From Nanobdellota archaeon (GTDB lineage: Archaea > Nanobdellota > Nanobdellia > JAAOXT01): a stretch of 64,000 nt of DNA. Location of the stretch: the NCBI GenBank assembly GCA_018221045.1, contig JAAOXT010000017.1, forward strand, positions 6,356 to 70,355, given 5' to 3'. Below, piece by piece: positions 1-64,000 of the stretch. Position numbers and translations under genes: made by a program. How positions within the stretch are numbered: the first letter of the stretch is position 1; every line of letters starts with the position of its first letter. The notes beneath the pieces were generated by a model. It had not been told where the DNA came from and searched no databases. It was given only the letters and a program-made list of their open reading frames with translations.

Positions 1-57
1 TTACCTTCTTTATTCAGTTCAACAGCTTTTTTCTGAACCTTGCTAAAATCCATCATA
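1..57 (-). CDS. N-terminal fragment of a gene running off the window edge (MMDFSKVQKKAVELNKEG...)
   Basis: An ATG at 55-57 on the minus strand is preceded by GGAG (revcomp of 64-67), and the frame stays open to position 1. Function unknown. Confidence 0.35.
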
Positions 58-90
58 ATTTAATTCTCCTTCAATACTTATTTAAAAAAA

Positions 91-573
91 TTACTGCTCT
101 GGCCTCTCACCTTGGTAAAAACCGTTATAAGAATGACCAGATTTCTCGCACTCAAAACCCGCAAGCTGAAACCACGCCTCATCCCTGTGCACGCGAAGCT
201 TAAAAGGCAAGAGCACGCTCTGCGTGAAAAAACCTGTATAACCACTATCGCAAACAGCGCTCTCCACTTTAACGCATCCCAAACGATTAAAAGTTGACCT
301 GGGCTTAACGTACAAAACCACGCCTTCAGGAATGCTTATCTTCACGTCTGAGCGCAATTCATAAAAACCGGGTTCTAGCTCGTAAAAATCGTTCAATGGC
401 TTGATTAATTGTTTGGGTTTTGATAACTCCCTCTTTTTGCCGTGCACGAGTATCTCAGACCCTTCTTGGACTCGCCAGACCTCCGACACGCCGACGTCAA
501 CACCGTTAGGCCCGACCTTTTTCGTCTTGCCTTGAATAATGAATTTAGAAATCGTTTCCCCTGATAAATGCAT
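91..573 (-). CDS. dCTP deaminase/dUTPase family protein
   Basis: 160 aa. Carries the conserved 'VCDSGYTGF' motif of the Dcd/Dut beta-barrel family. Its size is closer to dUTPase than to dCTP deaminase. Confidence 0.7.
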   Translation of the reverse strand: MHLSGETISKFIIQGKTKKVGPNGVDVGVSEVWRVQEGSEILVHGKKRELSKPKQLIKPLNDFYELEPGFYELRSDVKISIPEGVVLYVKPRSTFNRLGCVKVESAVCDSGYTGFFTQSVLLPFKLRVHRDEAWFQLAGFECEKSGHSYNGFYQGERPEQ

Positions 574-659
574 GTTCTTCCTTGAAAGTTTTTAGAATTA
601 TTTAACTCTTTTCACATAAAAAGAAGGTTTTTATAAACCAGACAACCAAATTTACTTCA

Positions 660-1796
660 ATGGTTCACGTCCTAGTGCATTATTCCGAGATAGGAATCAA
701 AAAAGGGAATCGCAAGTACTTCGAAAACCTTTTGACAAACAATATTCGGCAAAGACTCGGCGGTCTAGCCAAAAAAGTGTGCAAGGATTACGGGTTCATA
801 CTCGTTGAAACCAGCAAAACAAAAGAAGTGGTGAAAATCCTGGAAAAAGTTCCTGGAATCGCTTACCTCCTGGTCTGCTCCAAATCCAATTTAAGCATGG
901 ACGACATGCGAAAAAAGAGTTCAAAACTCTTGGAAAAAAAAGGTTTTGAAACTTTTAGGGTTAGCGCGAGAAGACAGAACAAGAACTTTGAGAAAACGTC
1001 TATGCAAGTGAACGCGGAGCTCGGAGCGTTCATCGTAAAAAAAACGGGGAAAAAAGTCCAGCTCAAAAAACCTGACGTTGAACTGGTCGTCGAAGTGTGC
1101 AACAAAAACGCTTACCTCTCAATCGAAAGACATGAAGGGATTGGAGGGCTGCCCACAGATCCTAAAAACAAGGTGGTCTCGCTAATGTCAGGTGGTTTTG
1201 ACAGCCCCGTCGCATCGTACTTGATGATGAAGCGCGGAGCTCAAATAATTCTAGTGCACTTCCAGAACTACAAACAAATGAAGGGAAGCGTGGAAGATAA
1301 GATTCACCAACTAGCTAAGCGCTTGTCCAAATACCAAGGTAGAACTTTGCTTTACATCATTCCTTTTGAGAAAATCCAGCAGGACATCATCATGAACGTT
1401 CCAGCGAGCGTGAGAATGCTGGTTTACCGCAGACTCATGCTCAGAATCTCTGGAATCATTGCGGACAAGGAAAAAGCCAAAGCGCTCGTGACAGGGGATA
1501 ACATGTCCCAAGTCTCGTCCCAAACCCTGGAAAACTTGGGAGCAGTGTACCCAGCATCCAAAAAAATCGTTCTCACCCCATTGATGGGTTTTAACAAAAC
1601 AGAAATCATCAATCTTTCCAAGAAAATCGGGACTTACGAAACTTCCAAATTACCGTACGGAGATTGTTGCTCGTACTTCCTGCCCCAGCACCCAGAGCTC
1701 AGGGCCAAGCTGGAAGACTTGGAAAAACTGGAGGAAAAACTGGACAAAAAACTAATCGCTGAAGCAGTCAAGGAAGCCAAGAAACACGTGCTCTAA
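660..1796 (+). CDS. thiI: tRNA 4-thiouridine synthase ThiI (THUMP + PP-loop ATPase)
   Basis: 378 aa with a PP-loop motif 'SGGFDSPVA' and an N-terminal THUMP-like region. A TTTTTATAAA TATA-like element lies about 30 nt upstream. Confidence 0.8.
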   Translation: MVHVLVHYSEIGIKKGNRKYFENLLTNNIRQRLGGLAKKVCKDYGFILVETSKTKEVVKILEKVPGIAYLLVCSKSNLSMDDMRKKSSKLLEKKGFETFRVSARRQNKNFEKTSMQVNAELGAFIVKKTGKKVQLKKPDVELVVEVCNKNAYLSIERHEGIGGLPTDPKNKVVSLMSGGFDSPVASYLMMKRGAQIILVHFQNYKQMKGSVEDKIHQLAKRLSKYQGRTLLYIIPFEKIQQDIIMNVPASVRMLVYRRLMLRISGIIADKEKAKALVTGDNMSQVSSQTLENLGAVYPASKKIVLTPLMGFNKTEIINLSKKIGTYETSKLPYGDCCSYFLPQHPELRAKLEDLEKLEEKLDKKLIAEAVKEAKKHVL

Positions 1797-2077
1797 TCTT
1801 TCTCATAAGAAACCATTATCTTATTCACCAGACCTCTGCCCACCCCATACCTAACCCCTCTTACTTCTATTAAGTAAGTGTGGTTGTTGTGACTCAGCAT
1901 TCTAACAGAGGTTCCAGGAATCAATCCTAAATCGCAAAGTCTTTTCTTGTATTCCTGACGGAAAAGACCTTTTCTCTTGCCATGACCCTTGCCCATGCCT
2001 TCTTTTATCTCCCTTATGATTGCCTCTTCTCCTTCAGACAAGTCGCTCAAAGGGAATAAATCATCAATACTGTCCAT
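1793..2077 (-). CDS. FeoA-domain small protein
   Basis: 94 aa. The pattern 'RLCDLGLIPGTSVRML...GVRYGVGRGLVNKIMV' matches the FeoA SH3-like domain. Confidence 0.5.
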   Translation of the reverse strand: MDSIDDLFPLSDLSEGEEAIIREIKEGMGKGHGKRKGLFRQEYKKRLCDLGLIPGTSVRMLSHNNHTYLIEVRGVRYGVGRGLVNKIMVSYEKD

Positions 2078-2100
2078 TCTTTTTTCACCTTTTTTTTAAG

Positions 2101-2244
2101 TGCGGGGGACGGGATTCGAACCCGCGAAGACACTAAGTCACAGGGTTTCTTCCAAAACCAGTTTTTCCGTCAACGCTTTTGGAGCGTTAGCGAGAAAAGG
2201 GTTGGTCTTAAGCCCTGCCCCTTTGACCACTTGGGAACCCCCGC
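2101..2244 (-). tRNA. tRNA-Leu(UAA) with an intron of about 60 nt at the canonical 37/38 position
   Basis: Hand-folded on the minus strand. The acceptor GCGGGGG pairs with CCCCCGC, and the discriminator is A. The T-arm is GCGGG-TTCGAAT-CCCGT. The long class-II variable arm is TGACTTAGTGTCTTC. The anticodon stem CAGGG/CCCTG carries the loop CUUAAG|intron|A, giving anticodon UAA. Confidence 0.8.
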
Positions 2245-2321
2245 AATTAATATAATGAAGTGTATTGGTAAGAAAGGGTTTAAAAAAGTATTTGCTCATT
2301 CCAAGGCAAAAGGATTATTGT

Positions 2322-2810
2322 TTAAACCCAATCATAAGCGTCTTTAGACATAATCTCATTGATTAAGTAATGGTGAACTGTTTTATTTGAACTTGGCGGT
2401 TTCTCTGATGTTTTGACGCCCAGGTCATTAAGGGTTACGTGAAGAACTTCGTGCTCAAGGCCCATAACAAGAATGGAAAGAACTGCTCTTTTAAGAGTTT
2501 CTTCTCTCAAAGTTTTCACTTCTTCTTCTGAAAGATCTGAAAGCAAACCTTCCTTTCCTTTAAAACAAGTTTTAACCATTTTTCTGCTCTCTTCATAAAC
2601 CCTTGGCATGCTCATAATTGCTTGCTTAAAATAAACATCTGCAAATCCGCAACCCCTACCGCTTTTTATAAGTCCATCAAACAAGCCTTTTTCAAAATAA
2701 GAAAAATCCCGAAAACACTTGGAAGTGTATTCTGCGAGCGCATTTATTCTAAGATTATCCATTCTCTTAATGAAGTATTCATCTGGATGAATAAGCAAAT
2801 CTGTTTCCAC
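2322..2810 (-). CDS. hypothetical protein
   Basis: 162-aa ORF immediately upstream of tRNA-Leu on the same strand. No recognisable motif. Confidence 0.4.
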   Translation of the reverse strand: METDLLIHPDEYFIKRMDNLRINALAEYTSKCFRDFSYFEKGLFDGLIKSGRGCGFADVYFKQAIMSMPRVYEESRKMVKTCFKGKEGLLSDLSEEEVKTLREETLKRAVLSILVMGLEHEVLHVTLNDLGVKTSEKPPSSNKTVHHYLINEIMSKDAYDWV

Positions 2811-2842
2811 AACAATAACTGACTTGGAAAGGGTTTAAAAAA

Positions 2843-3346
2843 TTATTTGTTAATAGTCCACTTTTTAAATTCCTTAAGACTTAAACTCATCAATGCCTTG
2901 GCGTCATCCCATTTAACAAACTTTGGAAACTCTTCTGGACTCACAAACTTTCTTTCGAACAAAACACGAGTCGCTGGGTCGACACGCACATCCTTAACCC
3001 CTGATATCAGGCAGGCAAACCTTGCCTGGTAATAATGTTTTCCTTCATTCTTGTTCGGATTACCTGGAAAAAATATTTCAGAAAAACCTAACAAAGAAGC
3101 TTTTGAAAGCTTAACACTCGCTTCCTCCCAAACTTCTCTCCTAACAACCTGTTCTAACTCCTCATTTTCTTCAGGGTGCCCGCCGGGCAAATGCCACTTC
3201 CCATCAGCCCCCCTTACTATGAGGATTTTTCCTTTAGAGGTGAAACAAATGCTGGAAACCTGGGTTATCGGGCCATCATTTCTTCGTTCTTTTACCCATA
3301 GCACGGTTATCTTTTTACCTTTCCACTCTCTAACAAACTTTTCCAT
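2843..3346 (-). CDS. NUDIX hydrolase
   Basis: Nudix box 'GGHPEENEELEQVVRREVWEEASV' matches GX5EX7REUXEEXGU. Confidence 0.8.
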   Translation of the reverse strand: MEKFVREWKGKKITVLWVKERRNDGPITQVSSICFTSKGKILIVRGADGKWHLPGGHPEENEELEQVVRREVWEEASVKLSKASLLGFSEIFFPGNPNKNEGKHYYQARFACLISGVKDVRVDPATRVLFERKFVSPEEFPKFVKWDDAKALMSLSLKEFKKWTINK

Positions 3347-3386
3347 TCTACCCTCTATTAATAGGATTATCTAAACTAATTAATCT

Positions 3387-4325
3387 TCACGTCAACGAAA
3401 CCAAAGCGTCCAAGCTGGCCCTGCCGCAAGCCTCAACGCTCGCCACGTACTGCTCCCCCGTAACAGCTTGACCCGTGACCCTGTTAGCGAGAACAGAGCA
3501 AACGCTTCCAGCCCTATAACCAAGAATCCTTGACAACCTAAATAATAAACTCGTCTCCATCTCCATGTTAGCGACAGGAAGATCATCAAACTCGAAAACA
3601 CCCAAATCACTAATCATGTTAGGATTGCTTATTTTTGACAGTCCTCCAACCATTCTTCCTTGTCCAGCGTAAAAATCCTGCGTGGAAACAGTTATCCCCA
3701 ACTCTACAGGAAAGCTTCCAACAGATTCCATCAACGCTTCAGCAACCACTGGAGAACTCCTCGAAACGTACTCCACTTCCTTCAATTCTTGCTTGACCTT
3801 AAAGAATAACTCGGACAATTCTTCATCGTATTCGTAACGCTCGCCATCCAAAGAAAACTCCAAATCACCTTTATTCTTAAATAAGTATTTTATTGCCGTG
3901 TTGTCCATGCCAATAGCGTAATCAGACACCACGAGGCTAGGAACTTTGATGCTAGGATTTGGGGAACCAGAAGTTCCAGCCCGAATAATAGTCAATGGCT
4001 CTTCCCCAACCCATTTCTCAGATTCAAAGTCATAATCATTCAGAACGTGCAATTCCATCAACGCGATTGTCGTGTTATCCACCCCAATTCCCGTGCTAAG
4101 CAAGCCGACACCAACATCCTTGTAAAGACCTACTGCAACGTTGAACTCCCTATTACTCTTCTCTAAAAGAACATCGTCAAACATTTGTGAAAAAGTTTCA
4201 ACCCTGCCGGGATCCCCGACCAGAACCCAGTTCTGCGGCAAAGGGTCGTCAAAACTCAGTGGCACGTGATAAGTGCTCTTGCCAAGTAATGGAACTTCTA
4301 CGCCAGAAATGTCATCCTTAACCAT
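3387..4325 (-). CDS. nucleoside phosphorylase (PNP/UDP phosphorylase family)
   Basis: 312 aa with 'IIRAGTSGSPNP' and 'NMEMETSLL' (EME motif), typical of the purine/uridine phosphorylase family. Confidence 0.65.
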   Translation of the reverse strand: MVKDDISGVEVPLLGKSTYHVPLSFDDPLPQNWVLVGDPGRVETFSQMFDDVLLEKSNREFNVAVGLYKDVGVGLLSTGIGVDNTTIALMELHVLNDYDFESEKWVGEEPLTIIRAGTSGSPNPSIKVPSLVVSDYAIGMDNTAIKYLFKNKGDLEFSLDGERYEYDEELSELFFKVKQELKEVEYVSRSSPVVAEALMESVGSFPVELGITVSTQDFYAGQGRMVGGLSKISNPNMISDLGVFEFDDLPVANMEMETSLLFRLSRILGYRAGSVCSVLANRVTGQAVTGEQYVASVEACGRASLDALVSLT

Positions 4326-4369
4326 TATTAAAAAAAAATAGAAAAGGTTAATTTAAAAAAATAGTTGTT

Positions 4370-5110
4370 TTACACGAGCTCTATTTCGAAAGCTTCGCAG
4401 TCGAACATCCATTCTTTATTTATGTACCCTGGAAAACCTCTTAAAACGCGCACCCCTTTGTCCACTCTTCTGACGCCTGGAAACGTTCTTTTCAACGTCT
4501 CTTTCTTTAATGCTTTTTCAAAACTAGGGTAGTGCTTAGTTCGAATAACACTTGCTTTCAAGTCTCGAGAACAGTCTTCAACCCAGCTTCCTTCAGCGTC
4601 CTGCACTAATGGCAAGAACCTAAGCGTGTCTCCAGGCTTAACCATTCCATAAAACCGTCCAGACCTTACGTCAACAGTCTTATCGCCGTCAGCTATCTTA
4701 CTGAAATAAGGTTCCATTGTCATCATTGGCCACTCATTCTTGACCATTCTTATCCCGCTAATCCTGTTCTCCTGGATTTCAAAAGGCGTGTAAATTTCAC
4801 TGTAAATCTCTTCAAGCTCTTCGTTAGTCTCGCAAGTGGGGCAAATGCTTTTCAATCCTTCGAGATAAATCATTTTGTCCAATGAATCGTATCGACCAAT
4901 TCCTCGAACACTTCTCATAAATTTCTGTGAAGGGCTGCTTACGTTACTGAATCTCATGACATCCCCTTCCTTTATCTCTGTTCTCGGGTCGTCAGGATTC
5001 CAAACCCTTCCATCAACTGATTTATCAAAAGATAGTATTTCGTCGAAACCTTTCTGAATTATACCCAGGTCATACATTGTCCATTTAGGATATGTTCCTA
5101 CTTCTACCAT
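4370..5110 (-). CDS. hypothetical protein with two ASCH/PUA-like beta-barrel segments
   Basis: 246 aa. Two segments resemble ASCH: 'ADGDKTVDVRSGRFYGMVKPGDTLRFL' and 'DGRVWNPDDPRTEIKEGDVMRF'. It also has a CPTC pair. Confidence 0.35.
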   Translation of the reverse strand: MVEVGTYPKWTMYDLGIIQKGFDEILSFDKSVDGRVWNPDDPRTEIKEGDVMRFSNVSSPSQKFMRSVRGIGRYDSLDKMIYLEGLKSICPTCETNEELEEIYSEIYTPFEIQENRISGIRMVKNEWPMMTMEPYFSKIADGDKTVDVRSGRFYGMVKPGDTLRFLPLVQDAEGSWVEDCSRDLKASVIRTKHYPSFEKALKKETLKRTFPGVRRVDKGVRVLRGFPGYINKEWMFDCEAFEIELV

Positions 5111-5214
5111 GCCGAGTTTATGGTTCGTGAAATGTTAAAAGTTTATTTGTATTGCAGTGATTAAGAATTTTGCATGGTAAACAATATAAATCATGTAACT
5201 ATTTCTAGTGAAAG

Positions 5215-6345
5215 ATGAATAAACAGCTTCCGGAAATGAAGGTTGAATTGTTAGGTTACTCGATGATGGGTTTGGCGGGGCCTGATGAGATAATCGCGAC
5301 AATCAAACAATTGGAAACTAATGACAGACTTGAAACAATTGACTCCGAATTAGTCAAAGGATTAGTGGATGGTATTGAGTCAAGGGATAAGATTCTTGAC
5401 GGCGTCGCGTTCACTTTCGGGATTGAAAACATTAGCCGAGTCTCTGAAATTCATGAAATCAGGCATCGCACGGCTTCTTATTCCATTCAATCAGGCAGGT
5501 ACGTGGACAGGACGGGCAAAGTCGGGGTCATGCCCGACACCATTAAAAACGATGATGAAGCGCAGAAACTTGTTGAAGAAGCGGAAACAGACTCTTTATA
5601 CTCCAAACTATTGAAATTAGGTATTCCAGAGCAGGACGCGCGATATTACTCCTTCCAAAACACGCCAACATACATTGTTCAGACCATGACTGCGCGCTCA
5701 CTATTACACTTCTTCAAGGAAAGACTTTGCAACAAAGCCCAAGACGAGATTCACGGATTAGCTCTCAAAAAACTTGACCTGGCGAGTCAAGTCGCGCCGT
5801 TGCTGATGAGCAAAGCAGGTCCTCACTGCAAGGGTAAAGGTTGCAGGCAAAGAAAATCTTGCGAACCGGAAAAAAGAGAAGAATTGTTTAGAACTATTGA
5901 CCAATATTTCGAGCCTGAAATCAAGCCAAAAGTTTTCAGGGTTCCTGAAGGCCCTTTACTGGCTTACACTCGCTTAACAGCTGACTTTTTAGCCAGTCCT
6001 GAAGTGTTATGCGCTGCCGCCGGCAAAGGATGTTATTCTTCAAAACCTGCCGGAGAGATAATCCAGGATTACTTGGGTGGCGAGCCGTACAAAAAAACTT
6101 TGAAAACAATTGTCGTGTCTGGTCATGAAAGTGTTATCGAACACGCACACTTCGCTTTCGAGATTGATGTGGAAGAATTCTTGGATAACCCTCCCTGGAT
6201 TCACTCTTATGACAAAAAAGCAGGGGTTGTTTTCTTGAACGCTAGGAGCGTTAACGAGTACTTAGAATCTAACCCTGGAAAACGCACGAGTCAAATCATT
6301 GAAAGAGAAGTGAAGAGAATTGCTCCAAGACTTCTTAGAAAGTGA
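5215..6345 (+). CDS. thyX: FAD-dependent thymidylate synthase ThyX, atypical long form with a C-terminal partial second ThyX domain
   Basis: The ThyX signature 'RHRTASYSIQSGRY' (RHRxxSxxxxSxR) and the helix 'TARSLLHFFKERL' lie in residues 1-210. Residues about 295-350 carry 'SGHESVIEHAHFAFEI' and 'LNARSVNEYL', the ThyX N-terminal HExxEH-FTF motif. Confidence 0.75.
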   Translation: MNKQLPEMKVELLGYSMMGLAGPDEIIATIKQLETNDRLETIDSELVKGLVDGIESRDKILDGVAFTFGIENISRVSEIHEIRHRTASYSIQSGRYVDRTGKVGVMPDTIKNDDEAQKLVEEAETDSLYSKLLKLGIPEQDARYYSFQNTPTYIVQTMTARSLLHFFKERLCNKAQDEIHGLALKKLDLASQVAPLLMSKAGPHCKGKGCRQRKSCEPEKREELFRTIDQYFEPEIKPKVFRVPEGPLLAYTRLTADFLASPEVLCAAAGKGCYSSKPAGEIIQDYLGGEPYKKTLKTIVVSGHESVIEHAHFAFEIDVEEFLDNPPWIHSYDKKAGVVFLNARSVNEYLESNPGKRTSQIIEREVKRIAPRLLRK

Positions 6346-6982
6346 TTAAGTGATCGTAGTTTTTTTGGATGATTGCTTGTTTTATTTCAATTGCCGGCTC
6401 GTCCGCCATTAGCACTTTTACCAAGTCGCTTTTGTCAATTTTGGATTTTATTTTTTCTTTTTCAATAATCTTGAATCCGACGCCGAACTCTTTTGAGTAG
6501 TCCCTAATCTCGTTGGATACCGTGCCTAAAACAGTGTGTTCTTGTCCGAGCAGTGTTATTTCATGACGGGCTTGAAGTATTTCTTCTGGTTCAAGATTTG
6601 ATGCAGTGAAATAGCGAATGCCTTCAACACTGAAGTTGGGATTACTGAAAATCATTTCGTTAAATAGTTTGATTAAAAGTTTTTGAGCGGAGAACAGGGA
6701 AGGGTTTGTGTAAAACATTTCTGCTTCGAGAACGCTTTCGACTTTGCAGTCGAAGAACGTGAATGATGCTCTGTCTTCAACTCTTATTTTATCTCTTTCT
6801 CCTTCAATTTTTTGGAATTCTATTTTTGGCCGGTTGTGAGTCGTGTAGGGAAAATTGTTTACGAGTCTGTTCCTAAAATCAAACAATCTTTTCGCGTATT
6901 CTTCTGACCCAGGATATTTTCTCAAGTCAAATCTTTCTGGCAAGTAGGAACCTTGTTCGAGTCGAGCGAATACTAACCTCAT
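6335..6982 (-). CDS. hypothetical protein
   Basis: 215-aa ORF with no recognisable motif. Confidence 0.4.
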   Translation of the reverse strand: MRLVFARLEQGSYLPERFDLRKYPGSEEYAKRLFDFRNRLVNNFPYTTHNRPKIEFQKIEGERDKIRVEDRASFTFFDCKVESVLEAEMFYTNPSLFSAQKLLIKLFNEMIFSNPNFSVEGIRYFTASNLEPEEILQARHEITLLGQEHTVLGTVSNEIRDYSKEFGVGFKIIEKEKIKSKIDKSDLVKVLMADEPAIEIKQAIIQKNYDHLITF

Positions 6983-7028
6983 TAAACAACTCGTTGCAGT
7001 CTTTTCTTTAAAGAATTTTCGATTTTTT

Positions 7029-7325
7029 TTATCCGAAGTAGTCTCTGAAAGTGCTTCTCAACTTCTTTTTGGGTTTAACTTGTTTTGGCATGAGGTCTTT
7101 CTTAACCGCGTTTAATTCTTTGCCAATTTTTTTCTCAAGCTTTTCTTTGTAATACTTGTTCCCTACGGTCGTGAAACCCTCTTCTGTTAGGAATAATATT
7201 TTTATTCCTCGCATTCTTAGATCTGAAACAATTTTTCTCATGTCATGGGCGTCAAGAACTCTCATGAACTCTTGCATCAAGTCAACTTTTTTCGCGCTTT
7301 TTCTCCGAAGTTTTAGCATGATCAA
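7029..7325 (-). CDS. hypothetical small basic protein
   Basis: 98-aa ORF co-oriented with 6335..6982. Confidence 0.35.
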   Translation of the reverse strand: MIMLKLRRKSAKKVDLMQEFMRVLDAHDMRKIVSDLRMRGIKILFLTEEGFTTVGNKYYKEKLEKKIGKELNAVKKDLMPKQVKPKKKLRSTFRDYFG

Positions 7326-7361
7326 TTACTCTTTGGGTAAAAAGGGTTTAAAAACTTTTGT

Positions 7362-8561
7362 TTAAAAAAGACCTGTTTCGCGCTTCCAATCTTTCAATAA
7401 TGACAGGGCGACCAAGAAAAGAATTGCGGAACAACCAGTGATCACGAATTCTTTACCAAACATGGTTATGAGCATTCCTCCGAACAATGGTCCGAGTATC
7501 ATGCCAAAATCTTTCACGGTTTCGGTTATGCCTGCAAAACCTCCTGACTCCCCTGGGAGTTGCATGTCGTCAACCACTGCGTCAATGGTTGGTGAAAGGA
7601 ATGAGAAGCCTGTGTAGATCACGAAGACGGATAAGAAAAGGGGTGTGAACCCGCTGGACGTCGTTAATAATAAAAGTCCTAGAATCGATATTGTGAGGCC
7701 TGCTACAAGAGTTTTTCCCCTGCCATATTTATCCGCCAAAATCCCTACGGGTAAAGGGAATATAACGAATGACACGTTTATGCCTATACCTATAATGAAA
7801 CCAATATCTAAAATGCTTAAACCATTTTCTTGCAAGAAGATAGGTATAAAAGATCCTATGAATGAGGATACTGAAAAAAAAATGATTGTCACTAAAACAA
7901 GGGTTGACGCTTTTTTACCGAAACTCTTGAAGTCATGCAAAGATTTTTTCAAGAGGTCAAGTATTTTGCCGTCACGCTTCTCCAAACCTTCTATTCTTGA
8001 GAAATGGATTATTAGGAATGCTATGAAACAATTCGTTGCCAGAAGGTAGAATACTGCTTCCCAAGAGTAAAAAGTGATTAAAATTCCTCCCAGCACTGGC
8101 CCGATTAAAGAAGCAATGCTTATGAAAGAACTGAAAAATCCGATGTTGGTTTCTTCCACGCCTTTCGGCGTGACCTCTCGAATCATTGCCCAAGTGCTCA
8201 CCCATAAAAGCGAGCCTACAAAGGCGTGGGCTATGCGTAAAGGCACTATTGTTGAAATCCCTGTAACTAATGTGTACGCAAAAGTTACTAGCACGTAAAG
8301 CAGAAGCGCTATTTCCAGAATCTTTTTTTTATTATACTTGTCGCAGACCACTCCGATTGGCGTGTCAATAATGAACCTTATTATGCCCCATAACGCGATT
8401 ATCAGGCCGAACATTGAATAAGAGCCAGCCCATTCTTTGAGTTTGATTGAATAGATTGGTGAAACAAAACCCCATCCTAAATAGAATACGAAGAACGCGA
8501 GCGAGAAAGGCATCACGTTCTTAACTCTTCTAAACTTATCTTGGAGGTTGAAAAAAGGCAT
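7362..8561 (-). CDS. MFS transporter
   Basis: About 12 predicted hydrophobic helices. Glycine-rich loops 'GRGKT' and 'GPVLGG' are typical of the MFS. The track ORF extends to 8669, but the internal ATG at 8561 (MPFFNL...) avoids overlapping the divergent YjbQ gene. Confidence 0.65.
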   Translation of the reverse strand: MPFFNLQDKFRRVKNVMPFSLAFFVFYLGWGFVSPIYSIKLKEWAGSYSMFGLIIALWGIIRFIIDTPIGVVCDKYNKKKILEIALLLYVLVTFAYTLVTGISTIVPLRIAHAFVGSLLWVSTWAMIREVTPKGVEETNIGFFSSFISIASLIGPVLGGILITFYSWEAVFYLLATNCFIAFLIIHFSRIEGLEKRDGKILDLLKKSLHDFKSFGKKASTLVLVTIIFFSVSSFIGSFIPIFLQENGLSILDIGFIIGIGINVSFVIFPLPVGILADKYGRGKTLVAGLTISILGLLLLTTSSGFTPLFLSVFVIYTGFSFLSPTIDAVVDDMQLPGESGGFAGITETVKDFGMILGPLFGGMLITMFGKEFVITGCSAILFLVALSLLKDWKRETGLF

Positions 8562-8613
8562 TAAGTTAAGAATAAAGTTTTTATAAGTTTTAAAAGTTAT
8601 ATATTGAGAGCAA

Positions 8614-9018
8614 ATGTTACACGAACTCTCATTCACCACGAACAATAAGATAGAACTAATGGATATCACTCATGAAATTGAAGAGTTCGTAAAAGAATCA
8701 GGTGTTGAAGAAGGACGATTACTCATCTTTGTTCCTCACGCTACCGCTGCAGTAATCGTGAACGAGCACGAGTCCGGACTGCTCAATGACTACGTGAAAT
8801 GGCTGAAAAAAACTTTTTACACTGGGGGCTGGGAGCACGACTTGATTGATAATAACGCTGCAGCCCATCTCGCGAGCGCGTTCATCGGTTGCTCAAGAAC
8901 CCTGCCCGTGCGCGAAGCACGAATCGTGAGAGGGACTTGGCAGAACATTTTCTTAGTTGAATTGGACGGTCCAAGAAAGAATAGAAAAGTAGTCCTGCAA
9001 ACGATTAAAAAAGTTTAA
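8614..9018 (+). CDS. YjbQ/UPF0047 family protein (secondary thiamine-phosphate synthase-like)
   Basis: 134 aa. 'IDITHEIEEFVKESGVEEGRLLIFVPHATAAVIVNEHES...AAAHLASAFIGCSRTLPV' matches the YjbQ fold family. Confidence 0.65.
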   Translation: MLHELSFTTNNKIELMDITHEIEEFVKESGVEEGRLLIFVPHATAAVIVNEHESGLLNDYVKWLKKTFYTGGWEHDLIDNNAAAHLASAFIGCSRTLPVREARIVRGTWQNIFLVELDGPRKNRKVVLQTIKKV

Positions 9019-9151
9019 TACACCCTCAACTCACCAGAGTTTTTTCACTATATGGAAACAATCCTCAGAATAACCGCTGTCCACAAACTTCGGAGAATTC
9101 AACCCACCCAAAAAGATAATTATTATTAATCCATACTTTCTTTTTTTATTA

Positions 9152-9985
9152 GTGATTTTCAACGCGCACACCCATTACATCCTTCCAGGCAATTCGTGCT
9201 GGATTAGTGATTATAGAAAGATTACTCACGGGTTTTGGAAGCAACAACTAATAGATAATGGCGTGGTTGGCGCGTTAGCAATGTATTGTCCGCCAACATT
9301 GCCTTTCCCTAAAACCAATTTATTCGAAGAAAACAAAGAGATATGGAAGGCGTTAAAAAAAGATGATAGCCTAATTTGGGTTCCTTTTGCAATGCTCAGC
9401 CCTTCACAAAACACTCCTGAACAGTTAAAGAGCTTGGTCAAAAATCATGGTTTCAAAGGGTTAAAGCTCATATCCGTTTTTGATAATAAAGCGTACGACC
9501 CGGAGAGAGATGGAGGTTTATTGATGATGGCCAAAGAACTTAAGATTCCTACAATGATTCACTCAGGGTGGAGGGAGGTCGCGGGTTTGGAAAAAATCAA
9601 AAAGAACATCGAGGCTTTCCCAGATCAGACTTACGTTATCGCGCACATGCGCCCTAACGAGAAAGGATGTCCTAAATCCCATTTATTCTTGTTAAAAGAT
9701 TTTATGGAACGAGGTATAAAAGTTTTCGGCGAGTTGAGTTATGTTGACCATCCGAATCGAGTGTTTGACGCCGTCCAAATGAGTCTTGAAAACAGGTTAT
9801 TATGGGGTGATGACTTGCCTTGGGGCGGGGCTAACACTTACACCAATTTAGCGAAAGTTGTTTGTGCACCAATAAATCAAGAGTCCAAGAATAAAATTCT
9901 TTACGAGAACGCTGTAAAACTTTTTAAGCTTGAGAAAGTCCTCTCCAGGAACAGAATACTTGGCGAACAAGAAAGAAATAAATAA
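9152..9985 (+). CDS. metal-dependent amidohydrolase (amidohydrolase-2/TIM-barrel family)
   Basis: 277 aa with an N-terminal 'NAHTHY' metal-binding HxH-like motif and a C-terminal 'WGDDLPW' motif. Confidence 0.45.
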   Translation: MIFNAHTHYILPGNSCWISDYRKITHGFWKQQLIDNGVVGALAMYCPPTLPFPKTNLFEENKEIWKALKKDDSLIWVPFAMLSPSQNTPEQLKSLVKNHGFKGLKLISVFDNKAYDPERDGGLLMMAKELKIPTMIHSGWREVAGLEKIKKNIEAFPDQTYVIAHMRPNEKGCPKSHLFLLKDFMERGIKVFGELSYVDHPNRVFDAVQMSLENRLLWGDDLPWGGANTYTNLAKVVCAPINQESKNKILYENAVKLFKLEKVLSRNRILGEQERNK

Positions 9986-10012
9986 TGCGTCTCAATTATT
10001 ATTAATGATTAA

Positions 10013-10498
10013 ATGAAAGAACATAAAAGGCCGGGCTGGGATGAGTACTTTATGGGCATTGTTCGAGAAGTTGCTAAGCGAGCCACCTGTGACCGCGGAA
10101 GGAACTCTGCAATAATCGTGAAGAACAAGCGAATCATCGCTACTGGTTATGTCGGCGCCCCCGTAGGTTTAAACCATTGTGATGAAGTTGGGCACTTGAT
10201 TAAAGAGGTTTACGACGAGGACGGCAACGTTAAGAAACATTGTGTTCGCACCACCCACGCGGAGCAGAACGCTATTGCTCAAGCAGCGAGGTTCGGGGTG
10301 AGCATTGATGGAGGCACGATTTATACTAAAATGGAACCCTGCTTGGACTGCACCAAACTCTTAATCAACGCGGGGATTAAAAGGGTGGTGGCTGAGAAGC
10401 TCTATCACGACGGAGAGTTAAGTAGACGGTTCTTAAAGGACGCAGGAGTCAAGCTAGTAGTGTTGAACGAAGAAGTGGAGGAGTACAAAGAACAGTAA
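10013..10498 (+). CDS. dCMP deaminase (cytidine/deoxycytidylate deaminase zinc-binding family)
   Basis: Zinc ligand motifs 'HAEQNAI' and 'PCLDCTKLLINAGIKRVV'. Confidence 0.8.
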   Translation: MKEHKRPGWDEYFMGIVREVAKRATCDRGRNSAIIVKNKRIIATGYVGAPVGLNHCDEVGHLIKEVYDEDGNVKKHCVRTTHAEQNAIAQAARFGVSIDGGTIYTKMEPCLDCTKLLINAGIKRVVAEKLYHDGELSRRFLKDAGVKLVVLNEEVEEYKEQ

Positions 10499-10547
10499 AA
10501 GAAAACCGAAACCTTTTTCGCTAGTTCTTAACTATCTTTACCTTAAA

Positions 10548-11093
10548 ATGAATGGTGTAAAAGTGCAGAACATTGTCGCATCCGTGAACCTGTTCGCCTC
10601 CCTCATAAATTTGGAAAAACTTGCAAAAAATCTTGATAACGTAACTTACGATCCGTCAAGGTTTCCTGGTGCGTGCCTCAAACTGAAAGACCCGAAAGTC
10701 TCTATTCTCATCTTCACTTCAGGTAAAATCGTGGTTTCCGGGTCGAAAACAGAGGAAGACATGCATTCCGCTATAAAAAAGGTCAAGAAAAAGCTTAGAA
10801 AACTAGGGGTCAGATTCAAAAAAAGTTATGACGCGAAGATACAGAACGTTGTCGCGTCCGGCGACGTGGGTTTTAAGATTAACTTGAACAAGCTGGCGTT
10901 CAAGGCTGAAGACACTGAGTACAACCCGGAACAATTTCCTGGCCTAGTGCACAAGCCTTCAGGCTCAAACCTAAGTTTTCTTTTGTTCAACACGGGTAAA
11001 ATCGTGTGCACTGGAGCGAAAAGCAAAAAAGAGATTGTTAATGGTAGAAGAAAGCTTGTGGCTTACTTGAAATCCTTAGGGTTTCATAAATAA
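10548..11093 (+). CDS. tbp: TATA-box binding protein
   Basis: Two TBP repeats: 'QNIVASVNL...FPGACLKLKDPKVSILIFTSGKIVVSGSK' and 'IQNVVASGDV...FPGLVHKPSGSNLSFLLFNTGKIVCTGAKS'. Confidence 0.9.
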   Translation: MNGVKVQNIVASVNLFASLINLEKLAKNLDNVTYDPSRFPGACLKLKDPKVSILIFTSGKIVVSGSKTEEDMHSAIKKVKKKLRKLGVRFKKSYDAKIQNVVASGDVGFKINLNKLAFKAEDTEYNPEQFPGLVHKPSGSNLSFLLFNTGKIVCTGAKSKKEIVNGRRKLVAYLKSLGFHK

Positions 11094-11149
11094 TTAAATG
11101 CTCTGATAGGAATTGAGAAGTTGCATTCAGTCAAAAAAACGGGATTTCT

Positions 11150-11458
11150 ATGGCGAACTCCAGAAAAAAAAGTTCGTTAAGTTTAAAAAAGGCTTTACTC
11201 CTTAATGAAAGCATGGCAAAAATAACAAATACAAATGTTAAAACAGGAATTGTTAAAGACATGAGAAATACTTACGGGTTCATCACACCTGACGAAGGTG
11301 AAAAAGACATATTTGTTCATGAAAGTAACTCAAAAGAACGTCTTAGTAAAGGAGACAAAGTTGAATTCGAAATAGAACAAGCACCAAAAGGACCTAGAGC
11401 AATAAACGTAAAAAAAATTAAAAACGAAAACGTGAAAAAAGCAAGCAAAGAAGAATAA
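11150..11458 (+). CDS. cold-shock domain protein
   Basis: The CSD core 'KTGIVKDMRNTYGFITPDEGEKDIFVHES...GDKVEFEIEQAPKGPRAINV' is present. The start may instead be the internal ATG at 11213. Confidence 0.6.
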   Translation: MANSRKKSSLSLKKALLLNESMAKITNTNVKTGIVKDMRNTYGFITPDEGEKDIFVHESNSKERLSKGDKVEFEIEQAPKGPRAINVKKIKNENVKKASKEE

Positions 11459-11538
11459 GAAAGAAAGAACACTTTCTTTTGAATATCCTAACAAAAATCT
11501 TTAACTTTTTTTTATTATTAGACATTACACTTAGTGCC

Positions 11539-11570
11539 GGGGTGTAGATAGAACTCGAAACCGCTGAATT
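11539..11570. repeat. left copy of a 32-bp inverted repeat pair (GGGGTGTAGATAGAACTCGAAACCGCTGAATT)
   Basis: It matches the reverse complement of 14411-14442 at 29 of 32 positions. It lies 80 nt downstream of csp and at the far end of the four-gene minus-strand cassette. Confidence 0.75.
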
Positions 11571-11692
11571 TGGAACATTGGATTTTCAATTAGTTTTTTT
11601 ATTCATCCTATTCTACCAGTCCACTTTAAGAATAAAATAAGGATAAAAATCAAAAAATTCTTCAAAGAATTAGTAAAAAAGATAAGTTGACC

Positions 11693-11977
11693 TTAAGCCA
11701 ATGACTTAAGGTAAGAAAGAACAGCGCTCTGACTTTTAATCTCGTTACCGAAATCCTGAATCCCAGGGCCCATTACAAACCTTTGAGACAAGTTCTCAAA
11801 AACTCTTAATTCACCTGTAAAAATTTTCTCAAACTTTTCAACAAGTTTATACAAATCTTTTTTAGGAAAAGAGCCAACGTCCTTCAAATCAATCAAACTT
11901 CCATCCAAACTAATCTGAGAAGGAATGACTCCAAACCTTGTTTCAATAAAATTTTCCATAACTAAATTCACCTCCAA
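11693..11977 (-). CDS. hypothetical protein (cassette gene D)
   Basis: 94-aa ORF, the last gene of the co-oriented cassette. Low GC and CpG-poor. Confidence 0.4.
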   Translation of the reverse strand: MEVNLVMENFIETRFGVIPSQISLDGSLIDLKDVGSFPKKDLYKLVEKFEKIFTGELRVFENLSQRFVMGPGIQDFGNEIKSQSAVLSYLKSLA

Positions 11978-12354
11978 GTAAACAAAAAAAACTTTCCAAG
12001 ATAAAACAGGAAAATTATTTCAAAATCAAAAACGTCTTTAAAACAACACTTTTTTTTTCTTAATTGTTCTTAAATACATAAAACGACCCCCTACTTTTAA
12101 GCTTTTTGATTTGCTTCCATCAGGATTGGGAGCAAAACAAGACGAAAATACTGCAACTAAAACCTCGTGAACTAACGCGTTATAACGTTTCTCAAAGAAC
12201 GTTTTGGGATGTTAAAAACAAGATAAAAGAGGGAAAGGATGGGAAGATAAGGGAAAACACGAAAAAAAAGATTTTGAACTTTATTGTATCTTACCAAAGC
12301 AGCCAGAAAAAATCTCTTACGCCAAAGGATTATTAGTTTTTAAAAGACTCATTT

Positions 12355-13173
12355 TCAAGTGGTTTTTTTGGATCTTCTTTTTTCTACGAATAATCTTGAT
12401 ATAGGGTCATAAGGATATGTGCCTTTTCCTTTAGTTATTATTTTTCCAGAAGTCATTCCTTTTCCTATATGGCCTCCCACATTCCCAAGGACATGTATTG
12501 TTCCTCCTCGCATTTCTTTTCCTAAGAAGTCTCCAGTGTCGCCTTTGATTATTATTTGTCCGCCTCTCATCCATTTCCCGGCCGTTCCACCTACGCTTCC
12601 GTTAACAAGGATTTCTCCGTCCCGCATCTCGCTTCCCAGGTTTTCTCCAGTGTTTCCTTCAATGATAAGTTCTCCATCACACATTTTTGAACCTGCGAAT
12701 GCTCCTGCATTTCCTTCAACAACCATTCTTCCTCCTTGAAGCATGTGATACCCTGCCCGGCTTCCAACGTCGCCCTCAACTGTCAAAGTTTTTTCTGTTA
12801 GAAAACATCCTAAGTGTCGTATTCCTGTTAGTTCGTTGTCGCATTTGTTTTGCATTCCTGGAATTTTGATTTCGTCTTCTGGAATGGTTTTCATCATTGC
12901 TGACAAAAAGATACCATCTACTCCTTTGAAGTCTTTTTTTTCACAGAATGAGTATAAAACATCGTTGTCAATCTTGAGTTCAGAGTCAACTAAAAGTAAT
13001 TGAGCGTAAAAAAAATCTCCTTTATGTGATTGGAAGGGAGAAGGAAAAGCATAACTCATTAATTCTTGAAATAAGGGTTGAAGAGGTTTTTTTAATCCAG
13101 GTAATGAATATTCTCCTCCTATACTTGTGTTTGTTCTCCATGTTTCAAGTATTTTTTCGAGTTTCGTAATCAT
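12355..13173 (-). CDS. GXGXXG-repeat beta-helix protein (GltB C-terminal domain / FwdC-like)
   Basis: At least five tandem repeats of the form G-x2-G-x2-G-x-x-M-x-x-G-x-I/L-x-V/I-x-G, for example 'GNAGAFAGSKMCDGELIIEGNTGENLGSEMRDGEILVNGSVGGTAGKWMRGGQIIIKGDTGDFLGKEMRGGTIHVLG'. This is diagnostic of the glutamate synthase alpha-subunit C-terminal/FwdC domain. The N-terminal 120 aa are unrelated. Confidence 0.75.
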   Translation of the reverse strand: MITKLEKILETWRTNTSIGGEYSLPGLKKPLQPLFQELMSYAFPSPFQSHKGDFFYAQLLLVDSELKIDNDVLYSFCEKKDFKGVDGIFLSAMMKTIPEDEIKIPGMQNKCDNELTGIRHLGCFLTEKTLTVEGDVGSRAGYHMLQGGRMVVEGNAGAFAGSKMCDGELIIEGNTGENLGSEMRDGEILVNGSVGGTAGKWMRGGQIIIKGDTGDFLGKEMRGGTIHVLGNVGGHIGKGMTSGKIITKGKGTYPYDPISRLFVEKRRSKKTT

Positions 13174-13277
13174 TGAACTTTGAAAAAAGAGATTCAGGTT
13201 TTAAAACCTTTCCCAAATAAAAAAATCAGATGTTTCTATAAAGTATATTTTAAATTAGTAGTTATAAAACGAAAGAT

Positions 13278-13613
13278 TTACTCTTTTACAGCCAGACCTC
13301 TTACTGAACGATCTTGCGGATGAATGAATGCTAATACGTCTCTTCCAACTAAATCGTCTATACTGTCAACATTCATTTCTTCCATAAATAGCGCAAATAC
13401 TTCTTCTCCAATTAACCAATAATGTCTGAAACTCCCTCTTAAACCTTTTCCAGATTCTTGCAATCCCATCTGCACGACATCTTCATCACCATAGGACTTT
13501 TCCGCTACTTCTGCAGATTCAATTATAAATTGACTTCCGACAGTTCCAACTGGAAGACCAAGATCTTCAAATTTGTATTTTCCAAAACTTTGATATATAT
13601 TCATTTTATTCAC
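13278..13613 (-). CDS. hypothetical protein (cassette gene B), translationally coupled to the upstream gene by an ATGA overlap
   Basis: 111-aa ORF. Its start overlaps the stop of 13610..14320. Confidence 0.45.
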   Translation of the reverse strand: MNKMNIYQSFGKYKFEDLGLPVGTVGSQFIIESAEVAEKSYGDEDVVQMGLQESGKGLRGSFRHYWLIGEEVFALFMEEMNVDSIDDLVGRDVLAFIHPQDRSVRGLAVKE

Positions 13614-14320
13614 TTCGATTTTGACTTAAAAAGTTCTAAAGTAACGTCATATAAAGTTTTTCCTTCTATAATATCTAAGTAAGCTACAGATAGACGTTGA
13701 TCACCAATTGTGGCAATTATATTTTCTCTGCCAGATGTTGATAATGATAATGATCCAATGACTCCTTCAAAGGTTTCGCCATTATACAAGCCCCCATATT
13801 TTTCGTTACTTTTCACTTTCATTCCAGCTCTCCAAATTCCATGTTTTGAGCTATAAACTTCTTGTAAATCTTTTTTTAAATCATAAGCGCCTTCACACTT
13901 TCCCCCAAACTTAAATGAACAGTTATGACAGAGTTTTATATATCTCGCAATTGTTTCACCTTCTAATTCATGGGCAGCAATGAAAAGGTTTTGAATCTCT
14001 TCTTGACTTCTATTTATTTTTTGAAGACCTGTTCTATCAGCAGTTATCCTTTCGTATACATGCATTTTTTTATAATACTCTTCCATATCATTATATTGAC
14101 AATGATCTGGAAGTAATTTCTCTAAAAGTCCAGGGTAATGTGGTGACATAAAAGAATAACTATCAAGAGATTTGTCTATAGCTTCGCAAAGCTGCTTTTT
14201 CTCATGGTTTTTGCGGTCAGATTCAGACATTTTAGGTTCCAAAACTTGTGGTTCAGATTTAGATCTTCCAAACAATTTTTTGAGTCGTTCTTTCATTAGA
14301 AGCTTCAAACCAAAACCCAT
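13610..14320 (-). CDS. hypothetical protein (cassette gene A). It has a weak, unverified resemblance to the class-II (Ntn) glutamine amidotransferase segment 'GxxxxSTSG'.
   Basis: 236-aa ORF, the first gene of the cassette. It contains 'CHNCSFKFGGKCEGAY' and 'VIGSLSLSTSGRENI'. Composition is low GC and CpG-depleted. Confidence 0.45.
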   Translation of the reverse strand: MGFGLKLLMKERLKKLFGRSKSEPQVLEPKMSESDRKNHEKKQLCEAIDKSLDSYSFMSPHYPGLLEKLLPDHCQYNDMEEYYKKMHVYERITADRTGLQKINRSQEEIQNLFIAAHELEGETIARYIKLCHNCSFKFGGKCEGAYDLKKDLQEVYSSKHGIWRAGMKVKSNEKYGGLYNGETFEGVIGSLSLSTSGRENIIATIGDQRLSVAYLDIIEGKTLYDVTLELFKSKSK

Positions 14321-14334
14321 TTATAAGGTTTTCG

Positions 14335-14348
14335 CTACTGTTCAGTAG
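14335..14348. promoter_or_regulatory. 6-2-6 perfect palindrome CTACTGttCAGTAG in the promoter region of cassette gene A
   Basis: Seen directly in the sequence. It lies between the right IR and the gene A start at 14320, and its form is typical of a dimeric wHTH operator. Confidence 0.3.
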
Positions 14349-14410
14349 TGTTTTCTTAAAGGTTTTTGGATCACTCTTTGAATTGAATCAAGAACACTAA
14401 TTTTTTCTAT

Positions 14411-14442
14411 AATTCAGCGGTTTCGACATCTATCTATACCCC
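14411..14442. repeat. right copy of the 32-bp inverted repeat (plus strand AATTCAGCGGTTTCGACATCTATCTATACCCC)
   Basis: Reverse complement of 11539-11570 with three mismatches. It sits 10 nt from the 3' end of tRNA-Glu and 90 nt upstream of cassette gene A. Confidence 0.75.
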
Positions 14443-14452
14443 TTAATCTCTA

Positions 14453-14576
14453 TGCCCCTGCCGGGATTTGAACCCGGGTCACAAGCTATCTCCAAACTTT
14501 TGGTTTTTTGATTAAACTTTTTTTCTAAAAAGTTTATGAGAGGCTTGCATGCTTGGCCGAACTACACTACAGGAGC
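14453..14576 (-). tRNA. tRNA-Glu(CUC) with an intron of about 48 nt
   Basis: Hand-folded on the minus strand. The acceptor GCTCCTG pairs with CAGGGGC, including one G-U pair. The D-arm GTGTAGTTCGGCCAAGCAT closely resembles archaeal tRNA-Glu. The anticodon stem CAAGC/GCTTG carries the loop CUCUCA|intron|A, giving anticodon CUC. The T-arm is CCGGG-TTCAAAT-CCCGG. Confidence 0.7.
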
Positions 14577-14658
14577 TATTCACACTTCTTTGGTCTAAAC
14601 GCTTTTTTAAAGTTTTTCAAAACTTTTAAAACAATCAGATTACCGAATTGATTAATTA

Positions 14659-15528
14659 ATGAAAATTGGTTTCGTGGGAGCGGGAAGGGTTGGCAAAAGT
14701 CTAGCGTTCCTGTTCAAAAGAGCCAAGCACGAAGTAATCGGGGTTTACAGCAGAACCCAAAACTCGTGCAACGAGTTCACAAAGTTTGTTGGCAACGGCA
14801 AAACCTTCGAGAACCTAAAAGAACTGGCAAAAGAATGCGAAGTCGTGTTCATCACGACCAACGACGACTCCATACAACAAGTCTGCGAGGGTTTAAGCCC
14901 ATACTTGTCCAGCGAACAGTTCGTGTTCCACTGCAGCGGACTACTAACCACCCAAGCCCTCACTTCAGCGAAAGCAAAAGGCTGCGAGGTCGGCGCCATG
15001 CACCCAATACAAAGCATTCCGAACCCGCACTACGGCATCATGAACCTTCCCCACTCATACTTCGACATCCAGTGCAGTCCAGGAGCCGAATTAGTGGCTG
15101 AAAGACTTGTCAAAGACTTGAAATGCACTCCCATCAAAATCCTACCAGAAGAAAAAGTTTACAACCACTTAGCGTCATGCATGGTTTCAAACTATCAAGT
15201 ATCCTTATTTGACGCGGCCCTAAAACTATACGAAAACACGAGCATAAGCAAAGACTTGGCTTCACAAATGCTCTCCCACTTATCAAAACAGACAGTCATA
15301 AACCTCGAGAACCTCGGACCGTTACGCGCCCTAACCGGACCCATAATGAGAGGTGATGTTGGAACAGTCAAAAAACACTTGAAAAGCATAAAAGACGATA
15401 ACGTGATGATCCTATACCAAAAAGTTGGATTAATACTCCTAAAACTTGCGGAACAAAGAGGCAGAATAAAGAAAAAGCAAGCCGAACAAATCAAAAACTT
15501 GCTCGAAAACACCGATAAACACGGCTAA
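14659..15528 (+). CDS. NAD(P)-binding Rossmann-fold oxidoreductase (ProC/F420-oxidoreductase-like, DUF2520-type)
   Basis: The N-terminal 'MKIGFVGAGRVGKSLA' is a dinucleotide-binding GxGxxG motif. The protein is 289 aa. Confidence 0.5.
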   Translation: MKIGFVGAGRVGKSLAFLFKRAKHEVIGVYSRTQNSCNEFTKFVGNGKTFENLKELAKECEVVFITTNDDSIQQVCEGLSPYLSSEQFVFHCSGLLTTQALTSAKAKGCEVGAMHPIQSIPNPHYGIMNLPHSYFDIQCSPGAELVAERLVKDLKCTPIKILPEEKVYNHLASCMVSNYQVSLFDAALKLYENTSISKDLASQMLSHLSKQTVINLENLGPLRALTGPIMRGDVGTVKKHLKSIKDDNVMILYQKVGLILLKLAEQRGRIKKKQAEQIKNLLENTDKHG

Positions 15529-15730
15529 TTTTACAATTTTTTAGTGGTAAGAAACATTTAAAAATAGGAAATGTTCAGAAGTTCAATGCAGGTGTTAAAA
15601 CAGAAATGTTTTGAGAATACTGGTTCCTTCGGGATTCAACTGTTTGGAAGCTCCGCCTTCGGGTGTCTTTCCGCCTGCACTAATAATCCCTTTCTAAAGA
15701 TTTAATAATCTAGAAACAATTCAGATAGAA

Positions 15731-16054
15731 TCAAGCCACGGCCAATCCTTCTTCAAGGTTTAGAGCACTTCTCTTAAGTTCGTTCCGGAAAAAACTCAAG
15801 CCCTTAGTATTATCTATCGCTTCAAAAACCTTTTCAAGCTGGCTCGGATCATCAGTCACGGGAACTAAAATGTTCTTCCTAACGTCTAAAGGATTGGAAA
15901 CCTTCTTAACAAAGTTATTCTTAAGAGCTTCGGCAATCCTGTCCCTGCCCGTCCTTTTTGAACTGAACTGTCCTGAAACGTAACCAGTCGTGGGCAATTC
16001 ATTGTTAACCTTAATGTAATTGAGTACAACGTTTTTAACCTCATAAACCATCAT
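15731..16054 (-). CDS. hypothetical protein
   Basis: 107-aa ORF with no recognisable motif. Confidence 0.35.
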   Translation of the reverse strand: MMVYEVKNVVLNYIKVNNELPTTGYVSGQFSSKRTGRDRIAEALKNNFVKKVSNPLDVRKNILVPVTDDPSQLEKVFEAIDNTKGLSFFRNELKRSALNLEEGLAVA

Positions 16055-16203
16055 AAATCACTATTTTACCACTATAAAGTAGTTATTTATAAGTGTTTTT
16101 GTTGTGGTGGTTCCGCGCCCAGAATAGCCTTTTTTACGCGCAAAGCCCTAAACAGTCCTGCTTTATTGTTGTGAAGTTTTTTATAATAGTTTTTTCAGAG
16201 TTA

Positions 16204-17334
16204 ATGTTTAAAATGGGCAGAGCTTTCTGGTCGGCTGTCGCCGCAATTATTGGAACCACGATCGGGGCAGGAGTTCTCGCCCTACCTTACGCTTTCTCTC
16301 AATCCGGCTACGCTTTCGGAATGCTTAACCTGATCATCGCGGGAGGAGCATCCACTTTCATGAGCCTTTACGTGGGCGAAGTCGCTCTGCGAACCAAAAA
16401 GGTTAGTCAGTTATCTGGTTTGGCTGGCAAGTATTTAGGCGCTAACGCTAAAAAGTTCATGTTCGGGCTTCAAGCGTTGAGCATTTACGCTGCCCTGATG
16501 GCTTACCTCATAGGAATAGGTGTTTCTGTTTCAAACTTGATTGGCGGACCGCAAATGTTTTACTCCACCATCTTCTTTTTTGTTTTCGCTCCAATCGTTT
16601 ATTTTGGTTTGAAAGCAGTGGAGGCTTCGGAAGCGTTATTGTCAGGTGTTAAGGTCTTAATGGCTATTGGGTTGAGTCTCATCCTGTTCTCCAGTTTTAA
16701 GCCAGAAAACCTCTTGTTCATGGACTCGTCGAAGGCCTTGTTTCCTTACGGCGCCAGCTTGTTCGCCTGCCTTAGCTTCAGCCTCATCCCAAACATTGAA
16801 AGAATCATGGACAAAAAGAAACGGGACATGGGGAAAGCCATTGTTGTTGGCATGGCGCTCTGCGTGTGCATTTACGCTCTGTTCACGACAAGTTTTATAG
16901 GCGCTTTTGGAAAAAATGTTCAAGAAATCGCTACAGCGAGTTTTGATGAAGGCTGGTTGAAAGTGGTTGCTGATTTGTTCGCTTTGGTCACGTTAACAAC
17001 GCCGTTCATAACTCTTTCATGGATTCTTAAAGACATTTTCATTTACGACTATGGTTGGCCTAGGCCTTGGCCATGGGTTTTCGCGGTTTTTCCCCCGCTG
17101 TTAATCGTCCTGCTGATCAACCCTTCTTTCATTCAAGCAGTGCTCGTCTCAGGCGCTTACGCTGGAAGCCTGGCTGGAATAATGATATGTCTTATCACCC
17201 TTCAAGCGAGGAAAAAAGGAGAGGAAAAACCTGATTACGTCGTGCCTTGGGGCCGGAAGCCTATGGCCGCGCTGATAGTCGTGTTCTTGGTTGGAATGGC
17301 TTACACCACTCTGCAACTGCTCGGCTTATTATAA
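16204..17334 (+). CDS. amino acid permease (Trp/Tyr-permease / AAAP-like)
   Basis: 'WSAVAAIIGTTIGAGVLALPYAFSQSGY' is typical of the amino-acid/auxin permease family. About 11 TM helices are predicted. The start is set at the internal ATG at 16204, because the track ORF begins in an unlikely hydrophobic leader. Confidence 0.65.
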   Translation: MFKMGRAFWSAVAAIIGTTIGAGVLALPYAFSQSGYAFGMLNLIIAGGASTFMSLYVGEVALRTKKVSQLSGLAGKYLGANAKKFMFGLQALSIYAALMAYLIGIGVSVSNLIGGPQMFYSTIFFFVFAPIVYFGLKAVEASEALLSGVKVLMAIGLSLILFSSFKPENLLFMDSSKALFPYGASLFACLSFSLIPNIERIMDKKKRDMGKAIVVGMALCVCIYALFTTSFIGAFGKNVQEIATASFDEGWLKVVADLFALVTLTTPFITLSWILKDIFIYDYGWPRPWPWVFAVFPPLLIVLLINPSFIQAVLVSGAYAGSLAGIMICLITLQARKKGEEKPDYVVPWGRKPMAALIVVFLVGMAYTTLQLLGLL

Positions 17335-17368
17335 AATTTTATTAAAGAGTAATGTTTATGGCAACCTC

Positions 17369-18430
17369 ATGTTTTTGCTGATATCAATAATGCTTTTTTT
17401 AGGGGGTTTAATCCCTTTTATCATAGTCAAGCGTTACGCGAAAACCAACAATAGCGTCCTGATTGTTGGCGGATTGGCGTGGGCTTGCGGCATGAGTCTC
17501 AAAGTGTTTATTAGTGTTTTATTAACTGTTTACGTGCCAAGCTTGTTCTACAATCCAACCATATTAATTGCTTACGCTATAATGATAGAATCCGCAGAAG
17601 TCTTGGCGGCGTACATTTTCCTTAAATATCTCCCTTCTTTCAAAAAAGTTAGTCTCAGGGATTTATTGGGTTTCGGCGCGGGTTTTGGTATTGGTGAGGC
17701 CTGGACTATCGCTTTTCTTTTAGCTTTACCTATAAGCTTTCCTTTCACGGGCTTCGTGTCAACGATGCCGATGTTCGAGCGTTTTTCGGCAATCCTTATT
17801 CACGCGACCTCAGCGGTTTTCATAGGTTTGTTCATAAAAAATAAAAAAAAGTTGGACGCTGTTTTCGGACTGTTATCAAAGACTTTATCAGTTACCCTAT
17901 TGGTTCTGCCTGGCGCGTTGCAAATCGCGGGTTTGGTGGGGGACAGCATTGTTTATTTCACTGAACTCTTCATCGGGTTATACGCAATCACTTGGTTAAT
18001 GATTCTTCTCAAAAGGTTGGGCAAGTTCAAGCTCGGCGAGGCTCGTGCCAAAATTGTTTTGAATAAGAAAAAAGTTGCTTTAATCCTGATAACTGTGTTT
18101 TTGTTTTGCATTCCTTTCAGACTGTTAGCTGCTTACCTGTTCTTTGACCAAGTAACGTCTGTTTTCGCGTTAACACTCTCCTTGTTTTTCATCTCCCTAG
18201 TTTTTTTGAAGAAGGGTTTTTGCAAGCTTGACACTATTCTTGGAGTCTTTTTGGGGGTTTGCCTGTCAACCTTTTTCAGGAATTTTTTGGGCGCGCTGGA
18301 GAACCCGTCGCTTTACGCTTTGATCGGCGTGAACGTGTTGTCAGCCCCGTTACTAGCTCTTTTCGGAACAATAATGGCCGGAGTTGCTGTAACACGTTTC
18401 AAGAACAGAAAATTTTTGTTAAAAAAATAA
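17369..18430 (+). CDS. polytopic membrane protein (possibly a CPBP/YhfC-like intramembrane protease)
   Basis: About 8 TM helices are predicted. Conserved charged residues lie within them ('ESAEVLAAY', 'GIGEAWTIAF', 'ILIHATSAVF'). The family assignment is weak. Confidence 0.4.
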   Translation: MFLLISIMLFLGGLIPFIIVKRYAKTNNSVLIVGGLAWACGMSLKVFISVLLTVYVPSLFYNPTILIAYAIMIESAEVLAAYIFLKYLPSFKKVSLRDLLGFGAGFGIGEAWTIAFLLALPISFPFTGFVSTMPMFERFSAILIHATSAVFIGLFIKNKKKLDAVFGLLSKTLSVTLLVLPGALQIAGLVGDSIVYFTELFIGLYAITWLMILLKRLGKFKLGEARAKIVLNKKKVALILITVFLFCIPFRLLAAYLFFDQVTSVFALTLSLFFISLVFLKKGFCKLDTILGVFLGVCLSTFFRNFLGALENPSLYALIGVNVLSAPLLALFGTIMAGVAVTRFKNRKFLLKK

Positions 18431-18437
18431 ATTGTTT

Positions 18438-19037
18438 CTAACGTGATTTATCCCATTCCTCTCTTGGAGTGATAATAGAATTTGTCGTCCCGTTCCACTC
18501 CTCAACATGCCCCCGCTTATCAACTAGGACGAGGTAACCACCTGTTAAGGAATGGTATTCGCTTACAAGAATCATTAACGCTCTCCTGAACTCGGTTGCC
18601 ACCCACCTTATTTTTCGTTCACCTTCATCCAATCTCTCGAACATTTTTTGGTCAGGTCGCTTTAGTTTAACCAACTTGCCAGCCAATTCCAAAAACTTTT
18701 TCATAAAATCTTTTTCCACCAAAGGCAATAAAAACGTGGACACAGGGTCTTTCATCAACTGTTTTTTCTTCATTTTTTTCTTATAAAAATCTTTTATTCT
18801 CTTCACGTCAATCGTTATGCCTTCAGCGAGTTCTGGTTCCAACGCGCCATGTCCCAATAAATCCCTGACGTAAGATATGTTTTGAAGGAACGCTCCTATC
18901 CCATCGCAAAAAAAGGTTTTTGAGTGCAATAATCTTTTCTTCAGTTCTTTAACCTTTTTTTTTTGCTCTCCTGTCAGTTTTCTTTTCTCTTCTCTAGTGA
19001 AATCCGGCACGCTTTTTTTCCTGCTAAACCAAGCCAT
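18438..19037 (-). CDS. hypothetical protein
   Basis: 199-aa ORF with a K/E-rich N-terminus. Confidence 0.4.
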   Translation of the reverse strand: MAWFSRKKSVPDFTREEKRKLTGEQKKKVKELKKRLLHSKTFFCDGIGAFLQNISYVRDLLGHGALEPELAEGITIDVKRIKDFYKKKMKKKQLMKDPVSTFLLPLVEKDFMKKFLELAGKLVKLKRPDQKMFERLDEGERKIRWVATEFRRALMILVSEYHSLTGGYLVLVDKRGHVEEWNGTTNSIITPREEWDKSR

Positions 19038-19042
19038 TTTTT

Positions 19043-19519
19043 TTACTCCTTTTTCTCATTTTTTTCAGATGGATAATTATGCTTTTTTCCTTCTTTATCA
19101 ATTATTATCACTCTTTCACGTTTCTTGTTAAAATACTGCTCCGCCAGTTTTTTAAAGTTCACGCCAAATTCTTCGGCAACTTCACACATCTCTTCGTACA
19201 ATTCTTTTATTCGGTCCGAGTTATCCAGTTTGTTATTGATTATGAGTTCGAATTGCTCTATGAATTCTGGTAAGTTTTTTTTGACTACACTAAGACATTT
19301 TAGTGATTCGTCCTTGCTAAGATCCTTTTCCTTTATTCTCTCGTAGAACACCTTAATGTTTTCAACAACTTTTTTAGTTTCTTCAGCAAATGTTTCGTTG
19401 CCTTCCAAATAAAGTTCGGCTGACGTGTACACCATTTCCAATTCGCTGGTGAAACCTTTGTAATAAAATTTTTTTAACTTGTTTATCCTTTTCTTAAGCT
19501 TATCCCCAAACAATATCAT
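19043..19519 (-). CDS. hypothetical protein (predicted helical)
   Basis: 158-aa ORF co-oriented with 18438..19037 and 5 nt from it. Confidence 0.4.
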   Translation of the reverse strand: MILFGDKLKKRINKLKKFYYKGFTSELEMVYTSAELYLEGNETFAEETKKVVENIKVFYERIKEKDLSKDESLKCLSVVKKNLPEFIEQFELIINNKLDNSDRIKELYEEMCEVAEEFGVNFKKLAEQYFNKKRERVIIIDKEGKKHNYPSEKNEKKE

Positions 19520-19548
19520 GAATATTGTAAAGGTTCAGCGTTATTTAT

Positions 19549-21300
19549 TTACTTTACTGTGACGCTCTTAGCAAGGTTTCTCGGGAAATCCGGGTTGTTC
19601 CCGCGAAGAATTGACGTGTAATAGGAAAGCAATTGGAATATTATCGTAAATATTAAAGGATAAAGTTCTGGTAAGGTTTTAGGGACTTTAAGGAATTCAT
19701 CGAAGACTTCGTGCTTCTCATCCCCAAACCCTATCAAGTACCCCCCTCTGGCCTTAACCTCTTGTGCTCCGCTGATTGTTTCGTGAAAGAACTCGTTTTT
19801 CGGTGCGAAAACCATGACTGGAACCCCTTTTTCTATTAATGCGAGCGTGCCGTGCTTGAGCTCGCCGGCAGGCATTCCCTCTGCGTGGATATAAGATATT
19901 TCTTTCAGTTTAAGCGCTGCTTCAAGCGCTGTAGGATAGTTCAAACCCTTGCCAAGGAAGTAAACATCATTAGCATTCCTTATTTTTTCAGCAATTCTCC
20001 TGATCAACCCTTCTTTTTTGAGCATTTCTTCCAACTTATTTGAAAGAGTGATTAACTCGTCCTTGAGTTCAGGCATTGCCATTAAGTAAAGCACTGCGAG
20101 CTGCCCTGTAAAAGCTTTGGTTGACGCCACGCCTATCTCAGGTCCTGCGTAAATGTAAATCGTGTCATCGCTTATCCTGGTTAGCGTTGAACCAGGTCCA
20201 TTGATTATTGAGAAAACCTTCGCCCCATTTTTTTTTGATTCTCTAACAGCTTCTATAAGGTCTGCGGTTTCCCCTGACTGAGATATCGCAACGACCACTG
20301 TATCATCATCCACCATATTGATAATGTTTTTGTACTCGCTTGCTATAACGCACTCAGAGCCAATCCCTTTTCTGGCTAAGAGTTGTTTGCCAATCATTGA
20401 CGCATGGTAAGACGTGCCTGCAGCTATGAAGTAAACTCTTCTGGCTTGTTTTATTTCACGCAAAGTATTGTTAAGTTTCTGCATGTTTTGGTTCAACGCT
20501 TGGCGCAAAGTAGTTGGTTGTTCAAAAATTTCTTTCAGCATGAAATGCGGGAAACCCGTTTTCTCTGCTTGCTCAACATTCCAGTCTATGCGCTGAATTT
20601 GTTTAACCTCTTCTCTGCAGGTTTCAAGGTTGTAAATGCTTATCGCGTCTTTGGTTATCACTGCCACGTCATGATTCTTTAGGAACACCGCTTTTCTGGA
20701 GTGTTTCAGGAATGCTGGAACGTCAGAAGCTATAAAGTTCTCTCCTTCACCCACGCCTATGACGAGTGGACTGTCTTTACGAACAGCTATTATCTTGTCA
20801 GGCTCGCCCGCGTAAAGAGCTAGCAATGCAAAAGAACCCTTAAGCTCTCCCACTGACTTGATAACAGAATCATAAAAAGTGTTTCCTAAATCCAGATATT
20901 TTTCTATGAGGTGCGCAACCACTTCTGAATCCGTATCTGACTTAAAACCGTGGCCCAATCTTTTTAATTGATCTTTAAGTTCTAAAAAATTTTCTATTAT
21001 CCCATTGTGGACTATAACCACTTTTCCAGTGCAGTCGAAATGCGGGTGAGAGTTATCGTCAGTTACTCCTCCATGAGTAGCCCATCTCGTATGAGCTATC
21101 CCTACGTTCCCTTTAAGCTCTTGAAAATCAAGCCTATCGTTAACGAGGTCCACTCTGCCGATTCCTTTTCGGGCTCGCAATTCTTTATCAAAAACGGCCA
21201 TGCCTACGGAATCATAACCTCTATACTCCAGTTTCCGTAAAGAATCAAGCATTACTGAAGAAGCTTTCTTGCTTCCGATGTATCCAATTATCCCGCACAT
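19549..21300 (-). CDS. glmS: glutamine--fructose-6-phosphate aminotransferase (isomerizing)
   Basis: The N-terminal 'MCGIIGYIG' is the Ntn class-II GATase motif. Two SIS domains follow. The protein is 583 aa. Confidence 0.9.
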   Translation of the reverse strand: MCGIIGYIGSKKASSVMLDSLRKLEYRGYDSVGMAVFDKELRARKGIGRVDLVNDRLDFQELKGNVGIAHTRWATHGGVTDDNSHPHFDCTGKVVIVHNGIIENFLELKDQLKRLGHGFKSDTDSEVVAHLIEKYLDLGNTFYDSVIKSVGELKGSFALLALYAGEPDKIIAVRKDSPLVIGVGEGENFIASDVPAFLKHSRKAVFLKNHDVAVITKDAISIYNLETCREEVKQIQRIDWNVEQAEKTGFPHFMLKEIFEQPTTLRQALNQNMQKLNNTLREIKQARRVYFIAAGTSYHASMIGKQLLARKGIGSECVIASEYKNIINMVDDDTVVVAISQSGETADLIEAVRESKKNGAKVFSIINGPGSTLTRISDDTIYIYAGPEIGVASTKAFTGQLAVLYLMAMPELKDELITLSNKLEEMLKKEGLIRRIAEKIRNANDVYFLGKGLNYPTALEAALKLKEISYIHAEGMPAGELKHGTLALIEKGVPVMVFAPKNEFFHETISGAQEVKARGGYLIGFGDEKHEVFDEFLKVPKTLPELYPLIFTIIFQLLSYYTSILRGNNPDFPRNLAKSVTVK

Positions 21301-21467
21301 TATCGTATTAACTGGTTTTAGAACTTTTAAAAGCTTAATTCATAAAACTCTTGTAATGGTACCAGATAATTCTTGAAAAAATGGCTAAAAAACCGATTTT
21401 TAAACCATTTTTCGTATAACCATTATAAAAAACTATATAAACGTTAAGAAATACTGTTTTTTTTGTT

Positions 21468-22409
21468 ATGAAGCTGTTGTTTGAAGAGGGCGAAAAATTG
21501 TTCGTTAAAGACATAAAGATTTTTGACGATCCTGAAACCATCAAGCCTTTATTGAATAGTGTTAGGTGGAGGATTCTCGGCATGCTCGCTGAAAAACCCA
21601 TGTACCCTGGAGAATTAGCCAAAACAATGAAAATGCATGAACAAAAGGTTTACTATCATGTTAAACAATTGAGCAACGCGGGTCTTATCACGATTGTTAA
21701 GAAAAAAGAGTTTAAAGGAGCTTTAGCAAAGTATTATCAGACAAGTTTTCCCGCTTTTGGAGTCCAACTTCCTTTTGGCAAGAAGAGGCTGTCCAACGTT
21801 TTCTTGAATAAGGAGAACGAGAAGTTATCCAATTTTTTCCGTTCTTTCATCAAGGACGATGAGTTGAACGCTAAGATTGTTGTTGGTTCGCCCGATCCTC
21901 ACGGCCCTTTCAAAGCTCATGCTAGGGATGGGCATTACGCTATTGACTTGGCAATGTTCTTAGGACAATTATGTAAGTTGCCCAAAGATTTTAGCGTGAA
22001 ATTAGACGTGGACCTCATTGCTGAAAAAGAGGAGAAAAATAATTTGATAGTGGTTGGAGGTCCTGTGACCAACCGCGTTACAGCCATGCTTAACGACTAT
22101 TTGCCTGTCAAGTTTGTTGGTAAGGATTGGGCTTGGGGTATTCAAACAAGCAAAGGAGATATTCGCAGAGAAGATAAAGCTGGTTTTATCACTCGCGTCA
22201 AAAACCCTTGGGATGAGTCGAAGCGCGTTATAGTCATTGCTGGAAACAGGGTTATCGGGACTAAGAGCGCGGTTATTGGCCTAACCCGAAATTATGATAG
22301 GGTATTGCGCAATTTTGACAAACAAGACTCGTGGTCTTGCGTGGTTGAAGGTTTTGACATGTCTGGCAACGGTAAAGTTGACACTGTTGAAGTCCTGGAG
22401 GCCGGGTGA
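21468..22409 (+). CDS. winged-HTH DNA-binding protein with an uncharacterised C-terminal domain
   Basis: The N-terminal 'RWRILGMLAEKPMYPGELAKTMKMHEQKVYYHVKQLSNAGLI' is an ArsR/TrmB-like wHTH. The C-terminal 200 aa are unassigned. Confidence 0.55.
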   Translation: MKLLFEEGEKLFVKDIKIFDDPETIKPLLNSVRWRILGMLAEKPMYPGELAKTMKMHEQKVYYHVKQLSNAGLITIVKKKEFKGALAKYYQTSFPAFGVQLPFGKKRLSNVFLNKENEKLSNFFRSFIKDDELNAKIVVGSPDPHGPFKAHARDGHYAIDLAMFLGQLCKLPKDFSVKLDVDLIAEKEEKNNLIVVGGPVTNRVTAMLNDYLPVKFVGKDWAWGIQTSKGDIRREDKAGFITRVKNPWDESKRVIVIAGNRVIGTKSAVIGLTRNYDRVLRNFDKQDSWSCVVEGFDMSGNGKVDTVEVLEAG

Positions 22410-23426
22410 ATGAGGATTTTTTACGCTGATAAGAAGCGAGGCGCAAAAGTCAAGATTGACAACTTAGATGATTTATGGTACGTGTTCCAAATAGTGGACA
22501 AAGGAGATTTGGTTGGCGGGGAAACCACTCGAAGCGTTAGAAAGCATGAGTTGCAGGACGCCAAGCGAATAAAGCTTTTCGTAAAAATTGAGGTGGAGAA
22601 AGTTGATTTTGAGCAATTCTCCCCAACCCTCCGGGTTAGTGGAAAAATCCTTGTTGGCCCTGAAGACATTAGCAGGGGCCACCATTCCCTGCGCGTGGGC
22701 AAGGGCTCGCTGATAACCATTGAAAAAAACGAGTGGGATGACTTTCAGGTAGAAATTCTTAAGCGAGCCGAAAGAGAGTCTAAAAAACCTCAAGTTTTGA
22801 TCTGTGCTTTTGAGGTGGGCAAAGCCAGTTTTGGCGTGATGACCAGCCAAGGACTTAAAAAAGCAGGAGAGTTCCGCGAACCAATTTCTCGAAGAGAGAA
22901 AAATTATGAGAAAAAGAAAGAGCAGTTTTACAAGGATTTGTGGAAAAAAACCGTTGAAGTAATGGATGGGTTGAGTGTTGAAAAAGTGATTATGGCTGGA
23001 ACTGGTTTCAACTCGGATAACATGATAGACATCGTTAAGCCTAAAGCTTACTTTGATAAGGTGAACGATTCTGATTGGAAGGGGGTGCTGGAAGTGCTTA
23101 GGAGGGGAACCATCAAAAAAGTTGTTGCTTCTTCTCGCTTGGAATTGGAAGAGTCATTGATCAAAAATTTTTTGGAGCACTTAGAGAAGGATGATGGGCT
23201 CAGCGTTTACGGCTTGAAAGAAGTGCGTGAAGCTGGTGGCGCGGGGGCGGTGAAAGAACTATTGGTGATGGACGGAAAAGTGCATGACACTGACATTAAA
23301 TCCTTGATTAAACTAGTGGAGAAGGGTAAGGGTAAAGTTCACATTTTTTCCTCTAACTCCGAATCGGGCGATAACTTGAAAGGTTTTGGCGGAGTGGCTG
23401 GCGTTCTCAGATACAATTATAAATAA
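22410..23426 (+). CDS. pelA: Pelota/Dom34 ribosome rescue factor
   Basis: 'VKIDNLDDLWYVFQIVDKGDLVGGETTRSV' is the Pelota N-terminal signature. The three-domain eRF1-like length is 338 aa. Confidence 0.75.
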   Translation: MRIFYADKKRGAKVKIDNLDDLWYVFQIVDKGDLVGGETTRSVRKHELQDAKRIKLFVKIEVEKVDFEQFSPTLRVSGKILVGPEDISRGHHSLRVGKGSLITIEKNEWDDFQVEILKRAERESKKPQVLICAFEVGKASFGVMTSQGLKKAGEFREPISRREKNYEKKKEQFYKDLWKKTVEVMDGLSVEKVIMAGTGFNSDNMIDIVKPKAYFDKVNDSDWKGVLEVLRRGTIKKVVASSRLELEESLIKNFLEHLEKDDGLSVYGLKEVREAGGAGAVKELLVMDGKVHDTDIKSLIKLVEKGKGKVHIFSSNSESGDNLKGFGGVAGVLRYNYK

Positions 23427-23441
23427 TGTTTTCTAAAGGTA

Positions 23442-23708
23442 TTGTTCATGGTTGACCTTAAAGTTGATTATGATAGAAAGTCTTCCAGACTAGAACTCTT
23501 CGTAAGAATTGTTTACAGCATAATACTGTCAATAATTCTTGGGTTGTGGGGTTTCGTTGCAGGAATTTTGATGACGGTGCAATGGTTAGTGATTCTCGTT
23601 ACTGGTGAAAGAGACAAATGGCTGCACGACCACATTGATAGCTATTTGCAGTTCTTGTTCAAATCCAATATTTACTTGAGCCTGCTATCAGATGAAAGAC
23701 CTTTATAA
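23442..23708 (+). CDS. small membrane protein
   Basis: 88 aa with two predicted TM helices. Confidence 0.35.
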   Translation: MFMVDLKVDYDRKSSRLELFVRIVYSIILSIILGLWGFVAGILMTVQWLVILVTGERDKWLHDHIDSYLQFLFKSNIYLSLLSDERPL

Positions 23709-23842
23709 ACTAACAATTTTTTTTAATTGTTTTTCTAGTTCTGTTAGCGTTTAGTCTCTTTTCTTCGCGAGAACCGCGCGTGCACAGCAAAAATAAAGAA
23801 TTTAAATTAAAAGTGCTCAAGCATAAACTTTAAAAAAAGAGT

Positions 23843-24154
23843 TTGTTCATATTTTCTTTTATGGTAAGAATATCAAAAGACCTTGCAGTTGCTTGCAAGA
23901 TATTTGAAATAACTGAGAGAGGGGAACGAGCAGACTTTAATAAGATTTGCAGTGAATTAGAAGGAATCATTAGTAAAAAAGAAATTCCTGCAACATTAGT
24001 AAGTCTTAAGGACTGGCAGATAATGGAAAAATTGCCAGGCGAGCAAGCCGGAAAAACCATGATATTCTACTCTATTAAAAGCTGTTCAGTCAATATGATT
24101 GAAGAAACTTACAGCATGATTGGTGGAAAAATCACTTCTAGTGTTGTTTCTTAA
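23843..24154 (+). CDS. hypothetical protein
   Basis: 103-aa ORF. Confidence 0.3.
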   Translation: MFIFSFMVRISKDLAVACKIFEITERGERADFNKICSELEGIISKKEIPATLVSLKDWQIMEKLPGEQAGKTMIFYSIKSCSVNMIEETYSMIGGKITSSVVS

Positions 24155-24195
24155 TCTTATTCTTTGTTAAACTTTTTATACGCGCGTTTCCAATA

Positions 24196-25416
24196 ATGTT
24201 ATTCATGCAATTATTGTTAGTGATTCTTGATGGGTTGGGAGACTTGCCTATCAAAAATTTTGGCGGAAAAACCCCGCTGGAAGCTGCGCGCACACCGTTC
24301 ATGGACTCGTTCGCAGATAAAGGTGAGACTGGGCTAATGTTTTCTATGGGTAGAGGCGTCACTCCTACGAGCGGGCAGGCCTTCACGAACATGATGGGGT
24401 ACGACGTGAAAACCTCTAGGGGGGCTGCAGAAACCCTTGGAATAGGGGTTTTATTAAAAGATAATGAAGTGGGTTTTAGAACGGATTTCGGGCACTGCCA
24501 AAAAGGGATTGTTAAGGACAGGAGGGCTGGCAGGATAAACGAAGTTGAAGCGGAAAAACTGGGTAAAGAATTGAACCAAAAAATTGGGGTTGTCAACGGG
24601 GTTGAAGTAGTTTTCAAACAAACTCTCGCGCACCGCGGAATCCTAATTCTTCACAGTGACAAAAAGTTGTCCGCGAACGTCTCCAACACGGACCCTCACA
24701 TGCCTGGCAGAAAACTCAAGACTTGCAAGTCGTTAGATAAATCGCGAGAAGCCGGGTTCACTGCAAGAACCGTTAACCTCGTCTCAAGAAAGGCGTCAAA
24801 AATTTTGGAGAAATCAGTGGTCAACGCTGAAAGAAAGAAAAAAGGTTTGATGACCGCGAACTGCTTGCTATTAAGAGGTGCTGGTTCAAAACTTCCTGAC
24901 GTGAAATCCCTACCAATAAAATACAAGAAGTTCTGGGCAGCCATTGTCAGAGAGCCCGTGGAAAGAGGTATCGCTCACTACCTTGGAATGAACGTTGTCG
25001 ACGTGAGCAGTCCTGAACGCGACGTGAAATCAGACCTTATCGAAAAACTCCGCGGGTTAAAGCACAACATGGACGAGTATGACTGCGTGGTAGTGCACAT
25101 CAAAGGGCCTGACGAGCCAGGGCATGACGGTGACCCTGAAAGAAAGAAGAAAGCGATTGAACTCGTTGACAAAGTGTTCTTCAAAAACGTTGCAGAATGG
25201 TTTGACCCTAAAGAAACGTTGCTGTGCGTGACGAGTGATCACAGCACGCCTTGCTCTAAGAAAGCTCACTCCGCGGACCCAGTGCCTTTGTTATTGTACG
25301 GTAAGGGCGCGAAAAAGGACGGGGTAAAAGCGTTCAGCGAAAAGCAAGCGAGAAAAGGAAGTGTTGGAGTGATAAACGGGTTGGACTTGATGCCTTTGCT
25401 GATGAAGAGAATTTAG
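24196..25416 (+). CDS. apgM: 2,3-bisphosphoglycerate-independent phosphoglycerate mutase, archaeal type
   Basis: 'LLLVILDGLGD' and 'VTSDHSTPC...HSADPVPLL' are hallmarks of archaeal ApgM. The protein is 406 aa. Confidence 0.85.
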   Translation: MLFMQLLLVILDGLGDLPIKNFGGKTPLEAARTPFMDSFADKGETGLMFSMGRGVTPTSGQAFTNMMGYDVKTSRGAAETLGIGVLLKDNEVGFRTDFGHCQKGIVKDRRAGRINEVEAEKLGKELNQKIGVVNGVEVVFKQTLAHRGILILHSDKKLSANVSNTDPHMPGRKLKTCKSLDKSREAGFTARTVNLVSRKASKILEKSVVNAERKKKGLMTANCLLLRGAGSKLPDVKSLPIKYKKFWAAIVREPVERGIAHYLGMNVVDVSSPERDVKSDLIEKLRGLKHNMDEYDCVVVHIKGPDEPGHDGDPERKKKAIELVDKVFFKNVAEWFDPKETLLCVTSDHSTPCSKKAHSADPVPLLLYGKGAKKDGVKAFSEKQARKGSVGVINGLDLMPLLMKRI

Positions 25417-27716
25417 CGCTTTTTCTTCTTCAATTCTTTTTCTATCTTGGCCACCCTCAACATTGTTTCTATGGCTACGTCAGGGTTCACTGATATGGAG
25501 TCAATTCCCCAGTTAACCAGCCATTCCACGTATTCGGGGAAGTCTGATGGTGCCTGGCCGCAAATACCGACTTGTTTGTAAGGCTTGTGAGCGTGCGCCT
25601 TCTTTATTAATTGGCGGATCAATTCTTTGACCGCTGGGTCTCGCTCATCAAACTCTTTTATGAGTTGCTCGCTGTCCCTGTCAATACCAAGAGTGAGCTG
25701 GGTGAGGTCGTTTGAACCAATGCTGAAGCCGTCGAAGTGTTTGGCGAACTCGTGTGCTGAAATAATGTTCGACGGTATTTCCGCCATCACGTACACTTCC
25801 AATCCTTTCCTGCCTCGCTCAAGTCCTTCGCTTTCCATTATTTTAAGCACTGAAGTCGCTTCTTTTATCGTCCTGCAGAATGGAATCATTACTTTAACGT
25901 TAGTGAGCTTCATGTTTTCTCTAACCTTTTTTATTGCTCTTAGTTCAAGCCTGAAGGCGGGCTCGAATTCAGGGCTGGTGTACCTGGAAGCTCCTCGCCA
26001 GCCAAGCATGGGATTATCCTCAACAGGCTCGTACTCTTCTCCTCCTTCAAGTCCGCGGTACTCGTTCGTCTTGAAATCACTGAACCTGACGATGACTGGC
26101 CTCGGGTAGAACCCGGCAGCGATTCTGGCGATGCCTCTTGCGAGTTGGTCAATGAAGAATTGTGACTTACCCTGCTTTATCAAGTGCAGGGGGTGTTGTC
26201 CTATGAAGCTTTGAATGATGAATTCTTCTCTGGCCAGTCCGACCCCGTCCACGGGTAGTTGTCCGATGTCGAAAGCCATGTCTGGTTCTCCGAGATTTAT
26301 CATGACTTTGGTTTTGGTTTTCGGAATTTTTTTAACATTAACTTTTTTTATCGTGAAGTCCAGTTTTCCTTTCCAAATCTTTCCTTCTTGTTTTGTGCAG
26401 TCCACCGTGACTTCCATTCCTGTTTTGAGTTTTTTGGTCGCGTTGCCGGTCCCGACTATGGCGGGAACACCTATTTCTCTGCTGACAATGGCTGCGTGCG
26501 CCGTCCTGCCTCCTTCGTTAGTGATTATGGCTGACGCTTTTTTCATGATTGGCTCCCAGTCCGGGTCGGTCATGACTGTGACCAGGATTTCTCCTTGTTG
26601 AAAAGAGTGGATTTTCTTGACGTTGTTAATAACTTTTACCTTGCCTGTCGCGATTTTCCGTCCAATGCTCATCCCGTTGACCAAGACTTTGCTTTTTTGT
26701 TTGAGCTTGTACGTTTTCAGCACGGCTTTTTTCTGGCTTTGAACTGTTTCGGGCCGGGCTTGAACAATGTATAATTTGTTGGTGAGCCCGTCTTTCGCCC
26801 ATTCCAAGTCCATTGGTCGCTTGTAATGTTTTTCAACTGTTCCAGAATACTTGGCTATTTCCAGTATCTCTTCGTTCGTGAGCACGAAAACATTTCTTTT
26901 AGCCTCGCTTACCTTTTTTCTTTTCACGCCTTTTCTACCGTAAACCTCCATTAGTTTCTTAGAGCCCATGATTTTATCTATTATGGTCATTGTGGGCTTG
27001 AACACGACGTACTCGTCTGGCGTGACTACTCCCTGCACGACGTAATCGCCTAGACCCCATGAAGCGTTGATTATTATGACTTTATCGTAACCGCTGTCCG
27101 GGTCAATGGTGAAACTTACTCCTGCGCTTGCAAGGTCGCTGCGAACCATCCTTTGCACTGCAACGCTCAAGTAAACTTTGAAATGGTCGAATCCTTTGTC
27201 CTGACGATATGAAATGGCGCGGTTCGTGAAGAGTGATGCGAAACAGTCCTTAACCTTTTTCAGCAAGTTTTTGTTTCCCTTCACGTTGAGGAATGATTCT
27301 TGCTGTCCTGCAAAACTCGCGGTCGGAAGGTCTTCTGCTGTTGCGGAACTCCTCACCGCGACGCTCATGTTTTCGCCGAGCATTTTGTAGTTGGCAAGAA
27401 TTTCTTTTTCCAAGTCTTTAGGAATCTTGGCTTTGCGAACCGCTTTTCTTATGCTGGCCCCGACACTCATTAGTTGTTTGATGTCGTGGGTGTCAAGGTC
27501 TTTGAGTTTTTCGTAAATGAATTCGTGCAGTCCTGCTTTGTCTATGAAATATTTGTAAGCTTGAGCAGTGATTGAGAATCCTTCTGGAATGGGAACCTTG
27601 GTTTTTTGAATCATTTCCCCTATGCTCGCGTTCTTTCCCCCGACTAAAGGAACGTCTTCAATGTCTGTTTCGTGGAACCATAGAATGAAAGATTTTTTTC
27701 TACCGGGCATCATCAT
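25413..27716 (-). CDS. ppsA: phosphoenolpyruvate synthase (pyruvate, water dikinase)
   Basis: 767 aa. The N-terminal 'DVPLVGGKNASIGEM' is the ATP-grasp motif. The central phosphohistidine domain has 'GGRTAHAAIVSREIG', and a C-terminal PEP-utilising TIM barrel follows. Confidence 0.9.
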   Translation of the reverse strand: MMMPGRKKSFILWFHETDIEDVPLVGGKNASIGEMIQKTKVPIPEGFSITAQAYKYFIDKAGLHEFIYEKLKDLDTHDIKQLMSVGASIRKAVRKAKIPKDLEKEILANYKMLGENMSVAVRSSATAEDLPTASFAGQQESFLNVKGNKNLLKKVKDCFASLFTNRAISYRQDKGFDHFKVYLSVAVQRMVRSDLASAGVSFTIDPDSGYDKVIIINASWGLGDYVVQGVVTPDEYVVFKPTMTIIDKIMGSKKLMEVYGRKGVKRKKVSEAKRNVFVLTNEEILEIAKYSGTVEKHYKRPMDLEWAKDGLTNKLYIVQARPETVQSQKKAVLKTYKLKQKSKVLVNGMSIGRKIATGKVKVINNVKKIHSFQQGEILVTVMTDPDWEPIMKKASAIITNEGGRTAHAAIVSREIGVPAIVGTGNATKKLKTGMEVTVDCTKQEGKIWKGKLDFTIKKVNVKKIPKTKTKVMINLGEPDMAFDIGQLPVDGVGLAREEFIIQSFIGQHPLHLIKQGKSQFFIDQLARGIARIAAGFYPRPVIVRFSDFKTNEYRGLEGGEEYEPVEDNPMLGWRGASRYTSPEFEPAFRLELRAIKKVRENMKLTNVKVMIPFCRTIKEATSVLKIMESEGLERGRKGLEVYVMAEIPSNIISAHEFAKHFDGFSIGSNDLTQLTLGIDRDSEQLIKEFDERDPAVKELIRQLIKKAHAHKPYKQVGICGQAPSDFPEYVEWLVNWGIDSISVNPDVAIETMLRVAKIEKELKKKKR

Positions 27717-27733
27717 TATTCAGTGCTTAATCA

Positions 27734-28960
27734 TTAAATATTTTTGCTCTTAATTTCTTGTTCTATGCGCATCAGCTCGTTAAGCTTCTCCACTCTTTCG
27801 CCGCCACTAATCCCCACTTTGATGTGAGGGATTTGATAAGCCACTGCGAGGTCCGCTATCATAGGGTCAACGGATTCTTGGGAACGATGAGAAATTATTG
27901 GAGTCATCTTGTTTTTTTTCAGTTTTTCGATGAATTCTAGTGTTTTGAAAAAGTATCCGACCTGGTTCGGCTTGACTATTGCCGAGTTACAGCTCTTTTT
28001 TTTAATCGCGATTTCAAGTCTTTTCGTGCTGGTTACTAGCAGGTCGTCCCCGCACACCAAGCATTTCTTTCTTAGCTTCTTGTTCAGTTCTGCGAATCCT
28101 TCGAAGTCTTCTTCGTGCAAAGGGTCTTCCACGTAGAAAAGCTTGTAATCCTTTACCAGAGACCTTACTACGTCTATTTGCTCCTCCTTACCGACTCGTT
28201 TGCGGGTTATCGGGTGCCTATACGCGTAGTGTTTGCCGTTCCACAGTTCGCTGGCAGCGAAATCTATGCCCAGCCGAAACTTGACTCCTGTCCTGCCCGT
28301 CGCTTTTTTGCAAACCGTTTCCAGTATCTCGAATGGCGTGGTGTTATCTGTGTTCGCCGTCCAAGCTCCTTCCAACCCTTCTCCTCTTGAGAATCCTTTA
28401 ACTTTTCTGGAAAGTTCTTCTTTTGCAAGGTCGTGAACCAAGACCAAGGCGTCCACTGCTTGCTGGAAAGATTTGTAATCATAAGGGTTAACAAGGTATT
28501 CTTGAATGTCTGGAGACTTTCCTCCTGAATGCGCTCCGCCGCCAATAATGTTGGCTAGTTGGCTTGGAATCTTTTTGGGTTTAGGGTTGAGAAGTTTCCA
28601 CACCCCTACTCGTTTATGGTTGGCTAAAACTCTTATCATTGCGTAAGATATTGCGAGAATGGTGTTTCCTCCAAGGGATTTTTCCATCAACCCCATTTTT
28701 TTTTCCAGTCTTTCAACGTCTTTTAAAGAGTTCAAGGATGAATCAATTATTTGGGTAAAGAGTTTGTTGAGTCGCGTGTTCACTTCTCTGACGCTTGCTT
28801 TCACGCTTTTCGGGAACGCTTTGACTTCATGTTTTCCCACGCTGGTGCCTGTTGGGACTGAGGCTTTGCCGAACGACTTGTCTGTTTTAACAGTTACTTC
28901 AATGGTTGGCCTGCCTGTTGAAGTTATTATGCGGTTAGCGTAAATCCCTTTTATTTTCAC
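27734..28960 (-). CDS. eno: enolase
   Basis: 'SHRSQESVD' is the SHRSGETED motif and 'GGERVEKLNELMRIEQ' is enolase signature 2. The protein is 408 aa. Confidence 0.85.
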   Translation of the reverse strand: MKIKGIYANRIITSTGRPTIEVTVKTDKSFGKASVPTGTSVGKHEVKAFPKSVKASVREVNTRLNKLFTQIIDSSLNSLKDVERLEKKMGLMEKSLGGNTILAISYAMIRVLANHKRVGVWKLLNPKPKKIPSQLANIIGGGAHSGGKSPDIQEYLVNPYDYKSFQQAVDALVLVHDLAKEELSRKVKGFSRGEGLEGAWTANTDNTTPFEILETVCKKATGRTGVKFRLGIDFAASELWNGKHYAYRHPITRKRVGKEEQIDVVRSLVKDYKLFYVEDPLHEEDFEGFAELNKKLRKKCLVCGDDLLVTSTKRLEIAIKKKSCNSAIVKPNQVGYFFKTLEFIEKLKKNKMTPIISHRSQESVDPMIADLAVAYQIPHIKVGISGGERVEKLNELMRIEQEIKSKNI

Positions 28961-29073
28961 GATGAATATTTTTATTGATAGGTTATAATATATGTTTTCC
29001 CGAGCTCAAAGTTTTTGATGTAAAATAAGAATAATTAATTAAATGGATGATTTGTCAATTTAATGACCATTAA

Positions 29074-29592
29074 ATGAAGATAGGGGTAACATCACAGAAT
29101 AAACTGAAACTTGAAGCAGTAAAAAGAGCTTATTCGTTTATGACTCCTCTGCCCGAGATAACAGGATACTCCGCCGAGTCAGGCATCGGAGAACAACCAG
29201 TCAATGAACAGACCTTCATTGGGGCAAGAAACAGGATAAACGATGTGTATGGAAGAGCTGGCGAACTGGATAGAATTATTTCCGTAGAGAACGGGATTTT
29301 TCGTGAAGATAATGAATGGGTGGACAGGGCAGTTATCGTTATTTATGTCCCTCATCTGAAAAAATCGTATGAAGGGGTCTCAGAAGGAGTTATTTTTCCA
29401 GATGAATATGTTGAAGAGACACGGCGGATAGGTTTTGATAAAATCACTGTTGGAAAAGTCATGGCAGACGCGGGGTACGTTACAGACGCCAAAGACCCTC
29501 ATAAATCTATTTCTGGGACGTCACGACGGGTTTATCTTGAAAAAACGCTTCAGGATTTGGTTGAAAAAATGGAAATGAAAGGTTTAACATGA
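29074..29592 (+). CDS. non-canonical purine NTP phosphatase (YjjX/ITPase-like)
   Basis: 172 aa. 'MKIGVTSQNKLKLEAVKRAY' and the overall pattern fit the inosine/xanthosine triphosphatase family. Confidence 0.55.
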   Translation: MKIGVTSQNKLKLEAVKRAYSFMTPLPEITGYSAESGIGEQPVNEQTFIGARNRINDVYGRAGELDRIISVENGIFREDNEWVDRAVIVIYVPHLKKSYEGVSEGVIFPDEYVEETRRIGFDKITVGKVMADAGYVTDAKDPHKSISGTSRRVYLEKTLQDLVEKMEMKGLT

Positions 29593-29747
29593 TTTCAATT
29601 AGGTCAGTGCTGGAAAGAATAGTGGATATCTCGCTGGAAGAAAAACTGCAGGTTTAAAGAAGGATAATCATTCTTGAGACTTAACGGATAGTTATGTGTT
29701 CCAATCATTAAATTTTTATTTAAGTAATTACAAGAAATATATTAATA

Positions 29748-29984
29748 ATGGTCAAGATTAAAAGCAAAGGCCCTGCAAGGATTGGTTTATGGGCGATAAT
29801 CATCGCTTTATTCGTCAACATATTTGTAGGCGTTTATGTTACTGGTTTCATCAGCTTCAAAAAACTGTTTTTTGACAGTCTTTTTTTAAGTCTTTTAATC
29901 GGCTTCCTATTAGCTTTATTGATTAGGTTCAGGTACGAAAAAGTTCATCTTAAAAAAAGAAAGAAAAAGAAATTGAAGAAATGA
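29748..29984 (+). CDS. small membrane protein with a basic C-terminus
   Basis: 78 aa with two predicted TM helices, ending in KKRKKKKLKK. Confidence 0.35.
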   Translation: MVKIKSKGPARIGLWAIIIALFVNIFVGVYVTGFISFKKLFFDSLFLSLLIGFLLALLIRFRYEKVHLKKRKKKKLKK

Positions 29985-30078
29985 ATTTCTTGCACGAAAC
30001 GCTTTTAGAAGCTTTCTAGAAGCAACCTTAACGCTTATAAGCCCCCACTTTTTGAATTATTGTTAGGTGAAATAAAAG

Positions 30079-30471
30079 ATGCCAAAACCAAAAGTTGAAA
30101 CAAAAGAAATTGATGTTAAAGCTGAAAAAATAGTTGAAGAAGTTGAGGATGAAGAATCTTCCAAATTACCTTTTCCTAATGCTGTTGTTGTTCGAATAAT
30201 GAGGAACAAGCTTCCTAGAGGCATTCTCATAAAGAAGAAAGTCAAGATAGCGATGAACGAATTGCTAGCAGGAATTTGCGAGGACATAGCTAAAGAGATG
30301 GGCAAAGAGCCTTACGCGTACTTGGATTACTCTACTTTCAGGAAAGCTGCTCGAAAGTATTTGAACGTTCAGCACGTTGAAAAGGATAAGGAAAGAACTG
30401 TTCTCACGCTGAAGAAGTTGAACGCGGACGTGGACTCAATAATCCGAGACCTTGAAAGAATAGAGGATTAA
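30079..30471 (+). CDS. histone-fold protein (CBF/NF-Y/archaeal histone-like) with a K/E-rich N-terminal tail
   Basis: The core 'LPFPNAVVVRIMRNKLPRGILIKKKVKIAMNELLAGICEDIAKE' matches histone-fold alpha1-L1-alpha2. A 30-aa tail, MPKPKVETKEIDVKAEKIVEEVEDEE, precedes it. Confidence 0.5.
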   Translation: MPKPKVETKEIDVKAEKIVEEVEDEESSKLPFPNAVVVRIMRNKLPRGILIKKKVKIAMNELLAGICEDIAKEMGKEPYAYLDYSTFRKAARKYLNVQHVEKDKERTVLTLKKLNADVDSIIRDLERIED

Positions 30472-30643
30472 ACCAAACCAAAATTTTTTTAAACACCCTT
30501 CTTTTTTAGTTTGTTTAAATGAATGCAAGAACTATTCGATTACCGGTTTTTTCTAGTTCTTGCTGTTGTTGTTAAACTCGAGCAATCCCTCTTAGGGGTT
30601 GGTCTTGTCATGAATAAAACTAGTTATAGGTGCACAAAAAAAA

Positions 30644-30892
30644 ATGGTTGCGGATGTTTACGAAACAAAAAATTGTAAGATAAGGGTTTACGATAGTGTT
30701 GTCCTTGTTTACCGAAACGGGAGGGAAATGGAAGTCACGCGGAAATGTCTAGAAGATCTTTACGAAAAGCATGGGCTGAAAAAAGGGTCTAGCATTAAAC
30801 TGCTAGTCGAGTTCGCTGCTTTTGAAGGGGAAGAGTTCAGCGTTTTAGAAGCGTTTTTGGACATGGCTAGGCCCGCGTTGAGCGGGGCATAA
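30644..30892 (+). CDS. hypothetical protein
   Basis: 82-aa ORF. Confidence 0.3.
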   Translation: MVADVYETKNCKIRVYDSVVLVYRNGREMEVTRKCLEDLYEKHGLKKGSSIKLLVEFAAFEGEEFSVLEAFLDMARPALSGA

Positions 30893-30932
30893 AAAACATT
30901 AAAAAGAATGAACACCCCAGAAGGGGTTAATT

Positions 30933-31003
30933 GGCGAGGTGGCAGAGTGGCTATGCGACGGGTTGCAGACCCGTTTATGCGGGTTCAATTCCCGTCCTCG
31001 CCT
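30933..31003 (+). tRNA. tRNA-Cys(GCA)
   Basis: Hand-folded. The acceptor GGCGAGG pairs with CCTCGCC, and the discriminator is U, as expected for tRNA-Cys. The anticodon stem ACGGG/CCCGT carries the loop UUGCAGA, giving anticodon GCA. The T-arm is GCGGG-TTCAATT-CCCGT. There is no intron and no encoded CCA. Confidence 0.85.
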
Positions 31004-31008
31004 TTAAA

Positions 31009-32403
31009 ATGAAATTGTATAACACGCGTACCAGAAAAAAACAGGTCTTCAAACCCATCGATAAAGATAAGGTTAGAATGTATTGTTGCGGGCCCACTGT
31101 TTACGATTACGCTCACATCGGCAATTTTCGCACTTTCCTATTCGAAGACTTCCTTCGCAGAGCGTTAAAGCGAAACGGTTACGAACTAATACACGTAATG
31201 AACATCACTGACGTCGGACACCTAACCAGCGACGCGGACGAAGGTGAAGACAAGCTGATGAAGGCTTTGAAACGAGAAGGAAAAAAACCCAGTGTCAAAG
31301 CAATGCTCGAACTCGCTGAATACTACACTAAAGCGTTCTTCAAAGACTCCTCGCTCTTAAACATTGAAAAACCCGAAGCGGTTCCGAAAGCGACCGAGCA
31401 CATCGAAGAAATGGTGGAGCTCAACAAAAAAATTGAGAAGAATGGTTACGCTTACAAAACTTCTGTAGGATTAATTTTTGACACGGGAAAGTTCAAAGAC
31501 TACGCCAAATTTGGTAAGCTCAACCTAAAAGCGCAGAAAGCAGGGGCAAGGGTTAAGGTTGATGAAGAGCGCAAGAAACCATGGGATTTCGCGCTGTGGA
31601 TCACGAACCAGCCCAGCCACATCATGCAATGGCAGTCCCCTTGGGGCAAGGGCTTCCCAGGATGGCACTTGGAATGCAGTGCCATGAGCATCAAGTACTT
31701 AGGAGAACAGTTTGACATTCACTGCGGAGGAGAAGACCACATCAAAGTTCACCACACTAACGAGATTGCTCAATCAGAAGCCGCGACCGGGAAGAAGCCT
31801 TGGGTTAGATTCTGGTTGCACGGCGCGTTCTTAATCATGCAAAAAGACAAGATGAGCAAAAGCGCGGGAAGTTTCGTTAAGATTCAAGATTTGGTTGACA
31901 AAGGTTTTGACCCGCTGGCTTACAGGTATTTGTGCCTCACAGCTAATTACCGCTCCAAGCTCTCTTTCTCGTGGAAAGTTCTGGAAAACGCTCAGAAATC
32001 TCTTAACAGTTTCCGAAGCAAGATTAAGCATTTAAACGAGCTGAACGAGCTGGACAAGAACAATAAGAGGAAATACGCTAAAAAGTTTGATGAACGCGTT
32101 AACAATGATTTGGATTTGCCTAGCGCGCTAGCTTTAGCGTGGAGTGTCGTAAAAGCCAAAGACCTTGGGAGCAAAGAAAAAGTAGAATTGTTATTGGATT
32201 TTGACCAGATATTCGGTTTAAAACTCGCGGAATCTTTGAAAAAGGATGAGGCGCCCAAAAAAGTTTTAAAACTCATAAAAGAAAGAGAAGAAGCAAGAAA
32301 GAAGAAGGATTGGGTTGCTGCTGACGCCCTGCGAGACAAGATTAAAAGTTTGGGATGGAAGGTTCAAGACTCGCGGGAAGGCCCTAAACTCGAAAAAGTT
32401 TAG
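31009..32403 (+). CDS. cysS: cysteinyl-tRNA synthetase
   Basis: 'YCCGPTVYDYAHIGNFRT' is the class-I HIGH region and 'KMSKSAG' is the KMSKS motif. The true start is the ATG at 31009. The track ORF 30931.. merely translates the upstream tRNA-Cys. Confidence 0.9.
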   Translation: MKLYNTRTRKKQVFKPIDKDKVRMYCCGPTVYDYAHIGNFRTFLFEDFLRRALKRNGYELIHVMNITDVGHLTSDADEGEDKLMKALKREGKKPSVKAMLELAEYYTKAFFKDSSLLNIEKPEAVPKATEHIEEMVELNKKIEKNGYAYKTSVGLIFDTGKFKDYAKFGKLNLKAQKAGARVKVDEERKKPWDFALWITNQPSHIMQWQSPWGKGFPGWHLECSAMSIKYLGEQFDIHCGGEDHIKVHHTNEIAQSEAATGKKPWVRFWLHGAFLIMQKDKMSKSAGSFVKIQDLVDKGFDPLAYRYLCLTANYRSKLSFSWKVLENAQKSLNSFRSKIKHLNELNELDKNNKRKYAKKFDERVNNDLDLPSALALAWSVVKAKDLGSKEKVELLLDFDQIFGLKLAESLKKDEAPKKVLKLIKEREEARKKKDWVAADALRDKIKSLGWKVQDSREGPKLEKV

Positions 32404-32729
32404 TTCACAACTATTTTACCTGTTCCCGTAGTGTACGAGTAAGTTATGTTTCCTTTGATTTCGAATTTGTACTCAAAATTTTCTCCAGGGTTCAAGGTGG
32501 GGGACTCGAACAAACCGGACTTTATCTTGTGGGGTCGAGAATCCTGATTAATCCATTTGATGGTATCGCCTTGGTTGATGGTTATTGAATCCTGGCTGAT
32601 TCCTCCACTTGGGTTAAGGGTTATGATGAAAACGTTTTCCCGAAGATTTTTTTCGCCAAAAATGTTCATTGAGTCAGTGCAACCAGATAAGAACACGAGA
32701 AGAATTACTGCAGAAAAAATTTTTTTCAT
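32400..32729 (-). CDS. secreted/lipoprotein-type small cupredoxin-like beta-sandwich protein
   Basis: It begins with a signal peptide plus a 'LSGC' lipobox-like cysteine. The remainder is an approximately 85-aa beta-rich domain. No obvious Cu-ligand His/Cys/Met set is present. Confidence 0.4.
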   Translation of the reverse strand: MKKIFSAVILLVFLSGCTDSMNIFGEKNLRENVFIITLNPSGGISQDSITINQGDTIKWINQDSRPHKIKSGLFESPTLNPGENFEYKFEIKGNITYSYTTGTGKIVVN

Positions 32730-32764
32730 TGGAGTAATCTATAGAAATGTTTGAAATATTAAAT

Positions 32765-33991
32765 TTACTCTTTTATCACGCCGTAGCCTACGAGTCTCCA
32801 CCGGTTCCCAAAATGCTGGGACAACGCTATTTTTTCGCCTTTCTCAATGCACACAGGGATTTTCAAGTGCATTTTAATGGTTTTGCCTTTGATGCCTGTT
32901 ATCACTCCCAAGCTTTTAGACGTCCAAACGTTTATCATCACTGGCTCGTTCATTTTTAAGGGTTCAACGTTAAGCTCTTTTTTCGTTCCGACCACGCGTT
33001 TCATCAAATTAACTTCAATTGTTATCGAATTCCTTACTGGCGGAAGTTTTCCAGCGAGACCTGCAACGTTTCCTCCAAGAGAATCAGACCTTGCCAGGTA
33101 AGGGTCGAGTTGCGTGCCTATCCCTATTGACCCGCCAGGACTGATTTCACTTACTTCATGGCCGCCAGTGTTTAACGATGTTATCTTGGTTTTTATTGGC
33201 TTGTACTCTTCGTCTTCTTTAATTCCTGGCCTGATTTCTAACACTTCCCCTGTTTTGAGTTTTCCCTGTTTTAGTGTTCCTCCAAGAACCCCACCTAAGA
33301 GCTCGTCAGGTTTTTTGCCAGGTTTGTTGACGTCAAAACTTCTGGCAATGATAAAGATGGGTTTTTTTTTAGAATCTCTTTTCGGAGTGGTTATGTGTTT
33401 CTGAATGGTTTGAAGTAATAAATCGATGTTGGTCCTGAATTGCGCGCTTACAGGGATTATTGGCGCGTTCTCCGCAACAGTTCCTTTAACAAAGGATTTT
33501 ATTTGCTTGTAGTTTTTCAGGGCTTGTTCTTGGGTCACGAGGTCTATCTTGTTCTGAACTATGATTATTTTATCAATGCCTAAAATGTTGAGCGCCATCA
33601 AATGTTCTTTGGTTTGAGGGCAGGGGCAGTCCTCGCTTGCAGATATTAGTAATAATGCTCCGTCCATCATAGCGGTTCCTGAAAGCATGGTTGCCATGAG
33701 CATCTCATGGCCTGGAGCGTCAACGAAAGAAACTTTTCTTAGCGGAATCGTTGGAGTGCCGTGTTTCGGACACTTTTTTTTGATGGTGTAACATTCAGGG
33801 CCTTCACACTTTTCACATTTTCGAATGATTAAGTCCGCGTACCCTAATCTTATGGTTATGCCTCGCTTAAGCTCTTCTGAATGAGTATCAGCCCACTTGC
33901 CTGTGAGAGCTTGGACTAAGGTTGTTTTGCCGTGGTCCACGTGGCCGACGGTTCCAATGTTCATTTCAGGCTGCACTGGTTCTTTCATCAC
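32765..33991 (-). CDS. eif2g: translation initiation factor aIF2 gamma subunit
   Basis: The G-domain has 'GHVDHGKTTL' and 'NKIDL'. A zinc ribbon, 'CEKCEGPECYTIKKKCPKHG', is present. The protein is 408 aa. Confidence 0.9.
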   Translation of the reverse strand: MMKEPVQPEMNIGTVGHVDHGKTTLVQALTGKWADTHSEELKRGITIRLGYADLIIRKCEKCEGPECYTIKKKCPKHGTPTIPLRKVSFVDAPGHEMLMATMLSGTAMMDGALLLISASEDCPCPQTKEHLMALNILGIDKIIIVQNKIDLVTQEQALKNYKQIKSFVKGTVAENAPIIPVSAQFRTNIDLLLQTIQKHITTPKRDSKKKPIFIIARSFDVNKPGKKPDELLGGVLGGTLKQGKLKTGEVLEIRPGIKEDEEYKPIKTKITSLNTGGHEVSEISPGGSIGIGTQLDPYLARSDSLGGNVAGLAGKLPPVRNSITIEVNLMKRVVGTKKELNVEPLKMNEPVMINVWTSKSLGVITGIKGKTIKMHLKIPVCIEKGEKIALSQHFGNRWRLVGYGVIKE

Positions 33992-34554
33992 TTTTTATTT
34001 TCCCCTGTTTTTTCAGATTCTTTCTTGGGCTTAGGTTCTTCCTTCACTTTTTCTTTCTTGACTTCCTTAGATTTGGTCTCTTTTTCAGGTTCCTCTTTCT
34101 TGGGTTTAACTTCTTCTTTTTTGACTGTTTTCTCTTTTTGAGGCTCTTCTTTCTTGATTTCTTCAGACTTAGTTTCTTTCTCGGGTTTGGATTCTACGCC
34201 CCAGAGTTTTGGAACTTTTTCTTTGCCTTCTTTCACGATTTTAGTGTTGACTTGAATCACTTCTTCGCTTATCGTGTTTCCTCGAACAGTTTTTTTTCTT
34301 CGCTCGCCTTTGCGTTTGGGTTTGAAGCCAACGCCTCCTGAGAGCAGAACTCTTTGTCTTTTGCTTCCTTGAACATCTTTTCTCAATGGAAAACCGGATT
34401 TATCGCTACCCCCTGTTATGAGCAGTTCGTAGCCTTTTAAGCCGAAGTCTTCGCCTGAAAATTTTTCGCCAATCTTTTTGTTTAGAAGTTTGCCGTGAGT
34501 TTCGAATTCTTTTTGGTATGATTTACCGTTTTTTAATGATACAATAAGTTTCAT
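33988..34554 (-). CDS. rps6e: ribosomal protein S6e with a K/E-rich C-terminal extension
   Basis: 'FGLKGYELLITGGSDKSGFPLRKDV...RVLLSGGVGFKPKRKGERRKKTVRG' matches S6e. Its stop/start overlaps aIF2-gamma, a conserved archaeal pairing. A C-terminal tail of about 60 aa consists of KEExKPKKEE-type repeats. Confidence 0.85.
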   Translation of the reverse strand: MKLIVSLKNGKSYQKEFETHGKLLNKKIGEKFSGEDFGLKGYELLITGGSDKSGFPLRKDVQGSKRQRVLLSGGVGFKPKRKGERRKKTVRGNTISEEVIQVNTKIVKEGKEKVPKLWGVESKPEKETKSEEIKKEEPQKEKTVKKEEVKPKKEEPEKETKSKEVKKEKVKEEPKPKKESEKTGENKK

Positions 34555-34629
34555 GTTTTTACTCCCGAGGCCTTTTTCATCCTCAGATGGTTTAGAATTG
34601 TGTGACAGGGTTTTTTAAAGGTTTTTCTT

Positions 34630-35514
34630 TCAAATGATTTCGGCTTGACCGCTTTTCACCAATTGGTTTAATACATTCCAATAACCATGAGCCGTCGAAT
34701 CTGCTGTGATAATTTCTCCTACAGAAAAAAATTTTCCCCAGTGTTGAGCTTGTCCAGGTGTGAAGGGTTTAATTAATCTTATTTTATCTCCTTCGAGAAT
34801 TCTTGTTTCAAAGCTTAATTGATCATAATTAAATAATGAATCAATGATTCCTAAAACATCTGATTCTTCTACTGGCTTGTCCTTCTGCAAGATTTTTCCA
34901 TCGAATAAGTCCAGCACTTCTTCAATTGATTTTTTTCCGTCCAATGCTGGAATAATCATCCCAAACAGTTCGCTAGTTCCTCCTTTACAATAAGGAACTT
35001 CTCTCTCAAGTTGTTCTATTTTTGCAGTGGTTACTGGGCAATACCTATCCGAAGATTTAACTGTGTTAAAAGGAAATCTTTTAACAACATCAAAATTAAA
35101 TTCTTTTACCCCTCTTATGTCGCCTGTTCCTTGGTCAATTCTTTTAAGGAATTCCCAATTCTCCTCAAGTCCTTCAATTAACGCGCTTAATTCTTGCCTA
35201 TCTCTTTTTAATCTCCCAGAACCATTTTTGTCAGCTATAAGCCATGCTTCTAAACGCGAACCTTCATGTCTTAAGACAACAACCGAGTTACTGTAACTAA
35301 ATCCTTTTATGTCATTCGAAAATATTCCTAGAGCTAAGAAAAAACCTGATAGCATGTCAAGATCCATTATTCCTGTCCTCTGCCCAATACCTAAAACACC
35401 CACCCCTTTAGTCACATCATTTATCAAGCAAGCGATGTAAGGGCTTTGAGTTATTCCATGATAACTTTCTTCTTTCGCTGGTTTAGAATAACTTATCATT
35501 TCTTTTATTCCCAT
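34630..35514 (-). CDS. hypothetical protein
   Basis: 294-aa ORF. No confident motif. The N-terminal region may be roadblock/LC7-like. Confidence 0.35.
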   Translation of the reverse strand: MGIKEMISYSKPAKEESYHGITQSPYIACLINDVTKGVGVLGIGQRTGIMDLDMLSGFFLALGIFSNDIKGFSYSNSVVVLRHEGSRLEAWLIADKNGSGRLKRDRQELSALIEGLEENWEFLKRIDQGTGDIRGVKEFNFDVVKRFPFNTVKSSDRYCPVTTAKIEQLEREVPYCKGGTSELFGMIIPALDGKKSIEEVLDLFDGKILQKDKPVEESDVLGIIDSLFNYDQLSFETRILEGDKIRLIKPFTPGQAQHWGKFFSVGEIITADSTAHGYWNVLNQLVKSGQAEII

Positions 35515-35566
35515 GTTAGAATCAATTTTTCAAGCATTTATAAACCTTTTTGTTACTTTTAAGTGG

Positions 35567-37345
35567 CTACATTCCCCACATTGGGTCTTTTTTGCGTTTG
35601 ATGCTCAATATTTTTTTAACGGTTTCAACGTCTTCTTCTGGCAGGAATTGTTTAAGCTTTGATTTTATTAATAAGAAATCTTTCTTTGGCATGTCTGTTA
35701 TCAGGGTGTCCCCTTCTTGCAAGTTTTTCCCTATTACCGCTTTGCTTATGGATAAAGCAATTTTTTCTCCTTTCTCTGCTAATTCCACGTTCTTGCTTTC
35801 TTTTTGTATTCCTTTCACTTCTCCTAGTTTGGTGCCGTCTTCAGTCATGAGCCTGTATCCTGGCTTTATTTTTCCTGTTATGATTTCGAAGCCGGCTACG
35901 GCGGGATTTTTTTGTCTGAAAACGTATCCTGGTAGCAGTCTGGCTTGGGCGGGGTAAACAATGTTTTCAAGCTCTTTTTTCTTCTCCGACTCTATCACCT
36001 CGTCTTTCCATTCTAGGTAATCGTCTAATAACTTGTATATTATGTTGTTGAGTATAATTTTTATTCCGTGTTTTTGGGCTAGTTGTTCAGCGTCTTTGTT
36101 CGTGTTCACGTCGAATCCGAAGATCACTGCGTGAAACTTGTTTTCTTGTTTGGAGTTGAGCGCTTCCATAACATCGTTTTTTGTTATGTTTCCTATTCCT
36201 GCTTTCCTTACCTGTATTTCTTGTGATTTGGACAGGTTTATGATTGCTTCTGCTGAGCCGAGAGTGTCTGTTTTGATGATTATCCCTGATTTGTCAGTGC
36301 TTACTAGCACGCTTTTAACTTCTTTTTCAATGGTTTTCTTGACCTCTTCTATAAGTTCTGGAGTGGCTTCCGCTATCGGCATTCCTGCAACCACGGTTTC
36401 CAGGTTTGAGCAACTAATTTTTATTCCTGCTGCTGCCGTCACGCTTTTCACTCTGCTGAACTTGCATCCTTTTTCTCTGGTCGCCATGAGGGGGGATGGT
36501 TTGAGCAGTGAGCGTATTTTGGTTATGACCGGTCCTTCCAGTCCGCCTATGACTATCATGTCTCCTTCATCCAATCTGCCGTCGTACACCACGACGTCTA
36601 AGGTTTTGCCAAGCCCTTTTTCTTCTTTGACTTCTAAAACCACTCCTTTCGCGCAGCCTTTTGTGTCCACGTCTAGTCTTCCTTCTAAGTATTTTTGTGA
36701 CAGTCCTGACAGCAAGGTTAATAGTTCTGCTATCCCTTCTCCTGTGGTCGCGCTTACAGGTATTATGCTGACCGTTTTTTTGAAGTCTTCTACTCTATCG
36801 AACCTGTCGCTTTCGAATCCGAGTTCCGCGAGTGAGCCGAGGATTTGGTAAACCCTGTTGTCTATTTCTTTTTGAACGTATTCGTTTTGTTCTTTTATTG
36901 CTTCGAGAAACGATTTTTTTTTCGTGTTCTTCCAGGAGCTTATCAAATCTATTTTGTTCGCGGCGACCATGAAAGGTCTTTTGCTTGCCCTGAGTATTTC
37001 TACTGCTTCGATGGTTTGTGGTTTGAAGCCTTCGCTCACGTCTACCACGAGGACAGCTATGTCTGCTAGGTTTCCGCCGCGTTTTCTCAGGTTGGTGAAA
37101 GCTTTGTGGCCTGGCGTGTCTATGAAGAGTAGGCCAGGAATTTTTAGGTTGAACCTGAATTTTTTCAAGAGGTTTCCGCACAAGTCTTTTATCACTTTTA
37201 TCGGGATTTCGGTTGCGCAGATGGATTGGGTTATGCCACCAGCTTCTTTTTCTTGCAGCGTTGTTTGTCTTATTAGATCAAGTAGGCTTGTTTTGCCGTG
37301 GTCCACGTGACCGAGCATGGATATTATGGGTTGTCTTATAGTCAT
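35567..37345 (-). CDS. infB: translation initiation factor aIF5B (IF-2 homologue)
   Basis: The G-domain has 'GHVDHGKTSLLD', 'DTPGH' and 'NKID'. The length is 592 aa and there is no intein. Confidence 0.9.
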   Translation of the reverse strand: MTIRQPIISMLGHVDHGKTSLLDLIRQTTLQEKEAGGITQSICATEIPIKVIKDLCGNLLKKFRFNLKIPGLLFIDTPGHKAFTNLRKRGGNLADIAVLVVDVSEGFKPQTIEAVEILRASKRPFMVAANKIDLISSWKNTKKKSFLEAIKEQNEYVQKEIDNRVYQILGSLAELGFESDRFDRVEDFKKTVSIIPVSATTGEGIAELLTLLSGLSQKYLEGRLDVDTKGCAKGVVLEVKEEKGLGKTLDVVVYDGRLDEGDMIVIGGLEGPVITKIRSLLKPSPLMATREKGCKFSRVKSVTAAAGIKISCSNLETVVAGMPIAEATPELIEEVKKTIEKEVKSVLVSTDKSGIIIKTDTLGSAEAIINLSKSQEIQVRKAGIGNITKNDVMEALNSKQENKFHAVIFGFDVNTNKDAEQLAQKHGIKIILNNIIYKLLDDYLEWKDEVIESEKKKELENIVYPAQARLLPGYVFRQKNPAVAGFEIITGKIKPGYRLMTEDGTKLGEVKGIQKESKNVELAEKGEKIALSISKAVIGKNLQEGDTLITDMPKKDFLLIKSKLKQFLPEEDVETVKKILSIKRKKDPMWGM

Positions 37346-37383
37346 GATGGGTCACCTCGCAAAACCTCCTAGGAATATTTTAT

Positions 37384-37995
37384 TTATTTCTTCATGGGTG
37401 TTTTTAAAAGTTTTGAAAACTTTTTTTTCAGTATTTTGGATAGTAAGAGGGATAATTTTTTGATTTCCGCGTAGGTTGGGAAAGAATTGTCAAGCACGTA
37501 GTGGTAAATGCTCTGGTCTTGCGCGTTCACCCCGTAAATTTTTTTGTATGTTTTCACGTCTGTTTTGTTTCTTCTTTTAACGTCCCGAAGGGCTTGTTTG
37601 AAGGGCTTGTTATCTCTTTTAGCGACTCTTACAGCGATTTCTTGTTCGTCTCCTTTGATGTAAATTCTTACTTGGGCGTGCGTGCCTGCAGTCCAACTGG
37701 TTATCCTGCCGTCCAGGACGACGCCTCCTTTTCTGGCGAGTTCGAGCATTTTTTTGTCGAGTTCTAAGTCCACTTTTGGGTTGCGGGTTGCCGAGAACTT
37801 TTCTAAAGTCATTCCTTCTTGTTTTGCTTTATCGCGGAACAGTTTTCCGGCTGTAACGTATTCGAGACCTGTTTCTTTGGCTAGGATTTGGGCTATCGTG
37901 GTTTTGCCAGATCCTGCGAGCCCGGACACTGTTATGGTTAGCGCTTCGTTTTTTGGACCGTCGAATTTCTCGAGTTTTTTGATGAAAGTTCCCAT
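37384..37995 (-). CDS. cmk: cytidylate kinase, archaeal type
   Basis: The P-loop 'GLAGSGKTTIAQILA' and the overall collinearity with archaeal putative Cmk (TIGR02173-like) support the call. The protein is 203 aa. Confidence 0.7.
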   Translation of the reverse strand: MGTFIKKLEKFDGPKNEALTITVSGLAGSGKTTIAQILAKETGLEYVTAGKLFRDKAKQEGMTLEKFSATRNPKVDLELDKKMLELARKGGVVLDGRITSWTAGTHAQVRIYIKGDEQEIAVRVAKRDNKPFKQALRDVKRRNKTDVKTYKKIYGVNAQDQSIYHYVLDNSFPTYAEIKKLSLLLSKILKKKFSKLLKTPMKK

Positions 37996-38085
37996 TTCTT
38001 TACTGGTTTAGAACATTTGTTGGTTAAATAATTTTATTCAAAAAGCTTAGACAAGATTTAAATTTTCCTTTTTAGTTCTTTTAAT

Positions 38086-38544
38086 TTATCTTGTAGTGTG
38101 TTTCTCGTCGTCTCTCTGGTACGAGTGCGTTTCTTTGTTCTTGAACCAGAGCTTTATTTCTTTTTTGGCGTCTTTCTGGTTGGCTGACGCGTGAACCAGG
38201 TTTTGACCCCTGATGAGGTAATGAGCGTAGTCTCCTCTTATCGTGCCTGGCAGGGCTTCTTCTGGCCGGGTGGTGCCAACAATTTTTCTGACAGCGCTTA
38301 TGGATTTTAGTCCTTCAACAACTATTGCGACGAGCGGTCCTTCTTCTATGAATGACGCGAGTTCTTGGAAGAAAGGTTTCTTAACGTGTTCTGCGTAATG
38401 CTGTTCGGTGAATTCTCTGTTGAGCCACACCATTTTCATGCCCACGATTTTAAGCCCTCTTTGCTCGAAGCGTTTGAGTATTTCCCCGACTAATCCTCTT
38501 TGGATGGCGTCAGGTTTCAGTAGTACGAGTGTTCTTTCAATCAT
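38086..38544 (-). CDS. ndk: nucleoside diphosphate kinase
   Basis: 'ERTLVLLKPDAIQRGLVGEIL...NLVHASAN' covers NDK motifs including the active-site His region. There is a short C-terminal extension. Confidence 0.85.
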   Translation of the reverse strand: MIERTLVLLKPDAIQRGLVGEILKRFEQRGLKIVGMKMVWLNREFTEQHYAEHVKKPFFQELASFIEEGPLVAIVVEGLKSISAVRKIVGTTRPEEALPGTIRGDYAHYLIRGQNLVHASANQKDAKKEIKLWFKNKETHSYQRDDEKHTTR

Positions 38545-38556
38545 TTTATTTTTCCA

Positions 38557-40014
38557 TCAGTATGCTTTCGCTATGTAAACGGTTTCTTTGGCTGGTTTGC
38601 CGCACACAACGCATTTTTTGAACTTGTTTTTCTCCCCACTTATTTTTTTGCCTCTAACCAGTCCACCCATTTTTTCTATTGTTTCAGCGCAACTCATGCC
38701 GTCAAGATTTATGCTGCAGAACCCTGTACAAGCTATCCTTCCAGCGTTCAAGGCGTCTTTAACGTCTTTGAGCGCACCAGTTTTTTTGACTAGGCTTGCA
38801 AACCTGCGAGCGTGCCTTTTTTTCAGTTTTGCAGTGTAATTTTTTGCTATATTGTTCACGTGTTCTTCCAGTTTTGTTTTCTTGACGAATTCTCTTTTGC
38901 CGTCTAGCCTGCTGACGATTGCTGCCTGTTTTTTCGCCAAGTCTTTTGGCCCTATCTCTATTCTGATTGGCACTCCTTTCATCTCCCAGTGGTTGAATTT
39001 TTCGCCTGGCGTTTTGTCGTCATTCCAATCCACTTTTGTGATGTACTTGTTTTCGAATAATTTTTTGATGTTTTCGCATTCTTTTCGAATTTTCTGTTCT
39101 TTTCCTTTGAAGGGTATGGGGATTATGACTATTTGAACAGGGGATAAGTCGAATGGCAGTATGAGTCCTTGGTCGTCGCCGAGAATGGCTATCATCGCCC
39201 CGTATATCCTGCTTATTGCTGGGCCGTAGCATGTGATGAACCCTAATCTTTTTTTTCCGTTTTTGTCTGTGAATGTCACGTTGAACGGTTTTGAAAAATT
39301 GGTTCCGAGTAAGTGCGTGCTTGGTAGTTGTATGACTTTGCCTGACTCGGTTAGCGCGTCCGCAGCGTAAGTGTGCACTGCTCCTGGAAAAGTGTCCCAT
39401 GCAGGTCTTTGAAAGAACATGATTGGTATCGCGAACTCTTCTTCTAGCAGTTTATGGGTTGTTCTCATGTCTTCATGGACTTGCGCCATGGCGTCTTTCA
39501 TGGTGGCGAACACGTTGTGAGCTTCTATCCAGTGGAATTCGCGTGCGCGGAGGAAGGGTCTGGTTGTTCCTTCATTTCTCCACACTTGGCATGACAGGTA
39601 GCGCTTGAACGGGAGGTCTTTGTAACTGCGAATCCAGAGCGAGTACATTTGGTAGAGCGCGGTTTCGCTTGTTGGTCTTAGCGCTAATCTTTCATCAAGC
39701 TTTTTTTTGCCTGCGTGCGTTATCCAGAACACTTCTGGCGAGAATCCTTCCACGTGTTCTGCTTCTAGTTTGAAGTTTCGTTCAGGTATCACTGAGGGCA
39801 TGGTGAGTGGTTCGTGCCCTAGTTTTTCCAGTTCTGCTTCGTACTTGCCGTACATTTTTTTGATTGTTCTCGTGGCCCATGGCATGTAGCACACGAATCC
39901 TTTGACGTTGTATCTAGTGTCAGCTAGTTCTGCTTTGTTTATTAGTTCTGTGTACCACTTGCTGAAATCTTTCTCTTTTTTAGATTGAATGCCTAATTCT
40001 TTTTTCTTCGCCAT
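38557..40014 (-). CDS. proS: prolyl-tRNA synthetase, archaeal/eukaryotic type
   Basis: Class-II motifs are present, with 'FHWIEAHNVFAT'. An anticodon-binding domain and a C-terminal zinc-binding domain ending '...CVVCGKPAKETVYIAKAY' follow. The protein is 485 aa. Confidence 0.85.
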   Translation of the reverse strand: MAKKKELGIQSKKEKDFSKWYTELINKAELADTRYNVKGFVCYMPWATRTIKKMYGKYEAELEKLGHEPLTMPSVIPERNFKLEAEHVEGFSPEVFWITHAGKKKLDERLALRPTSETALYQMYSLWIRSYKDLPFKRYLSCQVWRNEGTTRPFLRAREFHWIEAHNVFATMKDAMAQVHEDMRTTHKLLEEEFAIPIMFFQRPAWDTFPGAVHTYAADALTESGKVIQLPSTHLLGTNFSKPFNVTFTDKNGKKRLGFITCYGPAISRIYGAMIAILGDDQGLILPFDLSPVQIVIIPIPFKGKEQKIRKECENIKKLFENKYITKVDWNDDKTPGEKFNHWEMKGVPIRIEIGPKDLAKKQAAIVSRLDGKREFVKKTKLEEHVNNIAKNYTAKLKKRHARRFASLVKKTGALKDVKDALNAGRIACTGFCSINLDGMSCAETIEKMGGLVRGKKISGEKNKFKKCVVCGKPAKETVYIAKAY

Positions 40015-40084
40015 TATTCCAGATTACTCGTTCTTTTTGCTTAAAAAATGTTTTGATTGATTATAACAATTCTTATAAACAGTA

Positions 40085-40477
40085 TTGATTTTGGATTCTT
40101 TGATAATGGCTATTTTGTTGAAAACGAGTTCTAATGGTATTAATCGTTTCCGCGATGCTTTAGAAGAGAATGTTTGGACTGTCAGCAGTCCAGTCACTTT
40201 TCGTCTTAGCAGGTTCTGTTTCGCTGAAGAGGATAAGGAAGGCGTGGCTTACTGGCTTTTTGAGGCTTATAACATTTCTGGCGCGCCGCCCAAAGAAGCT
40301 TATCCTCCGAACAGGGAGCTTGTTTTAAGTTATTCTGAAGCCGTCAGCGATATCAGTAAACCTTTTGACCGGTTGCTTAACGATTTAGGTGTTAAGAGCT
40401 TAAAAACTATTGAAAATGGTTTAGGGGCTTTGGAAAAAGTTTTTTCAAAACTGTGTTCAAGAAGGTCAAAGCAATAA
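40085..40477 (+). CDS. hypothetical protein
   Basis: 130-aa ORF. Confidence 0.3.
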   Translation: MILDSLIMAILLKTSSNGINRFRDALEENVWTVSSPVTFRLSRFCFAEEDKEGVAYWLFEAYNISGAPPKEAYPPNRELVLSYSEAVSDISKPFDRLLNDLGVKSLKTIENGLGALEKVFSKLCSRRSKQ

Positions 40478-40542
40478 TCTTTTTAAATGATTACTTACCC
40501 TCTTTTAAAAAATCTTAATTTGAAAGGACGTGTTAATCGATA

Positions 40543-40923
40543 ATGGATTGTTCAGTGAAAATCGTTGTTTACGCTAAAAACAGTGGCAAAAAAGAATTCT
40601 TGCTCAGCAAGAATGAAAAAGGGTGGAGAATAATCCGAGGAACTGTTGATAGAAAGGAGCAGCCGTACACTGCTGGAATCAATGAAGCCAAAAAAGCCAC
40701 GGGCATTTCTGGTTTTAAGCGTTACGAGTATTTAGGCGAGATTCATTGGGATGATGGGCGAAGCTGGGACGACGTTTTCAGCATGTTCGTTGAAAAACAA
40801 GAAACTCGTCCAGGGAATGGTTATAAGGAACAGAGATGGGTGGGTTATGCTGAAGCGTTAGCCATGTTAACCCAGGAAAGTGATAAGAAGGTTTTAAGAA
40901 TGGTTAATTCAAAACCTGAGTAA
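40543..40923 (+). CDS. NUDIX-fold protein with a degenerate Nudix box
   Basis: 'RGTVDRKEQPYTAGINEAKKATG' aligns to the Nudix box, but the REUxEE glutamates are replaced by N..K. Confidence 0.4.
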   Translation: MDCSVKIVVYAKNSGKKEFLLSKNEKGWRIIRGTVDRKEQPYTAGINEAKKATGISGFKRYEYLGEIHWDDGRSWDDVFSMFVEKQETRPGNGYKEQRWVGYAEALAMLTQESDKKVLRMVNSKPE

Positions 40924-42253
40924 CTCGTTTTGAAAAAGGTTTTTTTAATAAGTGTTTTAATTTCTTGTAAGCCAGGACGAAAGGAGCTTTCTTTTTAATA
41001 TCCCAACCAGTGAGGTTGTCTAAGGTCAAATCATAATCAAGAATTGCTCTCACGAAAGGTTCTCCATAACCCGTTCTCCCTGCATAAAAACCTGAATTCT
41101 CGAAAGCGAACTGAGGGTTTTTAACAAGACTTGACAAACAGGACAGGTCTTCAACACCTGAAATCAAGTGGTCTAACAAGATTTCTCCCCATTCGTGATT
41201 AGGCGTGTCAGTGCAGGCGTGAGCGTAAACCCATTTCATATTCTTTACGCTTTCAAACAAAGTCCAGTCTTTTCTGTTTTCAAAATAGTTAATCCCTCTT
41301 TCAGTGAATTCAGGGTTTTGTTCCAAAAACTTTTGCGGAAAAACCTTGCCCAGGCCAAACTCGTTTTCTAGCAAGTTTAACGCAAGTTCTTGTTTCAGAG
41401 AAGGGTTGAAACAAGCTTTATCTCTTATTTTTTCAGCCTTGTGTTTCAGTTCTGAAACATCGTGGTTGAACAATGAAGACGCTCTTTGCCCTCCATAAGA
41501 ACTCGCGATAAGGGAAATGTCCTCTAATAATGATTCGTTTTCAAAAATATCTAAAATACTGTTTTGAAAATTTATCGTACCATCTGGTGAGAAGGAATCC
41601 ATAAATTGGTAAAAAGTCGATGTCAAAAAATTAATACCTGTTTTATAATAAATTTTAGTCAAACCAAATAATACTTCTGCAGTTCCGGACGCATATCCTT
41701 CACTCCTTGAATCAAATATGGATGAATCGGAGTCTTGAATTATTGGTAAAGTTATCAAACGAGAAAAAGCTTCGTCAAACATGTTTAAAGCACGAAAATC
41801 TGTTACTAAGATACTACCTTTCCTGCGAATCCTAAGTTGTTCTGAAATATTCATTTTCTCTTCAAAAAGAGATGTTAATTCTTCGCCTTTTTTCATTATT
41901 ACTTCCAATAAAGGTTTCATCTTAACATGCCCAAGAACCTCATGAACAAAAGATTTGTTTTCCCTAGGAAATCTTCCAGAACCGTTTCTTTCTGTTAATG
42001 ACAAATAACCTTTAAAAATAGTTCTTCCCTCTTCCAGAATTTCTCCTCTTCCAATAGTACCCCCTACAGCTCCCTCTTCAGAGCTTAAAAAACCGTCTGG
42101 AACAGTGTAAGCCCTAAAATCACTCTCAACAGGTTGAATCAGTGCCTCCCTGAACATGTAGTCCTGAATTCCTCGCATTCTTGACTCTGAAAAAATAATA
42201 GAGTCCTCTGTTGAAAAAACGCTTCCGTCACTAAATCGAAACTCTAAACTCAT
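40904..42253 (-). CDS. hypothetical protein (449 aa)
   Basis: Large ORF with no confident motif. The C-terminal 'HACTDTPNHEWGE' region is conserved-looking but unassigned. Confidence 0.4.
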   Translation of the reverse strand: MSLEFRFSDGSVFSTEDSIIFSESRMRGIQDYMFREALIQPVESDFRAYTVPDGFLSSEEGAVGGTIGRGEILEEGRTIFKGYLSLTERNGSGRFPRENKSFVHEVLGHVKMKPLLEVIMKKGEELTSLFEEKMNISEQLRIRRKGSILVTDFRALNMFDEAFSRLITLPIIQDSDSSIFDSRSEGYASGTAEVLFGLTKIYYKTGINFLTSTFYQFMDSFSPDGTINFQNSILDIFENESLLEDISLIASSYGGQRASSLFNHDVSELKHKAEKIRDKACFNPSLKQELALNLLENEFGLGKVFPQKFLEQNPEFTERGINYFENRKDWTLFESVKNMKWVYAHACTDTPNHEWGEILLDHLISGVEDLSCLSSLVKNPQFAFENSGFYAGRTGYGEPFVRAILDYDLTLDNLTGWDIKKKAPFVLAYKKLKHLLKKPFSKRVTQVLN

Positions 42254-42294
42254 AAAAAAACAGGAAAGAATTCTTTGTTTTAAACTTGTCGAAT

Positions 42295-43011
42295 TTAGAA
42301 TTTGATTAGTTCTTCTTGAAATTTTTCGAGCTCGTCGTAATCGCTTGAGTTCAAAACCACGAGGTGGTGCTGCTTGTTTTTAACCACGCGCTCAAAGAAA
42401 TCTTTATTCTTTTTCACGTCAGCCTTGTTAGCGAACACCAAGGTGGAGCGCGGAAGACTTACCTCAATGACTTTATCCTTGCTCTCCCTCCAACCAGACA
42501 AGTTTGAAGAATCAGTGAACAATTTTATTTTGTGCTCGTCGCAAGCACTTTTCAATTCAGTAATGCTGAAATCATTAACCCGGTAATGGTCTTGCGGGAG
42601 GGCGAGGTGCCAGCCCTTATTTGACAAGGCGCTGGCCTTGTTCAACACGTTTTTGAAAGAGTATAATTCGTAGCGGTGAACGACTTGCTTGCCTTCCTTA
42701 TCTGTTACTACGCCTGACTTCAAGAGATTGATTGACGTGTTGTTTGTCTTCAAGTTTTTTCTAAGCGTTTCCACTTCATCGAAAATCATGTCAACGTCTA
42801 AGTCAATTGGTATGTTGATCGTCAAAGAGTATTGGATTCCGTGCTTTTTTCTCAGATGGTTGAAAGATTCTAGGTTGTGCAAAACGTATTTCAGTCCTTG
42901 GACTCCTAGGTTCAGGTTAACGTTCTTAAAATCCTTAAACCCTGGGATGATTTCCTCATGCTTCAGCAAATCTTTCCCTTTAAGCTGAGCTGAAATCCCT
43001 ATTATCATCAA
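42295..43011 (-). CDS. hypothetical protein (238 aa)
   Basis: ORF co-oriented with 40904..42253 and 42 nt from it. Confidence 0.4.
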   Translation of the reverse strand: MMIIGISAQLKGKDLLKHEEIIPGFKDFKNVNLNLGVQGLKYVLHNLESFNHLRKKHGIQYSLTINIPIDLDVDMIFDEVETLRKNLKTNNTSINLLKSGVVTDKEGKQVVHRYELYSFKNVLNKASALSNKGWHLALPQDHYRVNDFSITELKSACDEHKIKLFTDSSNLSGWRESKDKVIEVSLPRSTLVFANKADVKKNKDFFERVVKNKQHHLVVLNSSDYDELEKFQEELIKF

Positions 43012-43065
43012 AAAATAGGAAACGCGACTGGTTTAATAAGCTTTTTGCAACTCCAACGCAAGAAT

Positions 43066-43230
43066 TCATTCTTTTTTTTTCTTAGTGACCCATTTGACTT
43101 TTAAAGGCTTCCTAATCTTAGCGTTGCGCTCACACTTTTTAGAACAATAAGGTATTGTCTTACCATCATTTTTTAGTAGCGTGACTCCAGTGCCTTTTTT
43201 TATGGTTTTTCCGCAAAAACTGCATTTCAT
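43066..43230 (-). CDS. rpl24e: ribosomal protein L24e (54 aa; below the ORF-track cutoff)
   Basis: The minus-strand translation is MKCSFCGKTIKKGTGVTLLKNDGKTIPYCSKKCERNAKIRKPLKVKWVTKKKKE*. It has the L24e C4 zinc-ribbon pattern CxxC...CxxxC. Confidence 0.8.
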   Translation of the reverse strand: MKCSFCGKTIKKGTGVTLLKNDGKTIPYCSKKCERNAKIRKPLKVKWVTKKKKE

Positions 43231-43237
43231 TTTTTTT

Positions 43238-43507
43238 TTATTTTCCTTTGTAAACTTTGAATAACTTTTCTTTAAAAGCTTTCTCGGCTATCTCCAAAGT
43301 TTTCTTTTTCAACTCTTTTTTAGGGATTGGTTCAGCGACAAAAACTTCGTCTTTTTTTATTACGAAAACTTTTTCGCCGAGCACGACTTGAAAACACCCT
43401 TCCTTTGTTGAGAAAGAGTATCCTTCGGCTACGCGTCGCGAAACTTTTTTCATCACATCATCCACTTCTTTAGGTTTCGCCTGTCTTAAGCGGTAATGTT
43501 TGATCAT
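43238..43507 (-). CDS. hypothetical small protein inserted between S28e and L24e
   Basis: 89-aa ORF. Its start overlaps the S28e stop. Confidence 0.45.
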
Positions 43508-43794
43508 CTTCTCCTGCCAGTTAGCGCGCCGGCCTCGAATTCCGTGTTCCTGAGTAATAGTATGTCCTCAATCCTTACTGGACCTTTAACGTTTCTGCGC
43601 ATAACCTTGCCTTGGTCCTTGCCCGCCAAGATCTTGCACCTAACTTGAGTGACTTCTCCTCGAACCCCTGTTCTGCCAATGATTTCTATCACTTTTGCTG
43701 GAAAAGAACCGTCGTATTCCTCAAACTCTTCTGCTTCGGGTTTTATAATCTCTTTTTCAACTTCTTTTTTGACTTCTTTTTCGATTTTTGGCAT
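43504..43794 (-). CDS. rps28e: ribosomal protein S28e
   Basis: '[49 protein letters not shown]' matches S28e. An acidic N-terminal extension precedes it. Confidence 0.85.
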
Positions 43795-43812
43795 TTACTT
43801 GTTCTCCTACAC

Positions 43813-44163
43813 TCATTTTTTAAGCGCTTGAAGTCTGGTTTCAAGTTCTTTCAATCTTTTTTTTGCCTCGCCAGCTTCCATTAGCGCTACTGCAGCGCAA
43901 GGAACTTCTATTCCGCAAGCATTGCCTATCTCGTCTTTGGTGCTGCCTTTAACGCATAGAATGTCTTTTTCCTCGCACAAAGGGTCTAAGTGCATTACTA
44001 TTTCTGGCGGGTCAATGTCGTTGGCCACGACCACTAGTTTAGCTTGTCCTCTTTCAACCACTTTCGTGACTTCGTTAACACCTTTTTTAATCTTGCCGCC
44101 AGAGTTCCTGGCTATCTCAATTATTTCGAGTGATTGTTCCAAAAGTTCTTTCGGTACTTCCAT
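43813..44163 (-). CDS. rpl7ae: ribosomal protein L7Ae (K-turn binding)
   Basis: 'GKIKKGVNEVTKVVERGQAKLVVVANDIDPPEIVMHLDPLCEEKDI' matches L7Ae/L30e. A C-terminal tail of about 20 aa follows. Confidence 0.85.
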   Translation of the reverse strand: MEVPKELLEQSLEIIEIARNSGGKIKKGVNEVTKVVERGQAKLVVVANDIDPPEIVMHLDPLCEEKDILCVKGSTKDEIGNACGIEVPCAAVALMEAGEAKKRLKELETRLQALKK

Positions 44164-44292
44164 TATTTTTATTCACCTCAAATCTTAAATCGATTCACGA
44201 AGATTTTTTTTTTCTATTCGAAGAAAAGCAAACCTCGAAAACGACTTCTCATTGGTTTTTTTTACTTAAACCTCTCCCTCCTTTTATAAAAC

Positions 44293-44571
44293 TTATGGTG
44301 TCTTCTCTTCTTCTTTTAGGCCGTACAAAAACAGTTTTATCATGAAGAAACCGATTATCGCGCCAGCGAAAGTGAAGATGATGTAAGGGAATGTCGTGTC
44401 AAAAATGAACTTCAAAGTGAATGGCCACTCGTAAAAACTGTGATGGATGTCGAAAAAGAATACGAATAAGAATGATAGTGTGGCGGGAATGAACAGGAAA
44501 ATCGCGTCAGCAATTAACTCTTCTTTCATGATTTTAGACTTCCTCACTTTTCTTAAACGCTTCCTCATCAA
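44293..44571 (-). CDS. small membrane protein
   Basis: 92 aa with two or three predicted TM helices. Confidence 0.35.
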   Translation of the reverse strand: MMRKRLRKVRKSKIMKEELIADAIFLFIPATLSFLFVFFFDIHHSFYEWPFTLKFIFDTTFPYIIFTFAGAIIGFFMIKLFLYGLKEEEKTP

Positions 44572-44637
44572 GGACTAATTAAACAATCACTTATTAAAAA
44601 AGTTTTATAAAACCTTTAGGACAAAGTTAAACTCTAA

Positions 44638-45333
44638 ATGAAGGTTGTGATTCTTGCTGCTGGCAAAGGAACTCGAATGCTTCCCTTAACCAAGGATAAG
44701 CCTAAGCATTTCATAAAAATCAAAGGCAAACCCTTCCTGCACTACCTTCTCTCTGACTTAAAGACGGCGGGTTACAACGATTTCGGGATAGTGGTGAACT
44801 ACCAAAAAAAGGTGTTCGAAGAATACGCGAAAACTTGCGAGTTCAACATAACCGTAATCAAACAGGAAAAAACGCTGGGCACAGGGGACGCCGTGAAAAG
44901 CGCTAAAAAATTTGTGAACTGTGGGGAATTCGTGGTCGTGATGGGGGACAATCTTTACAGTCCAGAAGACTTGAAAAAACTAAACAAAAAAGACAATTAT
45001 TGTTATGTTGCGGGCAAGAAAAACGAGCGCCCAGAACTGTACGGCGTGCTTGTCGAGGAACACGAAAACCTAAAAAGAATTATTGAAAAACCCCAAAAAT
45101 TTGTTGGAGACCTGGTTAACGTCGGGTTATACAAGTTCACGCCAAAAATATTCGACGCCCTGAACAAGACTGGTTTGTCTCCGCGCGGCGAGTACGAGAT
45201 AACAAGTGCAATAAACGTTTTGGCAGAACAAAATTTGGTAAAGGTTGTCAGGATGAATGGTTATTGGCTTGACTTCGGCAAGCCCGAAGACGTTGAAAAA
45301 ATAGAGCGTTTTCTTAACCGTGCGAATAAATGA
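44638..45333 (+). CDS. sugar-phosphate nucleotidyltransferase
   Basis: The N-terminal 'MKVVILAAGKGTRMLPLTKDKPK' is the NTP-transferase signature. The protein is 231 aa. Confidence 0.75.
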   Translation: MKVVILAAGKGTRMLPLTKDKPKHFIKIKGKPFLHYLLSDLKTAGYNDFGIVVNYQKKVFEEYAKTCEFNITVIKQEKTLGTGDAVKSAKKFVNCGEFVVVMGDNLYSPEDLKKLNKKDNYCYVAGKKNERPELYGVLVEEHENLKRIIEKPQKFVGDLVNVGLYKFTPKIFDALNKTGLSPRGEYEITSAINVLAEQNLVKVVRMNGYWLDFGKPEDVEKIERFLNRANK

Positions 45334-46996
45334 AAACGTTCTTCCCGTCTTTACAGCAGAAACCATACCTCTCGAATTGAACAATGCTCCCAACCTTAAT
45401 TTTTTTGACGCTGGGCTCTGCCAAACACTTTTCTTCGCGAAGCTTGCTTTTCATGTTCAACTCCTCCTTAACCAGTAATGGTTCGCAGTGAATCACTGTG
45501 ACCTCAACCGCGTCAGGAGTGACCCACTGAACTTTCTTAGATTCCTTAATTAGTTCTTGGCCAGCGTAAACCCATGAACCTCCTTCTTTCTTTATGTTGT
45601 ACAAGTCTTTCAAACGAATAACTTCTCCTTTCCCAACTTTCAGGTCTTGCTTGTCAACGTAGAACACTCCGCTCGTCTTTATTTTTCTTGAACCCATTTT
45701 TTTGATTGTAGGATGGTTCGGGATCACCGCAGTCTTTTTTGGAGCGTTTTTGACAATGATTTTCTTCGGGTTCGGGACCAAGAATTTTCTAAGCGTTTTA
45801 TCGTTTAACACTCGCCTATTCAGTGAATAAAAAAAGTTTATGTCTATTTTTCCTTTAGCTTTCGATATCCCTACTTCATAGCACAGGGCTGCAAAAGTTT
45901 CCGGCACAATCCCTCTTCTCTTCATCCCAACTATCGTGGCCATTCTAGGGTCATCCCAGCCCGTCACTACTCCATCCTCAACTAATTTGCGGGCGTCTCT
46001 TCCTTTAACAACAGCTCCTGTTATGCTGAACCTGCCGTATTCAACGTAGGTAGGTGTTTTGAAGCCCATTTCTTCTATGAGTTTTTTCTGAAGGTTGGTG
46101 GCGAACTCGTTAGTCCTGATGACGTGAGTCATTTTTTCAAAGCCGTCTTCGAACGCTGCTGCGAAATCGTATGAGGGCCAAACCCTATACTTTTTTTTGG
46201 TCAGCGCGTGCGGGCGAGTGATTATTCTGAACATGGTTGGGTCGCGCAGTGAAGCGTCCTTGTCTTTCATGTTTCCTTTAAACCTGACAATAGCGTTTCC
46301 TTCCCGCGTGTCAGCGAGCATTTTTTTCCAGAGCTCAAAGTTTTTTTTAACGTGGTTGCGCCTGCAATCACAATCTTCTTTATCCCACCTGTTTTTCTTT
46401 ATTTTTTCTCGAGTGCAAATGCAAACGTAAGCCTTGCCTTTTTTCATGAGTTCTTCCAGTTTATCGTAATAAAGAGTTAATCGTTTTGATTGGATTATTT
46501 CTTTGGAGTAATTGACGCCCAGCCACTTCAAATCGTCGCGAATGGGTTGGTAAAACTCTTTCTTAGCCGTTAAAGGGTTCGTATCTTCTAATCTGAGAAC
46601 AGTTTTTCCTTTGTATTGTTTGGCGTATAAATGGTTGCGCATGAAAGAAATGGCGTGGCCCACGTGCAAGTACTTCTCCACCCCTGGAGGGATGCGGGTC
46701 TTAAATTTTCCAACAACTATGTTGGGCAGGGGCGAAAGCCTTTTCTCCTCGACCCGCTTATCTAGCGCGCGAGAGTCTAGTTTGAGCAATTCTTCTTTTT
46801 GCTTTTCCAAACTCCAACTGCCTACTTTCTTGACTGTTTTTTGGATTAGTGGCAAGAATTTTTTTAGTTCGTGCTTGAGGTTCGGGTGCGCGCCGAGGAA
46901 GCCTGATATCACTGATCCTATCGCTGGCTTGCCTTTATGCGCTACCGCGTTCTTCAAAGCGTACTTGAGAATTGTTTTCTCTTCTTCGCCCACCAT
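45314..46996 (-). CDS. gltX: glutamyl-tRNA synthetase (archaeal/eukaryotic-type class I)
   Basis: 'RLEDTNP' and 'YLHVGHAISF' form the HIGH region, and a 'KMSKS'-like motif is present. The protein is 560 aa. Confidence 0.85.
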   Translation of the reverse strand: MVGEEEKTILKYALKNAVAHKGKPAIGSVISGFLGAHPNLKHELKKFLPLIQKTVKKVGSWSLEKQKEELLKLDSRALDKRVEEKRLSPLPNIVVGKFKTRIPPGVEKYLHVGHAISFMRNHLYAKQYKGKTVLRLEDTNPLTAKKEFYQPIRDDLKWLGVNYSKEIIQSKRLTLYYDKLEELMKKGKAYVCICTREKIKKNRWDKEDCDCRRNHVKKNFELWKKMLADTREGNAIVRFKGNMKDKDASLRDPTMFRIITRPHALTKKKYRVWPSYDFAAAFEDGFEKMTHVIRTNEFATNLQKKLIEEMGFKTPTYVEYGRFSITGAVVKGRDARKLVEDGVVTGWDDPRMATIVGMKRRGIVPETFAALCYEVGISKAKGKIDINFFYSLNRRVLNDKTLRKFLVPNPKKIIVKNAPKKTAVIPNHPTIKKMGSRKIKTSGVFYVDKQDLKVGKGEVIRLKDLYNIKKEGGSWVYAGQELIKESKKVQWVTPDAVEVTVIHCEPLLVKEELNMKSKLREEKCLAEPSVKKIKVGSIVQFERYGFCCKDGKNVFIYSHG

Positions 46997-47033
46997 TTAC
47001 TTTATTCTTTACTAAATGGTGGGTTAAAAAAGT

Positions 47034-48371
47034 TTAGTTTATCTCAATTTTCTGTCCGTTTTGCAGTAAGTGCACGCTCTTCCCGAGCTGGTAACCCATA
47101 TCCTTAGCAAGGTTAGTTGCGCTGGCCAGTTTTCTTATGTCACCGTGGAACGGGATGTAGTGTTCTGGGTGAACGACTTTGAGTAAGTCTCTGTGGTCCT
47201 CTCTGGCAGCATGCCCGCTAACGTGAATGTCTTTGAACATTCTAACCTTGGAAGGTTTTAGTCGTCTCTCGAGTTCCGCGCGGTTGGCCTGGTTTACCGG
47301 GGCTGGAATGATTTCTGACGAGAAAATCAGTGTATCCCATTCGTCAAACGTGAAGGGAAGTTCTTTTCTGGAAATCCTGTCCAGCACTGAATGAGGTTCT
47401 CCTTGGTGGCCTGTTATCACGACCAAATACTTGCTTTGGTGTTTCATAACTTGTTTTAAAGCTCTTTCAATTCCTTTTCTTCTGCCATAAATTTCTGCGC
47501 CTTTAGTCAAATCAACTATGCCTGCGCGGTTAGCCGCGTTAATGTACATGTCCATTGACCTGCCGAGAAAAATCACTTTTCTGCCCATTTTTTCGCCTAA
47601 GTCTTTGATTGTTTTTAAACGCGCGATGTGCGAGGCAAAAGTTGTTACGAAGATGGCGTTTTCTTGGTTTTGAACGCCCCATAGCACGTCTTTGAGCATT
47701 TCTCTTACCATTGATTCTGAAGGGGTTTTGCTTTCCCTTTCTATCCTGACTGTATCAGCTATCAGGACTTTAACTCCTTCTTCACCAAGCTTCTTGAGTT
47801 TCTGCATGTTTGTCCTCTTCCCAAGAATCGGTTGGTTGTCCAGCTTCCAATCACCTGTGTACAGGACTGTTCCTGCAGGCGTTTTAAGCGCGATCATCAC
47901 GGAATCTGGGGTTGAGTGCGTTACGTGTATGAACTCAACATTAAAGTTTTTGCCAACCTTTTTTTTCGAGCCGGCTTTCATCACGAATATCTTGTTAGGA
48001 ATCGGGTTCGGCTCTTGTTTCAAGCTTTCTTTAAGCACTTCCATCGCGAACGGCGTCCCAATTATTTCTGCGTTTGGAAAAACGCCTGCCAGTTTTGGGA
48101 TTGCTGAAATGTGGTCGAGGTGCGCGTGGCTTATGAGTATCGCTTTTACTTTATCAATCCAACTTCCCATGTACTGATAGTCCGGGTAAGCCCCAACTTC
48201 TATCATGTCTTGCAAGGAATGTCTTCTTGGGTCGTACTGGCCGAAATGCATTAGCACTTTCTCCAGGTTCCAACCCATGTCGAGAAGAACTACTTCTTCT
48301 CCTATTTTTACTGCTGTCATGTTGCGACCAACTTCGTCGTAACCTCCGACAGCCATTATTTCAATTTTCAT
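47034..48371 (-). CDS. rnj: RNase J (beta-CASP metallo-beta-lactamase ribonuclease)
   Basis: The MBL motif 'ILISHAHLDHISA' and the beta-CASP motifs are present. The length of 445 aa is typical of archaeal RNase J. Confidence 0.8.
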   Translation of the reverse strand: MKIEIMAVGGYDEVGRNMTAVKIGEEVVLLDMGWNLEKVLMHFGQYDPRRHSLQDMIEVGAYPDYQYMGSWIDKVKAILISHAHLDHISAIPKLAGVFPNAEIIGTPFAMEVLKESLKQEPNPIPNKIFVMKAGSKKKVGKNFNVEFIHVTHSTPDSVMIALKTPAGTVLYTGDWKLDNQPILGKRTNMQKLKKLGEEGVKVLIADTVRIERESKTPSESMVREMLKDVLWGVQNQENAIFVTTFASHIARLKTIKDLGEKMGRKVIFLGRSMDMYINAANRAGIVDLTKGAEIYGRRKGIERALKQVMKHQSKYLVVITGHQGEPHSVLDRISRKELPFTFDEWDTLIFSSEIIPAPVNQANRAELERRLKPSKVRMFKDIHVSGHAAREDHRDLLKVVHPEHYIPFHGDIRKLASATNLAKDMGYQLGKSVHLLQNGQKIEIN

Positions 48372-48394
48372 TTTACTTTATTTTTTTTTTTATT

Positions 48395-49051
48395 TTATTG
48401 TTTTTTTTTAGTTATTTCTAAACTTAAATTCTTAGCGAATTTTTGATTATGAAATGATTTAAGAACTGCGAAACCTTCGTTCTTCAACTGAGTCTTAAGT
48501 TCCTTAAGCGAAAATAAGTGATAATACCTCTTATAAACCTTTCCTTCGTGCTTCCAGCCCACGTAAAACACTTTTTTCCCAGGATATTCTGAAAAACGGG
48601 GTTGCTCAGGGTTCCAAGCCATCACCAGGCTTCTAGACTTTTTTTTCAGCACTCGCTTAACCTCTTTCCAAGGTGGTTTCTTGAAATGGTTCATCACTGA
48701 AATCATTAAAGCTCCTTTGAAAGAATCGTTTTTGAACGGCAGTGCCTGAAGGTCCGCGACTATCACCAAGTCATGTTTTTGTTTGGCCAATAAGGCCATT
48801 TGCTTTGAGAAGTCAATTGCAACGAACTTGTATTTTTTGAGTGCTGGAAAGTTTCTTCCGCTACCGCAACCCAAATCAATGAACCATTGTTTGGTCCTGA
48901 ACGTTTTAACGAATTCCTTGACTTCTGGCAAGGGGTTGGTTCTAAAAACGTTCCAAGCACTCGCTATAGCGTCGTAAACAGGTCTAAGGTCTTGCATGTG
49001 AACACTTTTTTGACATTGATTTGTTATAAAATCTTTCATTATAACAAACAT
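48395..49051 (-). CDS. class I SAM-dependent methyltransferase
   Basis: SAM-binding motif I 'FIDLGCGSGRN' and motif II 'DLVIVADLQ' are present. Confidence 0.7.
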   Translation of the reverse strand: MFVIMKDFITNQCQKSVHMQDLRPVYDAIASAWNVFRTNPLPEVKEFVKTFRTKQWFIDLGCGSGRNFPALKKYKFVAIDFSKQMALLAKQKHDLVIVADLQALPFKNDSFKGALMISVMNHFKKPPWKEVKRVLKKKSRSLVMAWNPEQPRFSEYPGKKVFYVGWKHEGKVYKRYYHLFSLKELKTQLKNEGFAVLKSFHNQKFAKNLSLEITKKKQ

Positions 49052-49081
49052 TTTTTAATCATGTGTCTCTTGGTTAAGCTC

Positions 49082-51550
49082 ATGAGGTTTTACGCTGATT
49101 TTCACTTGCACTCCAAGTACAGTCGGGCCTGCTCTCATGTCATGGACATTCCTCATCTCGTAAAGTACGGGAAGATGAAGGGATTGAACCTTTACGGAAC
49201 TGGTGACTTCACGCACCCGCAATGGTTTGAGCATTTGAAGGAAACACTGCAAGGCGGGGAAAACGGCATTTACGAAAGGGATGGCGTTAAGTTCGTGGTT
49301 AGCGGAGAAATCTCGCTCATTTACTCCCAAGGAGGTAAGGTTAGAAAAAATCATTTGCTAGTCATTCTTCCCTCGCTTGGCGCGGCAAGCCAAGTTAGGG
49401 ACATGCTCGGAAAAATAGGGAATTTGAAAGCTGATGGCCGACCGATTCTCGGCATGAACTCAATAGACTTCACTGAGAAAATCATTGAACTCGTGCCTGA
49501 CGCCATGATAGTGCCGGCACACTGTCTACCTGACTCGGAAAACATACTTACTGATATAGGTGTTCAATCAATAAAAAAAATAAGTAAAGGAAATAAAGTA
49601 CTATCTCACTCAGGGAGATTTCGTAAAGTTATTGACGTGTTTAAGAGAAAATATACAGGAAAATTAAAACACATAATCCCGTTCTATTTCACAATAGGCG
49701 TAAAGACTACTCCTGAACACCCTTTCTTAGCTATCAAGACTTATAAAAAATGTTCGTGGACGAAAGGCACCTGTAGAGAAAAGTGTTCTAAACTTAAAGA
49801 GTGCAAGAACAAATATTATTTAGAATACAAACCAGAATGGATCCCTTGCAAAGAATTAGAGGTTGGAGATGTCATTCTCTTTCCCAGAATTACGAAGATA
49901 AAGGATAAAAAAATAATTAAAATAAGTGATACCTCTCCAGGCATTGTAAAAAATGATAAAATAAGATTAGATAATTCAAATGCAAAATCAATAAATAATG
50001 TCATACGCGTTGATACTGATTTCTGTAGGTTTATCGGGTATTTCTTAGCAGAAGGCTCTATAATGAAAGACGGCATTTCATTAACGTTTAGTGCTAAAGA
50101 AAAAGAATACATCAAAGACGTTGAATTATTAATAAAGAAAATTTTCGGGATTGAAATAAATAAAAAACGAATTAAAGGAAATAGTTGTGAAATAATTATT
50201 TTCTCTAAAGTTTTAAAAAAATTTTTACACAAATTACTTTACAAAAATGGGCAAAAATCACCTAATAAAAGTTTACCTCATGAATTAATCCTTTTACCCT
50301 ATAATAAAATAAAACAAATTTTTCTCGGCTGGTGGCGGGGCGATAAAGGATATACCTCCTCAAGGGAACTAGCTAATGCTATGAAACTTATCTGCCTAAA
50401 ATTAGGTATAATACCTTCCATTAGAATTGACACAGCAGAAGCTCACACGAAAAGAGGCAATCACTTGTTTGAAGGAAGAATTATTGAAGCAAAACAGGAT
50501 TCACTGTATTTTAGTAACCTTTCTTTTCACGAAGAGTCACTAGATTTATTAGAAGAACCAATATTCCAAAAATTCAAAACAAAAAGAAACACGCGACACG
50601 GTTGGGTTGACACTAATCATGTTTACTTGCCAATACTTAAGATACAAGACGAAGATTTCAATGGATTTGTCTACAACCTAGAAGTGGAAAAAGATAACTC
50701 TTATTGTAGCGAATTTGCTTGTGTTCATAACTGCTGGACGCCATGGTTTAGCATGTTCGGGAGCATGAGCGGGTTTGACTCCATGAAAGATTGTTTTCAG
50801 GACCAGTTGAAGCACGTTTTCGCCGTGGAGACCGGGTTAAGCTCGGACCCTGCGATGAACTGGCGAGTCAAACAACTCGACAACATGACGTTACTCTCAA
50901 ATTCGGATGCTCATAGTCCTTGGCCTCACCGGGTTGGCAGGGAAGCCAACGTTTTCGATTTCAAAGACTTGACTTATCAATCGTTATACAACGCTATTAA
51001 GCGCAAAGACCGTGAAAAGTTTTTGTTCACTATCGAGACAGACCCTGCTTACGGCAAGTATCATTGGGACGGGCACAGAGGTTGCGGCGTGTCAATGCCC
51101 CCCGCCGAGTCTAAGAAGTTGAATAAGATTTGCCCGAAGTGTCATTCCAGATTAACTATCGGGGTGGAGCATAGGGTTGAAGAGTTGGCGGACCGTCCGG
51201 AGGGCTTCAAGCTTGAAGGAGCAATTCCTTTCAGAAATTTACTGCCTTTGGCGGAAATCATTTCCAAAGCGATAGGTAAAGGCGTGGGCACGAAAACTGT
51301 TTGGAGTGCTTACGAGAAAGCTGTTCGCGAACTAGGAGTGGAGTACGGGATACTGTTAGATGTTCCGGAGAATGAGTTGTCTAAGGTTTTGGGTGATGAT
51401 GTGGCAAAAGCGGTTTTGATGGTTCGCGAGAACAAAGTTCAAATCAAGCCGGGTTTTGATGGGGTTTATGGGGAAGCTGATTTCGGACAAAAACACGAGA
51501 AAACTGTTCCTTCAAAACCCGTGCAGAAAGGGTTAAACACCTGGCTCTAA
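49082..51550 (+). CDS. PHP-domain nuclease (EndoQ-like, TIGR00375-type) interrupted by an intein. The exteins are 49082-49522 and 50732-51550.
   Basis: The extein start 'MRFYADFHLHSKYSRACS' is the PHP metal-binding motif. The C-terminal 'KICPKCHSRL' is a zinc ribbon. The exteins total about 420 aa, matching EndoQ-type proteins. The track ORF begins further upstream, but the ATG at 49082 (or 49061) is the plausible start. Confidence 0.65.
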   Translation: MRFYADFHLHSKYSRACSHVMDIPHLVKYGKMKGLNLYGTGDFTHPQWFEHLKETLQGGENGIYERDGVKFVVSGEISLIYSQGGKVRKNHLLVILPSLGAASQVRDMLGKIGNLKADGRPILGMNSIDFTEKIIELVPDAMIVPAHCLPDSENILTDIGVQSIKKISKGNKVLSHSGRFRKVIDVFKRKYTGKLKHIIPFYFTIGVKTTPEHPFLAIKTYKKCSWTKGTCREKCSKLKECKNKYYLEYKPEWIPCKELEVGDVILFPRITKIKDKKIIKISDTSPGIVKNDKIRLDNSNAKSINNVIRVDTDFCRFIGYFLAEGSIMKDGISLTFSAKEKEYIKDVELLIKKIFGIEINKKRIKGNSCEIIIFSKVLKKFLHKLLYKNGQKSPNKSLPHELILLPYNKIKQIFLGWWRGDKGYTSSRELANAMKLICLKLGIIPSIRIDTAEAHTKRGNHLFEGRIIEAKQDSLYFSNLSFHEESLDLLEEPIFQKFKTKRNTRHGWVDTNHVYLPILKIQDEDFNGFVYNLEVEKDNSYCSEFACVHNCWTPWFSMFGSMSGFDSMKDCFQDQLKHVFAVETGLSSDPAMNWRVKQLDNMTLLSNSDAHSPWPHRVGREANVFDFKDLTYQSLYNAIKRKDREKFLFTIETDPAYGKYHWDGHRGCGVSMPPAESKKLNKICPKCHSRLTIGVEHRVEELADRPEGFKLEGAIPFRNLLPLAEIISKAIGKGVGTKTVWSAYEKAVRELGVEYGILLDVPENELSKVLGDDVAKAVLMVRENKVQIKPGFDGVYGEADFGQKHEKTVPSKPVQKGLNTWL
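49523..50731 (+). mobile_element. intein (403 aa) with a LAGLIDADG homing endonuclease domain
   Basis: It starts 'CLPDSENI' (block A). 'TPEHPF' is block B. The LAGLIDADG motifs are 'FIGYFLAEGS' and 'LGWWRGDKGY'. It ends 'FACVHN', followed by extein 'CWTPWF' (block G His-Asn plus a +1 Cys). GC is about 30%, versus about 45% in the flanking exteins. Confidence 0.85.
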
Positions 51551-52806
51551 AAAAATTTTTTCAATGTTTGGTCGAGTTCTTGCAGTGCTTCCTCTCCCTT
51601 AACGTTCAAATCGTGTTTCAGGCATTGGGTTAACGGGATTCCGAGTTCTTCGCACGCTTTTTTGAGGGCTTGCCAGCTCTCGCTCTTAGGCTTGAAATAA
51701 CCGAAAACTTTTTCGTACTTGTGAGCTGAAAGATAGTTTTTCACTCTTTGTTTGATTACTTTGATGTACGATTTCTTGACCGCTGGCGTTTCTTCTTTTT
51801 CAGGCCAGTCGTAAGAATTGAAAGGGTAATGGTCAGCGAACTCCTCAGGTACCACGCCAGGATTTGAAATAGCGATTAAGTGTAAGTCCCTATACTTGCG
51901 AGTAACTCGCTTGATTGCCCTCCAGGTTCGGGAATGCGTGTAAGGCTTTTTGTAAGCGCACGGAACGAACAACGCGTAAGTTTTTGGTGGCTCGTACAAG
52001 CGCACGAGATAGTCTTGCCATACTTTAAAGTGCGGGTGCAACAACTGTTTTTTTGTAGCTCCAACAATTTTTTGCTTGGCTGGCTCGGGGAATCGGGGTT
52101 TAAAATCAAAATTCGAGAAATCCGTTTGAATTTTTTTGTTTTTAGTGAATGGTTTGACCAACTCTTCGAATTCTCTCTTGTTGAGGGGTTTCCACTCCCC
52201 TTTAAGCCATAATTCGTTAATTGGGGCGTTGGCGTGCGGAAAAGTGTTTATGAGCACGATTTCGTCGGCGTGTTTGTCAGCAAATTCCACGCTTTTTTTC
52301 AGGCTTTTTTCAACGTTTTTGGCGAATGGAGGGTTGACCAAGATGTAAACCTTAACTCCTGCACCCCACTTCCTGAGAACGCGCGCTGCGCGCAAAAAGT
52401 CCTTGTTCGTGAAACCTTTAGCTAATCTCTTTCTAAGCGCGTCATCACTGGTTTCCAAACCCGTGGCTACAGTGAGTTTCAGGCCTTTGAACAAATCCAG
52501 TTTTTCCTTGGTTATGAATTCTGGTCGGGACTCAACAGTAATTTTCTTCACTCCTTTCTCCTTAACCAGTTTCACCAAGTACTTGAGAATCTTATCAGAG
52601 AACTGTTTCTCATCTAGGACTGAGCCTGAAGCAAATATTTTGACGTGCTTGCACGGCGTGTTCAGCGCTTTGTCTAAAGCGTTCTTGACGCCGTGAATGT
52701 CTACTTTTGATTCTAGTCTTCCCCAACCGCAGAAAACGCATTTTCCCCAGGAGCATTTGCCTGATGAGAGAATTAACGTTTTTTCACTCGTGTTTTTTGA
52801 CTTCAT
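51547..52806 (-). CDS. archaeal TIGR01210-like putative radical-SAM-related protein (RaSEA-like)
   Basis: The N-terminal cysteine cluster 'SGKCSWGKCVFCGWG' (Cx4Cx2C) is followed by TIM-barrel-like and C-terminal regions. It resembles archaeosine-pathway partner proteins, but the assignment is tentative. Confidence 0.4.
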   Translation of the reverse strand: MKSKNTSEKTLILSSGKCSWGKCVFCGWGRLESKVDIHGVKNALDKALNTPCKHVKIFASGSVLDEKQFSDKILKYLVKLVKEKGVKKITVESRPEFITKEKLDLFKGLKLTVATGLETSDDALRKRLAKGFTNKDFLRAARVLRKWGAGVKVYILVNPPFAKNVEKSLKKSVEFADKHADEIVLINTFPHANAPINELWLKGEWKPLNKREFEELVKPFTKNKKIQTDFSNFDFKPRFPEPAKQKIVGATKKQLLHPHFKVWQDYLVRLYEPPKTYALFVPCAYKKPYTHSRTWRAIKRVTRKYRDLHLIAISNPGVVPEEFADHYPFNSYDWPEKEETPAVKKSYIKVIKQRVKNYLSAHKYEKVFGYFKPKSESWQALKKACEELGIPLTQCLKHDLNVKGEEALQELDQTLKKFF

Positions 52807-53062
52807 TCAACAGGTCTTCTTTTTGCGTGACACCTATAAATCTTTTGACTTCTTCACCGTCTTTGAAAACAATTATGGTGGGAATGCTTTTCACGCCCAT
52901 CTTTATCGCTTCTTGTGATTCGTCAACGTTCACTTTTCTGACTTTAGCTTCGCTTCCCAACTCTTTATCTAACTCGTCCATTATTGGTCCCTGAATTTTG
53001 CAAGGAGGGCACCAGTCAGCGTAGTAATCAACAATTTCTATCATAATATCACCTCCAAACAT
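52784..53062 (-). CDS. trxA: thioredoxin
   Basis: The active site is 'WCPPCK'. The protein is about 85-92 aa. Confidence 0.85.
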   Translation of the reverse strand: MFGGDIMIEIVDYYADWCPPCKIQGPIMDELDKELGSEAKVRKVNVDESQEAIKMGVKSIPTIIVFKDGEEVKRFIGVTQKEDLLNEVKKHE

Positions 53063-53346
53063 TTTTTCAAAAGTTTTTGTGATTCTTTTTTAACAACTTT
53101 TTCGAGTTCTTTAGATTTTTTTGAGCAGTAAACGTAATACCTTCCTTTTTTCTGGTCGCAGCACTCGCTCCTCCTATCAACTAAACCTTTTCTGACAAGA
53201 TTGTTCAAACTTTTTTGTATAACGCTTCTATCCTTGCCTTTTTTTTTGGCTATCTTATTCGCTGTCGTGCACATCCCTTTTTTTATGGCGAACAATACTT
53301 CGACGTCGGTCTTATTCAGTTCCATTAATCTTCTGATTTCGTTCAT
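53041..53346 (-). CDS. winged-HTH transcriptional regulator (TrmB/MarR-like)
   Basis: 101 aa. 'TTANKIAKKKGKDRSVIQKSLNNLVRKGLV' forms an HTH recognition helix plus wing. Confidence 0.6.
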   Translation of the reverse strand: MNEIRRLMELNKTDVEVLFAIKKGMCTTANKIAKKKGKDRSVIQKSLNNLVRKGLVDRRSECCDQKKGRYYVYCSKKSKELEKVVKKESQKLLKKCLEVIL

Positions 53347-54440
53347 TTCTTCAACCTTTGCTTCGCGATTTCGAGAGCCGCGTCTCTTGAGTACTCTCCT
53401 TCCTTTACTCTAGTGAAGACTTCTCTTGTATTGTTCACGATTTTTTCCTTGACTGTTTTGAACATTTGTTCTTCGTCGCCTCCAATGTATTCAATGTATG
53501 AGGATATGACTCCTCCTGCGTTAGCGAGAAAGTCGGGTACAACGTGAATTCCTTTATCCTGTAATTTTTTCTCAATTTCTGGATGTATCGGTATGTTCGC
53601 TGCTTCCACTACAAGCTTGGCCTTAACGGTTTCCCAGTTTCTTTCATGGATGACGTTAGGTCGCGCTCCTGGAATCAAGATATCGACGTCAAGTTCGAAC
53701 AATTCCTTGTTACACCTTATTTCTGCGGGGTAATCTGTAACGGTTCCCTTCTCTTTTTTGACGTGGATTAACTCTTTCACGTCCAAACCTTCTGGATCGT
53801 AAACCATTCCTTTGGAATCAGATACAGCAACTATCTTCGCCCCTTTTTTTGATAAGAATTGGGCTGTGAAGGTTCCAACGTTTCCAAAACCTTCAATCGC
53901 AACGCTCGCCCCTTCCAACTGGATTCCCAAGACCTTGCAAGCTTCTTCAGTGGCTTCAGCCACTCCAAAACCGGTTGAGCCTAGCTCGTGGGGCAGTCCC
54001 CCCATGCTTGATGGTTTGCCAGTGCAAGCTTTAGGGTCTTTCAACTCGTCCGCGTAAGCAGCCATCTCCCGCTCCGTGGTGTTCATGTCTGGGCCTGCAA
54101 CGTACTCTCCTGTTAAGTTCTTGAGTCGTCGAGCGAATGCGCGCAACAGCTTGTCCTTGTCAGCTGTCTTGCTCGCTTTTATCCCTGCCTTTGCCCCGCC
54201 GAACGGGATGTTTGCGAGAGCGTTCTTCCAAGTCATGGCTCTAGCCAGGCCGAAAACCTCTTTAACACTTATATCAGGAACTAACCGGATTCCTCCTTTG
54301 CCTGGCCCGCGTGAAGTATTATCAATCACTAATACTCCTTCCAAACCAGCTTTGTAGTCTGTGACATAAACAATTTTTTCCGGACCAATCTCATCCATAA
54401 AACCTTCAAACTCTTTCATGATTGTGCATGAAACTTGCAC
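53343..54440 (-). CDS. Glu/Leu/Phe/Val dehydrogenase family (short, Leu/Val-DH-like)
   Basis: 'GGAKAGIK' is the catalytic Lys motif, and the Rossmann motif 'GFGNVG' is present. The length of 365 aa fits leucine/valine dehydrogenases. Confidence 0.75.
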   Translation of the reverse strand: MQVSCTIMKEFEGFMDEIGPEKIVYVTDYKAGLEGVLVIDNTSRGPGKGGIRLVPDISVKEVFGLARAMTWKNALANIPFGGAKAGIKASKTADKDKLLRAFARRLKNLTGEYVAGPDMNTTEREMAAYADELKDPKACTGKPSSMGGLPHELGSTGFGVAEATEEACKVLGIQLEGASVAIEGFGNVGTFTAQFLSKKGAKIVAVSDSKGMVYDPEGLDVKELIHVKKEKGTVTDYPAEIRCNKELFELDVDILIPGARPNVIHERNWETVKAKLVVEAANIPIHPEIEKKLQDKGIHVVPDFLANAGGVISSYIEYIGGDEEQMFKTVKEKIVNNTREVFTRVKEGEYSRDAALEIAKQRLKK

Positions 54441-55046
54441 AATTATTTAAAGGTTTTGGTTAAGAAAGTTATTTATTTCATCAACCCCATTTATTTATGG
54501 ATGTATCGCTTGCAAATTGAATCGGATGGAAGTGTTTCTGATGATTATCTGATTGCTAATGAAGTTCTTAAAAATCTTGAGAGTTTTCTGTCAGAGGACT
54601 CTCTTATTTTATTAAATCAGCAAGGTAACGACTGGGTTTGGGATGACAAAATCGAAAGTTTGCAGGATTATGATGCGAGTGACGCTTTTGACCTATTGAA
54701 TCGTTCTTTAGATTTGTATAAGAAAAGTAGTTCTATTTTTGGGAAAGATTTGTTTTTGGCGGTTTTTGTTCCCTCTTTTTCGTTTGGGGTTTTGGGAGCG
54801 TCTTATTTTATTCCTAAAGAAATTACTTCGGGTTTAATTGCTTTAAATGCTCTATTATTAGCTTATTATGTTAAGCGATGTTTTGGGATTCAAAGGGCGA
54901 AGAAGGAGTTTGAAAAAATGGCCGAAGGTTTACCTGATTTTTCAGAAAGTTCATTAAGGAAAGTTCTTATGCCTGTTGAGGAAAATGAACAGGATTTTAG
55001 GAACTTGAGGGATAAGGTTAGAGTTGTTAGTAGTTTAGAGCATTGA
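54435..55046 (+). CDS. hypothetical membrane protein
   Basis: 203-aa ORF with two predicted TM helices in its C-terminal half. Confidence 0.35.
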   Translation: MHNYLKVLVKKVIYFINPIYLWMYRLQIESDGSVSDDYLIANEVLKNLESFLSEDSLILLNQQGNDWVWDDKIESLQDYDASDAFDLLNRSLDLYKKSSSIFGKDLFLAVFVPSFSFGVLGASYFIPKEITSGLIALNALLLAYYVKRCFGIQRAKKEFEKMAEGLPDFSESSLRKVLMPVEENEQDFRNLRDKVRVVSSLEH

Positions 55047-55868
55047 TTCGATGCCTTGTTCAAGAGTTACTTTTGGCTTCCAGCCAAGCTTTTTTATTTT
55101 GGTCGTGTCCGCGACTCTTGGGTGGGGAACGATTTCCTGAGGGTTTTCTGTTATTTCCGCGTTGAAGTCGCCGAGCCGGTTTATGGTTTCGGCCAGTTCG
55201 AAGAAAGTTGTTCCCGTTCCTGAGCCAATGTTGTAGGTTCCTGTTGCCTGTTTTTCCATTAAGAACTTCATTGCTTTGACAACGTCTTGAACATGAATTA
55301 GGTCTATTTTTTCTCTTCCGTCGCCGAATATGTCAATCGTTCCTTTTCTGGCTTTTTTTATGAAATCTGGCACGATTCTTTCCTGATGTTCTTGGCCTGG
55401 GCCGTACCCGTTGAACACTCGAGGAATGCATGTTGGAACCTTGTACTTGGAGCAAAGAGTTTCTCCACGAATTTTTGAACGCGCATAGTGGTGCTCATCC
55501 TTCCTGAATGGGGAATCTTCTGTTAAAAGTGTTGGAGAAGTTTCGTACACAAGAGCTGATGAAGAAAATAAGATCCAGGAAACATTGTAAGCTGTGCTCG
55601 CCATTAGAACATTTTTTATTCCTGAAACGTTTTCTTTAACTGCGAGTTCTGCTTTTTCTATATTTTCTTTGGGAAAATCTGTTCTATGAGATTTCGCTGC
55701 AAGGTGGAAAACGTAGTCAACCTCTTTTGTCGTGTTTATAACGTCTTCAAGTCTCGTGACGTCCATTTCTTTGCTTGAAGGAGTCAGGAGTTCACAACCA
55801 GTTTCTAAGTGTTTGGTTAAGTGTCTGCCGATGAATCCGTTCGCCCCAGTTATCAACAATTTTTTCAC
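55035..55868 (-). CDS. NAD-dependent epimerase/dehydratase family protein
   Basis: The N-terminal 'LLITGANGFIGRHL' and the YxxxK region are present. The protein is 277 aa. Confidence 0.75.
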   Translation of the reverse strand: MKKLLITGANGFIGRHLTKHLETGCELLTPSSKEMDVTRLEDVINTTKEVDYVFHLAAKSHRTDFPKENIEKAELAVKENVSGIKNVLMASTAYNVSWILFSSSALVYETSPTLLTEDSPFRKDEHHYARSKIRGETLCSKYKVPTCIPRVFNGYGPGQEHQERIVPDFIKKARKGTIDIFGDGREKIDLIHVQDVVKAMKFLMEKQATGTYNIGSGTGTTFFELAETINRLGDFNAEITENPQEIVPHPRVADTTKIKKLGWKPKVTLEQGIESML

Positions 55869-55915
55869 AAATTCTTAAAATTGGGTTTCTGTTTTAAAAG
55901 TTTCGAAAATCGGTA

Positions 55916-56242
55916 GTGTTAAAAACTGTTTCAGAAACGTTTCTGGCACTGCCTTTAAGGTTTTCACGGCTTTATTTACGGGACACTGTTGTAAGAGTTC
56001 CTAACAGGTTATGTAAAGAATCGTTAAGTGAGATTCTTGACGGGAAAAAGGTTTTGGTTATGGAGGACAGTATTAGTAATGGTCAGAGCATAAGGAACGT
56101 TATGGATTTTGTTAGTTTAAATGGGGCGGAGCGTGTTTTCGGAACCGCTTTGAGTTACACAACAAGAATTTTTTCAGGCCCTATTAATTGTCCAGAGATT
56201 TCTATTGACTCTTATACACCTCTGATTATAAGACTCATTTAG
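55916..56242 (+). CDS. short phosphoribosyltransferase-domain protein (possibly truncated)
   Basis: The PRPP-binding motif 'KVLVMEDSISNGQS' is present, but the 108-aa ORF lacks the usual N-terminal half. Confidence 0.35.
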   Translation: MLKTVSETFLALPLRFSRLYLRDTVVRVPNRLCKESLSEILDGKKVLVMEDSISNGQSIRNVMDFVSLNGAERVFGTALSYTTRIFSGPINCPEISIDSYTPLIIRLI

Positions 56243-56244
56243 TT

Positions 56245-57225
56245 TTAGGCATGAACGGGAATTATTTTTTTGAAGTATTTCTTTAGAACTGTTAAGAATT
56301 TTTGGTTCATTTTTCTCGTGCCTATCCCGAGTCTGAGCCATTCAGGAAGGTCGTAAGCTACTTTGAGGGATATTTCTTGTTTTTGAAGCCATTCCCTGAG
56401 TTTCTCTCCTTTACCGACTTTTATGCATAGAAACGTTGTTCTCGAGTCATGTACCTGCAAGCCGAATTCTCTTATTTTTTCCGCCATATAATTTTTTTCT
56501 TCCTTGATTTTCTGCCAGTACTGGTGATAGTATTGTTCGTCTTTTATCGCTGACATCGCTGCTTCGACTGCAAGACTGTTGACCTCGAATTTGAAGTAAT
56601 TCTTGGTTTTTTCGATTATTTTAGGGTTGGCTATCGCGAACCCGAATCTTAGGCCTGCAAGGCCGTGGGTTTTTGAAAAGCTTCTGAGAACTATGAGGTT
56701 ATCATACTCTCTTACCCATGGAAGAACTGTTTCGCCGTGATAGTTAAAGTAGCATTCGTCAACGCAGACTAAACAATCGACGCTTTCAATTATTTTTCTC
56801 AGAATTGGGAGAGGTGCGTATCCTCCTGTCGGGTTGTTTGGGTTGGATAACCACAGGATTTTAGCGCCTTTGCAGGCGTTGATCACTTTTTCGTAGGGGA
56901 TTTGAAAATTGTTTTGGAAGCAGTCTACTTTTTCAATGAATACCTTGTTTCTAAGAGCTTGAACCGCATACATTGGAAAATCTGGTTTTAGGACGACAAC
57001 CTTGTCCCCCTCCTGCAGAAGGTCTTGTGATAGTATTGTTATCAGCTCGTTTGAGCCGTCGCCTACAAGAATCCAGTTTTCAGGATAGCCTGTGTATTCC
57101 TGAAGGGTTTGGTAGAGTTTTTCGTAGACGGGGTAATTGTTGACTTTTGAAGCGTTCTTTTTTATTGTTGAAATCACTAGTGGAGAGATGGGGAATTTGA
57201 ATTCGCACAATCTTAAGTCAAGCAT
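56245..57225 (-). CDS. class I/II pyridoxal-phosphate aminotransferase (histidinol-phosphate/aromatic aminotransferase-like)
   Basis: 'NPNNPTGG' and the PLP-lysine motif 'SFSKTHGLAGLRFGF' are present. Confidence 0.7.
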   Translation of the reverse strand: MLDLRLCEFKFPISPLVISTIKKNASKVNNYPVYEKLYQTLQEYTGYPENWILVGDGSNELITILSQDLLQEGDKVVVLKPDFPMYAVQALRNKVFIEKVDCFQNNFQIPYEKVINACKGAKILWLSNPNNPTGGYAPLPILRKIIESVDCLVCVDECYFNYHGETVLPWVREYDNLIVLRSFSKTHGLAGLRFGFAIANPKIIEKTKNYFKFEVNSLAVEAAMSAIKDEQYYHQYWQKIKEEKNYMAEKIREFGLQVHDSRTTFLCIKVGKGEKLREWLQKQEISLKVAYDLPEWLRLGIGTRKMNQKFLTVLKKYFKKIIPVHA

Positions 57226-57274
57226 TTAAGGGATTATATTATCGTACTTCGTATTATTTATTTGTTTTGCAGTT

Positions 57275-58453
57275 TTAACAGCAGTAGAGTTCTTCTGGTT
57301 TGCCTGGCTTGTTGCCGAAAGGGTTTCCTGTTCTGCGAATGTTCTGTATCATTTTCTTGTTCTTCGGGCTCTCAAGCATTGACCTTTTTTTTCTAATGAT
57401 TTTGAGTGCGTCAATCCTGACAGGACAGTTCTCTTTGCAAGCAAGGCAGGCCGTGCACGAGTACAGTTTCTTCCAATTTGTTTCTAATGCGAGCCCTTTT
57501 GGCCCGATATAATGGTTTCCAAAACCCGATAGTAATTGCTGGTAAGCCGGGCAATAATATAGGCAGGAACCGCAGCCCAAGCAAAGAAGTGCTTCGCTCA
57601 AACCTTTTTTTATCAAGTCTCGTCTCCCATTATCTAAGATTATTATGTGAACTTCTCTCGCTCCCTGCATCCCTGTCACCAATTTTTTCTGGACGTCAGC
57701 GGTCTTGCTCGGACCAGATATCACGTTCACGTAAGAAGCCATTCTTGACCCTGTTCCATAAATGGACAGCGCTTTCATGGTTTTCATGGCCTCCTCATTG
57801 CTCTCAACTATTTTGTCCAGGCTCGTGATTATCACATGTTTTTCAGGTATGCGGGACACGAGACCTATGTTACCTTCATTCTCCAGTATGAACACGCTTC
57901 CTTCACTCGTGACCGCGTTGGCCCCTGTTAACCCGACATCTGCTTCGAAGATTCTTGGACGGATTTGCTCGCGAACCCATTTCACGATGGCTTCAGGGGT
58001 GGCCTGAACTTCATCTTTTGTCTTCTCTTTTATTTTCTTCAATATTCGCTCAACACTTATAGCTATGGCTGGCGTGACAGGGTGTTCGGGTTCTTCATCG
58101 CACAGGCCGACTAAGTAGTCCCCGCAATCAGTTTCAATGACTTTGTTCTTTATTTTTTTTAGAAGTCCTGATTCCTTGATAACGTTGGACTTGCTCTTCG
58201 CAATCCTATCAGAAGGTTTCACTATTTTTTTGAATTGTTTTACGAGTTGAGCGGGTGTTCTAGCATGGTAAACTTGGAACCCGCTGGACTCCAAGTTTTT
58301 GACAGCTTTTTTCCACAATTGTTCAAGGTTTTTTATCGCGTTCTCCCTTATTGCTCGGAGTTCGTCCCGAAAAATTTCTTGGTCTATACCTTTCAACGCT
58401 TTTTTCTTGTTGGAAGCGTAAACTTTTTTGGCTGTTACGAGTTCTGGAATCAT
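57275..58453 (-). CDS. LutB-like Fe-S protein (LUD domain plus two 4Fe-4S ferredoxin motifs)
   Basis: 'GLTGANAVTSEGSVFILENEGN' is the LUD/DUF162 motif. 'CLGCGSCLYYCP' and 'CTACLACKENCP' are two CxxCxxCxxxCP clusters. Confidence 0.7.
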   Translation of the reverse strand: MIPELVTAKKVYASNKKKALKGIDQEIFRDELRAIRENAIKNLEQLWKKAVKNLESSGFQVYHARTPAQLVKQFKKIVKPSDRIAKSKSNVIKESGLLKKIKNKVIETDCGDYLVGLCDEEPEHPVTPAIAISVERILKKIKEKTKDEVQATPEAIVKWVREQIRPRIFEADVGLTGANAVTSEGSVFILENEGNIGLVSRIPEKHVIITSLDKIVESNEEAMKTMKALSIYGTGSRMASYVNVISGPSKTADVQKKLVTGMQGAREVHIIILDNGRRDLIKKGLSEALLCLGCGSCLYYCPAYQQLLSGFGNHYIGPKGLALETNWKKLYSCTACLACKENCPVRIDALKIIRKKRSMLESPKNKKMIQNIRRTGNPFGNKPGKPEELYCC

Positions 58454-59157
58454 TTGATTACCTCTATCAGTGCTTGACTGAATTCTTTCACTTTAACGGA
58501 AGGGTTATCAAGTCTTGCAGTGCATAACGGGCAAGTCGTGACAAGCATTTTGGCACGAGTTTTCTTAGCTTGTTTTAATCTTTCTTCGCTCATCTTGTCA
58601 CCCAGTTTTTTTCTGTTCGACGCGACTCCTGCTCCTCCACCACAGCATAGGGACTGGGCGTGGTGGTCTTGCATTTCGATTATGGTGTAACCCATTTTTT
58701 TAAGAATTGTTCTTGGGTCCTCGTAGAGTTGCGCGTACCTGCCGAGGTGGCAGGGGTCGTGATAAGTTACCCTGCCAGAAACTTTTTTGAGTTTCAGCTT
58801 ACCTTTCTTTATTGCTTTAAGCACAATAGTTGTTATGTACTCAACTTTCACGCCACGTTTTGGGAAGTGTTTCTCGTATTCTTTGAGCATGCCGTAGCAG
58901 GCCGGGCAGTTGGTGATTACTTTTTTGATTGAATAATCTTCGAATGTTTTAAGGTTTTTTTCAGCTAGTTTAAGGAAGTCTTTTTCGTAACCTGCGTTGA
59001 GTGGTGGGGACCCGCAACAAAATTGTTGTTCAAGCATGATGAAGTCGATTCCAGATTTCTCTAGAATTTTTTTGTAGTTATCTTCTATTTCAGGATAAAC
59101 TTTTTTGGTCAGGCATCCAGGAAAATACAGTGTGTTGCCTTTGAAAAGTTTGAACAT
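58450..59157 (-). CDS. LutA/HdrD-like protein with two cysteine-rich CCG domains
   Basis: 'QFCCGSPP' and 'SLCCGGGAG', together with 'CPACYG' and 'TTCPLCTARL', form two CCG-domain patterns. It overlaps LutB-like by 4 nt and the CcdA stop/start by 1 nt. Confidence 0.7.
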   Translation of the reverse strand: MFKLFKGNTLYFPGCLTKKVYPEIEDNYKKILEKSGIDFIMLEQQFCCGSPPLNAGYEKDFLKLAEKNLKTFEDYSIKKVITNCPACYGMLKEYEKHFPKRGVKVEYITTIVLKAIKKGKLKLKKVSGRVTYHDPCHLGRYAQLYEDPRTILKKMGYTIIEMQDHHAQSLCCGGGAGVASNRKKLGDKMSEERLKQAKKTRAKMLVTTCPLCTARLDNPSVKVKEFSQALIEVIK

Positions 59158-59158
59158 T

Positions 59159-60211
59159 TTAGAACCACCCTAATAGCATTCCTATTCCGAGGATTATCAT
59201 GAATGCTCCGAGAAGGAGTTTCATCCAGTTTCGTTTGCCCATCCTCCACTTCTCAAGTTTTTTCGTGCTCACTCCTACGTAAGCGAGCGCCATTATTATG
59301 AAGAGAGGTAAAACGAATATGATATTGTAGAGCATTAAATAAGGTATTGCCATGAAACCTGACCTTGCGAGCAAGCTTAAAATCGCGAGGTACACTCCTC
59401 CAGTGCATGGTAGCTCAAACATGGCTACGAGAAATCCCAAAACTATTGCTGCAGGCACGGTCGCTTTTCTTGAGAATTTAGAGATTATTCCTTTTCTGGA
59501 TTCAGGTATTTTGAGGCTTATTCCTTTCCCGTAGAAGAAGAAATCCTTCACGTTTATTATGCCGAAGATTATGGCTATCCAGGCCGCCACGTTATAAATA
59601 ATGAAGGTTAGCGAAGTTATTTTTTGTATGACCGTGAAGATCCCAATACCTGCGAGCAAGTACGTTATGAACACTGTTATAATGTAAACCGAACCTATCT
59701 TAATTATCTTTCTTCTGGAACCCAGAGAAATTATTGTTGAGAGAAGGAATATCATTACTGCGAAAGCGCATGGGTTTATGGAATCAATTATTGCTGCCGT
59801 GATGATTACGAAGAAAGTTAGCTCTTTTTGAGAGCTTGTGGTCCCGCCTTCTCCTCTTGACTGAATCATTCCTGACTGAATGCATTTTTCCACTTGTTCT
59901 GACAAGTTATTAATTATTATTCCTGGCCCCTGCAAATAACCTCTTTCCCCGTTACAGGTTATGATTATTAGCGGAACGCCATCATTGATTCCGAACTCGT
60001 CTAAAACGTTCAAATACTTCAAAGTATTAGTCTGGTTTCTTGATATTTCAAGTTCTGTCAAGTTGGGAATGTTGTTAAGGATTTGGGATGTTTGAACGTA
60101 AGCGCAACCATGGCATCCTAGCAAATGATAGAATTCTATGCTGACCATGTTATCCGCCAAGACTGGCGTGAAAACTAGTAAAAACGTTATTAGTGTTAAT
60201 TGTTTTCTCAT
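59159..60211 (-). CDS. CcdA/DsbD-family membrane thiol-disulfide transporter fused to an N-terminal extracytoplasmic CxxC thioredoxin-like domain
   Basis: A signal peptide is followed by 'FYHLLGCHGCAYV' (CxxC). A six-TM core then carries the two conserved Cys motifs 'INPCAF' and 'ELPCTGG'. Confidence 0.65.
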   Translation of the reverse strand: MRKQLTLITFLLVFTPVLADNMVSIEFYHLLGCHGCAYVQTSQILNNIPNLTELEISRNQTNTLKYLNVLDEFGINDGVPLIIITCNGERGYLQGPGIIINNLSEQVEKCIQSGMIQSRGEGGTTSSQKELTFFVIITAAIIDSINPCAFAVMIFLLSTIISLGSRRKIIKIGSVYIITVFITYLLAGIGIFTVIQKITSLTFIIYNVAAWIAIIFGIINVKDFFFYGKGISLKIPESRKGIISKFSRKATVPAAIVLGFLVAMFELPCTGGVYLAILSLLARSGFMAIPYLMLYNIIFVLPLFIIMALAYVGVSTKKLEKWRMGKRNWMKLLLGAFMIILGIGMLLGWF

Positions 60212-60381
60212 TAAGTATTTCCTTTGGCGTGAAACAATATTTAAATATTTGTTTCAGATATTGAAACTAAGAGTTTTATGAAGGAAGGACTGTTATTGAT
60301 GACGGTTATCACTGGCCTTGTTTTCTGATAAGAAGAAGAAAACAAAAGATCTGAATCTTTTGTTCTCAGTTTTGTCAGGGG

Positions 60382-60582
60382 ATGAAGAAAAACTGGCTAA
60401 AATCTTGGCAGAATAATGGAGGGGTTTTGAAGCAGTCCGAGCTGGTCAGGGTTTCTGGTTTGAGCGGGGTGAAGGTTAGCAGACTGGTTGATAAGATGAG
60501 TAAGAAAATTGTTGATAAGGAAACAAAAGGAAAGATTAACATAATAAAATTAAAAGAAGTTTTTCAAAAAAATTTAGTTTAG
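60382..60582 (+). CDS. small putative wHTH protein
   Basis: 66 aa. 'SELVRVSGLSGVKVSRLVDKM' is HTH-like. Confidence 0.3.
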   Translation: MKKNWLKSWQNNGGVLKQSELVRVSGLSGVKVSRLVDKMSKKIVDKETKGKINIIKLKEVFQKNLV

Positions 60583-60971
60583 TCTAAGAATTTTTTGATT
60601 ATTTCAGCCATTATTTTGAGTTCGTTTGAATCCGCTCTCTTAGCCCTGCTCGGGTCAAGTTCTCCTGCCCCAAATATTGGGATTAAGTGGACGTGCGCGT
60701 GAGGCACTCCGAACCCTTCTACTACCACACCTATTTTTTTGGCGCCAGTAGCTTTCTTGAGCGGAACAGCTAATCTCTTGGCTTTCAGGAATAGTTCTGA
60801 ATACTCCTTGTCTGATAAGTCAAAAATGTATTCTTCATGTTTTTTAGGGATTACCAGTGTGTGCCCAGGGTTCAGCGGGTTAGCGTCTAGAAAAGCCAAG
60901 TGTTTGTCATCTTCCCACACTTTATGCGCAGGGATTTCATCGTTTATTATTTTGCAGAAAATGCAGTTCAT
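60579..60971 (-). CDS. HIT-family hydrolase
   Basis: The histidine triad is 'HAHVHLIP'. The N-terminal 'MNCIFCKII' forms a zinc-binding CxxC. Confidence 0.8.
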   Translation of the reverse strand: MNCIFCKIINDEIPAHKVWEDDKHLAFLDANPLNPGHTLVIPKKHEEYIFDLSDKEYSELFLKAKRLAVPLKKATGAKKIGVVVEGFGVPHAHVHLIPIFGAGELDPSRAKRADSNELKIMAEIIKKFLD

Positions 60972-61038
60972 GGCATTTAATTATAAGTGGTCAGGTTATA
61001 AAATTTTTTATAAATACCTATTCTTTATTGTTATCATC

Positions 61039-61356
61039 ATGAATTTTGAAAAATTATCTAAAAGAATCAATGAATTGGAGAACAAAGTCAGGCAAAAATT
61101 ACCTCACGACCATCCGCAAATCATTTGCGCTTTGAAAGCGGTTGAAGAACTCGGCGAGGTCTCCGACCTTCTGGTCAGGAAATGGGTTGGGAGCCGAAAA
61201 GGAAAAGAGTTAGGGGCTGAAGAATTCAAGCAGAGGCTCGGCGAAGAGTTAAGTGACGTCATCATTCCTTTAATTCAAATAGCAACTTTTTATGGTATTG
61301 ATTTGGAAACAGCTATTGAAGAAAAAATAAGTGTGCACTTTAAGAATTGGGATTAA
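61039..61356 (+). CDS. MazG-like nucleotide pyrophosphohydrolase
   Basis: 'ALKAVEELGEVSDLL' and '...EELSDVIIPL' are EExxE-type MazG motifs. The start is set at the internal ATG at 61039, because the track ORF's upstream part is antisense to the HIT gene. Confidence 0.5.
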   Translation: MNFEKLSKRINELENKVRQKLPHDHPQIICALKAVEELGEVSDLLVRKWVGSRKGKELGAEEFKQRLGEELSDVIIPLIQIATFYGIDLETAIEEKISVHFKNWD

Positions 61357-61395
61357 CAAATGTTTTTAAAACAAGGCAAGTAATTAAAAAAGTAA

Positions 61396-63057
61396 ATGAT
61401 ACTCCTCGAATTGAAAGCCCGGGACGCTGGTGGCAGGATTTGCAAAGCCATAATAAATGGTAAAGAATTGGAGACTCCTGCGTTCTTACCCGTTATTAAC
61501 CCGAGAATTGACACGATTCCCGTTAAAGAATTGAAGGAGTTGGGCGTTCAAGCCTTGATAACTAATGCTTATTTCTTGTTGAAAAATCATGAGGACGAAC
61601 TGAAAAAGGGGGTTCACGACTTCTTAGGTTTTGACGGTGTAGTAATGCTGGACAGCGGAGCTTTCCAATTGATGCGTTACGGCAGCGTGAACGTCACGAA
61701 CCGTAAAATCATTGAGTTCCAGAAGAAGATTAAGCCAGACATTGGAGTAATCCTTGATGTGCCGGTAGCAAAACCTTCTCGAGAGGATTTCGAGCACGGG
61801 GTTAAAGAAACTTTAAAGCGCGCCAAGGAATGGAAAAAATTGGGTAAAGGAAGCGTTAACTGGGCTGGACCAGTGCATGGAGGTCCTTATGAAGACTTGT
61901 TGAAAAAAAGTGCTGTGCAAATGAGCAAGCTCGGCTTCGACATGTATTGTGTGGGCTCGCTCGTCCCAGCCATGGAAGAATATGATTTCAAGAGGATGGT
62001 TGACCAAGTTATAACCGCTAAAAAGAATTTGCCGTCCAACGTTCTGGTCCACGCTTTCGGCGCCGGACACCCCATGGTAATGCCCTTACTCGCCCTGCTC
62101 GGAATCGACTTGTTTGATTCCGCGAGTTACGCCATATTCGCCAAGGAAAATAGGTACATAACTGAAAGAGGAACTATTAAACTGAAGGATTTGCGAGAAT
62201 TTCCCTGCAACTGCCCTTCCTGCTTCAACAAGAAGCCTGAAGACTTAAAAGAGCCGGGTTTAGCGAGGCATAACTTGTATGTTATCTTGGCGGAGGTTCG
62301 CAGGATTAAACAAGCAATCCACACTGGAAGGTTGTGGGAACTCGTGCTGGAAAGAGCCATGGTTCACCCTGCTTTGCTGGAAGCCACCAAGCATGTCTTG
62401 GAAAATCATTACGAATACTTTTTGGATAAGGACCCTTTGACCAAGCGAAAAGCTTTCTTTTACGCTGGAGAGGTTTCGAGCTACAGGCCAGCCATCGTCA
62501 GAGCTAGCCAAAAATTTCCTGGCCAAGTGCCTTCAGCTTTAAGGATTGTTTATCCTTTCGGCCAGTTTGAAGGAGAACAAGTGTTCGATTTTGATGACGA
62601 GTTGTACACCGAACTGGAAACTTTGCGTTTAATAGGGGATTATTGGTTCGGCAAAAGTGCAGGAAAAAAATTGTTTCCCAAAAAGTGTTGGATAAAGTAC
62701 ACTCGAACTGGCAGGATTCACCAAGTCTTTCTAAATGAAGATTTGTTAGGAGTGCTTAGGACGAGTGACGGGTACTTCGCTCTGCACAGGGCGGGCGCGT
62801 TGAGGTTGAAGACTAAATTGAAGAAAGTTGTTGTCAAAAAAGACGCAGAATCCTTCGTGCTGGAGGGCAGGAACGCGTTGGCTAGGTTCGTGAAAAAAGT
62901 TGGTAAAGGGGTTTTGCCAGGGGATAGCGTGCTGGTCACGAATTCTCGCGGCAAATTTTTGGGGGTGGGTGAAGCCCTGCTTAACAGCGAGGAAATGCTG
63001 GAATTCAACTACGGGAACGCTGTCAAAGTCAGGGAAGGTTTTGAGAAACCTGTGTGA
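61396..63057 (+). CDS. tRNA-guanine transglycosylase family protein with a C-terminal PUA domain (archaeosine pathway, TgtA/ArcS-like)
   Basis: A TGT TIM barrel is present, with the zinc site 'CNCPSCF...H'. The C-terminal PUA-like region is 'GDSVLVTNSRGKFLGVGEAL'. The protein is 553 aa. Confidence 0.7.
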   Translation: MILLELKARDAGGRICKAIINGKELETPAFLPVINPRIDTIPVKELKELGVQALITNAYFLLKNHEDELKKGVHDFLGFDGVVMLDSGAFQLMRYGSVNVTNRKIIEFQKKIKPDIGVILDVPVAKPSREDFEHGVKETLKRAKEWKKLGKGSVNWAGPVHGGPYEDLLKKSAVQMSKLGFDMYCVGSLVPAMEEYDFKRMVDQVITAKKNLPSNVLVHAFGAGHPMVMPLLALLGIDLFDSASYAIFAKENRYITERGTIKLKDLREFPCNCPSCFNKKPEDLKEPGLARHNLYVILAEVRRIKQAIHTGRLWELVLERAMVHPALLEATKHVLENHYEYFLDKDPLTKRKAFFYAGEVSSYRPAIVRASQKFPGQVPSALRIVYPFGQFEGEQVFDFDDELYTELETLRLIGDYWFGKSAGKKLFPKKCWIKYTRTGRIHQVFLNEDLLGVLRTSDGYFALHRAGALRLKTKLKKVVVKKDAESFVLEGRNALARFVKKVGKGVLPGDSVLVTNSRGKFLGVGEALLNSEEMLEFNYGNAVKVREGFEKPV

Positions 63058-63119
63058 AAATCTAATAGAAGAAAATAAAAAGAAAGAAAGAGATAACGTT
63101 TTATCTGATTCTTATTAGT

Positions 63120-63764
63120 TTAGTACTTTCCGAGACCTGCCCCTGCTGGTGACACGTATTGCTGTCCGTGTAATCCTGCACAAGGATCGTTCTCTACTTG
63201 CTGGATGATTGCAAAAGCTCCCCAGATTACTTCACCGATTTCTACGCCATCTGCTGTGTACCACACACTATCTGTCTTTACAGCATCTGCTGGGACTGCA
63301 ACAATCTTCACAAAGTAGTTCCACTTGCAAGTCTCACCATTCAATTCGTATTCCCCGCTCTGATGGTTAGTCAACCAAGCGCCTGAACCGATATAACTGT
63401 CGTAGCCATAGTATCTATCCAACAAATCATTATCGTCACAATCTTTGTTGCTTAACCACGCGTCGTTCCATTTCATGGCCAACTTAACGTCTACATACTG
63501 TTGGCACCACTCAGCGTTCCTGTACGCGTCACAGTAATATCCGTTAAACATGTTTCCTTGGTAGTTGTATCCCCACTCGTCGAAACCAGTTGTGATTACT
63601 CGTCCATCTGATGTTAACAAAGTCCCGTCTTGAATGGTTGTGCATGATTTTGCTGTTCCTTCACCGTGTTTGCCTTTATCGGCAGAAACAACGCCAATAG
63701 CTGTTAGCATTACCAAGCCAAAAACCAAACCTGTTAAATACAAAAAGTTTTTTTTCTTTTTCAT
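63120..63764 (-). CDS. secreted cysteine-containing protein of unknown function
   Basis: The N-terminal 'MKKKKNFLYLTGLVFGLVMLTAIGVVSA' is a signal peptide. Eight cysteines and many W/Y/N/D residues follow. GC is higher than the surrounding sequence. Confidence 0.45.
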   Translation of the reverse strand: MKKKKNFLYLTGLVFGLVMLTAIGVVSADKGKHGEGTAKSCTTIQDGTLLTSDGRVITTGFDEWGYNYQGNMFNGYYCDAYRNAEWCQQYVDVKLAMKWNDAWLSNKDCDDNDLLDRYYGYDSYIGSGAWLTNHQSGEYELNGETCKWNYFVKIVAVPADAVKTDSVWYTADGVEIGEVIWGAFAIIQQVENDPCAGLHGQQYVSPAGAGLGKY

Positions 63765-63905
63765 TTGATATAACCTCTATTAATTGGTATATCTTTATCT
63801 GTATGACCTCTATTAAATTAATTTGTATAATTCTTACCAATAATGAATTAAGATTAAGTCATTATTTAAAATAAAAAAAAAATTAAAGAAAAGAATAATT
63901 AATTT

Positions 63906-64000
63906 TATTCTTCTTCTGCAAAAGCTTTAATTGCTTCAATGTTTTCAACGATTAACTTGGCTTTTGTTTTGCCGAAACTAAAAGGGTACTTTGAGTCGTT
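63906..64000 (-). CDS. C-terminal fragment of a gene extending beyond the window (...KAKLIVENIEAIKAFAEEE*)
   Basis: The frame is open from 64000 down to the TAA stop at 63906-63908. Confidence 0.3.

Follow-up and report, generated by a model that had tools for sequence, protein, structure and literature searches.

An inverted 32-bp repeat beside an archaeal tRNA-Glu gene: a candidate footprint of local inversion in a strain-variable islet

Introduction

Inversions in prokaryotic genomes are usually ascribed to pre-existing repeats or to recombinases. In Hin/Gin-type systems and bacterial invertons, segments of a few kilobases lie between short inverted repeats. We know of few descriptions of a breakpoint-duplication footprint in prokaryotes, and the staggered-break model is, to our knowledge, documented in eukaryotes and not in prokaryotes. 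In Drosophila chromosomes, the inverted-duplication footprint is already well documented: inversion breakpoints carry inverted duplications, which are explained by staggered breaks (PMC1885836). The Drosophila inversions are megabase chromosomal rearrangements (PMC1885836), whereas the segment considered here covers ~2.9 kb of an archaeal genome.

The segment lies in a 64-kb stretch of DNA, the whole of which we analysed and call the window, from a DPANN (Nanoarchaeota) metagenome-assembled genome (MAG). A preliminary description of the window, made from its sequence alone, had noted four genes bracketed by inverted repeats next to tRNA-Glu and had read them as a relic or non-autonomous mobile cassette, or as a recombination or regulatory module delimited by the repeats. 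Here we report the structure of the locus, its comparison with a sister genome, and the explanations that these results favour.

Results

A 32-bp inverted repeat encloses four genes of atypical composition

The inverted repeat is present as described. Its arms, d_L and d_R, are identical at 29 of 32 positions, with a longest common exact run of 16 nt, and are separated by 2840 nt. The four co-oriented genes that had been claimed between the arms are borne out as ORFs, all on the minus strand, and the reported palindrome and intron-containing tRNA-Glu are likewise in place:

11539-11570, plus strand: d_L, left arm of the 32-bp inverted repeat, GGGGTGTAGATAGAACTCGAAACCGCTGAATT
11693-11959, minus strand: GOU97_02575 (gene 4), 88 aa from ATG 11959; the ORF spans 11693-11977
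12355-13173, minus strand: GOU97_02580, stand-alone 272-aa FwdC-like GXGXG beta-helix protein
13278-13613, minus strand: 111-aa ORF with in-frame coding score, overlapping the upstream gene by 4 nt
13610-14296, minus strand: GOU97_02590, 228-aa orphan protein (NCBI start ATG 14296; alternative ATG 14320, giving 236 aa)
14321-14327: TATA-like TTATAAA, ~28 nt from the ATG at 14296
14335-14348, no strand: palindrome CTACTGttCAGTAG, just upstream of TTATAAA
14411-14442, minus strand: d_R, right arm of the 32-bp inverted repeat, GGGGTATAGATAGATGTCGAAACCGCTGAATT
14453-14576, minus strand: tRNA-Glu(CUC), with a 49-nt intron at 14488-14536 (position 37/38), its 3' end separated from d_R by a 10-nt gap

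The similarity of the arms ends sharply at 32 nt, as alignments of both the inner and the outer flanks scored no better than shuffles. We found no target-site duplication outside the arms, a feature that the preliminary description had proposed to look for: the outer flanks (...TTAGTGCC on the left, TTAATCTC... on the right) have no direct repeat in common. Two matches to the 32-mer were reached in none of 100 dinucleotide shuffles, and the window contains no third copy, even when up to 9 mismatches are allowed. Pattern scans of three public collections (GTDB genomes, JGI metagenomes and IMG/VR) gave 0 matches, and no additional copies occur near other tRNA genes; two partial matches (13/16) near tRNA-Cys both lie within coding sequence. 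The 32-mer was thus not seen elsewhere in the sequences scanned, either as further repeat copies of the kind proposed for checking or as the generic genome-wide repeat that had been named as the counter-explanation.

The interval also has the low GC and CpG depletion attributed to it. Its GC content (11539-14442) is 0.342, against 0.411 +/- 0.024 in 2.3-kb windows; within the 64 kb, every one of the lowest-GC windows begins at 10.9-12.3 kb. CpG observed/expected is 0.76-0.77 against 0.96, and the GC3 of the four genes is 0.22-0.33, compared with 0.47 +/- 0.06 for 38 long ORFs. Positions 12129-14410 have a GC of 0.349, and the three genes there a GC3 of 0.22-0.29; the 88-aa gene, at 0.33, is also atypical. 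The interval is therefore moderately atypical at the DNA level and strongly so at third codon positions.

The interval is rich in orphan genes. The sole match of the 228-aa protein among 1.84 billion representative proteins is itself, and the 111-aa ORF has no family match and no PDB match. The palindrome is a putative operator. In agreement with the preliminary description, Pfam, PHROGs, NCBIfam and PADLOC revealed no integrase or transposase between the arms. Similarly, no recombinase or transposase was found among the ORFs tested across the 64-kb window, no integrase within 10 kb on either side of the interval, and no Cas1 inside or near it.

The 272-aa protein resembles FwdC (TIGR03122/PF01493 GXGXG) in carrying a GXGXG beta-helix at residues 112-250, which match PF01493 with E = 3.9e-13. 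The match to TIGR03122 is confined to the same residues and, at 114.6 bits, falls below the cutoff of 130.65, while the N-terminal 110 aa are unrelated to FwdC and matched nothing. The nearest relatives (37-46% identity over half the length of the protein) are located in fwd operons, whereas no fwdA, fwdB or fwdD lies near the 272-aa gene. Because of the sub-cutoff score, the unrelated N-terminus and the lack of fwdABD neighbours, we rejected the assignment of this protein as a formylmethanofuran dehydrogenase subunit.

The sister genome carries one repeat copy and an inverted neighbouring block

We found one close relative, L001, at ~95% nucleotide identity; the next TBP relatives are ~60% identical and lack synteny. 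The locus comparison accordingly involves two genomes and no outgroup. The L001 sequence compared amounts to 20.5 kb, and its contig is represented in two samples or records. The correspondence between the window and L001 is as follows:

9118-11515: L001 6643-9042
11516-11538: junction stretch of 23 nt from the csp-side end of clean homology to d_L, aligning weakly to L001
11539-12128: inverted block common to L001 (d_L, the 88-aa gene and the upstream region of that gene), 590 bp, L001 9833 down to 9241, 97% identity (blastn, junction alignments)
12129-14410: window-only block, 2,282 bp, three genes, absent from L001
14411-14487: L001 9802-9878
14537 onward: L001 9879 onward

Since L001 carries the block beside d_L in the opposite orientation, the arms coincide with recombination breakpoints, the left of which is placed to within ~23 nt. 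To this extent the suggestion of recombination delimited by the repeats holds, but the comparison does not support the arms as termini of a unitary cassette. In L001 the 32-mer occurs exactly once (9802-9833), flanked by the 88-aa gene block on one side and, at 10 nt, by tRNA-Glu on the other, and a second copy is absent from the 20.5 kb at up to 9 mismatches. The inner flank of this single copy is orthologous to the inner flank of d_L (TGGAACATTGG...), and its outer flank to that of d_R (the 10-nt spacer and tRNA-Glu). Because L001 keeps one copy 10 nt from tRNA-Glu together with the inverted 88-aa gene, the 32-mer appears to be native, single-copy sequence downstream of tRNA-Glu, which would have been duplicated in the window lineage or lost once in the other.

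The remainder of the segment is not collinear: 12129-14410 has no counterpart in L001, and ~170-200 nt of unrelated L001 sequence in its place has no counterpart in the window. A second event is therefore required. The idea that a single four-gene cassette was inserted as one piece is not supported, as L001 retains a 32-mer and the inverted 88-aa gene and lacks only 12129-14410. What survives of the mobile-cassette proposal is that the DNA beside the tRNA is flexible and foreign-looking, with three of the four genes strain-specific; these three are absent from L001, so conserved four-gene synteny, which would have spoken against foreign DNA, is not seen. A clean empty site, in which tRNA-Glu would be followed directly by csp, was looked for in L001 and is not present there. 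The 88-aa protein is intact in both genomes, with 3 amino-acid differences, and its 90%-identity cluster has these two members only.

The tRNA gene itself also differs between the genomes. The window tRNA-Glu(CUC) was missed by ARAGORN and, at gathering score, by Rfam, yet its exons are identical to a tRNA-Glu(ctc) called by ARAGORN in the relative, where the gene is uninterrupted; the intron is absent from the orthologues in both L001/L029 and L002, and the L002 contig stops inside the gene. Within ~3 kb, the window and L001 thus differ in three respects: an inversion, a 2.3-kb orphan-gene block, and an intron that the tRNA gene has in one and lacks in the other. A direct repeat of the tRNA 3' part gave no match in the window; the best in L001, CTAGTGCTCCTGCCG beside csp, has 14 identities in 15 columns including one gap, a score equalled by 63 of 300 shuffles.

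No evidence of constraint on the 32-mer

The arms and the L001 copy record some of the history of the 32-mer. Both arms have G19 and G28, the L001 copy has C19 and T28, and each arm carries private changes as well; at position 6 the L001 copy is like d_R, and at position 15 like d_L. The 32-mer differs from L001 at 4 of 32 positions, and it shows no sign of constraint because 11-14% of all 32-nt windows in the comparison of the two genomes show as many differences. The difference between the arms (3/32) is at least as large as the between-genome divergence (~1.5 expected per 32 nt), and for this reason the duplication does not clearly postdate the strain split. For the 32-mer and its surroundings, Rfam 15 had no match at gathering score and no credible one when E was relaxed to 10, and the 32-mer fold is no more stable than shuffles (z of -0.9 to -1.1). 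Nothing indicates a function for the 32-mer itself.

Discussion

A local inversion in a flexible islet

Our results lead us to propose, with a probability of roughly 0.5, that the locus is a strain-variable islet between csp and tRNA-Glu, and that the 32-bp repeats are the footprint of a local inversion rather than cassette termini. In this model, the whole csp-to-tRNA interval would have inverted in a single event. The break on the tRNA side would have been staggered by 32 bp, or replaced by an equivalent replicative template switch, and fill-in would then have produced two oppositely oriented copies of the 32 bp, one at each end of the inverted segment. The predicted ancestral order is csp > 228-aa > 111-aa > 272-aa > 88-aa gene > 32-mer < tRNA-Glu. 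In a second, independent event, the 2.28-kb block of the window and the ~170-200 nt of unrelated DNA of the relative would have been exchanged, in either direction. Exchanges of this kind are usual in flexible islets. The three genes confined to the window are probably cargo acquired by horizontal transfer, and would be transcribed from their own putative TATA-like promoter.

The arrangement observed is that the 88-aa block is flipped against csp with one 32-mer, the other copy lies beside the tRNA, and the 2.28-kb block sits between. A single 32-mer in L001 with the inner flank of d_L and the outer flank of d_R is the topology expected from breakpoint duplication, A-d'-(inverted segment)-d-B, and G19 and G28 in both arms, together with their private changes, fit a duplication in the window lineage followed by drift. 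Further support for inversion comes from the sharp 32-nt ends, the lack of a target-site duplication, the lack of a recombinase in the interval and among the ORFs tested across the window, and a 32-mer that gives no sign of constraint and has no further copy in the sequences scanned; a foreign origin of the 2.28-kb block is supported by its low GC3, the self-only match of the 228-aa protein and the at most 46% identity of the relatives of the 272-aa protein. Against inversion stand the restriction to two genomes with no outgroup, the fact that L001 is not a simple un-inverted form, such that at least two events are needed, and the arm divergence of 3/32, by which the duplication is not clearly younger than the strain split. 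That the csp-side boundaries of both events fall within ~23 nt of each other is a mild coincidence. We know of no enzymatic basis in archaea for a 32-nt stagger.

Alternative explanations

The same arm divergence would also fit a modified form of the preliminary reading, in which the window holds a complete but decayed foreign element that ends in 32-bp inverted repeats and entered 10 nt downstream of tRNA-Glu, and in which a flip between the terminal repeats in the relative was followed by loss of one repeat and the three genes through deletion or replacement. The arms bracket all four low-GC3 genes, including the 88-aa gene (GC3 0.33), the position next to a tRNA fits, and a repeat-to-repeat flip yields exactly the right junction of L001 (88-aa block, 32-mer, tRNA), whose 32-mer can be read as a chimera, like d_R at position 6 and like d_L at position 15. 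We nevertheless consider such an element unlikely. It would lack a target-site duplication and any transposase, integrase or Cas1 inside or nearby; neither its 32-mer nor any of its genes has a second copy in the collections searched, and no empty site is known. In addition, insertion, flip and replacement make one event more than the inversion and exchange proposed above, and the origin of the repeats is left unexplained.

A programmed switch, in which a recombinase flips the 2.8-kb segment and so alters which genes lie downstream of csp or tRNA-Glu, would have the geometry of known invertible segments, with short inverted repeats around a few kilobases, and would account for the opposite orientation of the adjacent block in a 95%-identical genome. 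It appears improbable, as no recombinase gene lies next to the segment or among the tested ORFs of the window, the relative has one arm only and hence does not represent the same switch in its flipped state, and the arms (3/32 from each other, 4/32 from the relative) are not conserved beyond neutral expectation. Moreover, a flip would switch no promoter or split coding sequence, because every gene keeps its own upstream region. A more speculative version, in which the arms are recombination sites of an unrecognised archaeal invertible or mobile module, the 228- or 111-aa orphan is its recombinase and L001 is a decayed flipped copy, strikes us as a long shot.

We give still less credence to a role for the 32-mer as a small functional element, for example an RNA motif, a protein-binding site or a signal for termination or processing, retained in two copies because it is needed after both csp and tRNA-Glu. 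Each copy does lie downstream of a transcribed gene and in its orientation (csp for d_L; tRNA-Glu, at a distance of 10 nt, for d_R), and the tRNA-proximal copy is kept in the relative; but Rfam (E up to 10) and fold stability (z of -0.9 to -1.1) give no hint of a motif, conservation does not exceed the intergenic background, no copies occur near other tRNA genes, and a single copy suffices in the relative. Finally, an assembly or binning artefact, in the form of a chimeric join in either MAG contig, is hardly credible: both sequences are metagenome-assembled and the break of the L002 contig within tRNA-Glu hints at a region difficult for assemblers, but the arms differ at three positions, their 16-nt identical run is too short to mislead assemblers (k of at least 21), at every junction the flanks run on into intact genes on either side, and the L001 contig was found in two samples or records.

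Implications and comparison with known systems

If the inversion model is correct, the locus offers a clean, small natural archaeal example of an inversion that duplicates its own breakpoint sequence. A DPANN pair of ~95% identity that differs in this way within ~3 kb is also useful for the study of gene gain and loss in tiny genomes. In addition, the locus serves as a warning that inverted repeats around odd genes by a tRNA are not, alone, evidence of a mobile element; here, comparison with a single close relative was enough to reveal the supposed cassette as composite.

The locus resembles tRNA-adjacent flexible islets and islands in being a strain-specific, low-GC and low-GC3, orphan-rich interval immediately downstream of a tRNA gene, and in varying between ~95%-identical genomes. 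It differs from integrase-mediated islands, with their direct repeats of the tRNA 3' end, in that no integrase is present and its repeats, besides being inverted, do not overlap the tRNA. With TIR transposons and MITE-like elements it shares ~30-bp inverted repeats at the ends of a few-kilobase segment, and with some casposons its closeness to a tRNA gene; unlike these elements, it has no target-site duplication, transposase or Cas1 and no other copies in the sequences scanned, and, unlike a TIR element, it is neither precisely present in nor precisely absent from L001, where one arm and the 88-aa gene remain in inverted orientation. Similarly, Hin/Gin/Cin segments and tyrosine-recombinase invertons have short inverted repeats around ~3 kb and part of the segment in both orientations among close relatives, but here no recombinase lies nearby, the second site is missing from L001, there is no evident promoter or coding switch, and the sites are unconserved. 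From the staggered-break or 'isochromatid' inversions of Drosophila (Ranz et al. 2007, PMC1885836) the locus departs in having a duplication at one breakpoint only, and a block replacement in the comparison genome. As in those inversions, the breakpoint sequence is single-copy in the other arrangement, its copies lie at both ends of the segment, inverted and sharply bounded, each keeping one original flank, and no transposable element or pre-existing repeat is required (PMC1885836).

The inverted repeat and the tRNA-Glu gene beside it

The preliminary description placed two near-identical 32-nt sequences in inverted orientation around four genes, next to a tRNA gene with an intron. We found both arms at those positions, identical at 29 of 32 nucleotides; no shuffle of the window yielded two such matches. 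The right arm adjoins the tRNA-Glu gene across a 10-nt spacer.

Repeat arms and adjoining tRNA gene
11539-11570, + strand: left arm, GGGGTGTAGATAGAACTCGAAACCGCTGAATT
14411-14442, - strand: right arm, GGGGTATAGATAGATGTCGAAACCGCTGAATT
14453-14576, - strand: tRNA-Glu(CUC), with a 49-nt intron (14488-14536) at the canonical 37/38 position
32-mer: GGGGTNTAGATAGANNTCNAAACCGCTNAATT

Similarity between the arms stops abruptly at 32 nt: when aligned, neither the inner nor the outer flanks scored above shuffled sequence, and a longer homology hinted at by a MAFFT alignment was rejected as not significant against shuffles. No third copy was detected in the 64-kb window in a search with up to 9 substitutions, and partial matches (13/16) near tRNA-Cys lie within coding sequence. 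Pattern scans of GTDB genomes, JGI metagenomes and IMG/VR returned 0 matches; because the first pattern mismatched the variant in L001, the contig of the sole close relative found, and the JGI set evidently lacked that contig, these scans do not amount to a genome-wide test. A weak match (23/32) at L001 6466-6497 falls within a coding ORF, in a segment (L001 5969-6642) that differs from the window; its significance is borderline (~0.05-0.08 expected, by our own estimate), and we take it as probably due to chance.

It is unlikely that the 32-mer is a functional RNA or DNA motif. As a C/D-box sRNA, tRNA half or other Rfam family it was rejected: Rfam gave no match, its fold is not unusual (no better than shuffles), and inspection revealed no canonical C box. 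Its anatomy, two copies only, 2.8 kb apart and without a repeat array, fits neither a replication-origin ORB element nor a CRISPR repeat, and we noticed no orc1/cdc6 gene close by. Furthermore, its conservation is at the ordinary intergenic level: 4 of 32 positions differ from L001, and 11-14% of 32-nt windows differ as much.

The tRNA-Glu(CUC) gene of the window was missed by ARAGORN and Rfam because of its intron. Its pre-tRNA folds well, and its exons show no difference from the intron-less tRNA-Glu(ctc) called by ARAGORN in the ~95%-identical relative (L029 11775-11849, the same record as L001). The gene also lacks an intron in L002 (1-63), the contig of a more distant, 72%-identical relative, with near-identical exons. 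As read from these alignments, the intron is a strain-level gain or loss adjoining the rearranged interval. A second intron-bearing tRNA, probably tRNA-Leu(UAA) (anticodon loop CUUAAGA), lies at 2101-2244 (-) and at about 1760-1960 of L029; the exons are identical, and the window intron is 42 nt shorter and mostly different in sequence.

Composition and gene content of the interval

As had been noticed, the interval between the arms is low in GC (0.342 versus 0.411 +/- 0.024) and depleted in CpG (observed/expected 0.76-0.77 versus 0.96); no other part of the window has a lower GC. The deviation is much stronger at third codon positions than in overall GC: GC3 is 0.22, 0.23, 0.29 and 0.33 in the four genes, versus 0.47 +/- 0.06 in 38 long ORFs. 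All four minus-strand ORFs are present, and each scores as coding in its own frame. A neighbouring TBP gene shows that the genome is archaeal.

GOU97_02580, encoded on a 75-kb contig of a 'Nanoarchaeota archaeon' MAG, has the same sequence as the 272-aa protein, which contains a GXGXG beta-helix (PF01493, E = 3.9e-13). Its likeness to FwdC is confined to residues 112-250 and scores under the curated cutoff. Its nearest relatives, 37-46% identical over half the length, are located in fwdD/B/A operons, whereas the window gene stands alone. The 228/236-aa protein, one gene with two candidate ATGs, matched only itself among 1.84 billion representative proteins. The 111-aa protein had no match in Pfam, PHROGs, NCBIfam, PADLOC or PDB sequences. 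The 88-aa protein had no credible match in the first four and none in PDB; two weak PHROG matches were to families without known function (E = 0.007 and 0.09), and at 90% identity it clusters only with its counterpart in the relative. Single-sequence structure models of two orphans, built without alignments, were unusable (pLDDT 37 and 46).

Nothing related to the interval was detected in IMG/VR, INPHARED or PLSDB, nor did PHROGs or PADLOC point to a viral, plasmid or defence origin. The reported lack of a recombinase inside was borne out, the interval matching no integrase, transposase or invertase family; nor were any detected in the relative's gene table within 10 kb on each side, or among the tested ORFs of at least 110 aa in the rest of the window.

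The palindrome described at 14335-14348 (CTACTGttCAGTAG) is present and lies directly upstream of a TATA-like TTATAAA (14321-14327; read from the sequence), which is ~28 nt from ATG 14296, the start codon of the NCBI annotation. This arrangement suggests that the mRNA lacks a leader and that an operator site may be present. Beside tRNA-Glu, at 14659-15528 (+), lies a gene for a Rossmann/DUF2520 protein with only two archaeal-looking relatives (98% and 66% identity); the other homologues with names come from bacteria such as Clostridia and Dehalococcoidia (~28-36% identity), which points to an old transfer of the gene between domains, into this DPANN lineage.

Comparison with the sister genome

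The 98%-identical DUF2520 homologue led us to L001 ('Ca. Parvarchaeota archaeon Meg19_1012_Bin_507', JAFCDO010000008.1; also recorded as L003 and L029). Window 332-23265 aligns collinearly with this contig; identity is ~95.6% for coding and 94.0% for intergenic sequence.

Correspondence around the repeats
Window 9118-11515: L001 6643-9042, with weaker similarity on to ~11537
Window 11539-12128: L001 9833 down to 9241, inverted, 97%
Window 14411-14487: L001 9802-9878
Window 14537 onward: L001 9879 onward
L001 single 32-mer, tRNA strand: GGGGTATAGATAGAATTCCAAACCGCTTAATT

In L001 the order is csp, ~170-200 nt of unique DNA, the 88-aa gene (+), a single 32-mer, a 10-nt spacer and tRNA-Glu. In the window it is csp, 32-mer, the 88-aa gene (-), 2,282 nt with three genes (-), 32-mer, 10-nt spacer and tRNA-Glu. 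The inner flank of the L001 32-mer (TGGAACATTGG...) is common to the left arm of the window, and its outer flank, spacer and tRNA, to the right arm. The four genes had been taken for one cassette; this does not hold, as the 88-aa gene, its promoter region and a 32-mer occur in both genomes and 12129-14410 is window-only. The empty site predicted for a relative, tRNA-Glu followed directly by csp, was therefore not found either; instead, the comparison revealed one native repeat copy, a shared block in inverted orientation and a strain-specific block.

The unique stretch of L001 is unrelated to the window-only block. We rejected the idea that it is left over from that block or from a second arm, since the resemblances, a shared MGFG start (236-aa ORF and a short L001 ORF; by inspection) and a GGGGT.T.GA likeness to the repeat, are within chance. 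An att candidate beside csp in L001, a direct repeat of the tRNA 3' end that would have spoken for an integrase-type island, was not significant.

At positions 19 and 28 the arms agree with each other against L001, and each also has private changes. Their own divergence, 3 of 32 positions, is no smaller than that of the two genomes, and the duplication is therefore not demonstrably younger than the strain split. No outgroup was obtained: the next TBP relatives (~60% identity) lack synteny, the L002 contig starts inside the tRNA gene, and exact-protein look-ups of window proteins returned no further contigs. The locus occurs in two genomes only, and each change could have run in either direction.

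The two genomes differ elsewhere as well. Window 2469-3293, an 825-nt stretch bounded by an imperfect 9-nt direct repeat, (G/A)CCCATA(A/G)C (by eye), is missing from the relative, which has one 251-aa ORF versus two (162 and 167 aa) in the window; this looks like a microhomology deletion fusing two genes, or the reverse. Where L001 has 5969-6642 the window has 9038-9118: a 213-aa ORF of the relative (L001 5945-6586, -), between the YjbQ and amidohydrolase genes, is represented in the window by a 77-nt remnant only, a further indel. At 48887-51550 (+) the window encodes an 887-aa ORF with an intein, including a LAGLIDADG homing-endonuclease domain (PF14528, E = 4.4e-10) and Intein_splicing (E = 3.2e-07, a score under its cutoff); Pfam did not identify the host protein.

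A proposed inversion scar in a flexible islet

The topology is A-d'-(inverted segment)-d-B, and the other genome has a single d, at the breakpoint; this is the layout that an inversion duplicating one breakpoint sequence would leave. In the simplest history, which would comprise two events, the entire interval between csp and the tRNA inverted, with 32 bp duplicated at the break on the tRNA side, and the 2.28-kb block was exchanged against the short unique stretch of L001. Exchanges of the latter type are common in flexible islets. This history fits the states that the arms share against L001 and their private changes, the ordinary conservation of the 32-mer, its lack of an Rfam match or unusual fold, and the lack of other copies in the available sequence. 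For inverted duplications at Drosophila inversion breakpoints, the explanation offered is that staggered breaks were filled in (PMC1885836). The same product would arise from a replicative template switch.

The main rival is a foreign element with 32-bp terminal repeats that inserted beside the tRNA, was flipped by recombination between its two ends and then decayed in L001. Such an element would account for the odd composition of all four genes, but it needs one event more and comes without a target-site duplication, a transposase, other copies or an empty site. To the residual novel reading, in which an orphan gene encodes a recombinase acting on the 32-mer, we give only an outside chance. 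A programmed inverton is unlikely: we found no recombinase among the ORFs tested and no promoter that a flip would switch, and L001 lacks a second site. An assembly artefact is likewise unlikely.

In its behaviour the locus resembles a flexible genomic islet beside a tRNA gene, with the scar of an inversion in addition. It is the outcome of known kinds of genome change and not a new kind of element. Of the three features of breakpoint-duplicating inversions it shows two, while simple collinearity is broken by the additional block exchange. By the tests for those classes it does not pass as a transposon or MITE, an integrase-type island, an inverton or a casposon.

Follow-up and report, generated by a model that had tools for sequence, protein, structure and literature searches.

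A predicted endonuclease Q gene interrupted by a putatively mobile class 1 intein in a Nanobdellota archaeon

The open reading frame at positions 49082–51550 (+ strand) of the window, i.e. the 64,000 nt stretch of Nanobdellota archaeon contig JAAOXT010000017.1 analyzed here, is predicted to encode an endonuclease Q (EndoQ) interrupted by a mobile class 1 intein of the ‘Mja hyp1’ allelic family. A probability of roughly 0.8 is assigned to this reading. EndoQ nucleases have a PHP domain, depend on Zn and nick DNA on the 5′ side of deaminated or abasic bases. The window protein is identical to NCBI entry MBR9678192.1, which is annotated only as ‘hypothetical protein’. A search of one literature collection found no paper on an intein in EndoQ. 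The intein family itself is already known and is present in hundreds of public genomes; the window copy is an ordinary one.

Precursor open reading frame

The open reading frame is single and unbroken and translates to an 822 aa precursor. An alternative in-frame ATG is present at 49061; homologues (P0001) and the NCBI record both begin at 49082. A first-pass annotation of this DNA had placed a 403 aa in-frame insertion at 49523–50731, and both the coordinates and the length are exact on the translation. The insertion corresponds to precursor residues 148–550. The exteins, which had been put at about 420 aa, sum to 419 aa when counted.

The N-extein (49082–49522, +, aa 1–147) comprises the first half of the PHP domain, as shown by a phmmer match to PDB entry 5zb8_A (E = 4.3e-72). 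It contains the DFHLHSKYS motif (His8, His10), Glu76, His91, which is the approximate equivalent of His84 in the P. furiosus enzyme (PfuEndoQ), and His147. The latter corresponds to the Zn ligand Pfu His139 and is the final N-extein residue, directly before the intein. The C-extein (50732–51550, +) consists of 272 aa plus the stop codon. It matches TIGR00375 positions 135–373 with 180.9 bits and aligns with PfuEndoQ to residue 398. It carries the +1 Cys (50732–50734), Thr150, the ETGL pocket loop, N204/D206/H208 (SNSDAH) and the C-terminal helical domain.

Intein sequence and predicted structure

The intein (49523–50731, +) is a 403 aa class 1 intein in which the Hint domain is split by a LAGLIDADG homing endonuclease, as indicated by Pfam, NCBIfam and AF2/Foldseek comparisons. 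The hallmarks on which the initial claim of a LAGLIDADG intein was based are all located, and Pfam and Foldseek agree with it. Cys1 of the intein is at 49523–49525. Block B, T63-P-E-H66-P (TxxH), is at 49709–49723 (+), with T63 and H66 invariant in 76 of 76 alleles. The two LAGLIDADG motifs are GYFLAEGSI at 50036–50062, with the catalytic residue Glu177, and GWWRGDKGY at 50327–50353, with catalytic Asp274. Blocks F and G, GFVYNLEVEKDNSYCSEFACVHN, are at 50663–50731 (+) and end in His402-Asn403; the TIGR01443 intein_Cterm model gives a weak match to residues 382–403. The VHN/C junction (the slash marks the splice site) is at 50723–50734, and the +1 Cys at 50732 opens the sequence CWTPWF. In the N-terminal lobe of the Hint domain, conservation among alleles brings out an insertion rich in Cys, C77-x6-C84-x3-C88-x5-C94 (49751–49804, +).

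The endonuclease domain extends over approximately intein aa 160–310 (50000–50452, +), limits that are approximate and follow the secondary structure seen in the model. The Pfam LAGLIDADG_3 match has an E-value = 5.6e-11, over the gathering score, and Intein_splicing and NCBIfam intein-containing models match as well. The AF2 model of the intein displays a pLDDT of 86.6 and a pTM of 0.87. Foldseek gives a probability of 1.00 for matches to solved inteins, the best match being the TliVMA intein 7qsu (E = 1.8e-21). It also matches I-DmoI structures (E about 2e-5, TM(target) 0.53–0.60), and the pseudo-dimeric alpha-beta-beta-alpha-beta-beta-alpha pattern fits model residues 165–303. At the sequence level, the endonuclease domain matches the VMA inteins 7qst/7qsu with E = 4e-8. 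The LAGLIDADG_3 and 7qsu E-values, together with the clean gap in the empty allele described below, argue that the intein hallmarks are not due to chance. No other intein was found in the window, as a motif scan of all 70 open reading frames flagged the EndoQ gene alone.

Insertion site and genomic neighborhood

The intein is situated between the Zn ligand His147 (Pfu His139) and the +1 Cys, three residues ahead of the equivalent of Pfu Thr142, a lesion-pocket residue. The insertion had earlier been assigned to a conserved active-site segment, and its position bears this out. A syntenic relative with the same flanking genes (L001) carries an intein-free EndoQ and shows a clean 1209 bp gap at 49523–50731. 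The alignment runs to 49522 and restarts at about 50735, with a PAH-V-WTPWF junction. The DNA of this empty site reads ...CCCGCGCAC/GTTTGGACGCCGTGGTTC... The +1 residue is Cys in 75/75 allelic loci, whereas in intein-free homologues with a scorable motif (n = 110) the residue at this position is A, I, V or L in 107 and Cys in 2.

The EndoQ gene is flanked by housekeeping genes with conserved synteny. The window had been described as rich in dU-handling enzymes, a theme which the host protein was thought to fit. Genes of dU metabolism are indeed present, i.e. a DCD-like gene (91–573), ThyX (5215–6345) and a dCMP deaminase gene (10013–10498), but they are 39–49 kb from EndoQ, a distance at which nothing points to linkage or co-regulation.

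Identity of the host protein

The spliced extein and PfuEndoQ (5zb8_A) share 39% identity over 377 columns (phmmer, PDB). The PHP metal ligands His8, His10, Glu76, His147, Asp206 and His208 align directly with those of PfuEndoQ. The Pfu His84 position is one residue off in the HMMER alignment (Asn90/His91), where it is beside a gap, and is taken as His91. Lesion-pocket residues Thr150, Glu180, Gly182, Leu183 and Asn204 are kept (Pfu Thr142, Glu167, Gly169, Leu170 and Asn191), and Pfu Leu168 is replaced by Thr. In PfuEndoQ the ligands are His8, His10, Glu76, His84, His139, Asp193 and His195, an H139A mutant is nearly dead, and Leu168 supplies main-chain atoms in the lesion pocket (PMC5961232). 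The full-length homology to a solved EndoQ is unambiguous on the basis of these alignments. The host had been proposed to be an EndoQ/TIGR00375-type PHP nuclease, which the PfuEndoQ E-value (4e-72) and the retained metal ligands and lesion pocket support.

A putative Zn-binding segment is in the C-extein at 51074–51142 (+), as determined by residue mapping to PfuEndoQ. Three Cys residues (265, 281 and 284) align with Pfu, but the first ligand is His262 instead of Cys. The H-x2-C sequence is also present in the homologues inspected, and the His+Cys3 segment is probably still a Zn site. The ‘zinc ribbon’ previously noted at the C-terminal end stands as a probable Zn-binding segment, but with ligands His262/Cys265/Cys281/Cys284 (spliced numbering) where PfuEndoQ has four Cys.

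Thousands of EndoQ homologues of about 400–450 aa bear PF27218, termed ‘MJ0043_C’ in Pfam, and the best 120 extein matches are all of that length. A 96% identical protein (P0144) has PF27218 among its precomputed matches. The extein compared with a local Pfam without PF27218 shows a sub-threshold PHP_C match only.

Alignment with characterized EndoQ and with TIGR00375 members had been suggested as a check of the host assignment. The former gave the 39% identity to PfuEndoQ, but the spliced extein scores 231.8 bits with TIGR00375, which is under the curated NCBI cut-off of 326.6 bits. Over the first 134 positions of the model, the true N-extein reaches 33.8 bits but the intein 39.1 bits. The intein match to TIGR00375, made by its C-terminal 140 aa, runs up to position 134, and the C-extein match starts at position 135. 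Intein sequence appears to be part of the N-terminal third of this model, and this would lower the score of the extein. The seed of this model presumably includes MJ0043.

Allelic family

Allelic inteins at the same site, for which a database search had been advised, are abundant. A genome scan in which only allelic inteins served as query gave matches in at least 96 GTDB species genomes of DPANN archaea, Patescibacteria and Omnitrophota. Of these, 80 were kept, and both junctions, PAH/C...HN/CWTPW, are exact in 75 of the 80. The best 120 full-length matches listed are all 787–1340 aa in length and have intein domains. Among the alleles (n = 76), Cys1, Thr63, His66, Glu177, Asp274, His402 and Asn403 are invariant, and Asp391 is present in 74. 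An allele with the PAH/C...HN/CWTPW junctions and 46% identity to the window precursor (P0206, TSC56165.1) bears the NCBI name ‘Mja hyp1 intein’. EndoQ has at least three intein sites, the one adjacent to His147 among them. The allele P0127 shows Phe at the Cys1 position and its host has lost the HxH motif, thus decay does occur in the EndoQ intein family.

Composition and divergence

The intein is AT-rich, with a GC content of 0.314 compared with 0.478 and 0.482 for the exteins, and a GC3 of 0.27 compared with 0.56. The difference in composition had been noted before and is real; however, its use as a sign of horizontal acquisition calls for caution. Of 62 complete alleles, 58 have a lower GC3 in the intein than in the exteins, and intein GC3 tracks that of the host (r = 0.85, slope 0.49). 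With respect to a 96% identical relative (L003), dS is 0.171 for the intein and 0.170 for the exteins, and omega is 0.098 and 0.081, respectively. AT-richness as a date of recent transfer is ruled out by the family-wide GC3 pattern and the equal dS. As a family-wide property, AT-richness is silent on the time of acquisition in the window genome.

Between the window and L003, its closest intein-bearing relative, the intein has diverged in step with its host, and the window lineage thus gives no hint of ongoing homing. In favor of mobility, pairwise intein and extein identities are only moderately correlated (Spearman 0.45, Pearson 0.60), and one bacterial/archaeal pair shows 71% intein identity and 53% extein identity. 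Mobility is better supported by the presence/absence polymorphism relative to the syntenic L001 than by composition. The invariance of splicing and endonuclease residues in 76 alleles and an omega of about 0.1, a mark of purifying selection, indicate that the intein is probably functional.

Proposed splicing and homing pathway

From its conserved residues we infer that the window intein splices and cleaves DNA. The 822 aa precursor would be made as one chain. It is presumably inactive, since the intein parts His147 from the remaining catalytic residues and the lesion pocket. Cys148 (intein Cys1) would attack the His147-Cys148 bond in an N-S acyl shift aided by Thr63/His66, and the +1 Cys551 would accept the N-extein via trans-thioesterification. 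Cyclization of Asn550, aided by His549, would then release the intein, and an S-N shift would yield the 419 aa EndoQ with the sequence ...IVPAH-C-WTPWF... The freed 403 aa intein would be a monomeric, two-motif LAGLIDADG endonuclease (Glu177/Asp274). In homing, it would cut intein-free EndoQ alleles at the conserved sequence coding for PAH/xWTPWF, and repair would copy the intein in.

Alternative explanations

An intein that still splices but no longer homes, i.e. a vertical passenger whose endonuclease is kept for folding or host benefit, is an unlikely alternative to the mobile intein. The equal dS relative to L003 does indicate co-inheritance, the tracking of host GC3 suggests long residence, and pairwise identities of intein and extein rise together. 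However, 76 alleles from two domains of life keep Glu177, Asp274 and the two LAGLIDADG motifs without exception, and because of this, selection for cleavage is hard to avoid as an explanation. In addition, the syntenic L001 is without the intein, and some cross-domain pairs are far closer in intein than in extein sequence. The probability is very low that the intein is decayed and non-splicing, with EndoQ effectively a pseudogene in a reduced genome. DPANN genomes are reduced and have decaying genes, and P0127 displays decay within the family itself. But in the window the 822-codon frame is intact, the splicing residues are complete, omega is 0.08–0.10 in intein and exteins alike, and the EndoQ metal ligands are all kept. 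The chance that an AT-rich foreign fragment was fused into the gene by assembly or binning is negligible: the drop in GC from 0.48 to 0.31 is sharp and coincides exactly with the insert, but the same architecture is found in the independent assembly L003 (95.6% nucleotide identity), the insert keeps the reading frame at either end, and there is an identical NCBI protein as well as 75 other genomes with the insert at the same codon.

The Cys cluster raises the question of conditional splicing, where the cluster together with Cys1 and Cys+1 would make splicing responsive to Zn or redox state and EndoQ would be activated post-translationally. Zn- and redox-modulated splicing is documented for other inteins. 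The cluster is just past block B; three of its Cys are conserved in 95–97% of alleles and the fourth in 63% (Cys77 72/76, Cys84 74/76, Cys94 74/76, Cys88 48/76). It has no Pfam domain match and belongs to no known domain. It is also present in a non-allelic intein (P0133). However, it is in a peripheral insertion within the chief low-confidence segment of the AF2 model (pLDDT 50–65; means of 65, 54 and 50 for the blocks over residues 71–100), a Zn knuckle that serves the endonuclease structurally or by DNA contact would explain it equally well, and related NifU inteins without the cluster retain all splicing residues. The cluster is a possible metal-binding knuckle, but conditional splicing appears quite improbable. 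The same low expectation applies to the wider proposal that the intein was co-opted as a metal/redox-sensing post-translational switch of EndoQ in DPANN, CPR and Omnitrophota; if true, this would be a switch in organisms with few conventional regulators.

Significance

The EndoQ interrupted by a mobile class 1 intein thus remains the preferred reading, and its main value is in annotation, as the ‘hypothetical’ MBR9678192.1 would be an intein-interrupted EndoQ. As a predicted EndoQ, it implies that this DPANN archaeon encodes a repair route for deaminated bases. The apparent intein sequence in TIGR00375 may cause systematic under-annotation of EndoQ. The ‘Mja hyp1’ intein, a name applied here via allele P0206, can be placed beside an essential Zn ligand of EndoQ. 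Since DPANN archaea, Patescibacteria and Omnitrophota have it at one and the same codon, it may serve as a marker of gene flow among these co-occurring ultra-small organisms. Knowledge of how inteins or EndoQ work is unchanged by these results.

Comparison with known systems

PfuEndoQ (5ZB8, 7K30–7K33) has a three-part layout in common with the window protein, consisting of the PHP domain, the Zn-binding segment (a probable one in the window protein) and the C-terminal helical domain. However, PfuEndoQ has no intein, an Ala after His139 and a Cys4 Zn site, whereas the window protein has an intein, a +1 Cys and a His+Cys3 segment.

The VMA inteins (TliVMA 7QSU/7QSS and PhoVMA 7QST), PI-PkoII (2CW7), PI-SceI (1VDE) and PI-PfuI (1DQ3) share the bipartite Hint domain and the two-motif LAGLIDADG endonuclease and are the top structural matches, with Foldseek E-values of 1.8e-21 to 1.8e-10 and TM of 0.5–0.63, as well as the top matches by sequence for the endonuclease domain. 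Their identity to the window intein is 11–18%, and they are found in other host genes and at other sites. Inteins in NifU-like, UDP-glucose dehydrogenase-like and methyltransferase proteins (P0133–P0139) show 28–32% identity over the full intein. These have the same block structure, with NLEVE.DNSY as block F, but different hosts and insertion sites, and the NifU inteins show neither the Cys cluster nor a TIGR00375 match.

Another close known system is the Mja hyp1 intein, which we take to be that of Methanocaldococcus jannaschii MJ0043 (the InBase/Swiss-Prot name). It has the same host family (PF27218, ‘MJ0043_C’), and its name is carried by allele P0206. The P0206 name and the TIGR00375 matches are indirect pointers to a shared insertion codon in MJ0043. 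The Mja hyp1 copy is in a methanogen, whereas the window copy belongs to the MAG of a DPANN archaeon (Nanoarchaeota).

The intein and its host protein

One unbroken reading frame of 822 codons (49082–51550, +) encodes the precursor, and nt 49523–50731 (+; precursor residues 148–550) specify a 403 aa segment that is inserted relative to every close homologue. The insert begins with Cys, shows block B as TPEH and two LAGLIDADG motifs (GYFLAEGSI and GWWRGDKGY), and its blocks F/G terminate in His-Asn followed by Cys at +1. The first-pass annotation had proposed an intein here; translation of the open reading frame and a motif check show its coordinates and hallmark residues to be exact, and the terminal residues needed for splicing, whose lack would have spoken against it, are all present (Cys1, His-Asn and +1 Cys). 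The insert matches Pfam LAGLIDADG_3 (E = 5.6e-11) and several intein-containing NCBIfam models, with Intein_splicing slightly below the Pfam threshold. An AlphaFold2 model from an alignment of 22 sequences (pLDDT 86.6, pTM 0.87) gives solved intein-endonucleases as top Foldseek matches: TliVMA (1.8e-21), PI-PkoII, PhoVMA, PI-SceI and PI-PfuI; for the endonuclease domain, free-standing I-DmoI ranks after these. Sequence and predicted structure identify the insert as an intein carrying a LAGLIDADG homing endonuclease domain.

The spliced 419 aa extein aligns with the solved Pyrococcus furiosus endonuclease Q (PfuEndoQ; 5ZB8, 7K30) over residues 5–398 with 39% identity (E = 4e-72), and its homologues bear PF27218. 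The PfuEndoQ Zn ligands are His8, His10, Glu76, His84, His139 and Asp193, plus His195 (PMC5961232). In the alignment all have counterparts in the extein, that of His84 requiring a one-residue shift beside a gap, and lesion-pocket residues Thr142, Glu167, Gly169, Leu170 and Asn191 (Pfu numbering) are kept. The assignment of the host as an EndoQ/TIGR00375-type protein is thus upheld. The Zn-binding segment is Cys4 in PfuEndoQ; its counterpart here, probably still a Zn site, is His plus Cys3.

The extein scores 231.8 bits with TIGR00375, under the NCBI cut-off of 326.6. Positions 1–134 of this model give the last 140 aa of the intein (50306–50731) 39.1 bits, more than the 33.8 bits of the actual N-extein (49082–49522). 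They also match the allelic intein P0121, with no match to P0134, a related non-allelic intein, and the C-extein match starts at position 135. The TIGR00375 seed apparently includes intein residues wrongly aligned at the N-terminus, and part of the score deficit seems to stem from the model itself. Such contamination may leave true EndoQ proteins short of the curated threshold, and would fit the label of the public record identical (100%) to the window protein, MBR9678192.1, 'hypothetical protein [Nanoarchaeota archaeon]'.

Insertion site and function

The closest intein-free homologue, P0001 (413 aa, 71% identity), lies on a 38 kb contig with the gene order of the window: S28e, L7Ae, NTP-transferase, class-I aaRS, RNase J-like, methyltransferase, EndoQ, radical-SAM/DUF5591, thioredoxin, TrmB and Glu dehydrogenase. 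BLASTN aligns the two loci up to window position 49522 and again from about 50735, leaving only three bases of the P0001 locus unaligned opposite the intein; there the uninterrupted site is PAH-V-WTPWF. In the window, the intein directly follows the His equivalent to Pfu His139 and lies three residues before the counterpart of pocket residue Thr142, the kind of active-site position at which inteins are typically found. His139 is a Zn ligand, and activity is nearly abolished in H139A (PMC5961232). With the intein between this ligand and the pocket, the precursor would be inactive until spliced.

Cys1, Thr63, His66, Glu177, Asp274, His402 and Asn403 are invariant in the 76 alleles compared. The +1 residue is Cys in 75 of 75 allelic loci, but of the 110 scored homologues that lack the intein, 48 have Ala at this position, 34 Ile, 17 Val, 8 Leu, 2 Cys and 1 Met; the +1 Cys therefore serves the intein. 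The two exceptions, P0015 and P0048 (PAH-C-WTPW), may be traces left where an intein was lost precisely. Comparison with the 96%-identical intein-bearing relative at locus L003 gives omega values of 0.098 (intein) and 0.081 (exteins), and both splicing and endonuclease functions look to be maintained by selection. P0127, a partial EndoQ of 539 aa with an allelic intein, has Phe at the Cys1 position and QLR where the HxH metal-binding motif is expected; its intein and nuclease both look degenerate.

A cysteine cluster, C77-x6-C84-x3-C88-x5-C94 (nt 49751–49804, intein aa 77–94), is inserted in the Hint domain directly after block B. Three Cys are conserved in 95–97% of the 76 alleles and the fourth in 63%. 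The cluster is shared by one non-allelic relative (P0133) and absent in related NifU inteins. In the AlphaFold2 model it falls within the main region of low confidence (50–65 at the cluster), and no Pfam family matches it. The plainest guess is a Zn-binding knuckle aiding DNA recognition or stability; a regulatory role in splicing would be an unlikely alternative.

Some EndoQ genes carry second inteins at other catalytic motifs. Loci L047 and L065, from one Nitrososphaerales and one Nanoarchaeota MAG, have one in the loop of the lesion pocket that ends in Gly-Asn (ORF residues about 580–950, junctions ETGLS/C...CGN/SDP). P0195 has one at residues about 625–1141 (SNSDAH/C...THN/SP), after the Pfu His195 equivalent. 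With PAH, ETGLS and SNSDAH, there are therefore at least three intein insertion sites in EndoQ.

Mobility

GC is 0.48 in both exteins and 0.31 in the intein (GC3 0.56 vs 0.27). This gap had been read as a sign of horizontal acquisition. The gap is real, but it is a family-wide trait and does not point to a recent arrival: in 58 of the 62 complete alleles the intein has a lower GC3 than its exteins, and intein GC3 follows that of the host (slope about 0.5, r = 0.85). Since dS between the window and L003 is 0.171 for the intein and 0.170 for the exteins, the intein is older than their split. Mobility is supported instead by the empty syntenic allele and by pairwise identities of inteins and exteins that correlate only moderately (Spearman 0.45), with outliers. 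L041 (Patescibacteria) and L048 (Ca. Altarchaeum), MAG labels and binning as given, share 71% intein and 53% extein identity, and L040/L048 show a similar pattern, labels and binning likewise as given. These pairs suggest that the intein has passed between Bacteria and Archaea independently of the gene that hosts it.

Other genes of the window

The deoxyuridine-related genes noted earlier are present: a DCD-like dCTP deaminase/dUTPase (91–573, −) and a dCMP deaminase (10013–10498, +) are confirmed, and ThyX (5215–6345, +), with two Thy1 stretches, is longer than usual at 376 aa. They do not cluster with EndoQ, being 39–49 kb away with unrelated genes between, and are treated as a coincidence of pathway. 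In L003 a 560-bp two-gene cassette (1964–2523) lies between the methyltransferase and EndoQ genes and is missing from the window at the matching position, 49040–49045. Its 89 aa AbrB/SpoVT-like and 82 aa RelE/ParE-like products are probably a toxin-antitoxin pair.

The convergent radical-SAM/DUF5591 gene (51547–52806, −), whose stop codon overlaps that of EndoQ by 4 nt, and an archaeosine-type tRNA-guanine transglycosylase (TGT+C2+PUA; 61396–63057, +) 9 kb from it suggest an archaeosine modification pathway. A 144 nt Rfam tRNA hit (2101–2244, −; 41 bits), unreported by ARAGORN, is probably an intron-containing archaeal tRNA. tRNA-Cys (GCA; 30933–31003, +) lies directly upstream of the cysteinyl-tRNA synthetase gene on the same strand (31006–32403, +; Pfam tRNA-synt_1e, E = 1.4e-93).

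The allelic family

An intein-only query finds partial EndoQ proteins whose inteins are 42–53% identical and have the same junctions. Across GTDB species, each represented by one genome, intein relatives occur in at least 96 genomes, and 75 of the 80 kept relatives show both junctions (PAH/C...HN/CWTPW), with intein lengths of 345–441 aa; allelic inteins at this site, suggested as a check, are thus abundant. Host labels include Nanoarchaeota, Woesearchaeota, Micrarchaeota, Aenigmatarchaeota, Pacearchaeota, Altarchaeum, Omnitrophota, many Patescibacteria (with a complete chromosome of Nealsonbacteria among them) and further groups; the L003 copy (P0144) is in a MAG labelled 'Ca. Parvarchaeota'. 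The whole precursor gives 1116 matches at E ≤ 1e-30, of which the best 120 are all 787–1340 aa long and all intein-bearing, judged by precomputed Pfam hits and length. The allelic family of the window intein is large and has been sampled before.

One precursor match (P0206) carries the submitters' name 'Mja hyp1 intein', the InBase/Swiss-Prot name for the intein of M. jannaschii MJ0043; PF27218 (MJ0043_C) takes its name from the same protein. From the submitters' name and the behaviour of the TIGR00375 profile, we infer that the window site is the MJ0043 intein site. The element is an ordinary LAGLIDADG intein that is probably active, is assigned to the Mja-hyp1 allelic family and sits in the active site of EndoQ.

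Follow-up and report, generated by a model that had tools for sequence, protein, structure and literature searches.

A thioredoxin-fused CcdA-like transporter is linked to an HdrB-like CCG protein and lactate-type dehydrogenase genes in DPANN archaea and some CPR bacteria

Three genes lie in tandem on the minus strand of the window, by which we mean the whole stretch of 64,000 nucleotides analysed here. They code for a CcdA-like membrane protein fused to a thioredoxin (Trx)-fold domain (gene 1), a two-CCG iron-sulfur protein (gene 2) and a LutB-like protein (gene 3). A promoter-like element and the remnant of a regulator gene are found next to them. The features are as follows.

59159..60211, minus strand: gene 1, fusion of a Trx-fold domain and a CcdA/DsbD-superfamily six-TM domain (ORF of 350 aa)
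60155..60211, minus strand: signal peptide or N-terminal anchor helix of gene 1, aa 1-19, MRKQLTLITFLLVFTPVLA (residues 5-25 hydrophobic)
59873..60151, minus strand: Trx/Grx-fold domain of gene 1, aa 21-113, predicted extracytoplasmic (AF2, Foldseek, family profile)
59162..59821, minus strand: six-TM CcdA-like domain of gene 1, aa 131-350 (six helices at 133-346 in AF2)
58450..59157, minus strand: gene 2, cytoplasmic two-CCG Fe-S protein, HdrB/LutA-like (ORF of 235 aa; Pfam CCG twice)
57275..58453, minus strand: gene 3, LutB-like, LUD plus 2x[4Fe-4S] (ORF of 392 aa; Pfam LUD_dom and Fer4_8)
57635-58312, minus strand: LUD domain of gene 3, aa 48-273 (Pfam LUD_dom, 2e-42)
57413-57592, minus strand: HdrC-like 2x[4Fe-4S] ferredoxin domain of gene 3, aa 288-347 (Fer4_8 dicluster, 3e-9)
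60238..60245, minus strand: TATA-box-like TTTAAATA, about 30 nt upstream of the gene-1 ATG (read from the sequence)
60278..60582, plus strand: degraded remnant (pseudogene) of a membrane-anchored CxC/wHTH regulator (DUF7343, MarR-like; tblastn)

The initial annotation had described three co-directional, tightly packed minus-strand genes, and we find the ORFs exactly where it placed them. It had also claimed overlaps at both junctions. Reading the sequence directly, we find that this is true of the CCG/LutB-like junction, where the ATG (58453-58451) and the TGA (58452-58450) form an ATGA overlap, but not of the CcdA/CCG junction, where a 1-nt spacer separates the stop from the start codon (TAA-A-ATG). 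The spacing is also tight in relatives, with a 10-nt overlap in locus L001 and a 6-nt gap in L002. The TATA-box-like element is a putative archaeal promoter, from which the operon transcript would be leaderless or carry a very short leader; this is inference only.

Searching with the gene-1 protein itself, we obtained no Pfam or NCBIfam match, even at E<=10. The protein has 2117 homologs, with the JGI name 'CcdA/glutaredoxin', and 30 family members matched the Pfam families SfLAP (25/30), Trx (15/30), DsbD_TM (8/30, best 7e-7), Grx (8/30) and DSBA (5/30). SfLAP is a sister family of DsbD_TM (PF02683, LysE clan). The AF2 model (pLDDT 81.7) shows a signal/anchor helix, a Trx-fold domain and six TM helices. 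The N-terminal helix (model residues 2-20) has a low pLDDT and is present in all 30 aligned homologs. In the model, the Trx domain follows the order b-a-b-a-b-b-a (E23-29, H34-41, E51-55, H60-73, E81-86, E89-94, H96-113), with the active site C33-H-G-C36 at the start of helix 1 and P80 in the cis-Pro position just before strand 3. Foldseek matched this domain to thioredoxins (probability 1.00, TMt 0.55-0.64), and the family profile matched Trx, DsbA and Grx chains in the PDB. The active site is CHGC in the window and CPHC or CSHC in most relatives. The domain also carries a second, clade-specific Cys pair (C86/C110).

The two membrane cysteines are C148 in TM1 (DSINPC148AF) and C269 in TM4 (ELPC269TGG). 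Both surrounding motifs, N146-P147-C148 and L267-P268-C269-T-G-G, are invariant in 30 homologs and align with the PC motifs of Thermus CcdA; together with C33, C36 and P80, the two cysteines are invariant across the family alignment. Using a TM-only profile, we found Thermus CcdA (5VKV) as the top PDB match, with the PC motifs aligned and a weak E-value of 0.1. This weak similarity of the membrane domain to a characterised CcdA counts against the electron relay proposed below. By the positive-inside rule, the K/R-rich loops 1-2, 3-4 and 5-6 mark the cytoplasmic side, and the N- and C-termini of the six-TM core are predicted outside the cell (AF2 helices and K/R loops). The Trx domain is also predicted outside because it is acidic and lies behind a signal peptide, and the positive-inside rule agrees. 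The proposal that gene 1 is a CcdA/DsbD-type six-TM protein with two TM cysteines is borne out by the AF2 helices and the invariant C148/C269, and its exported N-terminal Trx-like CHGC domain by the fold (AF2 and Foldseek) and the predicted topology.

Gene 1 shares with the CcdA/DsbD/ScsB systems (CcdA-ResA, CcdA-Etrx) the six-TM core, Pro-Cys in TM1 and TM4 and the N-out orientation, as well as delivery to an extracytoplasmic Trx-fold CxxC domain, which is fused as in DsbD and ScsB. It differs in its highly divergent membrane domain without a direct Pfam match, and in its fused domain, which is N-terminal, minimal, Grx-like and usually CxHC. Its genetic partner also differs, being an HdrB-like CCG Fe-S protein plus a dehydrogenase, and a use in cytochrome c maturation is not expected in these hosts. 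To our knowledge, all characterised CcdA/DsbD members are thought to be reduced by cytoplasmic thioredoxin.

The gene-2 protein matches Pfam CCG twice (E 6e-42), and both CX31-34CCX35-36CXXC motifs are complete (C15, C47, C48, C84, C87 and C136, C171, C172, C209, C212), with all ten cysteines invariant in 28 orthologs. A profile of it recovers HdrB chains (E~1e-21) and the 9OJN CCG module (3e-39), and its NCBIfam matches all fall under their equivalog cut-offs. The assignment as a two-CCG-domain protein is thus well supported by the paired Pfam matches, the complete motifs and the HdrB homology. Cysteines of CCG motifs ligate noncubane [4Fe-4S] clusters in HdrB/HdrD-type reductases, and disulfide reduction at the gene-2 cluster site is inferred by analogy.

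Gene 3 has the Pfam architecture expected of a LutB-like LUD plus 2x[4Fe-4S] protein, but it scores below the LutB equivalog threshold (TIGR00273 LutB/LldF, 233.6 bits against a cut-off of 444.8) and also below that of LdhH (249.6 against 800). In the PDB it matches a LUD protein (2G40, 1e-4) and, over its C-terminal part, HdrC chains (6e-4 to 3e-3). LdhH and TIGR00273 are the best NCBIfam matches for the Lut-like pair; LdhH is a LutB-LutA fusion, known from the Desulfovibrio LdhH/LdhL quinone-dependent L-LDH. As in LutABC/LldEFG and Desulfovibrio LdhH/LdhL, a LutA-like 2xCCG gene and a LutB-like gene lie side by side. Unlike in LutABC, the CCG gene precedes LutB, CcdA is in the operon, the LutB-like gene can be swapped for GlcD-like plus Fer4 genes, the scores stay under equivalog cut-offs, and a LutC/LdhL-type LUD-only subunit is missing from the window and the related loci. 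With filters off, the 64-kb window gave no second LUD (LutC-like) ORF, the best other match having E 0.11, and related loci yielded no LutC-type LUD-only gene at E<=1e-3. The reported absence of LutC is therefore confirmed within the window only. The initial annotation had further doubted a role in lactate utilisation for want of LutC. This doubt is not upheld, as about half of the relatives carry a GlcD-type FAD 2-hydroxyacid oxidase plus a ferredoxin instead; that the LutB-like gene can be replaced in this way points to oxidation of lactate or another 2-hydroxyacid as the electron source.

The regulator remnant is transcribed divergently from the operon. Using the L001 and L002 proteins as tblastn queries, we recovered three pieces, each in a frame of its own: residues 1-16, 62-96 and 84-150. 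What is deleted is the TM/CxC segment, about residues 17-61. Intact homologs (Pfam DUF7343, 4e-12) adjoin CcdA in 13 of 58 linked loci. A recurrent regulator of this kind is consistent with thiol-redox control of the module, and the membrane-anchored CxC/wHTH protein is a candidate extracytoplasmic thiol-redox sensor. The window also has a cytoplasmic thioredoxin gene (52784-53062) 6 kb from the operon, so the canonical electron donor of CcdA may exist. The window ORFs that we scanned, not exhaustively, include no TrxR.

We checked whether the linkage recurs by sampling 80 GTDB species-representative loci of the CcdA family, comprising 51 DPANN/CPR-type and 29 Methanomicrobiales/Methanomassiliicoccales loci (by record titles). 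An orthologous CCG gene lies on the same strand in 25 of the 51 DPANN/CPR-type loci (24 with E-values between 1e-81 and 1e-104; the gene in L044 is partial), and within about 200 nt downstream of CcdA in 17 of these 25. The other DPANN/CPR-type loci, about half, have no CCG nearby, and several of them have short flanks; none of the 29 methanogen loci carries the ortholog. Searching from the CCG side, we considered 47 metagenomic loci with an ortholog-level CCG; 29 of them contain a CcdA gene, which is adjacent in 25. Flanks were too short to judge in 16 of the 18 loci without CcdA, and in the other two (L102 and L122) CcdA is absent despite about 8 kb of flank on both sides. Distant GlcF-type Fer4+CCG fusions of the classical kind adjoin GlcD, not CcdA: CcdA was adjacent in none of 33 such loci and lay further off in one.

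The gene order is permuted among the loci, and yet CcdA remains within the operon, usually touching CCG. The orders are CcdA-CCG-LutB (the window, L001, L002, L012, L016 and others), LutB-CcdA-CCG (L010, L014, L090, L096 and others), CcdA-CCG-FAD-Fer4 (L009, L030, L121 and others), FAD-Fer4-CcdA-CCG (L015) and CCG-FAD-Fer4-CcdA (L067, L103, L110). The dehydrogenase front end is thus either LutB-like or a GlcD-like FAD oxidase with a small ferredoxin, on the same CCG plus CcdA back end. In this respect about half of the related loci resemble GlcDEF and Dld-II, with FAD_binding_4/FAD-oxidase_C, a small 2x[4Fe-4S] protein and CCG beside CcdA; they differ from GlcDEF in having three separate genes and a CCG of the CcdA-linked subfamily, and the window itself is the LUD variant. 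We argue that two unrelated 2-hydroxyacid dehydrogenase front ends on one back end mark the latter as an electron-accepting unit. CCG beside CcdA in many independent DPANN/CPR species, in both search directions, is best explained by the three genes forming one conserved module, which is widespread in DPANN archaea and also present in some CPR bacteria. The gene identities, the predicted topology and the reciprocal linkage, conserved independently of gene order, are what the analysis shows.

From these observations we propose, with a probability of roughly 55%, a relay from 2-hydroxyacid oxidation through Fe-S clusters and the CCG site to the CcdA cysteines and on to the outside Trx domain. Every electron-transfer step in it, the direction of flow and the substrates are inferred. 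A relay from an Fe-S/CCG reductase via CcdA to the fused Trx domain had been suggested in the initial annotation, and those of its proposed checks that we ran (fold and location of the Trx domain, recurrence of the CCG-CcdA adjacency) all favoured it. The cytoplasmic front end, a LUD domain here and a GlcD-type FAD oxidase in many relatives, would oxidise lactate or a related 2-hydroxyacid. The two [4Fe-4S] clusters of the HdrC-like domain would then pass the electrons to the HdrB-like two-CCG protein, whose cluster site may reduce a disulfide, by analogy with HdrB, HdrD and DsrK. Its substrate would be the C148-C269 disulfide of the CcdA-like transporter, reached directly or via a small cytoplasmic dithiol carrier. 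CcdA would carry these electrons through the membrane to the Trx-fold domain with which it is fused, and this domain could reduce or isomerise extracellular disulfides. In such a relay CcdA would take over the part of the quinone pool in accepting electrons from a LutAB/GlcDF-type dehydrogenase; DPANN/CPR organisms usually lack quinones and respiratory chains. The chemistry is compatible with the relay, since the ten CCG cysteines, the CxxC, the cis-Pro and both TM cysteines are invariant, the CCG protein is homologous to HdrB, the ferredoxin domain resembles HdrC, and the Trx domain is predicted outside.

Among the closest known systems are HdrBC/HdrDE and DsrK of DsrMKJOP, which share the two-CCG protein with its ten cysteines, fed by an HdrC-like 2x[4Fe-4S] domain. 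In both HdrDE and DsrMK, a membrane partner carries the CCG subunit on its cytoplasmic side, and there this subunit reduces a disulfide or trisulfide. The module differs in that its membrane partner is a cysteine-based transporter and not a haem b/quinone-interacting subunit, its proposed substrate is a protein disulfide and not CoM-S-S-CoB or DsrC, and its input is a LUD or GlcD-type dehydrogenase and not HdrA, HdrE or DsrM. Lactate/pyruvate (E0' ~ -190 mV) is a weaker reductant than the NADPH/Trx system, so outward reduction needs a relatively oxidising CxxC or favourable substrate ratios. The CcdA cysteines are embedded in the membrane, and a protein disulfide at that site may or may not have the access to a noncubane cluster that a small heterodisulfide has. 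We know of no experiment or structure in which a CCG protein touches a CcdA/DsbD protein or exchanges electrons with it, and in the searchable literature we found no description of CcdA coupled to a CCG/dehydrogenase module.

The same linkage could have arisen without any redox coupling. Thioredoxin would then feed the CcdA fusion, and the LutAB/GlcDF-like enzyme would be an independent lactate dehydrogenase, with another acceptor or with CcdA as its anchor, under shared regulation such as an oxidative-stress/redox regulon. The Trx gene within the window fits such an arrangement, as do the CcdA fusions without a CCG neighbour in the 29 methanogen loci and several DPANN loci, and Trx genes adjoin CcdA in Methanosarcina (PMC6262447). 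Comparing CCG-linked with unlinked family members, we found no CcdA residues separating them and hence no sequence signature of a dedicated docking surface. However, with shared regulation as the only tie, two genes rarely stay in contact while the order of genes changes in at least five ways and the catalytic partner is exchanged, and in LutB-CcdA-CCG loci the transporter gene separates those of the two Fe-S subunits. Linkage is also specific to one CCG subfamily, being lacking in the GlcF-type relatives, and the loci encode no alternative acceptor (a quinone-binding or haem b subunit). We regard the absence of coupling as unlikely, though it keeps a real chance of being correct. Mere chance adjacency is a different matter. 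Compact DPANN genomes do pack unrelated genes tightly, and the close relatives L001 and L002 are broadly syntenic with the window and prove nothing on their own, but the association recurs in 25 GTDB species and 29 metagenomic loci with diverse flanks, orders and partners. As it does so in both search directions, we consider chance ruled out for practical purposes.

Electrons might instead flow inward. Outside the cell, the CxHC domain would then serve as the oxidant of secreted-protein cysteines in the manner of DsbA/PDI, CcdA would act as a quinone-independent analogue of DsbB/VKOR, and the CCG/Fe-S proteins would pass the electrons to a cytoplasmic acceptor, e.g. to pyruvate, giving lactate. 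CPHC, the commonest active site in the family, is the DsbA motif, and among the 24 linked GTDB loci that have a fused domain, 20 show His at the third position; the DSBA and DsbA-chain matches of the family point the same way, and DsbB/VKOR would be unworkable in hosts generally lacking quinones. VKOR-Trx fusions and DsbB/DsbA likewise pair a membrane redox protein with an outside Trx-fold domain having a DsbA-like CPHC/CxHC site, but VKOR and DsbB have a different membrane fold and a cofactor requirement (quinone), and they bear on this inward flow only. Against it, the window protein has CHGC and not CPHC, LutB-type and GlcD-type front ends are known as oxidising and NAD-independent (LutABC/LldEFG, GlcDEF, Dld-II), CCG sites of the HdrB, HdrD and DsrK type are known to reduce disulfides, and characterised CcdA/DsbD proteins all move electrons outward. 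We consider this reversal improbable.

If the outward relay from 2-hydroxyacids to the Trx domain operates, it may be taken further, to quinone-independent electron export, as 'disulfide respiration' or facilitated fermentation, in DPANN and CPR cells. Scavenged lactate or other 2-hydroxyacids would be converted to pyruvate and yield ATP via acetate, and the electrons would leave through the HdrBC-like module and CcdA to external disulfides, polysulfide or host surface proteins. Taken as a whole, this extension is speculative and rather doubtful. Were it true, the cysteine relay would be a conduit of energy metabolism and not a protein-maintenance device.

A conserved operon joining CcdA to an HdrB-like reductase and to a dehydrogenase of the lactate type would mean that, besides thioredoxin, CcdA has a second input, driven by a metabolite. 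With three small proteins and defined cysteines, the module lends itself to testing. It matters for the extracytoplasmic redox chemistry of episymbionts, that is, the upkeep or modification of their surface proteins and possibly of host proteins. It would also explain what becomes of the electrons from quinone-linked dehydrogenases of the LutAB/GlcDF type in ultra-small DPANN/CPR organisms, and it suggests an undescribed way for quinone-free cells to power chemistry outside the cell.

The three genes are minus-strand ORFs whose ends match the coordinates of the initial annotation exactly. Overlaps had been claimed at both junctions. Reading the sequence directly, we find an ATGA overlap between the CCG and LutB-like genes, whereas the gene 1/CCG junction is not an overlap but a one-base spacer (TAA-A-ATG). 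The module and the nearby elements are as follows.

60278-60582, plus strand: pseudogene remnant of a CxC/wHTH (DUF7343) regulator, with the TM/CxC segment deleted and the rest frameshifted
60238-60245: putative archaeal TATA box, TTTAAATA, about 30 nt upstream of the gene 1 ATG (sequence read directly)
59159-60211, minus strand: gene 1, ORF of 350 aa, CcdA fusion
58450-59157, minus strand: gene 2, ORF of 235 aa, CCG protein
57275-58453, minus strand: gene 3, ORF of 392 aa, LutB-like protein
52784-53062, minus strand: CPPC thioredoxin of 92 aa

We infer that the TTTAAATA element could act as an archaeal TATA box, giving the operon a leaderless transcript. The window is of DPANN archaeal origin. 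Archaeal housekeeping genes surround the module (aIF2-gamma, aIF5B, archaeosine TGT and aminoacyl-tRNA synthetases), and lower glycolysis to pyruvate is also encoded in the window (iPGM, enolase and PEP synthase/PPDK). A radical-SAM/DUF5591 fusion (51547-52806, minus strand) and an archaeosine-type tRNA-guanine transglycosylase with TGT, C2 and PUA domains (61396-63057, plus strand) flank the module, 9 kb apart; possibly both belong to archaeosine biosynthesis. An 887-aa ORF (48887-51550, plus strand) carries an intein splicing domain and a LAGLIDADG homing-endonuclease domain in an unidentified host protein. The small CPPC thioredoxin is one of three tightly packed or overlapping minus-strand genes (52784-54440), together with a TrmB-like wHTH protein (101 aa) and a glutamate dehydrogenase. 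It is the sole candidate for a classical CcdA donor seen in the window, and no TrxR was found among the larger window ORFs scanned, a scan that did not cover every ORF.

The gene 1 protein, whole or in halves, gave no relevant match to Pfam or NCBIfam even at E ≤ 10; thus, family-level evidence was needed. It matches a protein of a 'Nanoarchaeota archaeon' MAG at 100% identity and has 2117 database relatives, many of which JGI names 'cytochrome c biogenesis protein CcdA/glutaredoxin'. Scanning aligned relatives individually, we obtained matches to SfLAP (25/30), Thioredoxin (15/30), DsbD_TM (8/30, best 7e-7), Glutaredoxin (8/30) and DSBA (5/30). The family alignment shows an invariant CxxC at C33/C36 (CHGC in the window protein, CPHC in the consensus), an invariant P80 at the cis-Pro position, and invariant motifs in TM1 (D143-x-x-N-P-C148-A-F) and TM4 (E-L-P-C269-T-G-G). 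In the AlphaFold2 model (mean pLDDT 81.7), a hydrophobic helix at the N-terminus leads into a domain of beta-alpha-beta-alpha-beta-beta-alpha topology, which a disordered linker connects to six TM helices. Foldseek matched the soluble domain to many thioredoxins at a probability of 1.00, and the family profile matches Trx, DsbA and Grx chains. Searching 177,635 PDB sequences with a TM-only profile, we found Thermus CcdA (5VKV) at the top, with a weak E of 0.1 and the PC motifs aligned. By the positive-inside rule, loops 1-2, 3-4 and 5-6 (3, 8 and 6 Lys/Arg) are predicted to be cytoplasmic, and the Trx domain, which is acidic, to lie outside. Fold and topology predictions thus both support the earlier assignment of an exported Trx-like domain fused to a six-TM CcdA/DsbD-type protein. 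Gene 1 encodes a divergent CcdA/DsbD-superfamily protein with a fused exported Trx-fold domain; sequence statistics do not establish it as a canonical CcdA.

The Trx domain (59873-60151, minus strand) has a second Cys pair, C86/C110, with a 'C-NG' insertion. This pair, which may form a structural disulfide, is restricted to a subclade comprising the window protein and the aligned homologs P0002, P0003, P0011, P0012, P0037, P0090, P0112 and P0120; in clades without it, helix 3 is followed by a C-x-C-P or PICP motif instead. Two Methanomassiliicoccales loci (L045:7229-10699 and L074:7715-10699) have ORFs of about 1000-1150 aa whose C-terminal part matches the membrane domain of CcdA; the roughly 790-950 residues ahead of it are unidentified, and CxxC is absent from the 140 residues before TM1. 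At four metagenomic loci (L090, L093, L114 and L119), the Trx and membrane parts fall in different ORFs or frames that lie between LutB and CCG; these are either split genes or frameshifts.

Gene 2 encodes two complete CCG motifs (Pfam E 6e-42), and all ten CCG cysteines are invariant across 28 orthologs. In profile searches it matches HdrB, the noncubane-cluster subunit that reduces the disulfide, at E ~1e-21, and the CCG module of 9OJN, a 1042-aa membrane 'iron-sulfur-binding reductase', at 3e-39. In the gene 3 protein, a LUD domain (2e-42) precedes a two-cluster ferredoxin domain resembling HdrC. The best matches of both genes are the models for fused Desulfovibrio-type LdhH and for LutB/LldF, at scores far under the curated cut-offs, so by sequence we class them as LutA/LutB-like rather than as equivalogs. 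In line with the initial report of a missing LutC, a second LUD ORF was undetectable in the 64-kb window by HMMER with all filters off, and we found no LutC-like LUD ORF in any related locus examined.

Is the adjacency of the three genes accidental? Two closely related loci, L001 and L002 (76% and 62% identity), keep the CcdA-CCG-LutB trio, but their flanks are syntenic with the window too, and alone they therefore prove little. In a more distant lineage (L003 and L005, ~45% identity), the CcdA fusion again has a CCG gene downstream, but the genes after CCG encode a GlcD-type FAD oxidase and a small 2x[4Fe-4S] protein in place of LutB. Several GlcD-type loci (L003:7139-7954, L005:7152-8084, also L013, L073 and L079) carry between CcdA and CCG an unannotated gene of 270-310 aa without a Pfam match.

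Using the family alignment, we fetched 80 loci of GTDB species representatives and searched the six-frame ORFs of each locus for matches to profiles derived from the window and L001-L005. A same-strand ortholog of the window CCG protein was present in 25/80 (24 at E 1e-81 to 1e-104; L044 partial), starting no more than about 200 nt downstream of CcdA in 17 of these 25. Grouped by record titles, linkage occurred in 25/51 DPANN/CPR-type loci (Woese-, Pace-, Aenigmat- and Nanoarchaeia, Patescibacteria and a few probably mis-binned labels) and in 0/29 Methanomicrobiales/Methanomassiliicoccales loci. The partner was LutB-like in 14 linked loci, GlcD-like with Fer4 in 10, and neither in L027. Five gene orders were seen (CcdA-CCG-LutB, LutB-CcdA-CCG, CcdA-CCG-FAD-Fer4, FAD-Fer4-CcdA-CCG and CCG-FAD-Fer4-CcdA); CcdA lies inside the cluster in all five and touches CCG in most. 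The fetched loci contained no natural CcdA-CCG fusion ORF, the only dual-domain ORFs being Fer4+CCG (GlcF-type) and FAD+Fer4 fusions.

Performing the reciprocal survey from the CCG ortholog alignment (80 metagenomic loci), we find a CcdA-family gene in 29/47 loci with an ortholog-level CCG protein (CCG-only, ~235-250 aa), adjacent in 25. In the remaining 18, flanking sequence on both sides was sufficient to exclude CcdA only twice (L102 and L122). The other 33 loci had more distant CCG matches, mostly GlcF-type Fer4+CCG fusions (~390 aa) beside GlcD; CcdA occurred in one and was adjacent in none. The linkage thus holds for this CCG subfamily specifically, in both search directions and whatever the gene order or front end, which refutes chance adjacency. 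In comparative genomics, such a pattern is the standard mark of a functional unit, and we are confident that the three genes form one functional module.

A membrane-anchored protein adjoins CcdA in 13/58 linked loci (L012:869-1390, L089:6245-6724, L019:9374-9916, L024:9333-9845, L014:4672-5163 and eight others). In this family of ~150 aa, two TM helices flank a conserved CxC (e.g. ACGCKLPPW, VCSCTLPIP) and the C-terminus is a DUF7343/MarR-type wHTH. It is a candidate thiol-redox-sensing regulator, possibly with extracytoplasmic sensing, and appears to be uncharacterised; its only informative Pfam match is DUF7343, of unknown function. The regulator is intact and divergent from CcdA in L001 and L002, where a 129-aa gene missing from the window lies between HIT and the regulator. 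In the window's remnant, residues 1-16, 62-96 and 84-150 fall in three different frames.

An HdrC-like relay with an HdrB-like CCG protein is the disulfide-reducing module of HdrABC, HdrDE and DsrMK; this module is also part of LutABC, GlcDEF and Dld-II, where it is believed to pass electrons to the membrane quinone pool. To our knowledge, quinones are generally absent from DPANN and CPR organisms. These operons encode one membrane protein only, an electron transporter that works through cysteines. In the proposed relay, a 2-hydroxyacid would be oxidised at the LUD or FAD front end, and electrons would pass via the [4Fe-4S] relay to the CCG site, then to the C148/C269 pair of CcdA, the outside CxxC domain and finally external disulfides. 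This outward relay is the most economical reading, to which we give a probability of roughly 0.55. It is inferred, without contact or electron-transfer data. The missing LutC had been taken to make a lactate-type role doubtful; against this, two unrelated, physiologically oxidative 2-hydroxyacid dehydrogenases share the back end, which also favours outward flow. His occupies position 3 of the CxxC (CxHC) in 20/24 linked GTDB loci with a fused domain, and we infer that CxHC would fit a relatively oxidising acceptor suited to the modest reducing power of lactate.

The same CxHC motif, with the DsbA-like profile matches, keeps alive the reverse flow, in which the module would be a quinone-independent DsbA/DsbB analogue. 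Co-regulated genes without redox coupling cannot be excluded either, although such an arrangement accounts poorly for the order-independent contiguity. For cytochrome c maturation, the only argument against a role is that, as far as we know, DPANN archaea usually lack c-type cytochromes. For the outward relay, we sought a docking signature, and no residues were kept in CCG-linked and rare in unlinked CcdA proteins. The sequences thus give no sign of a dedicated docking surface, and the CCG-CcdA transfer may go through a small dithiol carrier, e.g. a thioredoxin such as that at 52784-53062.

Known precedents include Methanosarcina Trx genes that lie beside CcdA, as well as Fe-S ferredoxin:disulfide reductases that reduce thioredoxins (both PMC6262447), and DsbD clusters with flavinylated partners (PMC8238504). 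Linkage of CcdA/DsbD to CCG, HdrD, LutB or lactate modules was undescribed in the searchable full-text literature, and we found no account of CcdA-CCG linkage in DPANN genomics papers or in a survey of extracytosolic electron-transfer gene clusters. Since most subscription journals lay outside the search, the novelty of the linkage is probable rather than certain. The proposed relay is of the CcdA/DsbD type; its new part would be the metabolite-driven Fe-S input.
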